A DNA stretch of 39,432 nucleotides, taken from assembly GCF_004010195.1 (NCBI RefSeq), contig NC_057718.1, forward strand, positions 46,155,897 through 46,195,328, given 5' to 3'. The position numbers and the translations under genes are program-made. The stretch's first letter is position 1. Each line of letters opens with the position of its first letter. This DNA is from Chiloscyllium plagiosum (lineage: Eukaryota). This document shows, one piece after another, positions 1 to 39,432 of the stretch. Under the pieces are notes generated by a model. That model did no database searches, was not told where the DNA came from, and worked only from the letters and a program-made list of their open reading frames with translations.

Positions 1-185
1 ACAAATATCTCAGCAAGAGGCTCAGCAATCACTCCCTAGCTTCCCACAGAGTTCTGGGGTACACCTGATCAGGTCCTGATTTATCCACTTTTATACATTT
101 CAAGACATCCAGTACTTCCTCCTCTGTAATATGGACATTTTTCAAGATGTCACCATCTATTTCCCTACATTCTACACTATCCATT

Positions 186-487
186 GGGATGGCACGGTGG
201 CTCAGTGGTTAGCACTACTGCCTCACAGCACCAGGGTCCCAGGTTTGATTCCAGCCTCAGGAGACTGTCTGTGTGGAGTTTGCACATTCTCCCTGTGTCT
301 GTGTGGGTTTCTTCCCACAGTCCAAAGATGTGCAGGTCAGGTGAATTGGTCATGTTAAATTGCCCATAGTGTTAGATGCATTAGTCAGAGGGAAATGGGT
401 CTGTGTGGGTTACTCTGCAGAGGGTTGGTGTGGATTTGTTGGGCCGAAGGGTCTGTTTCCACACAGTATGGAATGTAATCTGCAATC
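186..487 (+). mobile_element. HE1-type tRNA-derived V-SINE (older copy)
   Basis: A box TGGCTCAGTGG, B box GGTTTGATTCC, V-domain TGTGTGGAGTTTGCACATTCTCCC and CR1-like tail GGGCCGAAGGGTCTGTTTCC. Confidence 0.92.
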
Positions 488-934
488 CTCACTTTCTCCT
501 CGATGATCTTTGAGGGGCCCTATTCTCTTCCTAGTTACCCTTTTGTCTTTAATGTATTTGTAAAAACCCTTTGGACTCTCCTTAACTCTATTTGCCAAAG
601 CTACCTCATGTCTCCTTTTTGCCCTCCTGATTTCTCTTAAGTCTACTCCTACTGCCTTTATACACTTCTAAGGATTCACTCGATCTATTCTGTCTATACC
701 TGACATATACTTCCTTCTTTTTCTTAAACAAACCCTCAATTTCTTTAGTCATCCAGCATTCCCTATACCTACCAGCCTTTCCTTTCACCCTGGCAGGAAT
801 ATACTTTCTCCGGACTCTCGTTACCTCATTTCTGAAGGCTTCCCATTTTCCAGCCGTCCCTTTACCTGCGAACATCTGCCCCAATCAGCTTTCGAAAGCT
901 CTTGCCTAATACCGTCAAAATTAGCCTTTCTCCA

Positions 935-1256
935 ATTAGATTAGATTAGATTACTTACTTACAGTGTGGAAACAGGCCCTTCGGCCCAACAAGTCCACAC
1001 CGCACCACCGAAGCGCAACCCACCCATACCCCTACATGTACCCCTTACCTAACACTACGGGAAATTTAGCATGGCCAATTCACCTGACCTGCACATCTTT
1101 GGACTGTGGGAGGAAACCGGAGCACCCGGAGGAAACCCACGCAGACACGGGGAGAACGTGCAAACTCCACACAGTCAGTCGCCTGAGGCGGGAATTGAAC
1201 CCGGGTCTCTGGCGCTGTGAGGCAGCAGTGCTAACCACTGTGCCACCGTGCCGCCC
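935..1256 (-). mobile_element. HE1-type V-SINE (young, full length)
   Basis: Reverse complement starts GGGCGGCACGGTGGCACAGTGGTTAGC and ends in (TAATC)n. Nearly identical to the copy at 22355-22676. Confidence 0.95.
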
Positions 1257-2109
1257 CACATTTAGAGCTTCAACTTTTAGATCTGGTCTATCCTTTTCCA
1301 TCACCATTTTAAAACTAATAGAATTATGGTCGCTGGCCCCAAAGTGCTCCGCCACTGACACCTCAGTCACCTGCGTTGCCTTATTTCCGAAGAGTAGGTC
1401 AAGTTTTGCACCTTCTCTAGTCGGTACATCCACATACTGAATCAGAAAATTGTCTTGTACACACTTAACAAATTCCTCTCCATCTAAACCCTTAACACTA
1501 TGGCAGTCCTGGTCTATGTTTGGAAAGTTAAAATCCCCGACCATAACCACCCATTTATTCTTACAGATAACTGAGATCTCCTTACAAATTTGTTTCTCAA
1601 TTTCCCTCTGATGATTAGGGGGTCTATAATACAATCCCAATAAGGTGATCATCCCTTTCTTATTTCTCTGTTCCACCCAAATAACTTCCCTGGATGTATT
1701 TCTCCCTCAGTACAGGAAGATGAATATCCTCCCTCAGTGCAGCTGTAATGCTATCCCTTATCAAAAACATCACTCCCCCTCCTCTCTTGCCTCCCTTTCT
1801 GCGCTTCCTGTAACCTTTGTATCCGGGAACATTAAACTGCCAGTCCTGCCCATCCCTGAGCCATGTTTCTGTAATTGATATCCCAGTCCCATGTTCCTAA
1901 CCACGCCCTAAATTCATCTGCATTCCCTGTTAGGTCTCTTGCATTGAAGTAAACGCAGTTTAATTTATCAGGCCTACTTTGTTCTCTGCTTTGTCCCTGC
2001 CTGTCCTGACTGTTTGACTCGTCTTTGTTCTCAACTGTACCAGTCTCAGATTGATCTCTTTCCTCACTATCTCCCTGGGTCCAACCCCCTCCCCCCCCCA
2101 CACTTAAAT

Positions 2110-2391
2110 TAATTTAGTCCCATTTTCGAGCATTTGGTCCATATCCCTCTAGACCCTTCCAATTCATATATTCACCCAGATGCTTTTTAAATATTCTAAT
2201 TGTACCAACCTCCATCTCCTCAACTGACAGCTCATTCCATACACACACCACCCTCCGCGTGAAAAAGCTAACCCTCTGGTCCCTTTAAAATCTTTCCCCT
2301 CTCATCAATGCCCTTGAGATTTGGACTCCCCTACCCTGGAGAAAAGACTTTGGCTATTCACCCTATCCATACCCCTGATGATTTTATTAGC
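2110..2391 (-). mobile_element. CR1/HER1 LINE 3' fragment
   Basis: Collinear with 11780-12060 and with the reverse complement of 21730-22000. Confidence 0.85.
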
Positions 2392-2394
2392 TCT

Positions 2395-4860
2395 GCAACC
2401 TAAGAACAGCTAAAGAATTCACACTTCTGTAGGTTTACACTATATCAAGATCTGAAATAATTGTTAAACTATTGAAATTATATTTGGACTGTTTGACATA
2501 TTTGTCATTCGCACAATCCCTATCTCTGTATAACTAATTTTTAGTTCTGTGTGGGCCTGCTGGGATGTAACACCTGAAAGTGTTAAAGAAGCTCCAAATT
2601 TTTGCTGAATGGTAATCTGTTTGTAAAGTAAAAAAGCTATCCTTGGCAAAAAAAAATGTGATTTTATTATCTTTGGAATAGGGTCTTTTTAAGAGATCAA
2701 CATGCAAGTGAACCAAGTACTTGAATGTTGTCACATGATCACATACCATAGGCTCTCTGCACTGTAGCACTTGAGGCATAGACTGTGACTGATGATTGTG
2801 ACTGTATACTTTACGTATTGTATAAATTGTATAAACTTATCATGGATCATCCAGTAATTAGGATTTGACAGAACAGATGTGGAAGATTGTTTTCTCTTGT
2901 GAACAAGTCTCAGAGCAGAGGACATAATCTCAGAATAAGGGGTCACATATTTAAGACAGAGATGAGGAGAATTTTTTTTTTCTCTCAGAGAGTTGCCAAT
3001 TGTAGAAATCTTTATTACAGCGGGCTGTTGAGGCTGGGTCATCACGCATAAAAATGCTTGAGGGAGACAGATTTTTAATCAGTTTGGAAATCAAGGGTTA
3101 CGGGAATGCCATGAAAGTGGAGTTGAGGATTAACAGATCTGCTGTGATCTCACTGGATGGTCAAGTAGACTCAATGGGCTGAAAAGCTTGCTTCTGCTCC
3201 AGTGTCTTATGGGCTTATGTAATCCATGTATCTCACTTATATTTGTTTTAGATAGCGCAATAATAATAGTACACCATGGAGGCTCAGAGTGCTGCCATCA
3301 TGGTTGCAAATGCTAATGCTCTGAAGGATTTCGCAGAGTTTCACAGCAGTCCAGCAATACATGCTCAAGCAGATTGCTGGAATTAGAGAGGCATGATCTT
3401 GGGAGTAGCAATGTCTTAGTGGAGCATGAACCTGTGCCCTCATTTAGGATACATTTGTCCTCCCACCATGCTGACTCCATCAGTGCTGCCTTTCTACTCA
3501 GTGACAATAGCTTCACTGTTCTGAGTGTGAACATCAAAGTATATTACAGAGTATGACAACAGGAAGCCAACCATTGCAAACACAAAGCGCATGCACATGT
3601 ACAATTTGCAACATAATTCAGTTTAATACGTGTTTGGGCCAGGACTTTTTCTATCATTTCCTTTGATCAATATTATTAATCAAATTAAAAGCTTGACCAG
3701 AGGAAATACACTTGTCTTGTTGCTACACATCCATGACGAGAACAATTTGTCCCCAATATTATCAAAAATGCTACCTTTGACAAGAAGAAATTGCTTTTTC
3801 TTATGGAGTTCTTTTTTTTCAATCTCTCTTTGTCCTGCTCTCTGTTCCAGAAAGCGATTGCAGGTTTCAGGATGGCCTTCACTGCTGCCTCAACTGCGAA
3901 TCTTCTACTACACAAATCCTGTACCTTGTGACAGTTTTATTACCTACATATTCCAGTTGGACTGCACAGTATTATAACTGATTGATAGGGGTAATTCTGC
4001 ACTGTAGACACATATTTACTCAGGGCTAGATAAAATGACTGCCATCAACTTAGTTACTTGCTCCCTTGTGATATTTTTTACACTGTTTAGTGAAAGGAGC
4101 ATAATATCTGTTTCTTTGCCAGTTCAAACTCTAGTCTGCACGTGCAAAAGGCCATGTTTTTGACCTTTACTGTAGCTATTTAGTCCCTTCTGAGCTGGAG
4201 TTTTAATTGATCTCATTTTATTTCACTTACAATTCTGTACAGCACAGGAATCAGGAAACAGCTGCTATGTGACTAACAAGATGTGTGATGCACCACTGCT
4301 GTCCTGTCATCACTGAAATTCATGCATTGACAAAGCATCTGTTTCCCATTTTGATTTATACAAGGTATTGTAGCAGGATTGTGTTCTTACATTAGTTCGC
4401 TATTTTACTGCATTCTGTAAAAACCCAGATTAGTCCTAAGTGCCAGCATCTTGTTCCTTGTTGCCCACAACCCTCATTCAATTGTTTTTGCTCATTTGCT
4501 TTCGACGCATTCTGTATCTGGAAATTTCTAAATTGTATGTGGGCACTGGGCAAATAAGGAATTCTAAATTTTTCATAATTTCTGTCATCTGTAAGGCCTT
4601 ACCTGCATCTGGTATGGGTGGGAGAACTGGCCACAGAACAGGTGCTTCTTTACTGATTTCAGGGACCTCAGCCTTTGAAGAATGAGGTAAATGTAAAATC
4701 TAGAAAGACTGATCATGTCCATTTCTTTACGATGTAAAGGTATCCATTTTTAAAGTTATTAAGGTTTCTTGTCAAATTTTCTCACTAGTAGATCTCTCAA
4801 TTCCAGTTATGATTCAATCCTCAAACCTAATTTGTCCCTCCCACCTTTTGAACATTGCAA
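2395..4860 (-). mobile_element. Highly decayed Gypsy (Ty3) LTR-retrotransposon pol fossil (RT N-terminus, RNase H, integrase); split by a CR1 fragment
   Basis: Manual translation in pol order: APVLWPVLPPIPDAGKALQMTEIMKNLEFLICPV (about 4650-4540, RT N-terminus-like), EGHPETCNRFLEQRAGQREIEKKEL (about 3880-3805, like EGHPIAYASR..QIEKEL), HASL..SMYCWTAV..ISICN (about 3395-3300, integrase Zn finger-like), HVDLLKRPYSKDN (about 2700, like HVTSSPRYPQSNG). Many stops and frameshifts. Confidence 0.6.
2858..3222 (+). mobile_element. CR1 LINE 3' end (CTTATG-tailed family)
   Basis: Encodes RGHNLRIRG..FKTEMRR.FF, typical of the CR1 ORF2 C-terminus. Tail CTTCTGCTCC..TCTTATGGGCTTATG. Confidence 0.85.
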
Positions 4861-5479
4861 AGGCTGGCAACACTATACTTCAGTTAAAGTATATATAATA
4901 AAAAAAGCTTCAACAAAATTGCAAGCATGTTTGTAAAGAGTAGGTTTATCACTTGGTTACACTTCGTGCATACAAGAAATCTTACCCTATTACTTCAACA
5001 CTAGCAGCCAGTGTTGATAGTGCTTAAAAGATGCTGCCATCAAACTAGACATGGCAATAATATTTCAAGCTCATCAATGTACAATCTATTCTTTAACTAA
5101 TTTCCTCTTTGCAAGCTTTTACAAGAAATGAATATCATTTCTTTTTAGCTCAACATTATCTCATACTTTCAAAGCACACCTACTACATGCAGATCCAACA
5201 CACGTACTTCCCTCTAATACATGGCAAAGGAACCTACTTTGTGAGTGAGCTAACTAAAATCTCACCCACATACTTACAGCAGAAATCAAATATCTTGTCA
5301 TTTAATTAATATTTGTCTTCAGTTCATTTCTGATTTTATGAGATAAAGTAGCAAGGGATCAAACTTGTTTACATAATTTCACACTATTAAAGTTTTCATT
5401 TAATCACTTGTTACAGTATAAATTATAGAATCATTATTTAGCTAATTTTATGGAAATAAACACTTCCAATTATACATTA

Positions 5480-5685
5480 CCTTGTAATATCTCAAAAGAT
5501 ATCAACATCACTTTGCACAATGAAGTACCTTCGAAGTGCAGTGATTGTTCTCTGGGGAAATATGCCCAGTCCTACCCAAAGGACATCCATAAGCAACAAT
5601 AAGTTAATTGATCAATTAAGATTTTATCCAGTTAAAGTGGCTGACAAAGGAATGTTAACCAGTATGTCCTATTCATTTTAATCTA
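5480..5685 (-). mobile_element. Degenerate DeuSINE-like (AmnSINE1/SacSINE1-related) 3' remnant
   Basis: CAATGAAGTACCTTCGAAGTGCAGTGATTGTT..CATAAGCAACAAT..GAATGTTAACCAG resembles, from memory, the reverse complement of the Deu-domain/tail consensus. Heavily diverged. Confidence 0.45.
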
Positions 5686-5691
5686 CATTTG

Positions 5692-5930
5692 TGTCACAGA
5701 ATCAAAGAGACATACTAGTACAGAGGAAGGCCATTTAGGCCGTGGGATCTGTACTGGTTCACTGTACAGCAACCCTATCAATTCTATTCCCCTTCTGTAT
5801 TCCCAAAGCTCTATTTGTTTATTTCACTCAAGTGCCAATCCAAGATTGTCTTGAAATCATTGATCATCTCTGCTTCCACTATCTTCCTAAACTGTTGAAT
5901 GAAACTCTCCCAGACATTTATTCCAAACTA
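5692..5930 (-). mobile_element. Old CR1 3' tail remnant
   Basis: TCACAGAATC..AGTACAGAGGAAGGCCATTTAGGCC matches the tail pattern of the other minus-strand CR1 ends. Confidence 0.55.
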
Positions 5931-7147
5931 AATCTGAAGCCAATTTAGTACTGAATATCCCTGCAGAATCGATTTGATTTGATATCCATTATACTGACCT
6001 ATTAATGATGAATGTAGGCTCTACTTTGGTATGATGCCATGTTACTGTCAGAATCCTACACAGCTTGTGCTCCCTTTTAGCACGTTGTCTCAGCACTAAA
6101 TGCACTAAGTTTGAGTAATGCTGCTTACCTGATGAGATGCGTGGCACTTACAGCAGTGCTATCATTTTAATCCACCTCAAAGCAAGGGCAGACAATGACT
6201 GCAGTCATTTAGTAAATATCGGCAAAGGCGAGTTTAATTGGAAGGAACTGATTAACGGAAAGTTTTCAGTTTGTCACATTTACTCTGCAAACGGGAAGAA
6301 GAAAATTGTACTGAAGATTTAAATTTGACTTTGGAGTCAAAGGGGGAGGTTTCGACTTCCAGGCCAACTATGCACTGCTAACATAAACTCCCAGTTGTCC
6401 CTTTGATTTGGCACCAATGGGAATGGCCACCAGCACAAAATTGCAGTAAAAATGTCAACCACCGGAGGGATTCAAGCAAGAACTAAGTGAGATCAACACT
6501 TTATATTTGTAGCCTGGAGCAAGTTGTTGTGACTGCATTTATTCCTAACTTGACTCTTATTATATAAAGCTGAGTGATGTGCTCCAATTTACGTTGCCAA
6601 ATGTTAGCAGATTCACAGGTTAACCTTTGCCCTTACAAATTTCCTCGCTGATGTTAAGAAAGTATCATGATACATAGATGTACTGAAATGTTTAAAGTTT
6701 ATAATGTACTGATTTGATGAGTATATTCTATTCCTACTTCAGAACACTAATTCAGTACTTAGATAGCATGGACTGAATTGTGTGCTGGGCCTGGCAACTG
6801 CTGTCTTCCTAGTTCCAGAAGTATTTCTCTGTTATAGTTCCACAGGGTATTATCTTCTTGAATGTAGATGAATGGAAGGATCAACCTGACTTCAAACTTT
6901 GTATGATTTATTGTGATATTGCCATGATAACTAGTCAAACAAGTTGTTTTGATATCAGAATGCATCTTAATCCATCCATTCCACCAATTTCTAAATTCCA
7001 AATCTGTTCCTTGAATGACAAAGTGCCAAATATGAACACCATATTTGCTTTGCTTCGATGAAAGATAATAGCAAACAATTTGAATGAAATTCAAGTTTCC
7101 ATTAAAAACAGTTCAAATGATTGTTTCTGTCAGCTTGTCTGTTTCTA

Positions 7148-7464
7148 ATTAGATAAGATTCCTTACAGTGTGGAAACAGGCCATTTGGCCCAACAAGTTC
7201 ACACCAACCCTCTGAAGAGTAACCCACCCAGATGCATTTCCCTCTGACTAATGCACCTAAAGCTATGGACAATTTAGCATGGCCAATTCACCTAACCTGC
7301 ACATCTTTGGACAGTGGGAGGAAACATGAGCACCCAGAGGAAACCCAAGCAGTCATGGGGAGAATGTGCAAACTCCATACAGACAGTTGCCCAAGGCTGA
7401 AATCGAACCTGGGCCCCTGGCGCAGTGAGGCAGTAGTGCTAACCACTGAGCCACTGTGCTGCCC
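7148..7464 (-). mobile_element. HE1-type V-SINE
   Basis: Full-length alignment to the other HE1 copies; A and B boxes on the minus strand. Confidence 0.93.
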
Positions 7465-9159
7465 ACAAAGTAAACACAAAATGTATTCAAATCCTCTTCT
7501 AGGGCACAAACAAGCTTATGTTTTAAAGCGGACTTGATAATAGATGAAAATATGTTAGAATTGCAAGAAACTATTATATTCATATGCTAAATTGTAAAAC
7601 TGCATGCTATCTTGTAATATTAAATGTGCAATGTGCGGTATAGTGTTAGAGTTCAGTCAATGCTCAGTCTCACTTATAAAACTACTCAAATAAGTTCAAC
7701 AGTTCACCAAACCACTAAATGGGAATACTGTACTGGCTTCACTGTCAAATCCCATCCATATAAAATACGATGCCTGCTCTTTTCTCCCTGCTCAATCATC
7801 CCCAAAATAATAAGTGTAGTGTTTCTTACTTTTATAGAAACTATAAAATGTTCCTGTCTGGGAAAATGTACTTTCATATCTTACTTAATTTCCCACTTTT
7901 ATGTAATTCCAGCTTTGGCTGGACTCCGCTGTATAATAAGATGGCTCAACTGCTATTGAAAATCAATGCAAGGGACCACCTCCTCTAATTTATTTTGCAG
8001 GAATGAGTAACCTTAACCCAGGTTTCATAGGTCTCTATGTTTATAAGTCTGCATTTGTCTGTAGCTGATTGCTGAACTGTTACACACATGAGTGGAACCA
8101 TCGGGGGGGGGGGGAGTTGCGGGGGGGTGGACTGAATGTCTGCTACCAGCTAATCTCGTACAAAATAAAAGTATCTTTAAGCTAACCTAAACTAACTCAG
8201 CCATTAGGTAGGTAAAAGGATATTAGATTTGCTTTTGACTTCCTTTTCAAAAGTAAACGTAATAAATGACATTAGGCGTATCTGTGTTAATGAAGTAAAA
8301 CAGCATACATCTAAATTTCATCTCTTTTGTACAGGCTGTTAGCAGTCTGAGGCTTATGTTCCATGATTATGGGCCATTTTAGTTGATTAAAGTGGCAGGC
8401 TACAGGACAAAGGGAGCACAAGGTTACCTTGGATCACTGGAATACACTACAGCTGAAAAAACACTCAAGTTGTTTTTAAATGAAGCAATTTGCTTTTACG
8501 AAGAATTTAGTAGCATAGAAATTGGTGAAGCTCAGTCATTTCCCCACATGGAACAAGATTCTGTTAAATCTAACAGATTAAAGTTACACACTTGGAAGAA
8601 TTTAAGTTAAATGCAATATTCTGACCATAATTCTTTTCATTGTTTTGTTTCAATATCAAATATATTTTTCACTCTAATTATTGAACAGTTACAACCATAT
8701 CTAAATAGTGAACAAAAGTAGACAATGATATAAATAAAATATTAAAATATTAAATATAAATACACAGCAAGGGCAATTACATTAAAATTTGGAAAAAGGG
8801 CTTCATAAATTACTCTGCCATTGATATACGTTGATTATTGAAAGTCAACAGCAACATTTTATTAGCTGTTCATTGAAAACCCTGTTTTAAAGAGTGAAAA
8901 GTTTTAAAATTAATCTAAGTATGTGGTAAAAGATGTCATTTTTCAGGTCAATGTTATTTTGTTACTTTAAAATGTACATCCCTATGAATGAGCATGTGAT
9001 TTTGTTCCATGACTCACATGCCAATAGCACTCTTGGGCCAGGCAGTCGGTGGAGAAAGGAGGAAAACAAGGGTGTGCATGGACAACGGTGTTACTGGAAT
9101 AGGGTGGTGCTGCAATGATTGATAGGATGTGGTTCATTCTCTAGGCAGTTTGATTGTTA

Positions 9160-9480
9160 TTGTTTGTCCATTGGATGTGAGTGTCACTGGCTGGCTTAGC
9201 ATTTATGGGCCATCCCCAGTTGCCAATTCATTGGAGTGACTTACTAGGACCATTTCAGAGGGCAGAGCTGAAAATGTGTTGCTGGAAAAGCGCAGCAGGT
9301 CAGGCAGCATCCAAAGAACAGGAGAATCGACGTTTCGGGCATAAGCCCTTCTTCAGAGGGCTCTCTCTTTTCAGAGGGCAGTTAATACATTGCTGTGGGT
9401 CTAGAGTCACATGAAAGCCAGACCAGGTAAGTTCAACAGATTCATTTCCCAAAGAGTCATCTGTAAACCAGATGGGAGTG
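9160..9480 (-). mobile_element. 3' half of a tRNA-derived SINE (same family as 31205-31545); interrupted by a PLE fragment
   Basis: Shares CATTGCTGTGGGTCT(A/G)GAGTCACATG..GCCAGA.CAGGTAAG with 31301-31345, and shares its tail with the LINE at 17340-19555. Confidence 0.8.
9266..9368 (-). mobile_element. Short Penelope-like terminal-repeat fragment (family 2) with 13-bp TSD and intact hammerhead core
   Basis: TSD TTTCAGAGGGCAG at 9253-9265 and 9369-9381. Minus strand 9356-9329 reads CUGAAGA-A-GGGC-UUAU-GCCC-GAAA-CG-UC. Confidence 0.8.
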
Positions 9481-9482
9481 CC

Positions 9483-9684
9483 CTAAATGATTCTGCAGTA
9501 GTCTAGAAACATTTTAACAACAATCTTATATTTACAGAATAACACTATATAGAGTCATTGATATACACAAGCTCATAGTGTTTCCTCCATGAGATCTCTC
9601 TTCAACTCTTTTTCAGTCATGTAATAGTACAGGATCATTAACTCATGATCCCTAAGGCCCGCGTTATTAAACCATAATTCCACA
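9483..9684 (-). repeat. 3' LTR of an ancient Gypsy element (truncated by a SINE)
   Basis: Starts TGTGG at 9684 on the minus strand, directly after the purine-rich tract GTTGGGGGCGAAA (PPT-like). Aligns end to end with 16365-16915 once the PLE there is removed. Confidence 0.7.
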
Positions 9685-9860
9685 TTTCGCCCCCAACTAT
9701 ATCTTTGTTATCATTGTTTACAATATATGCCCAGCCATCCCTTCCACCAAAATCTCAAACATCACAGTTTTTTTGGCAGTTTTACAGCTCTCTCCAATCT
9801 CATTGAGATTTGCTTCTGATATTCTCTGCTGGAGTGCTCTTTCCTTGAGTGTGTTTAGAG

Positions 9861-10389
9861 GATGTAGACACCATACAGACAACAAGCAAAACTAACATCA
9901 TTTACAAAATACTTTGCAAGAACTGTAACAAATACTACATTGGACAAACAGGCAGAAAACTAGACGCAGGATACATGAACATCAACTAGCCACAAAAAGA
10001 TATGACCACTCTCACTCGTCCTCCTACATATAGATGAGGAAGGACACCACTTTGACTGGGACAACACATCCATCCTGGGTTCAAGCCAAACAGAGACATG
10101 CATGAGAATTCCTAGAAGCATGGCATTCCAACCGGAACTCTATCAACAAGCATATTGATTTGGATCGCATCTACCATCCTCTGAGAAAAATAACATCACC
10201 ACAGGAAATTACATCACCAACCCAAGGAAACCTAAACACATGAATAGAATGTGGGTCACTAACACCAGTATTTCACTGATGATGTTACCTGGTATGGTGA
10301 CGAAATGTCTGAAAACGAACCTTCCAGCTCAGTGAGCAAACTTATATCCAGAACCTCAACCTGAGCTACAAATCTTCTCAAAACTCGCC
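9861..10389 (+). mobile_element. 5'-truncated Penelope-like element (family 1): GIY-YIG endonuclease plus terminal repeat
   Basis: Translates TNIIYKILCKNCNKYYIGQTGRKL..IHEH..GHHFDWDNTSILG..EFLEAWHS. TSD AGT(G/A)TGTTTAGAG at 9848-9860 and 10390-10402. Confidence 0.9.
10272..10313 (+). ncRNA. Minimal type-I hammerhead ribozyme motif in the PLE terminal repeat
   Basis: UUCA-CUGAUGA-U-GUUACC-UGGUAU-GGUGAC-GAAA-UG-UC-UGAA. Stems I and II pair; the stem III palindrome appears to have decayed from CG to UG. Confidence 0.75.
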
Positions 10390-11694
10390 AGTATGTTTAG
10401 AGCTTTCATTAGTTTCTTTGTCTTCTTCAAGATAAAAGAAGTTCAAATATTTTTGTGCTGGTTTATTGTTCAAATACATTAAGCATTTTTGATTTCTGCT
10501 TATAATATCTTGTGACATTTCCACGAAACATGATTTTGGCATTTCTATTTTCTCAACAATGGTTCCTTCTTGCTCTAGTACTGAATCTATATTCCTTCTC
10601 CTGGATGAAGAACTGACAACTCTTTTGCTCAATGATGAAGATTGAAGTTCGTGGTTTGTTATTACTTTGGACATCTTCCCATTGTCTCATCATGTCATGC
10701 TCTTCCATAGTAAAATGAGATATATTTGGGCAGGAATGAAAGCTGCATTCACAGTTTCTTCCCATGAGTAATTTTGCTGTCAATAATCCATTCTGCTACG
10801 GTGGTGATCTGTAACTCAAGATCGCCCAATCAATGTCAAAACAATTCTGTTATGGTCCTCTGTCCTTGTTCTGCTCACTGTTCACTTGCAGGTAATGAAG
10901 TGAAGGCATTACATAAATCACTTCATATTCCTTAGCAAATTATGTCTATGTCTCATTGGTAAACTGCAGACTATTACCAGATTCTACTGTCAGGAATATC
11001 ATGAACCAAGTAGATACGTTTCAGTGCTTTTATCTCTGTCTACACGAACACTGCATAAACAATTAATTTCAATCTATCTTGAGTAAATGCCATTGAAGAA
11101 AAATAAACCTCCCCTTTAAAATCAAAAAGTCTACTCAGTTTTTCCCCAAGTTCTTGATGGAACAGTTAGTAACATTATAGCTTATTGACTATTGATGATA
11201 TAAGTTCTACAATCCCCCACCAAACTGATTGTTGGGCTCTTGCTCTTCATTTTGATATTTGTAAGTGACCTTGATATGATCTCTGGAGATGTCTCTTTGA
11301 GTTTTGAGGTCTCACCAATCTCTCATGAAAAACTATTAAATTACCTCCCATTATGAGATGTTTTTGAAATTCAGTTCCTAATATAGGGTTACAAGAAGTG
11401 TATACTGACAATCCTCTCTGAAATATCTTCTGATCTGTAGGAGTTCTTTATTTCTAGGTTGAGCCTATCTGATTTGCTGGAATTTCTTCTTTGCTAATTA
11501 TTGTAAAAGGGCATAGTTCTAAAAATACTAATGTTTGAACCGAGCTGAGGTCTACCCAGTCTGATGATGTTGTATGGTCTCTGGGTGCGGAATTAGCTCC
11601 TTGAACTCTGGCACAGTCTCCCGAAGGAGAAACGCAAATCTTCTCCATCTCTTGTTTATCAGAGTTAAAACATCTAAGTCAATTTAACCTGTGA

Positions 11695-12221
11695 ATAGAG
11701 TCATAGAGCCATAGAGATATATAGCACAGAAACAGACCCTTCGGTCCAACTCGTCCATGCTGACCAGATATCCAAAATTAATCTAGTCCCATTTGCCAGC
11801 ACTTGGCCCATATTCCTCTAAACCCTTCTTATTCATATACCCAATCTAGATGCCTTTTAAATGCTGTAATTGTACCAGCCCCCACCACTTCCTCTGGCAG
11901 CTCATTCCGTACACATGAAAAGGTTATCCCTTAGGGCCCTTTTAAATCTTTCTCCTCTCACCTTAAACCGATGCTTTCTAGTTCTGGACTCTCCCATTCC
12001 AGGGAAAAGACCTTGTCTATTTACCCTATCCATGCCCCTCATGATTTTATAAATCTCTATAAGGTCACCCCTCAGCCTTTAACGCCCCAGAGAAAACAGC
12101 CCCAGCCTATTCAGCCTCTCCCTATAGCTCAAACCCTCCAAAACTGGCAATATCCTTGTTAATCTTTTCGAGGCCCCTTCAACATCCTTCTGATAGGAGG
12201 GAGAGCATAATTGAACACAAT
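11695..12221 (-). mobile_element. CR1/HER1 LINE 3' end
   Basis: ATAGAGTCATAGAG tail repeats and close similarity to the reverse complement of 21620-22083. Confidence 0.9.
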
Positions 12222-12857
12222 ATTTATCATTATGTGGTATACTACATCTTGGTATGAAAGACTAGAGCCTGCTCTGCTGAGACTTGCTCCTCGTTTCTCT
12301 TCCACCATTGACTTCTGCTCAGTTCCTTAGATTATCATAGTAGGGAGGATTGGTGACAGCTTTATCCCAGCCATAAGTCACCAGTGATTGATGTAAGCAA
12401 TATGTCAAATTGCCATATGGCATCATTAGTTCCCATTGTTGCCTAATACCACATGCTGACAGCAGCAGGCATGGTTGTGTAATGTTCAGAACAAGCCACA
12501 GTGAAGAGAATCCAGAATAACCTGAAGGGACAGAGGATTTTTCTTTTTGAGGACAAGTTAATTACTATTTTAAGAGCATTGTTGTTTTAAGAAATGCTCG
12601 TCTAGACAGTTAGCAGCTAAAACCTTTCAAACAGACATCATTCAGCAGACTGATGGAAGCAGTAACAGATTTGTTGCTGTGCCCTGAGGTGAAACGATAA
12701 CCAGACCTGGAGCAAAGAAGCAAAGTGAAGCCAATGTGAGCTGCAAATAGTCACATTTGGGTAGAAGGCAGCAGATCCATGACAAAATTCAGCAACATAA
12801 TGAACAGTCTTCAGGGACTCCAGCTTTAAGTTGAACCCCTAAGGAATAAGGGGTAAA

Positions 12858-13820
12858 AGACATAAGAACATATGAAATAGAAGCAGGAGTAGGCCATCTG
12901 GCCCATAAAACCTGCTCCACCATTCAATAAGATCATGGCTGATCTTTTCATGAACTCAGTTCCACTTACCCACCTGTTTACCATAATCCTTAGTTCCTTT
13001 ACTTTTCCTTCTTTACCTTCAACAAGGTGGCCTTAACTGTTTCACTGGGCAGGGAATTCCACAGATTCACAATGCTTTGGGAGAAGACGCTCCTCCTAAG
13101 TTCAGTCCTAAATCTGTTTCTCCTTATTTTGAGGCTATGCCTCCTAGTTCTAGTTTCACCCACTAGTGGAAACAACCTCCCTGCTGCTATCTTATCTATT
13201 CACTTCATAATTTTATATGTTTCTGTAAGATCCCCCTCAATCTTCTGAATTCCAGTGAGTACAGTTCCAGTCTAATCAATCTGTCCTCGTAAGGCAACCT
13301 TCTCAACTCGAGAATCAACCTAGTGAATGTCCTATCCACCCCCTTCTAGTTCCAGTACATCCTTTCTCAAATAAGGAGACCAAACTGCATGCAGTACTCC
13401 AGGTGTGGCCTCACCAGCACCCTGTACAGTTGTAGCATTTACTCCTTATTTTTCAACTTTATCCCTCTCGCAATAAAGGTCAATATTCCATTTGCTTTCT
13501 TATTACTTGCTGCATCTGCAAACCAACTTTTTGGGATTCATGCACAAGGACACCTAGTTCCCTCTGCACAGCAGAATACTGCAATTTTTCACCATTTAAA
13601 TAATAGTCCATTTTGTTGTTATTTCTATCAAAATCTCCAAACTCACATTTACCAACATTGTACTTCATCTGCCAGACCTTTGCCCATTCATTTGTATACC
13701 TCTAAAGGCCTTCAGAGTCCTCTGCACACCTTGCTCTACCACTCATTTTAGTTTCATCTGTAAACCTTGACAAACCACACTTGGTCCCCAACTCTAAATC
13801 ACCTATGTCAATTGTAAACA
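12858..13820 (-). mobile_element. CR1 LINE 3' portion (RT C-terminus and tail)
   Basis: MKYNVGKCE..YYLNGEKLQ..LGVLVHES and RPHLEYC motifs; CATAAGAA-type tail. Confidence 0.92.
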
Positions 13821-14491
13821 GCAAGTTTTGAGAAGATTTATAGCTCAGTTTGAGGTTCTGTACGTAGGTTTGCTCGCTGAGCTGGAAGGTTCATTTCCAG
13901 ATGTTTCATCACCCTACTAGGTAACATCTTCAGTGGGCCTCCAGGCAAAGCACTGCTGCTGATTCCTGCTTTCTATTTATATGTTTGGGTTTCTTTGGGT
14001 TGGTGATGTCATTTCCCATGGTGATGTCATTTCCTGTTCTTTTTCTCAGGGAGTGGTAGATGGGGTCTAACTCGATTGTTTTGTTGATAGGGTTCTGGTT
14101 GGAATGCCATGCTTCTAGAAATTCTCATGCGAGTCTCTGTTTGGCTTACCCTCGGATGGATGTGTTGTCCCAGTCGAAGTGGTGTCCTTCCTTATCTGTA
14201 TGTAAGGATACTAGTGAGAGAGGGTCATGTCATTTTGTGGCTAGTTGATGCTCATATATCCTGGTGGCTAGTTTTCTGCCTGTTGTCCAATGTAATGTTT
14301 GTTACAGTTCTTGCACGGTATTTTGTAAATGATATTTGTTTTGCTTGTTGTCTTTCAAGCAAAAGATAACAAGCAAAACTAATGTCATTTACAAAATACC
14401 GTGCAAGGACTGTAACAAATATTACATTGGACAAACAGGCAGAAAACTAGCCACCAGGATATATGAACATCAACTAGCCACAAAATGACAT
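13821..14491 (-). mobile_element. Penelope-like element (family 1) with a fold-back duplication of its 5' end
   Basis: 13821-14355 is the reverse complement of the 9861-10389 family; 14362-14491 is an inverted copy of 14227-14355. Confidence 0.9.
13897..13936 (-). ncRNA. Minimal hammerhead ribozyme motif (decayed)
   Basis: CCA-CUGAAGA-U-GUUACC-UAGUAG-GGUGAU-GAAA-CA-UC-UGG. Confidence 0.65.
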
Positions 14492-15539
14492 TCCTAAAAT
14501 GATTCCTAAAACCAGGAAAATTATATTGAATATTTTTCTCAAATACCTAAAAGAATTTGCAACTTTTGAAAGATTCAAATCCAAATTTTAAAACGTCATT
14601 AGAAGAATATAACTACAGTACAGATTGTTGAAAATCTGAACAAAAACACAAGAGGTTTTGCAAGAATCCATAGACAATTTAATTAATGTCCTCTAGTGAT
14701 TGGCTGAAATCTGTGAATATGGAGCCTGGCGTTCTGAATTCAGAAGAGATAAAACTATAGGACTCTTTGATCAGTCTTTGTCAGATTCATCATGGTCCAA
14801 AGAATATCTAACTTGGAAGGAGGTTGTCCAGAAGGTTTTAGAAGCATAGCCCGGGAAGAATCACAGACAAATCCTGGGAAGATAAGAATAACTTTAGTAC
14901 AGAGGATCAAGAAACCTATGAACTCATATGAAACAAATACAGGAAAAAGATAATTGCAAGTCAAAACAAATCATCAGAGACAAAGACTTGCTGTCAGTGC
15001 GCTTGAACAAAAAAGCTTCACAAGCAAAAACAATGTCCAAATATGACTGAAGAACATTACATCTATAATAAATTTGTGCAGTTCTAAAGGATGTGCAGAA
15101 GGCACAAGTAGTTCCAGAAGAGCAAAGTGACTAGTCAGTACACACATAAAGCTCCATTCAGTAGATCTCACATCTCTTTTGAATTAAATAGCTTGCATTT
15201 GAAGATATATACCATTGATTGAGATATCTAAGGCATTCATTCCCAGGGTAAATTTGAGATCTACCCAAAGCAAATTTGACAGAACTTATTGAAGTCAATC
15301 AATACTTTACTCAATGTAATCTCAATGCAGGGAAGAGTGTTGTTGTGTCCTGTTAGGCATGTAGTTTAAGAATCTCAGACTTATAGAAGCAGATTCTTCC
15401 TATAGGTGGCATTGACACCCAAAAAGTAGTGATGACATCACACATTTTATTTTCATGCAGATTTACGGAAACAAAATGGTGGAACTAACTTATGCCTTGA
15501 CACAGATACATCTCCCTAATGTAGCAAACTACATTTCAG

Positions 15540-16345
15540 TGATTTTTTTGCTATATTTCCTACCACCAGCACTTAATGATCAATTACCTAATGTTTCTTT
15601 TTAAAATTAATTTACAATATCTTATTTTTTTTAAAGAGAGCATTCATTCACAGTGCTTAGTATTACTGTTGGTTTTGCTTATATTTGTGATTTGGACTCT
15701 TCTATTTTTAAGTAATGTACCATTAGAAAGTTGTTGCATCTTGACAAAACTTGCATTTCAATCAACAAGAAATTAGTTCTGCTGTCTGGCTGGTTAATAG
15801 AGATCTTCATGCTGTCTGTACTCACTGAAATAGATGCTGTTGATTGTCCAATTTCTCTGATCTCCAAAGTTTGTATCCAGTCAGTTTCTGATTTGTTTTC
15901 CTAATATTTATCATCAGATCTTGGTGGACTGTCTCAGCTAACCATGATGTGATCTTGACTCGGCAGAATATTTTACCTGCAGTGACAATGTCTATATTAT
16001 CTTCCATAACATAAGAAACTGGGTATAAATATCATGACATTGAAGAATCCAACAAATGTTTATTATAGCCAATTATCATACAGAAACGTTACATTTATCA
16101 GACACCTGAGCTAATATTAAGCTAATACATTACAAAAGAACAATATTAATCAGCATACTTCCAGTAGGATGTCATGCTTCAAGTGATCCTGGCATAAGAT
16201 GGAGTGTGGGATCGCCAGCATCTGCAGCCCTCACGTTTTCTACACTAACAGCTTGCTTTTCAGTTCTGGATGCTTTTGGGTTCTTCTCTGTAACACTCCA
16301 ATTCTATGTGTTGTCACCTTGATTCCAGCATCTTCTGGTTCACCA
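15540..16345 (-). mobile_element. Gypsy PBS-like site, leader and gag N-terminal remnant
   Basis: TGGTGAACCAGAAG directly after the LTR (16345 downward). The weak gag-like strings SINQPDSRTNFLL..KIEESK and LFKKNKIL*INFKKKH resemble NKILERAKFNKR. Confidence 0.45.
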
Positions 16346-16915
16346 TAATGAGAATGTCTTGTCTCTAAAATGATTCTGCAATAATCAAGATTCAACTTAA
16401 CAATTTTTAAAATTTTGTCCTAACACTACATTACAGTCATTAATTGATACAAACCTGAGTACTTCAATAGTTTCCTTACCTCCACTCTTCCCACCTCATC
16501 CAAGATCCAACCCTACAACTGTCGCTGCTGTCTTGAACTGTCCTACCTGTCCATCTTCCTTTCCACCTATCTGCTCCACCCTCCCCTCCGACCTACCACT
16601 ATCACCCTCCACCTGCATCTACCTATTGTCTTCCCCGCAACCCCACCCCCAACATCCTATTCATCCTCCACACCCACATCCCCATTCCTGATGAAGGACT
16701 TATGCCCGACACATCGACTGTCCTGCTCGTTGGATGCTGCCTGACCTGCTGTGATTTTCCAGCGCCATACCTTTTGACTCTGATCTGCAGTCCTCACTTT
16801 CTCCTGAGTACTTCTTTCCTGAGATATTGCTCCAGCCTCTCTCTTAGTCACCTGATATTACAGCATCATTATATCATAATATCTTAGGCTTCTGCTAGTA
16901 TTTCATTACTCCATA
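16346..16915 (-). repeat. 5' LTR of the ancient Gypsy element (about 220 bp after removing the nested PLE)
   Basis: Aligns with 9483-9684, e.g. CTAAAATGATTCTGCAATAATCAAGA vs CTAAATGATTCTGCAGTAGTCTAGA and TACAGCATCATTATATCATAAT vs TACAGGATCATTAACTCATGAT. Confidence 0.7.
16466..16802 (+). mobile_element. Penelope-like element 3' UTR and terminal repeat (family 2) with decayed hammerhead
   Basis: Pyrimidine-rich UTR, CTGATGAAGGACTTATGCCCGACACATC (GAAA mutated) at 16688-16715, and TSD CCTGAGTACTTC at 16454-16465 and 16803-16814. Confidence 0.82.
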
Positions 16916-17334
16916 GGCTTTTTAAATTCTGGTTACCTTCGATTAATGATGCCATTCGGTAGAGGCTGGGTTCTACTGTGTGGTAAGAATTGGTCATTAA
17001 GTGGAAAAGAATTTGATCAAGCAAGTGACAAAAGTAGAGACACACCAAAAACAAATCCAAAGTTCAATATAAGAACCTTTTCTTACTAATACCTAGAACA
17101 CTAAAACATGTGACAAGAACTTTAAAATCATTAGCTTTAGGTTTCTTTTGAGTTATTTGTCACTGACATGCAACTGGAGGAATGTTAAATGCCAATGAAT
17201 AAGCTTAATTTGTCTAAAGTGTATGTTACTATATCTTTTCATGTATAGTTAAAGACAGACATCAGAAGATCTGTGAAGCAGTTCATCCAAATTTGGAGTG
17301 ATGAGGGAACTAACAAGAGGTAAAGACAGATGCC

Positions 17335-19555
17335 ATGGGTGCATCTGTCCATGACAGTATTGGTCAGAGTGACCACTGCACAGTCCTGTGGTGATGAAGT
17401 CCCATGTTCACATTGAGAATACCTTCCACGTTGTGTGGCACTATCACCGTGCTAAACAGGACAGACTTTGAACAGATCCATTAATTCAAGACTTGGCATC
17501 TATGTGATGCTGTGAGTCATCAACAGCAGCAGAATTGCTCTCTGATATAATTTGCAACCTTACAGCCCTGCATATCCCCACTGCTCCATTACCATCAGGT
17601 CAGGAGATCAAGTCTGGTTCAATAGAGAGGGCCGGAGGGCATTCCAGAAACAGGACCTGGCATACCTAAAAATTAGGTATCAACCTGGTGAAGCTATCAA
17701 CAGGACTACTTGTTTGCCAAACCACATAAGCAGCAAGTGATAGACAAAGGCAAAAGATCCCACACCCAGCCGATCAAATTACACTCTGCATTCCTGCCAC
17801 ATCCGGTCATGAATGGTGGTAGACAATTACACGTTTCACTGGAGGAGGGGGTCTACAGATAGCCCCATCATCAATAAGGGAAAGCCAAGCATGTCAGTGC
17901 AAAAGGTAAGCCTGAAGAATTTGCAACAGTCTTCTGCCAGATTGCCAAGTGGGCGGTCCATCTCAGACTCCTCCAGAGGTCCCCAGCATCACAGCTGCCA
18001 GTCTTCAGCCAATCCACTTCAAATCCACATGCTATCAAGGAACAGTTGGAGGCACTAGATACTGCAAAGGCAAAGGATCCTGACAACAGTCTGGCAATAA
18101 TACTTAAAACATGTATTCCAGAGCTTGCAATTTTCCTAGCCAAGTTGTTCCAGTACAGATAAAACACTGGCATCTCCCCTCCCATGTAGAAAATTGACCA
18201 GGCATGTCCTCTATACAAAGTAGGACAAATCCATCCCAGTCAATTACCCCTCACATCAGTCTACCTCGAGCATCAGTAAAGTAATGGGAAGTGTCATCAA
18301 CAGTGCTATCAAGCAGCAGCAACTTGCTCACTGTCACCCAGGGCCATTCAGCTCCTGACCTCATTCCAGCCTTTGTTCAAACATGGACAAAAAAGTGGAA
18401 TTCCAGAGGTGAGGTGAGAGTGACTGCCCTTGACATCAAGGCCATACTGACCAAACGTGACATTGAGCAGCCCTAACAACACTGAAGTCAATTGGAATCG
18501 TGGGGCAAGCCCTCTGCTGTTTGGAATCATAGCTGGCACAGAGGAAGATGGTCATGGTTGTTGGAGGTCAAACATCTCAGCTCTGGGACATCTCTGCAGG
18601 AGTTCCTCAGGGTGGTGTCAAAGGCCCAGCCATCTTCATTTGCTTCATCAATGCCTTTCTCTCCATCATAAAGTTAGACATGGGGATCTTCCCCAATAAT
18701 TGTGTAATGTTCAGTACCACTCACAACTCCTCAAATACAAAAGTAGTCTATGTTGAAATGCAACAAGATTCAGATAATATTGTGGCTTGGGGTAAAAGGT
18801 GGCAAGTAACATTTGGATCGCATAAGTGTCAGACAATGACCATTTCCAAGAAGAGAGAATTTAATTTTCAACCCTGAATATTCAATGTTGTTACCATCAT
18901 TGAATTCTCTCACTATCAACATCCTGGGACAGGACATTATCATTGGCCAGAAATAGAACTAGACTCAGCATACATTGACTGCAAAAGCAGGTCAGAGGCT
19001 AGGAATCCTGCAGTGCATCATTCACCTCTTGACTTCCCAAAGCATATCCACCATCTACAAGGCACAAGTCAGCAGTGTGATGGAACACTACCCACTTGCC
19101 TGTTTAGGTACAGTTCCAACAACACCCACAACTCAACACCATCCAGGACAAAGTAGCCCACTTGACTGGCACCACATTATAAACATTCACCCTCCACCAC
19201 CCATGCTCAGCAGCAGCAGCAGCAGTGTGTACTATCTACAAGACGGAGTGCAGAAATTCACCAAAGATCACACCTTCCAACCCCATGATTTCCAGTATCC
19301 AGAAGGACAATGGCAGTAGATATGTGGAAACACCAGCACCTGTATGTTCCCTACCAAGCCACTCACCATCCAGGCTTGGAATCATATCACAGTTCCTTCT
19401 GTTTCACAAAGTTCTCTATTAATATCACTGGTATCCCAATGCCAAAAGTACTGCAGCAATTCCAGAAAGCAGCTCACCAACAACCTCTCAAGGGCAGCTA
19501 GGGATGGGCAATAAATGCTGGCCTAGCCAATGACACTTACATCCCGTGAATCAAA
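17335..19555 (+). mobile_element. Decayed non-LTR retrotransposon ORF2 (CR1 group, distinct from HER1) with 3' tail
   Basis: RT motifs ISAGVPQGGVKGPAIFICFIN and WGKRWQVTF..KCQTMTIS, plus KAGQRLGIL..TIYKAQV. Tail AGGGATGGGCAATAAATGCTGGCCTAGCC. Confidence 0.9.
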
Positions 19556-20182
19556 AGCAGAAGTTATTTGGGAGCAATGGTGTGGAAATTCAGTACTTCA
19601 TTTGTATTCTAAGATGTGGTTACTTTATAAGTGTTTACTAATCATAGAACATACAGAGTTCAGATACAAACACAAAAACATACGCACATACACCATTAGT
19701 AATTGTGTCTGATTCCCATTAATGTCAACTTGGAAGTTTTGCTAAATTAAGGGCACGTGGTGTTACTGGTTTTGTTTTGATACTGACACATGGTGCAGCT
19801 TTATGTTCAGCTACCATTGTGCGTAAGTTAGAGATAAGCTGATGTCACAGCTTTCACAGCAAGACGGACAGAATTATAGAACACAACATATAAGGAACCA
19901 AAAATCTCATGTTAAGCCAGACTCATAACAAACAAGTTGGTAAAAGGAAGAATCATGGAGTGCAAGCCTTGAAATTATCAGCATTAAAAATAACATTTGA
20001 TTTATTCTACGGCCATAAACCAGTGACCCTAGTTGTAGGTTGATAGGTTCATCAGTGTCACATTAATTGATAATAAGGCGTGTTTATAGCACTGTGCTGG
20101 AAATCATTCAGCTGACAAACAGGTTCACAGAGTGGTGCACTTCTTTTATTCTTTCATGGGAAGTAGGCATCGCTGTTTTTAA

Positions 20183-21021
20183 GGGGAGATTTAATGGCAT
20201 GACAAATGGCAACTGATGCCTTGCCTGCATGCATCCACAATATGTATCCTGGCTGGTCAATGTGTTGGGTTGTGTCCAAATATTCATTGAAACCAAGCTG
20301 TCACTCACTTTGGCCTCAAGTGCTATAAGTTCCTGAAGCAGATCACCAACTCACCCGCCTAGCTTAACCTGGCATCCAATAAATACACAGCCTTATGTCT
20401 ACAAGGCAGTCAATCCAAGCCATTGGCATTTAAGCACATGGATTGAAGGAGAGTATCGGCCCTATTCCGGCACTGCACTCATGATCTTGGAAGTCTTCAT
20501 AATTGCTAACCTCCTCTGCAATCTCCATCCAGACCTCCTTGTCAGCTGAGAGAACCGCCTGCTGCCATTCTCTGATGGTCTTCAGCGGGGAACCATGGAA
20601 CTGCGCTGCAGGACTCTGCCTTTCCCCAATCTCTAAATTTACTTATTGGGGAGGATTGTATGGCAGGTGGCAGTTATTGAAAAAGGGAGGTAAATTCCAA
20701 GAGGTTAAAGGTTATGAAGGGTTGCAAGAACAAACAGATCAAACTGGAGAATGAATAACAGCGGACATGGAACCTGTAGCCTTGCAACAGAGTTTCCCTG
20801 CTTGTCCAGTTCTCACAGCCCAGCTAGACTGCCAATGCACAGTAGACCCCTCCAACAGAAACCTACCCTGCCCCACATTTGCATAGGCTTCATGTGCCAG
20901 CCACTAGTCCTTTAAATGGTCTTAGTGTTGCATGTGCACCGGGTCCCAACAGAAATGTGCAATAGCCATCTACATCCAGTTCCAACACTGGGAAGGGCAT
21001 GCCACTGATTAAATTCCGCTC
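20183..21021 (-). mobile_element. Probable non-autonomous PIF/Harbinger DNA-transposon remnant with Myb/SANT-like fragment
   Basis: Minus strand 20580-20455 gives ENGSRR../KEVWMEIAEEVS../PRS*VQCRNR. Degenerate inverted termini GGGGAGATTTAAT and ATTAAATTCCGCTC, with TAA at the left flank. Confidence 0.5.
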
Positions 21022-21130
21022 AATGCCACCAAAAGCCAAGAACTTTGTTTATACTGTGCAATTAAAAAGGTTGACTGAAAGAAATGAGGGAAGAAATGAG
21101 ATGCATGATTTCATAGAGGATAAAAGGGTG

Positions 21131-21231
21131 GTCCAAAGAAGGGTCTTTGGACTCAAAACATTCACTCTCTCTTCATAGATGCTGTCAGACTTGTTACATT
21201 TCTCTAGCATTTTCTGTCTTTATTTCAGATT
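21131..21231 (+). mobile_element. Old PLE-type terminal-repeat remnant
   Basis: GAAGGGTC..GACTCAAAACATT..AGATGCTGTCAGAC..AGCATTTTCTG..TTTCAGATT has the same layout as the family-2 repeats, with a destroyed hammerhead. Confidence 0.5.
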
Positions 21232-21407
21232 GGATAGGGAATGTTTGTCAATGCTGGTCATGCGGAACAAATATGCAGCTAAGACCATACAAACCTGACT
21301 CCATATGGATTAACAAAAACACTGTAAGTGAACTGAAGAGGTGAAATGATCTCTACGCATGCTACAGGGAAGGCACAGACAGAAACAATTAAAAATATGA
21401 TCAAAGA

Positions 21408-22086
21408 CCTTAGTAAGTTTGCAGATGACACCAAAATTGGAGGTGTAGTGGATAGCAAAGAGGGTTACCTCAGATTACAACAGGATCTGGACCAGATGAG
21501 CCAATGTGCTGAGAAGTGGCAGATGGAGTTTAATTCAGATAAATACGAGGTGCTGCATTTTGGGAAAGCAAATCTTAGCAGGACTTATACACTTATTGAT
21601 GTTGTGAAACTTGAAAGGGTTCAGAAAAGATTGCCAGGATTGGAGGATCTGAGCTACAGGGAGAGGCTGAACAGGCTGGGGCTGTTTTCCCTTGAGCGTC
21701 AGAGGCTGAGGGGTGGCCTTATAGAGGTTTACAAAATTATGAGGGGCATGGATAGGATAAATAGACCAAGTCTTTTCCCTGGGGTTGGGGAGTCCAGAAC
21801 TAGAAGACATTTAGGGTGAGAGAGGAAAGATATAAAAGAGACCTAAGGGGCAACTTTTTCACGCAGATGGTGGTACGTGTATGGAATGAGCTGCCAGAGG
21901 ATGTGGTGGAGGCTGGTACAATTGCAATGTTTAAGAGGCATTTGGATGGGTATATGAATAGGAAGAGTTTGGAGGGATATGGGCCGGGTGCTGACAGGTG
22001 GGACTAGATTGGGATATCTGGTCGGCATGAACAGGTTGAATGGAAGGGTCTGTTTCTATGCTGTACATCTCTATGACTCTATAACT
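21408..22086 (+). mobile_element. CR1/HER1 LINE 3' part with internal deletions
   Basis: SKFADDTKIGG..WQMEFN..LERVQKR..RVWNELP; CTCTATGACTCTAT tail. Confidence 0.95.
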
Positions 22087-22179
22087 AGCATAATTTCAGC
22101 GCTAAAATATATCAGTCATAGATTTTCGGTACCACAATAGCATGACCTGTCAACCAAGAGGAGAAGAAATGAGAAAACA

Positions 22180-22760
22180 ACCATAGATTTCTAAATGAAG
22201 ATCTGCACAATATATAAGTTGGTCATTTAACCTTTTGAGACTGCTCTGTTGTTTAACAAGACCATGGTTGTTCTTACACCTCAAATCCTTCTTCCCACTC
22301 TATCCTCAAATGTCATAATTCCCTTAGTGCCCATAGATCTCTGTCTTGAACTTTGATTAGATTAGATTATATTACATTTCAGTGTGGAAACAGGCCCTTC
22401 AGCCCAACAAGTCCACACCGACCCGCCGAAACGCAACCCACCCATACCCCTACATTTACCCCTTACCTAACACTACGGGCAATTTAGCACGTCCAATTCA
22501 CTTAACCTGCACATCTTTGTGACTTGTGGGAGGAAACCGGAGCACCTGGAGGAAACCCACGCAGACACGGGGAGATCGTGCAAACTCCACACAGTCAGTC
22601 GCCTGAGGCGGGAATTGAACCCGGGTCTCTGGCGCTGTGAGGCAGCAGTGCTAACCACTGTGCCACCGTGCCACCCAGATGCTAACAACTGAGAATTCAC
22701 AGTTATTTCAGATGGAGGAATCCAAAGATTCAAAACCCTTTGAAAAAAGGAATTTTTCCT
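22180..22760 (-). mobile_element. Old CR1 tail remnant hosting an HE1 SINE
   Basis: CCATAGA..GGTCATTTAACCTTTTGAGACTGCTCTG and GGAATCCAAAGATTCAAAACCCTTTG match the CR1 tail pattern at 12860-13080. Confidence 0.55.
22355..22676 (-). mobile_element. HE1-type V-SINE (young)
   Basis: Nearly identical to 935-1256. Confidence 0.95.
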
Positions 22761-22761
22761 T

Positions 22762-23375
22762 GGGCTGGCTTAGTGTTTCCCGTAATGCTCCCATCCATCC
22801 GTTGGAAATCCGGCAGGAGATACACGTCACTTTGACAGGGTGGTCCAGCTGAATCAACTGCCTGTCAGGCAATTTTTTGGTCAGCATCGGGCCTTTGCCA
22901 AGGCCCCTATGGTGGAACTCTCACCTGCTGAGAGCTACTGAGCAGAGGCTGGTAATTCCCTGTTATAGACTACAACTTCAGGAACGCTAGCTGCTGCCAC
23001 TATCACAGGAAAGAGAAAGGTATGATGCATTTGAAAAACTCTGAATGCTGGGGTAGGCCCATATTCCAGGGCTTCTTTAATTGATAGATGTACTTCCGGT
23101 TGGACCAGGTAATTATGGGGGTCACATGAGGATCTGGACCAAATCATAGCCCAAGCCACAAAAAATGAAGAGGACATTGTTTTAAGTTATCGGGTATCTT
23201 GACAGTACCATAAGCCTGTTCCTGGGAGGTGAGAGGAGATCCCAAATTTGCCCCCTCATCTTCCCTAGACTTTTAATCGGTTCCACATTGGTATACATCT
23301 GAAGTTTTGTGGGTAGCCATCAATGACAGACTGATTAGGGTACTTCCTCCACACCAACTCTGGAAAGTCTGCCAG
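22762..23375. mobile_element. Old non-autonomous repeat, possibly Harbinger/MITE-like; related to 26425-27335
   Basis: Shared block GGTGGAACTCTCACCTGCTGAGAGCT vs GGTAGAAATTTCACCTCCAGAGAGCT; GC-richer than the flanks; termini unclear. Confidence 0.3.
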
Positions 23376-23678
23376 GAATGACCAAGGCTGCTGGTTCTCA
23401 GACTTTAATAAATTTGATTATAAACTTTGACCTTGTTGCTGTCCACCCATCTCTATTCTGCTAGGTTCAATTTGGTTTCAGAAAACAGTAGGTCATTGGA
23501 AATATCTGAATGCGGTGGTGATATCAAGTAAAATTGGAGAAATGTTTGGGAAGGAACAGCCTTGGTTATCATCATCATCTGTGTTGTAAAATGAGGGTGC
23601 TCAAAGAGAATGTTAGAATTCTGATTAAGCATCTGCAAATAAAATTCATTGTTCACTTCTGAGATTTGGATTGGGTAA

Positions 23679-24138
23679 AGATTAGATTAGGTTACTTACA
23701 GTGTGGAAACAGGCCTTTGGCTCAACAAGTCCACACCGACCCTCCAAAGAGCAACCCACCCAGACCCATTCCCCTACATTTACCCCTTCACCTAACACTA
23801 CGGGCAATTTAACTTGGCCAATTCACCTAACCTGCATGTTTTTGGACTGTGGGAGGAAACCCACACTAACATGGGGAGAATGTGCAAACTCCACACAGAC
23901 AGTTGCCTGAGGCAGGAATTGAACTTGGGTCTCTGGCGCTGTGAGGCAGCAGTGCTAACGGGCAATTTAACTTGGCCAATTCACCTAACCTGCATGTTTT
24001 TGGACTGTGGGAGGAAACCCACACAAACATGGGGAGAATGTACAAACTCCACACAGACAGTTGCCTGAGGCAGGAATTGAACTTGGGTCTCTAGCGCTGT
24101 GAGGCAGCAGTGCTAACCACTGTGCCACCGTGCCGCCC
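23679..24138 (-). mobile_element. HE1-type V-SINE with an internal 158-bp tandem duplication
   Basis: Units at 23800-23957 and 23958-24115. Confidence 0.95.
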
Positions 24139-24513
24139 TAAGTTAGCCAAACCTGTGCTGGGCAGCAGTCTCCACAATATCTCAGATGTTATTGACTAGT
24201 CCACATTCTTCAAAAATCTGATTGCAGCAGAACACAGAGATTGCTTACTCTGAAAGCAGATCCCTGGGGAGTAGCAGGAATGGAGCATCAGACTGCAGTT
24301 GCACAATCATATTCTATACAATCTAAGGACATTGCTCCGAATGTTGAAGACAGTGCTTCCCATACCATTGCTCCTGTCTTCTGAAAACTTTGCCAAACTC
24401 TGTTGCTGCCTTGAATTTAGTCATGATTTGGAGATGCCGGTGTTGGACTGGGGTGTACAAAGTTAAAAATCACACAACACCAGGTTATAGTCCAACAGGT
24501 TTAATTGGAAGCA

Positions 24514-24548
24514 CGCTAGCTTTCGGAGCGACGCTCCTTCATCAGGTG
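24514..24548 (-). ncRNA. Minimal hammerhead ribozyme motif
   Basis: CAC-CUGAUGA-A-GGAGC-GUC-GCUCC-GAAA-GC-UA-GCG; perfect stem II, one stem I mismatch. Confidence 0.72.
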
Positions 24549-24567
24549 ATTGTCCTGATCACCTGAT

Positions 24568-24602
24568 CACCTGATGAAGAAGCATCGCTCCGAAAGCTAG
24601 TG
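24568..24602 (+). ncRNA. Minimal hammerhead ribozyme motif
   Basis: CAC-CUGAUGA-A-GAAGC-AUC-GCUCC-GAAA-GC-UA-GUG; perfect stem I, one stem II mismatch. Confidence 0.72.
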
Positions 24603-24772
24603 TGCTTCCAATTAAACCTGTTGGACTATAACCTGGTGTTGTGTGATTTTTAACTTTGAATTTAGTCATTTACATGAAAAAGATGAAATGTATAATTAAC
24701 TATTACCTGCTGTATTAATGTTACTGGATCATGAAGTTGGCTATAGAAAAGTCCTGTGGTCATCCATAACAG

Positions 24773-24914
24773 GAGAAAGTGAGGTCTGCAGATGCTGGAG
24801 ATCAGAGCCGAAAATGTGTTGCTGGAAAAGCGCAGTAGGTCAGGCAGCATCCACCTGTTCCCTGGATGCTGCCTGACCTGCTGCGCTTTTCCAGCAACAC
24901 ATTTTCGGCGGCCA
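24773..24914. mobile_element. Fold-back Penelope-like mini-element (family 2), hammerhead absent, 13-bp TSD
   Basis: 47-bp arms at 24807-24853 and 24863-24909 (1 mismatch); TSD TCATCCATAACAG at 24760-24772 and 24915-24927. Confidence 0.85.
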
Positions 24915-25079
24915 TCATCCATAACAGCCCATTTCAAAACATCCAGGCCATTTTTTTTCTCTCAACAACTATTTTTTAATCACATCTGCCTTACCTGTGA
25001 CTACTTCTAGCTGCACTTGATACTACAACAACAGAATAAGTTGGATTTGTACAGCATCTTTAAGGAAATAAAATGCCAC

Positions 25080-25995
25080 ATGGCATTGGTCTCATGGAAA
25101 AATGTGGATTGATTCGAAAGAGTTGACATGGATTTGTTAAAGGAAAATTATGTCTATTTAATTTGCTGAAGATATTTGGCAAAATAACAAAAGGGTAAGA
25201 GTAATTCTATAAATGTGATATCCATCGATTTCCAAAAGATGCTTGAAATAGTGCCACACAATAAACTTGTGAGAAAAGATCACTGGTATCATGGATACAA
25301 AATTTGTTCAGGAATAGGAAACAGTAATGGTTAATGGGTATTTTTAGGCAGGAATATAAGTTCTCTAGATTGTGGTATTCAGGGTCAATTTTAAAGTTTG
25401 CAGGTGAACAAAGCTTGGGACCATTGTAAAGAGAGATATTAATAAAGCATGTAATATTCTAGGCTTCATTAATAGGGACACACAGTATAAGAACAGGAAC
25501 TTACACAGGACACTGCTTAGACCTCAGCTGGAATATTGTTCAGTTCTGCACATCACACGATACAAAGATTCCAGGAATGAGAAACTTCAGTTATGAGAAA
25601 ATATTGGAGAAGCTGAGACTGTTTTTCTTGGAGAGAAAGCTAAGAGGAGATTTGATAGAGGTTTTCAAAATTATGAAGGATGTGGACAGCGTAGATAGGG
25701 AAAAATGGATCCCACTTGCAAATGATTTGAGAACCAAAATATACAATTTTAAAATGTTTTTCAAAAGAGGCAAATGTGAGTTGGGAAAACACTTTCTTAT
25801 TTAAAGTCTGGAAGACCGGTGTAGGCAAGTTCAATTGAGGCATTCAAGAGAGCATTGGATGGCTATTTGAATAGATGCAACATGCAGGGTTGTGGGGAAA
25901 AGCAGGAGACTGGCACTCAGTTGAAATGCTCAGAGAGCCAGCGCAGACATGATGGGTCAAATGGTCTCATTTTGCACTGTGACAATTTTGTGATT
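25080..25995 (+). mobile_element. Old, multiply deleted CR1 LINE ORF2 and tail
   Basis: RPQLEYC and SYEKILEKLRLFFLERKLRGDLIEVFKIMK motifs; CR1-like tail. Confidence 0.82.
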
Positions 25996-26424
25996 CTTCA
26001 CAGGAGTAATTACAAAGCAAAGTTTGACACAGATACACAAATATCCAAAACCAATTTATGCAAAATTCTCACTTTGAGATTACTAAGCAATATATGCCTG
26101 TGTTGTTAATATTATAGAGCAATATTCTTAATTACATTTCCAAATTTCTGTTTTCGAATCTGCATCCTAACCCCAAAAACCCTCCCCTCCAATCCCAAAA
26201 AGGATAAAGAGAAAAACCCTAGTTATATCACTAACCCAGTTACTAAATTGGTGATGCCAATCTTACAAAATGGTTTGGAGCTGTGCTCTGCTGGTAATCT
26301 GTGTTACAGTGAGTAGGATTATCATTTACATGTATTATATGTGCCAATCGCGTACTTATACACTCTTCCATGCACTACAACCTCACATTCACATGCATAA
26401 AAACTCATGCATACGGAAACAATG

Positions 26425-27335
26425 AGAGGGATTTTGTTCCTGCAGTAGGGAACCTCTTAATCAATTGAGGATCCATAGAGATCTCCACCTAGATTCTGTA
26501 AGTTAGGTCTTCCCTTGGACTTAGGACCTCAGAGGTAGAAATTTCACCTCCAGAGAGCTGTTGGGTATTCAGGTGTTGGCAACTCTCCAATATATGAGAC
26601 TGGCCACTGCTAGTAATATACTGGAACCTAGTACAGAATTAGATGCTGAGGCATAAGGCTGGTGGAATCGGAGACAAGGGAAGGTAAAGGTGGTTTTCAA
26701 CGGCTTTGTCCTTTCCCTTTGCCAAGCAGAACTCCAGTCTACAAGAGAGCCTTTCAGGCTACAGATAAACCAGCCCTGCCACCACAGAAATCCGGTGGGC
26801 TCAGGTCAGTTATATCAAGGGACTCATCAAGGAGCCAACCTGATACTCGCCACTAGGCTTAATTAAATTGCAGGAGAGGGCATAACAGCCTTCTCTCCCT
26901 ACCACGAACTGAAGCCCTTAAGTAGGCCTTAGAGGCAGTCAGTACCTGATGGGGGTCTCAGCTTGAGGAAATGAGGGCATTGAGAAACATCTCCAGTTGC
27001 TTCCAAATCCCTCCCCTGATGACCCCCATTCTGTAACCCCTCTCCCACCATTGCTCACTTACACCTGGATTAATTGATAATCCTGGGCTAATGGTTGGCA
27101 TGGAAAGTACCTGGTGGTGCTACGTACAACGAAGGGCTGCTGGTCTCTGATTGATAGCCAACTGAGTCTTGGCAGGTGAGACTGTGCTAGGGTCCTTGCA
27201 CTTGAGGGTGGTCCATTAGTGTCCTGTTGACCACCTGATTGACATTTAATGTGGTGGGCTTCCCAAAAAGATACAGAGCTTCCACTGGCTCTCCTACTGG
27301 TGATTGAGATCCCCATTTCCTTCAGTAAATTTACA
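26425..27335. mobile_element. Old non-autonomous repeat, possibly Harbinger/MITE-like
   Basis: Shares an internal block with 22905-22990; no clear coding remnant. Confidence 0.3.
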
Positions 27336-27407
27336 AAGACACAGGTTGACTTTTGCAGTTATACAATTTCACATTCACTCACAGACTCACATATTTTCAT
27401 GCACAAT

Positions 27408-27790
27408 TAGACAATAGAGAGTAGACAATAGACAATAGGTGCAGGAGTAGGCCATTCTGCCCTTCGAGCCTGCACCACCATTCAATATGATCATGGCTGA
27501 TCCTCCTTAATCAGTATCCTGTTCCTGCCTTATCGCCATAACCCTTGATTCCACAATCCTTGAGAGCTCTATCCAACTCTTTCTTAAATGAATCCAGAGA
27601 CTGGGCCTCCACTGCCCTCTGGGGTAGTTCCGCCATTCCAGGAATTGACCTCGTGAACCTACGCTGCACTCCCTCAATAGCCAGAATGTCTTTCCTCAAA
27701 TTTGGAGACCAGAACTGCACACAATACTCCAGGTGTGGTCTCACCAGAGCCCTGTACAGCTGCAGAAGAACCTCTTTGCTTCTATATTCA
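27408..27790 (-). mobile_element. CR1 LINE 3' end (TAGACAA-tailed family) with an internal deletion
   Basis: LYRALVRPHLEYCVQFWSP..VQRRFTR joined directly to LPQRAVEA; same tail as 39081-39432. Confidence 0.93.
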
Positions 27791-27794
27791 ATTA

Positions 27795-28030
27795 TGCACA
27801 TGGATATGCTCACTGTCACATATACAAACACACACTCACAAATTCACATGCATTCGCACACACACACAAATGCACTTACACAAATGCACAAACTTGCACA
27901 CACATTCACTCTCACACGCTCGTGTATACATTCAAAAATTCATTCATACATAATTTCACAAACTTTTATACCCAAGCACGCATTTAAACATAACTACATA
28001 CAGACGCACACTAACACAAGCACACAAACA
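27795..28030. repeat. Degenerate (CA)n-rich low-complexity tract
   Basis: Interrupted ACAC runs. Confidence 0.85.
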
Positions 28031-29422
28031 GTTAAAATGTATTGTTGTTAAGAAGATGCGTCAGGTCCAACTGTAAACTGTTGACAACAAATTAACAGGC
28101 ACAAGCAAAAATGGGCTGTTAAAGCAAGTAATCTTTCAGCTGCCAACAATACAATCAGGATTGGATTCTCAGTAAATGCATTGTTCATCAAACAACACCA
28201 ATACATCTGGTCTCATGTAGAACAATCACTTGTATTTGCTTTTATTTCTTCAATCTTTGCTTAGTGTCAGAAAATTGTTTCAAGTAGACTGAATAAGGAT
28301 AAAGACTCTTCTAAATTATGTACTGCTGTGTTCTAAAAAGTGTTGCTATCATCTCATGGATTTTATTGCTAAAACTATATTTAGCATGTCCTTGCTTTTA
28401 TGTCCAACTTAACTCTACATGTACTCAAGATCCTCTAAAATCTGATTGTTGATTACAATCCAGCGAAGTATTTTGTTATGTGGTTGCATGTATTTTGGCA
28501 GTTGTAATATATGGTGGGGCTCAGCCACTAGATAGGAATCCACTGCAGATTCAGGGTGGATATCTTAACCAGCATTTGGCCATTTGCTGCTGTCCAATGG
28601 ACAGCAATAAGTTATTGCACATTGAAGAATTAATCAAACCTTTCATTTTACCATCACCTAAAACATTAAATGAATTATTTTGTTCGGAACAGCATTTCAT
28701 TTTTATTAATAGGCCTTAATATTCTTGCATTTATGTGTAACTGATTTGTGTGACTAACACAAGCACATCAGGTCTATTCTTAAGAGGATATCTGGACGTG
28801 CCTGTTTCGTTTATAAGAGGAAGCTCTGTGATATTTGCGTATAAAAGAAGCAATGACACATTGGATAAACAGTACAAATGGGAATAAATAGGTAACTTAA
28901 TAGATTTTTCCTTTAATGAAAAGGGGCTGGCATGAGATGCTGGAAGCAGAGTGACAATACTCTCCTAGGCATTGTTATTCCTATCTATTCAACTACAAAT
29001 GGATAGGCTATAAGTATCGCTAAGTACACCTAAAAGAGATACTGCCTTGTAATCATTGTTTCAACAATTGACAGTTGTTTACACAACAGCAGCGTGCTTT
29101 GTTCTGATTTGAATAATAAACATGCTTAAATACGAGCAAGACAATAGAAGTATAATTGGAATATAGTTTAAAGCAATCGACAAACATTGTGAGGCACATT
29201 TATTTTTAGTAAAATTCTATCCTTACATGTTGCTTTTCAAAGTAATAAATTCAATGTATTGTGTCTCAAATGTGTTCTGACCTGATATAAGCAATATTTA
29301 TACCTGGAAACTGCTGTCAAAATAATGCCTTCTGATGGCAGCAGTTGCACAGCTGAGAGCAGCAGTACCCTGAGTAACAGCTCCGATGGCCTCACTTTTC
29401 ATCATCATGTTCATGGAAAACA

Positions 29423-29640
29423 AGGGCCTCGGTTGGCTGGATAGCTGGATGGCTGGCTTGCAATACAGAACGCCACTAGCAGCATGGGCTCAAATCCTGC
29501 ACCAGCTGGGGTTGCCATGAATCTTCTCAACCTCTTCCCCTCACCTGAGGCAACGGTGACCTGCAGGTTAAACCATCACCGGTTATCTCTCTGTTCTGAC
29601 AGTGCAGCCCTGTGGTCTAGTAGGACTATGATAACTTTAT
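29423..29640 (+). mobile_element. tRNA-derived SINE (third family), diverged
   Basis: B-box-like GGGCTCAAATCCTG followed by CCCCTCACCTGAGG..GGTGACC..CAGGTTAAACC and a GGACTATG..ACTTTA end. Confidence 0.6.
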
Positions 29641-29884
29641 CTAGTATAAAAACATGTGGAGAATCGGGAGGGCAGGCTAAAAGGGGGCAAGACCATCTCT
29701 CTTGTAGAAATGAAAGAAGAGTTCACAATTTCAAGATCACAAATCTCCTAAGGAATTTGAATGCGATGAGAAAGAGACCATGTATTTTTCGTGGGAAGAA
29801 GCTTTACTAATATGTCACTTCATATCGCTGTGGTCCTAGGAATTAGGCCTCCTATTTTAGTATTGTCTGACAATTACTGAATTG

Positions 29885-30197
29885 TCCCCAAAGCCTGACC
29901 ACCATGTGCAAGGCACAATTATTTGGGAGAGTGATGGACTTGCCTGGATGATATACAGGAGAACAACAACACCAGCAAGTTCCCCTCCAAGTCATTCACT
30001 ATCCTGACTTGTAAACATGACACATTCCTTCAATGTCATTGGGTCAAAATTCTGGAACTTCCTCACTAACAGCATTGTGAGGCTGCCTATACCAAATGGA
30101 CTGTAACAGTTCAAGAAGACAGCCTTCTGCCTTCTGAAGGGCAACCAAGATGGGCAAGAAATGCTAGCCTAGCCACATCCCATGAATGAATAAAAAG
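29885..30197 (+). mobile_element. 3' remnant of the 17335-19555 LINE family
   Basis: Collinear with 19040-19555; ends CACATCCCATGAATGAATAAAAA. Confidence 0.8.
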
Positions 30198-30229
30198 AGG
30201 TCCAAAACACACACAAGAAGCTGAACACC

Positions 30230-30951
30230 AACTAGATAAAAGCAACTCATTTGCTTGGCACCCCAGCCACCACTGACAAGCAGTGGATTCAGTGCGCACC
30301 ATTTCAAAATGCACTGCAGCAACTCGCCCAGACTTAATCAACAAGAAACTCACAACCTCTACCTTTATGGGCAGCACGGTGGCACAGTGGTTAGCACTGC
30401 TGCCTCACAGCGCCAGAGACCCAGGTTCAATTCCCGCCTCAGGCAACTGACTGTGTGGAGTTTGCACATTCTCCCTGTCTCTGTGTGGATTTCCTCTGAG
30501 TGCTCCGGTTTCCTCCCACAGTCGAAAAATGTGCAGGTTAGGTGAATTGGCCATGCTAAATTGTCCATTGTGTTAGGTGATGGGGTAAATGTAGGGGAAT
30601 GGGTCTGGGTGGGTTGCGCTTCAGCAGGTCAATGTGGACTTGTTGGGCCGAAGGGCCTGTTTCCACACTGTAAGTAATCTAATCTAACCACCTAAAAGGA
30701 CATGAACAATGGAAGCAATCTGCTCCTGTAAACCCACCTTCAAGCTGTGCTAACCTAGAACAATATTGCTATTCCGCATTGCCATGGGCTGAAAGTCCTG
30801 GGAATCCTTTACAGCACTATGGGAAATTCTACAGCAGATGGACTAGCGGCGGGTCAAATCAATAGCTCACCACCATCGTTGCATGGCAGTGAGGGATGGG
30901 CAACAAATATTGGTCTTTTCATTGCTGCTTCCATTCCCTGAAAGAATAAAA
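30230..30951 (+). mobile_element. Older 3' remnant of the same LINE family, split by an HE1 SINE
   Basis: GATAAAGCA..TTGGCACC and AGCTCACCACCA..AGGGATGGGCAACAAAT tail. Confidence 0.7.
30369..30687 (+). mobile_element. HE1-type V-SINE
   Basis: Full length, with A and B boxes and a TAATC tail. Confidence 0.95.
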
Positions 30952-31204
30952 ACAACTGTTTCTAACTCCAAAACCAAGTCATTGATGTACACAGTGAATA
31001 CGAGCTGTCCCACTAAAGAATCCTGTGTGACAGAATCTGTGTGTGAGACTGACTATGATTCCTATTGTCTGGGGCAGAAGTTGGACTTTGATGCAGCTGT
31101 ATTCTGGATGTAAAAATGAACATAAGGTCTAATTTTGGCCACCAATATTCTGCACCTCAGGAACATTTCCAGAATGTCAATCTTCAGTTGCCTAAAACAA
31201 GGTC

Positions 31205-31545
31205 TTTTTTTTAATGTAGATTCACAGGATGAGGGCATCACTGGCTAGGTAGTATTTATTACACATCCCTAATGGCCCTGAGGGTGGTTTAGAGTCAACT
31301 GCATTGCTGTGGGTCTGGAGTCACATGGAGGCCAGATCAGGTAAGGATGGCAGTTTCTTTGCCTGAAGTATATTAGGTTTTTCTGACAATTGATTCACAG
31401 TCATCATTAGATTATTAATTCCAGATATTTATTGAATTCATATTCCACCATCCACTGCGGCGGGATTCAGATCTGGGTCCCCAGAACATTAACTGGATCT
31501 CTGGATTAACAGTACAGCGATAATACCACTAGGCCATCACCTGCA
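31205..31545 (-). mobile_element. tRNA-derived SINE with a tail shared with the 17335-19555 LINE
   Basis: Minus-strand A box TGGCCTAGTGG, degenerate B box, and tail TTAGGGATGTGTAATAAATACTACCTAGCCAGTGATGCCCTCATCCTGTGAAT. Confidence 0.82.
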
Positions 31546-31659
31546 CATGCTCTTCAAGTGTAGCTAAAATCTAGAAGTGATTTGCACTAAACCAAAGCAC
31601 AATTTTAGAAGGTTACTTTCAAACAGATAGAGTACAAATGATAATCTCAGCTTTAGTAC

Positions 31660-32058
31660 ATAAGGCACAGCTCTGGAATGTGATGGAATAATCTAAGCAC
31701 CATCCTGGATAAAGCAGCCCGCTTGATTGGCAGGCCAATCACCAGCTTCATCATTCACTCCCTCCATCACCAACAGGCAGTGGCAGTAATGAGCCTGATC
31801 TACAAGGTGAAGTGCAGCTAGTCATCAAGGCTCCTTTGACGACACTTTTCAAAACTGTAATAGAAAAACAAAGTCAACAGATGCAAAAGGAACAGCATCA
31901 ATGGAAGTTTCCTTCCAAGCCATCCTGATTTGGAACTATATCATTGTTCCTTAGCTGTCTATGGGTCAAAGTCCTGAAAGTCTCTTTCTAAATTTGTGTG
32001 CAGTTTGCGTGCCCCTGCCACATGGACAGTTACAATTCAAGAAGCTGGCCCACTGTCA
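31660..32058 (+). mobile_element. Another 3' remnant of the 17335-19555 LINE family
   Basis: CACCATCCTGGATAAAGCAGCCCGCTTGATTGGCA aligns with 19137-19172. Confidence 0.75.
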
Positions 32059-32216
32059 TATCCACTGTCCCTGAAGCTACTTGCTCATCATCACTAAGCC
32101 AGGCTCTTCAACTCCTTATGTACTGTAACATTACTCTAGTTACATTATTACATAATAGGTGATCAAATAAAGTGTCCAAAACTTCTCTCTTTACATACTG
32201 AGACTTGACTGGTCTG

Positions 32217-32472
32217 GATTTTGATATGCCGGTGTTGGACTGGGGTGTACAAAGTTAAAAATTGCACTACACCAGGTTATAGTCCAACAGGTTTAATTGG
32301 AAGCACTAGCTTTCGAAGCAACGCTCCTTCATCAGGTGGTAGTCGAGGGCTCAAACCTAACACAGAATTTATAGCAAAAATTTACAGTGTAATGGAACTG
32401 AAACTTTACATTGAAAAATTGATTGTCTGTTAAGCCTTTCATCTGTTAGAATACCGTGATAGTTTCACTTCT
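32217..32472 (-). mobile_element. Penelope-like 3' end (family 3) with hammerhead motif at 32304-32338
   Basis: Near-identical to 24425-24548. Minus strand reads CAC-CUGAUGA-A-GGAGC-GUU-GCUUC-GAAA-GC-UA-GUG. Confidence 0.85.
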
Positions 32473-32484
32473 TCCACTTCTATG

Positions 32485-32567
32485 ATGAGGAACTGAGGGA
32501 GAGTGAGGAGCTGAGTGCGAGCAGGGAGAGTGAGGAGCTGAGTGGAAGCGGTGAGAGTGAGGAGCTG
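32485..32567 (+). repeat. About 27-bp purine-rich tandem repeat running into the assembly gap
   Basis: Repeated G.GAGAGTGAGGAGCTG units. Confidence 0.8.
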
Positions 32568-33067
32568 NNNNNNNNNNNNNNNNNNNNNNNNNNNNNNNNN
32601 NNNNNNNNNNNNNNNNNNNNNNNNNNNNNNNNNNNNNNNNNNNNNNNNNNNNNNNNNNNNNNNNNNNNNNNNNNNNNNNNNNNNNNNNNNNNNNNNNNNN
32701 NNNNNNNNNNNNNNNNNNNNNNNNNNNNNNNNNNNNNNNNNNNNNNNNNNNNNNNNNNNNNNNNNNNNNNNNNNNNNNNNNNNNNNNNNNNNNNNNNNNN
32801 NNNNNNNNNNNNNNNNNNNNNNNNNNNNNNNNNNNNNNNNNNNNNNNNNNNNNNNNNNNNNNNNNNNNNNNNNNNNNNNNNNNNNNNNNNNNNNNNNNNN
32901 NNNNNNNNNNNNNNNNNNNNNNNNNNNNNNNNNNNNNNNNNNNNNNNNNNNNNNNNNNNNNNNNNNNNNNNNNNNNNNNNNNNNNNNNNNNNNNNNNNNN
33001 NNNNNNNNNNNNNNNNNNNNNNNNNNNNNNNNNNNNNNNNNNNNNNNNNNNNNNNNNNNNNNNNNNN
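32568..33067. other. Assembly gap (500 N)
   Basis: Run of N. Confidence 1.
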
Positions 33068-36000
33068 TGGGGGAGCTGGGACTATTACAAATTGGATGGT
33101 CTATACCTGGGCCAGACTGGAACCAATATCCTTGGGGAGGGTTTAAACTAATGTGGCAGGGGGATGGGAACCAAATAAGGAGGTTAGTGGACAGTAAGGA
33201 GGTAGTAACTAAAGCCTGTAAAGAACTAGATAATGAAGTCAGTGTGATTAAGGGAAAGAGTAGGCAGGGAACAGATGATGAACGCAAAGGGAGTGGTGGT
33301 CTGAGGTGCATTTGTTTTCATGCAAAAAGTGTAGTAGGTAAGGGAGATGAACTTAGGGCTTGGATTAGTACCTGGGAGTATGATGTTATTGCTATTAATG
33401 AAACTTGGTTGAGGGAAGGGCATAATTGACAACTAAATATCCCAGGATATAAATGTTTCAGACAGGATAGAGAGGGAGGTAAAAGGGTTGGAGGAGTTGC
33501 ATTATTGGTCAGAAAGGATATCACAGCTGAAGTGTTGGAGGAGTTCAGTGGTGAGGTAGTATGGGCAGAGCTCAGAAATGAGAAGGGTGCGGTAACAATG
33601 TTGGGGCTGTACTACAGGCCTCCCAACAGCGAGCATGAGATAGAGGTACAAATATGTAAATAGACTATGGAAAGATGTAGGAGCAAAAGGGTGGTGGTGA
33701 TAGGAGATTTTAATTGTCCCAGCATTGACTGGGATTCACAGTGTTAGAGGTCTAAATGGAGCAGAATTTGTAAGGAGCAGCCAGGAGGGTTTTCTAGAGC
33801 AGTGTGTAAATAGCCCAATTCGGGAAGGGGCCATACTGCACCTGGTGTTGGGGAATGAGCCCGGCCAAGTTTCAGTGGGGGATTACTTTGGGAATAGTGA
33901 TCACAATTCCATAAGTTTTAGAATACTCATGGGCAAAGACGAGAGTGGTCCTAAAGGAAAAGTGCTAAACTGGGGGAAGGCCAACTATACCAAAGTTCAG
34001 CAGGAGCTGGGGAATGTAGATTGGGAGCAGCTGTTTGAAGGGAAATCCACATTTGATATGTGGAAGGCTTTTAAAAGAGGTGATTAGAGTGAGGGAGAGA
34101 TATGTTCCTGTGAAAATGAGGGATAGAAATGGCAAGATTAGGGAACCATGGAGACAATTGAAATTGTGAGACTAGCTAAAAGGAAAAAGGAAACATTCCT
34201 AAGGTCTAGGTGACTGAAGACAGACGAAGCTTTGGAAGAATATCAGGAATGTAGGATCGATCTGAAACGAGGAATTACAAGAGCTAAAAGGGATCATGAG
34301 ATATCTTTAGCATACAGGGTTAAGAAAAAACCCAAAGCCTTTTATTCATATATAAGGAGCAAGAGGGTAACTAGGGAAAAGGTTGGCCACTCAAGGACAA
34401 AGGAGGAAAGTTATATGTGGAGTCAGAGAAAATGGGTGAGATTCTTAATGAGTACTTTACATCAGTATTCATCGAGGAGAGGGACATGATGGATGTTGAG
34501 GTTAGGGATAGATGTTTGATTACTGTAGGGCAAGTCGGCATAAGGAGGAAGGAAGTGTTAGGTATTCTCAAAGGCATTAAGGTGGACAAGTCTCCAGGTC
34601 CGGGTGAGATCTATACCAGGTTAATGAGGGAAGCAGGAGAGGAAATAGCTGGGGCCTTAACGCACATCTTTGCAGCATCCTTGAACACAGGTGAGGTCCC
34701 AGAGGACTGAAGAATTGCTAATGTTTAAGAAGGATAGCAGGGATACTCCAGGTAATTATAGACAGGTGAGCCTGATGTCAGTGGTAGGGAAACTGCTGAG
34801 AGAAGATACTGAGGGATAGGATTTATTCCCATTTGGAAGAAAATTGGCTTGTCAGTGATAGGCAACATGGTTTTGGGCAGGGAAGGTCATGTCTTACCAA
34901 CTTATTAACATTCTTCGAGGGAGTGACAAAATTGATTGATGTGGGAAGGGCTGTAGATGTCATATACATGGACTTCAGTAAGGCGTTTGATAAGGTTCCC
35001 CATGGTAGGCCGATGGAGAAAGTGAAGTCGGATGGGTCCAGGGTGTACTAGCTAGATGGATAAAGAACTGGCTGGGCAGCAGGAGACAGAGAGTAGTAGT
35101 GCAACGGAGTTTTGTAAAATGGAGAACTGTGATTAGTGATGTCCACAGGTTTTTCATGCTGCGACTACTGTTGTTTGTGATTTACATAAATGATTTGAAG
35201 GAAGGTATAGCAAGTTTGCAGATGACACTAAGATTGGTGGACTAGCAGATAGTGAAGGGAGCTGCCAGAGAATACTGAAGAATATAGATAGATTGGAGAG
35301 TTGGGTAGAGAAATGGTAGATGGAGTTCAATCCAGGCAAATGTGAGGGGATGCATTTTAGAAGATCCAATTCAAGAGCGAACTATACAGTAAATGGAAAA
35401 GTCCTGGGGAAAATCGATGCACAGAGAGGTCTGGGTGTTTGGGATTACTGTTTCCTGAAGGTGGCAACGCAAGTCAAAGGGTGGTCAAGAAGGCATACGG
35501 TATACTTTCCTTCATCAGACGGGGTATTAAGTACTGGGCAGGTCATGTTACAGTTGTATAGGACTTTGGTTCAGCAACATTTGGAATACTGTGTACAGTT
35601 TTGGTCGCCACATTACCAAAAGGGTGTCGATGCTTTGGAGATGAGGTTCACCAGGATGTTTCCTGGTATGCAGGGTACTAGCTATGAGGTTGAGGGGGGA
35701 CCTGATTGAGGTCTACAAAATCATGAGAGTTATAGACAGGATGGATAGCAAGAAGCCTTTTCCCAAAGTGGGGGACTCAATTACTAAGGGTCATGAATTC
35801 AAAGTGAGAGGGGAAGAGTTAGGGGAGATATGTGTGGAAAGTCCTACATGCAGAGGGTAATAGGTGCTTGGAATGTGTTGCTAGTGGAGGTGGTAGAGGT
35901 GGGCATGATTGCATCATTTAAGATGTATCTAGACAGATACATGAATAGGCAGGAAGCAGAGGGATACAGACCCTTAGAAAATAGGTGACATGTTAGATAG

Positions 36001-36072
36001 AGGATCTGGATCAGCGCAGGTTTGGAGGGCTGAAGAGCCTGTTTCTATGGTGTAATTTTCTTTGTTCTTTGA
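33068..36072 (+). mobile_element. Near-complete but disrupted CR1-clade LINE (ORF1 end, ORF2 APE and RT, tail)
   Basis: LRCICFHAKSV..DVIAINETWL, YYRPP, GDFN, SDHNSISF, KSPGP, QHGF..GRSCLTNL, YMDFSKAFDKVPH, KFADDTKIGG, HLEYCVQFWSP; many stops and frameshifts; TTTGTTC tail. Confidence 0.96.
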
Positions 36073-36489
36073 CTGCATTTGTATTTCCTCCTTTTTATGT
36101 TGTTCTTTAACCATTGCCCTTTAGGCAATCACAGGCCTCATGTCAATATCTCAGCACTACTCTCCAAGAACACTGGATCAATAACAATAGCACATCTCTC
36201 TTGAAATGCAACATCATGGCACATCAGGTGTGACAAAACAGTTCAATAAAGTATAATAGAAAACTTTAAAGGGAGTCCATGTGTATTTTTTATATTCATT
36301 AACATTGATGTATATGCTATGTTGTAAAATATTGAAGGGATAATTTATTTCAGCTGTAAAATTGCATACTCTGATATGAATTTCTCCCATGTCAGTAAGG
36401 CAATTGTTTATGTCCAGAGGAATATTTCCACTAGTAATGATTCCCATCAATTTCAATGCTGAATGTGAAGCTATTTCCAATGGCACACA

Positions 36490-37420
36490 ATGACCCCAGT
36501 TTTGTGTTGGTCAGAAGTCGTTTCTGATTGGAATTGCCTTCGGAATCCCTGACAAAGCAAATTCTGGGTGAAATGCCTGAGAAATTGAAGATTGCAATGG
36601 GCAATGCTCCTATATCTAGAAACCTCTGAAAGTTTCCATTGAACTCAGAGAATTCTGCTACAGCTAATAAATGGTTATCTAAGAAAAGTTAAATAATTAA
36701 AAAGGTGTCTAACTCCTGGCTAACAAATGGACTGAACTACTAACTTATCCCATGTGCCCCTAGCTACACCTATCTTAATCCCTTACACCCTCCTATCACT
36801 GAACCTAACAACCCCACTCTTCCCCATGAGCTAGCACACCCCATCAACAGACCCAACACCCTCCCTCTCTCTCAGATACAGACCAACCCCTCCACAACCT
36901 CAGGCATCATCTTCCAAGCCCATCACCATACCTGACAGTAACCCCTGCTGTACCCGCTACACTTTCACCACCTCAACCCCACCAATTACCAGACCTGAGA
37001 CCCATCCTCCCTCGCTGCGAGACTCCACAATAAAAACAACTCATCTCTGTGGGATCCGCCAGTCCTACCTGCCCCCAATGGACCCAACACTCCATCACTT
37101 ACCTGACGCCCTCCCCACATGTGCTCTGGCACCCTACATACCTGGTGCTCTGCGCTGCCAGCACCCTAACCTCACATTTTCTTTCAGCTCCGGACCTTTC
37201 ACAGAAGCAATCAGAGTGGCTGTTTGTAACGCTGGGCAGTTAAATCACAGAAAGCAGCAATTATTGCCATGAAAAAAAGGGGGCAGAGTTTGACTCCTCC
37301 TGGCTGTCCCAGTATTATGAGGGTGCAGATTTTAAAGTACATTCTGTATTTCTGAAGGAGCCCTGATCAGATTCTCCTGTCAGAAATGTGGAACTCTTTC
37401 TTCAGGTAAAATTGTGGCAC
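36490..37420. mobile_element. Possible old MITE-like element with a C-rich core
   Basis: Weak inverted similarity of the ends (CCCCAGTTTTG..TTTCTGA vs TCAGAAA..AAAATTGTGGC) and a compositional shift. Confidence 0.25.
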
Positions 37421-38084
37421 GAGTGTGGCAATCTGACTGTGATTGCCTCAGTTCAAAAAACCCAGTCCAAAGTTATAAACAGCAGAATAAGTTAGAACAG
37501 AACAAGTAGAACAATAATAATCTCGCACAGAAAGTATGAAAGGATCTGACCGGATCTCATGAAAAACAATATTCATTGTTTTCCCCAGTCATTTTACCTT
37601 TTATGAAACATTGTGTTTACCTATAAGAAACATATAAGAACAGGAACATGTAAGAATTTATCTAAATGTCTATAAACATAGAAAGAGCGTACCTTATATC
37701 AAATAAATTATTGACGTTTTTAAATATTGCATCATTCCTTTACGTATCAAATCTGTTATAATCCTGTTGAGTAAATAAAATAACATAAGATGCCATTATT
37801 ATTGTATCTATTTTATAAAAATTGCAACATAGTTATGGGTTGAGCTCAGTAGTTCACAGCACTTTTTTATCCTGAAGATAAGGTTTGGAAGACGCGGAAT
37901 TAAAAAGTAAACCTTACTTAACAATTCCACAAAATAACATTGGTAAGTTCTAAACTGACTTATTTGGTTTAACTCTTAAGATTGATTTGTTATTTACTCA
38001 ACCACCACACTACTGAAGAATAGTTGATAAAATATATCAGTACCTAAAGAACAGTGAGAATATGTAACTTGTAATCACAGGGTG

Positions 38085-38250
38085 TGATTGTATTAAATAG
38101 TATAGATACCTCTAGATGGTAAATTGGCAAGGGAGGGGGGAATACTATGGTTACAACTGAGTTAAGTCTGGAAGAATATGCTGTAAACATTGGCATGGAC
38201 TGGATGGGCTGAACAACCCGTTTCTTTATCATATAGCTTATGTAATCGTT
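38085..38250 (+). mobile_element. Old CR1 tail remnant
   Basis: AAACATTGGCATGGACTGGATGGGCTGAA..CCGTTTCT is a CR1-type terminal motif. Confidence 0.55.
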
Positions 38251-38264
38251 TGCAATGTTATAAT

Positions 38265-39080
38265 ATAATAAGAACATAAGAATATGAGCAGGCCATCTAG
38301 CCCTTTGAGCTCGCTCTGCCATTCTATAAGATCATGGCTGATCTTTTTGTGGCCTCAGCTCCACTTACCCACCCTCTTACCTTAACCCTTAATTCCTTTA
38401 CTATTCAAAAAATGATCTTTCTTAGCTTTAAAAGCATTCAATGAAGAAGATTTAACTATTTCACTGGGCAGGGAATTTAACAGATTCACAACCCTCTGGG
38501 TGAAGAAGTTCCTTCTCAATTCAGTCCTAAATCTGCTCCCCCTAATTTTGAAGCTATGCCCTCTTAGTTTGACCTGCAAGTCAAAACATCCTCTCTACTT
38601 TCATCCTTTCTAATCTCTTCATAATTTTATGTGTTTTTATAAGATTCCCTCTCATTCTTCTAAATTGCAATGAATATAATCCCAGTCTACTCATTCTCTT
38701 CTCATAAGCAAGTCCCCTCAATTTTAGAATCAACCTAGTGAACCTTCTCTGTACCTCCTCCAGTGCCAGTACAAGCTTTCTCAAGTAAGGAGACCAAAAC
38801 TGCACACAGTACTCCAGGTGTAGCCTCACCAACAACCTATACAGCTGCAACATAACTCCCCTGCTTTTAAACACAATCCCTTTAGCAATGAAGGACAAAG
38901 TTCCAATTACCTTCTTAATTACCTGCTGCACCTGCAAACCAACCTCTGTGATTCAAGCACAGGACACCCAGGTCCTTCTACACATTTTATTACTTGAATT
39001 TTTTACCATTCAAGTAATAATCCTTTTTACTGTTATTCTTACCAAAATGGATGACTTCATATTTATTGACATTGTACTCA
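38265..39080 (-). mobile_element. CR1 LINE 3' portion
   Basis: LYRLLVRLHLEYCVQFWSPYLRK and RGHSFKIRG..RNFFTQRVV; CATAAGAA tail. Confidence 0.94.
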
Positions 39081-39432
39081 ATAGACAATAGACAATAGAC
39101 AATAAGTGCAGGAGTAGGCCATTCAGCCCTTCGAGCCTGCACCACCATTCAATATAATCATGGCTGATCATTCCTAATCAGTATCCTGTTCCTGCCTTAT
39201 CTCCATAACCCTTGATTCCACTATCTTTGAGAGCTCTATCCAACTCCCCATTCAATATAATCATGGCTGATCATTCCTAATCAGTATCCTGTTCCTGCCT
39301 TATCTCCATAACCCTTGATTCCACTATCTTTGAGAGCTCTATCCAACTCCTTCTTAAATGAATCCAGAGAGTGGGCCTCCACTGCCCCCTGTGGCAGAGC
39401 ATTCCACACAGCCACCACTCACTGGGTGAAGA
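39081..39432 (-). mobile_element. Young CR1 3' end (TAGACAA tail) with a 103-bp tandem duplication
   Basis: Same family as 27408-27790; duplicated units at 39145-39247 and 39248-39350. Confidence 0.94.

Follow-up and report, generated by a model that had tools for sequence, protein, structure and literature searches.

The palindromic insertion between positions 24411 and 24669 of the window (the whole stretch of 39,432 nucleotides analysed here) is, with a probability that we put at about 0.9, a single, young and dead Penelope-like element (PLE) insertion that was inverted in a one-off event, either by priming on both target strands or by fold-back of the first cDNA. Judged from its letters, it fits a truncated PLE insertion with an inverted pLTR on every structural feature that could be tested. 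This arrangement has already been described for PLEs, and most likely no new ribozyme-hairpin family is involved.

Anatomy of the insert

The insert comprises 231 bp between two copies of the target-site duplication (TSD) TTGAATTTAGTCAT (24411-24424 and 24656-24669), which are identical at 14 of 14 positions; the chance of an exact 14-mer is about 7e-7 when 121 offset pairs are allowed. No ORF of at least 120 aa overlaps it. Its two arms (24458-24550 and 24566-24658) are inverted head-to-head, each 93 nt long, and complementary at 90 of 93 positions (three mismatches). Read outward from the centre, both have the layout CAC-CTGATGA-A-(5-bp stem)-GAAA-GC-TA-G(T/C)G, with one CTGATGA...GAAA hammerhead core per strand (C3 at 24545 on the minus and 24571 on the plus strand), the two cores lying 26 nt apart.

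The left arm is a 5'-truncated pLTR on the minus strand (24458-24553) that starts 8 nt upstream of the hammerhead core, with loose ends behind 24553. It contains a minimal type-I hammerhead motif (24514-24548, minus strand) with a predicted cut between 24517 and 24516 and an A-C mismatch in helix I at the private change 24515, as well as an ATTAAA polyadenylation signal (24500-24505, minus strand), which reads AATAAA in 48% of the family depth of DNA run X1 and has poly(A) 12-15 nt downstream. Only this arm has 33 extra nt, an AC-rich tail (24425-24457, minus strand) that also occurs on another copy at 32.2 kb of the window and would correspond to the distal RT start of published PLEs, as far as the accessible parts of the sources go (PMC3846280, PMC8557442, PMC11167929). 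The right arm (24566-24658, plus strand) is an inverted 5'-truncated pLTR that runs from 5 nt upstream of the core to a tail-less terminus, its last 3 nt falling in the TSD; its minimal hammerhead motif (24568-24602, plus strand) has a predicted cut between 24599 and 24600 and an A-C mismatch in helix II at the private change 24580.

At both ends the TSD shares 2-3 nt with the element, TTG on the right and, the family ending at 24422-24424, AT or CAT on the left, where the last 2-3 nt of the TSD copy also match the end of the tail. By composition, 3-nt overlaps have chances of about 1.7% and 1.8% each, at this one site. In the centre, CCTGATCA occurs twice (24554 and 24562), and the third CCTGAT, at 24570, already belongs to the ribozyme core. 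Since family sequence leaves the window after 24553, the true junction is the 12-nt non-family stretch CCTGATCACCTG (24554-24565), which amounts to 1.5 extra copies of the 8-nt unit ATCACCTG.

The original prediction of a 231-bp non-coding insertion with a 14-bp TSD, made of two diverging 93-nt arms with one hammerhead motif per strand, is borne out by these features. It had also described a centre of slippage repeats, which stands, with the left arm now extended as family sequence to 24553 and the junction narrowed to 24554-24565, and a 3'-terminal extension on the left arm only, which is correct as well, except that the right arm ends at a second, tail-less terminus of the family and not at random.

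The arm family in public sequencing runs

We compared positions 24326-24775 with four of 24 listed public sequencing runs, namely the DNA runs X1 and X4 (organism A) and X10 (organism B), and the RNA run X21 (poly(A) library, sampled at about 2 in 100). Contigs of the arm family numbered 91,779 in X1, 44,329 in X4 and 95,078 in X10. Family loose ends with unrelated AT-rich flanks pile up at 24422-24424 (545 + 357 contigs in X1), and a second pile stands at 24457/24655 (282 in X1, 109 in X4, 238 + 148 in X10). These two piles with unrelated flanks indicate that the family has both a tailed and a tail-less terminus, and it is at the latter that the right arm stops. At the two private changes, the family has the pairing base of position 24515 in 91% of the X1 depth, and G at 24580 in 86%.

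The polyadenylation signal of the pLTR is in use: poly(T) reads of X21 (299 + 281) end at 24485/24488 and poly(A) reads (120) at 24631, with polyadenylation sites within 24485-24505 and 24611-24631. As these sites lie upstream of both RT starts, transcripts that end there are missing the priming region, and copying would require read-through RNA. The tail boundary (24425-24470, minus strand) resembles an intron 3' end, with TTTAAC, a pyrimidine-rich run and CAG, and the sequence at the family end runs on into ATG, which may reflect an intron-exon-ATG layout of the parent element. A 23-nt arm motif had no match in metagenome and viral contigs, collections that are ill-suited to vertebrate repeats.

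Likeness to known PLE insertions

Three features recur between the insert and PLE insertions: a pLTR truncated at its 5' end, next to which lies an inverted copy, a tail of 30-40 bp on one end (33 nt here) in a family with two termini, and a TSD of variable length at an AT-rich target (14 bp here). In the available text of Arkhipova et al. (2013; PMC3846280), elements are completed by an adjacent inverted pLTR within the TSD, a 31-bp tail is present on one of the two, and palindromes occur at head-to-head junctions; Craig et al. (2021; PMC8557442), in the part accessible, present the layout of inverted pLTR, one-sided tail and TSD as typical of PLEs. The insert thus resembles the units inserted by EN+ PLEs, as these sources portray them, in its inverted 5'-truncated pLTR, one-sided tail, TSD and palindromic or slipped junction. 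It differs from them in that both arms are cut to the last ~90-130 nt of the pLTR, and for this reason the insert has no ORF; its TSD is 14 bp long, against 8-10 bp in the rotifer PLE cases of the accessible text.

A second likeness is to PAc (Poseidon, Anolis carolinensis; Frangieh et al., 2024; PMC11167929), for which the available part of the study reports a cut 26 nt after ATG, a distal RT start at +111-118 and a tail lying between two RT starts. In three copies of the insert's family the predicted cut also falls 26 nt after the ATG in CTGATGA, with tailed ends at +116 to +121 and tail-less ends at +82 to +85. PAc is further like the insert, on the published portion seen, in having two ends a tail apart, an AC-rich tail, an AT-rich target and no RNA ends at the cut site. 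The ATG opens an ORF in PAc, whereas in the insert's family a stop follows after 8 codons in all three copies, and the two are likened by geometry.

The published pLTR, tail and TSD anatomy, taken together with the minimal hammerhead consensus, thus supports the earlier view that the arms are probably PLE terminal repeats with minimal hammerhead motifs.

Other PLE ends in the window

The insert's family is present in a second copy (32217-32476, minus strand), which carries the tail, the pLTR, the hammerhead and about 130 nt more of upstream sequence, the letters of which match the RNA loose ends at 24550. No inverted arm was seen at this copy, where an N gap begins about 90 nt further on, and a 24-aa frame upstream of it had no Pfam match.

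Seven PLE-end insertions of the window were examined, not counting three short family B BLAST hits (478-498, 16210-16240 and 31302-31334), and three of the seven, each from a different family, are inverted head-to-head. Besides the insert, these are a family B stub (24760-24927) with a 13-bp TSD, a tailed long arm and an inverted tail-less short arm, and a family C insertion (13821-14491) in which a GIY-YIG fragment and a hammerhead end module are inverted head-to-head around a junction at ~14356-14361. The family B stub, 90 bp from the insert, is inverted downstream of its hammerhead; it is therefore a stub without a hammerhead, and the palindrome is independent of the ribozyme. In family C, the inversion duplicates the 5' part of the long arm and ends inside the ORF/endonuclease region, not at a terminus. 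Autonomous EN+ PLEs encode a telomerase-like RT together with a GIY-YIG endonuclease. The GIY-YIG match (E = 2.4e-5) is found in family C, no GIY-YIG or RT sequence having been traced to the insert's own family, and the core-to-end length is 113 nt in family C against 119-121 nt in the insert's family. Family C would thus link the architecture, and not the insert's own family, to a GIY-YIG ORF. TSDs are 13, 13 and 9 bp long at three of the six other insertions, and 6-7 bp long or absent at the remaining three.

Some minor features of these insertions deserve mention. Both family C copies (13821-14491, with no detectable TSD, and 9877-10388, with a TSD of 9 bp) hold GIY-YIG remnants and a hammerhead-like core. 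A tail-less single-arm stub of family B (9253-9381) has a 13-bp TSD that overlaps its 3' end by 3 nt, and at its 5' junction CT repeats come after a short flank duplicate, TTCAGAGGGC, which makes this a further templated insert. The short arms at 24553, 24566, ~9360 and ~16686 (n = 4, two families) all start no more than ~8 nt before the hammerhead core, and none of them at the cut site. The alignment of the organism B contig breaks off at 24772, where the first TSD copy of the 24760-24927 stub ends; this stub may also be absent in that organism, although only 3 nt of it fall in the compared stretch.

Hammerhead motifs as probable passengers of a hairpin

Cervera and de la Peña (PMC4209133) give NNN CUGANGAH G..C GAAAN NUH NNN as the consensus of minimal hammerheads. 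Both arms, as well as the hammerhead at 32.3 kb of the second family copy, have the corresponding core (CUGANGA, GAAA and NUH) with the extra base after A9, the G10.1-C11.1 pair and a palindromic helix-III stub (AGCU in the insert); the nearest layout among those listed is that of the kuruma shrimp PLE, and the published alignment contains no cartilaginous fish (PMC4209133). Helices I and II are both paired in the 32.3-kb copy and in the family majority, whereas neither arm of the insert keeps the two intact, each having one damaging private change. No hammerhead family of Rfam matched the insert at E ≤ 1, which leaves the published minimal consensus as the basis of the ribozyme call. Matches to microRNA precursors in Rfam were rejected, being below gathering scores and of a kind that any long hairpin gives. 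Opposite-strand pairs of minimal hammerheads 100-700 bp apart are already known, one of them at a truncated PLE 5' end (PMC4209133, Fig. S4A); the insert departs from these in the 26-nt spacing of its cores and in the damage to both motifs.

That a transcript of the insert could form a long hairpin, as had been foreseen, is well supported by its predicted fold of -170.8 kcal/mol (z = -23 against 200 shuffles). Forcing the hammerhead helices would cost 45.7 (plus strand) or 58.9 (minus strand) kcal/mol in the full element, against 9-10 kcal/mol in single arms, and the antisense arm is transcribed first, whichever strand is read. Minimal hammerheads show no cleavage as monomers and weak cleavage as same-strand multimers (PMC4209133), and in PAc the hammerhead motif depended on protein and was dispensable for insertion, according to the accessible part of that study (PMC11167929). 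Family transcripts in X21 cross the cut site with no drop in depth (862 vs 883 in adjoining bins). No pile of RNA ends was seen at the cut site in this run, a poly(A) library that would lose short cleavage products, and the depth over the flanks was 0 with about 2 in 100 of the run read, which does not prove silence.

The fold energies, the lack of a same-strand partner and the private change in each arm make self-cleavage of the insert unlikely. Read-through RNA would instead fold as a hairpin of ~90 bp with the ribozyme fold shut off, and the hammerheads would be passengers. The alternative originally offered, that a transcript could either self-cleave or fold, therefore leans heavily towards its hairpin half: the ribozyme fold carries a predicted deficit of 46-59 kcal/mol, the antisense arm comes first and a same-strand dimer partner is missing.

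How the palindrome may have formed

In L1, 5' inversions arise by twin priming, in which both target strands prime cDNA and the TSD flanks the inverted structure. The inverted part of L1 is an upstream, non-overlapping piece, whereas the arms of the insert both copy the same end module. We consider a two-strand-priming route to be the probable origin of the insert. The RT-endonuclease of the element would have placed one nick in each strand of an AT-rich target, with 14 nt between the two, as the TSD suggests, and each nick would have primed cDNA on the element RNA through pairing of 2-3 nt. One cDNA may have begun at the distal start (tailed) and the other at the proximal start (tail-less), both halting 5-8 nt upstream of the hammerhead core, where the arms are seen to end. 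The cDNA ends would then have been joined with the 12 nt of slipped, templated synthesis that the junction displays (1.5 extra copies of ATCACCTG). The palindrome would accordingly be built anew on insertion and would not itself be the spreading unit. Cutting and extension of both target strands from two RT starts have been reported for PAc in vitro, in the part of the study available (PMC11167929). In the same study, the RNA sites used for priming were reported to lack homology to the cut DNA (PMC11167929), and the 2-3-nt overlaps of the insert are therefore evidence from one site only. A literature search turned up nothing specific on twin priming or on junction repeat addition in PLEs, which does not imply that none is in print.

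A one-off PLE insertion in which the second arm arose by fold-back self-priming of the first cDNA 3' end is a possible but clearly less likely route. The cDNA would fold on its own ATCAGG/GTGAT, slip twice on AT, be extended back along itself and be trimmed at the tail boundary. Precedent exists in the accessible text of Arkhipova et al. (PMC3846280), who explain head-to-head repeats with junction palindromes by self-priming, and of Craig et al. (PMC8557442), who attribute the tail to endonuclease resolution. In the insert itself, the addition begins with CCTGAT, which is the reverse complement of the ATCAGG at 24541 on the same strand, and, measured from the core, the ends of the two arms differ by no more than 3 nt; the internal end of the family C inversion also fits fold-back better than two fixed starts. 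However, the terminus of the short arm is also used by non-inverted copies, such as the tail-less single-arm copy at 9266-9356, the short arm overlaps the TSD by 3 nt like a primed end, and most of the inverted junctions listed from the public runs (see below) are asymmetric. A catalogue, in one long-read assembly, of the hundreds of distinct inverted junctions could separate two-strand priming from fold-back; the single copy alone decides nothing on that step of the PLE cycle.

For the 12-nt junction, telomerase-like repeat addition by the PLE RT is a speculative and rather improbable source. The RT would reach the 5' end of a template RNA starting just upstream of the hammerhead (AUCACCUGAU), and the last two bases would re-align on the second AU, the 8-nt unit being copied 1.5 more times before joining. 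If true, an RNA start would account for the 5' ends that cluster at the hammerhead edge, and a relative of telomerase would be seen to re-use its template processively. A repair polymerase engaged in iterative fold-back synthesis explains the letters of this one junction equally well.

The centre does not appear to spread as a unit

Under a further alternative, which we regard as very unlikely, the whole hairpin with the centre of the insert is a non-autonomous unit, transcribed and re-inserted by PLE protein. Such a unit holds the end module bound by the PLE protein on both strands, and pLTRs are able to act in trans. The inverted joints tell against it: the 15 listed, out of 875, are all different left-to-right inverted junctions. 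Their starts range from -13 to +59, counted from the core, and several contain short inserts. Among these 15 listed joints, 13 are asymmetric and two exactly symmetric; the latter could be assembly or library fold-backs, and joints at likeness below 95 or with sides shorter than 30 nt can be repeat artefacts. Nearly all of the depth at the inner end of the arm runs into upstream sequence of the family and not into the centre of the insert. Once the three family bases that it contains are taken into account, the centre bin keeps 0.46-1.6% of the depth found at 24549; though only ~1% of the arm depth, this residue far exceeds single-copy depth. None of the 24 pieces listed of 222,845 spans the centre, not even those from organism A with its filled site, which suggests that hairpins may be under-assembled.

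Of 2014 reads in the RNA run, 2007 match the compared stretch with only a part of their length and at most 7 fall wholly within it, and RNA depth over the flanks is 0, again in disagreement with a transcribed unit. Moreover, a duplex of ~90 bp would, to judge from the fold energies, bury the binding and priming sites, and the second copy in the window (32217-32476) continues into ordinary upstream sequence. The varied junctions and the small residual at the centre favour junctions made anew at each insertion. The proposal of a non-autonomous hairpin family spreading with the same centre is thus not upheld; the check suggested for it, a genome-wide search with the central junction, was run indirectly on reads and contigs and points to repeated de novo formation, not to propagation as a unit. 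A literature search turned up no palindromic non-autonomous PLE family, PLE hairpin siRNA or shark PLE account, which does not imply their absence from print.

A few other junctions are frequent. Those joining 24505 to 24575 and 24513 to 24566 reach contig depths of 449 (X4) and 446 (X10), against single-copy depths of ~11.5 and 35, and the first is also present in 11 RNA reads with 11 starts; three junctions occur in all three DNA runs. This depth or recurrence, which speaks for the unit hypothesis as far as it goes, indicates that some of them may be multicopy or recurrent.

Insertion site and age

The left flank is joined to the element with no differences in both DNA runs of organism A (118 nt in X1, 104 nt in X4). 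In X10 (organism B), a contig of 1131 nt aligns from 24656 onward, preceded by 297 letters that do not align to the element, and the left flank is covered at the same depth (35.2) as this contig. The site is thus apparently empty in the related organism B, with what is probably a single copy of the TSD sequence; the empty-site joint itself lies outside the rows listed. Flank divergence between organisms A and B is 3 in 117, from which ~2.4 arm mismatches would be expected if the insertion dated from their split; three are seen. A-to-I editing was dropped as a source of the arm mismatches, as it fits one change only.

A fold-back artefact of the assembly or library is a highly improbable source of the palindrome. 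The 500-N gap in the window, the lack of a listed contig spanning the centre and the low coverage of the right flank in organism A would be in keeping with one, but not the exact 14-bp TSD on both sides, the three arm mismatches, the 12-nt slipped junction or the exact flank-element junctions of X1 and X4.

A MITE or other DNA transposon, which the insert recalls in being short, non-coding, hairpin-shaped and TSD-flanked, has next to no probability, as an overhang of 33 nt keeps the inverted repeat from being terminal on the left, TSD lengths vary among related insertions (14, 13, 13 and 9 bp), and the arm also exists on its own behind long unique upstream sequence and receives poly(A) in the sense orientation, in accordance with the retro-derived origin put forward from the start. 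In retrozymes, the hammerheads stand in a same-strand tandem layout. Metazoan retrozymes are short, non-coding and hammerhead-bearing and possibly mobilised by PLEs (Cervera and de la Peña, 2020; PMC7229834; PMC8969392), but bear classical type-I hammerheads and have circular RNAs in the accessible parts of these sources; the motifs of the insert are minimal and opposite-stranded, and this candidate was rejected. Stubs of this sort mimic MITEs and microRNA precursors and are open to mis-annotation.

Further repeats are present in the window, including many fragments that we take to be CR1-like LINEs, and its repeats presumably resemble those of sharks. A 158-bp tandem duplication lies inside a repeat that we assume to be SINE-like (23800-24115), and the 500-N gap, from 32568 onward, is bordered by short tandem repeats.
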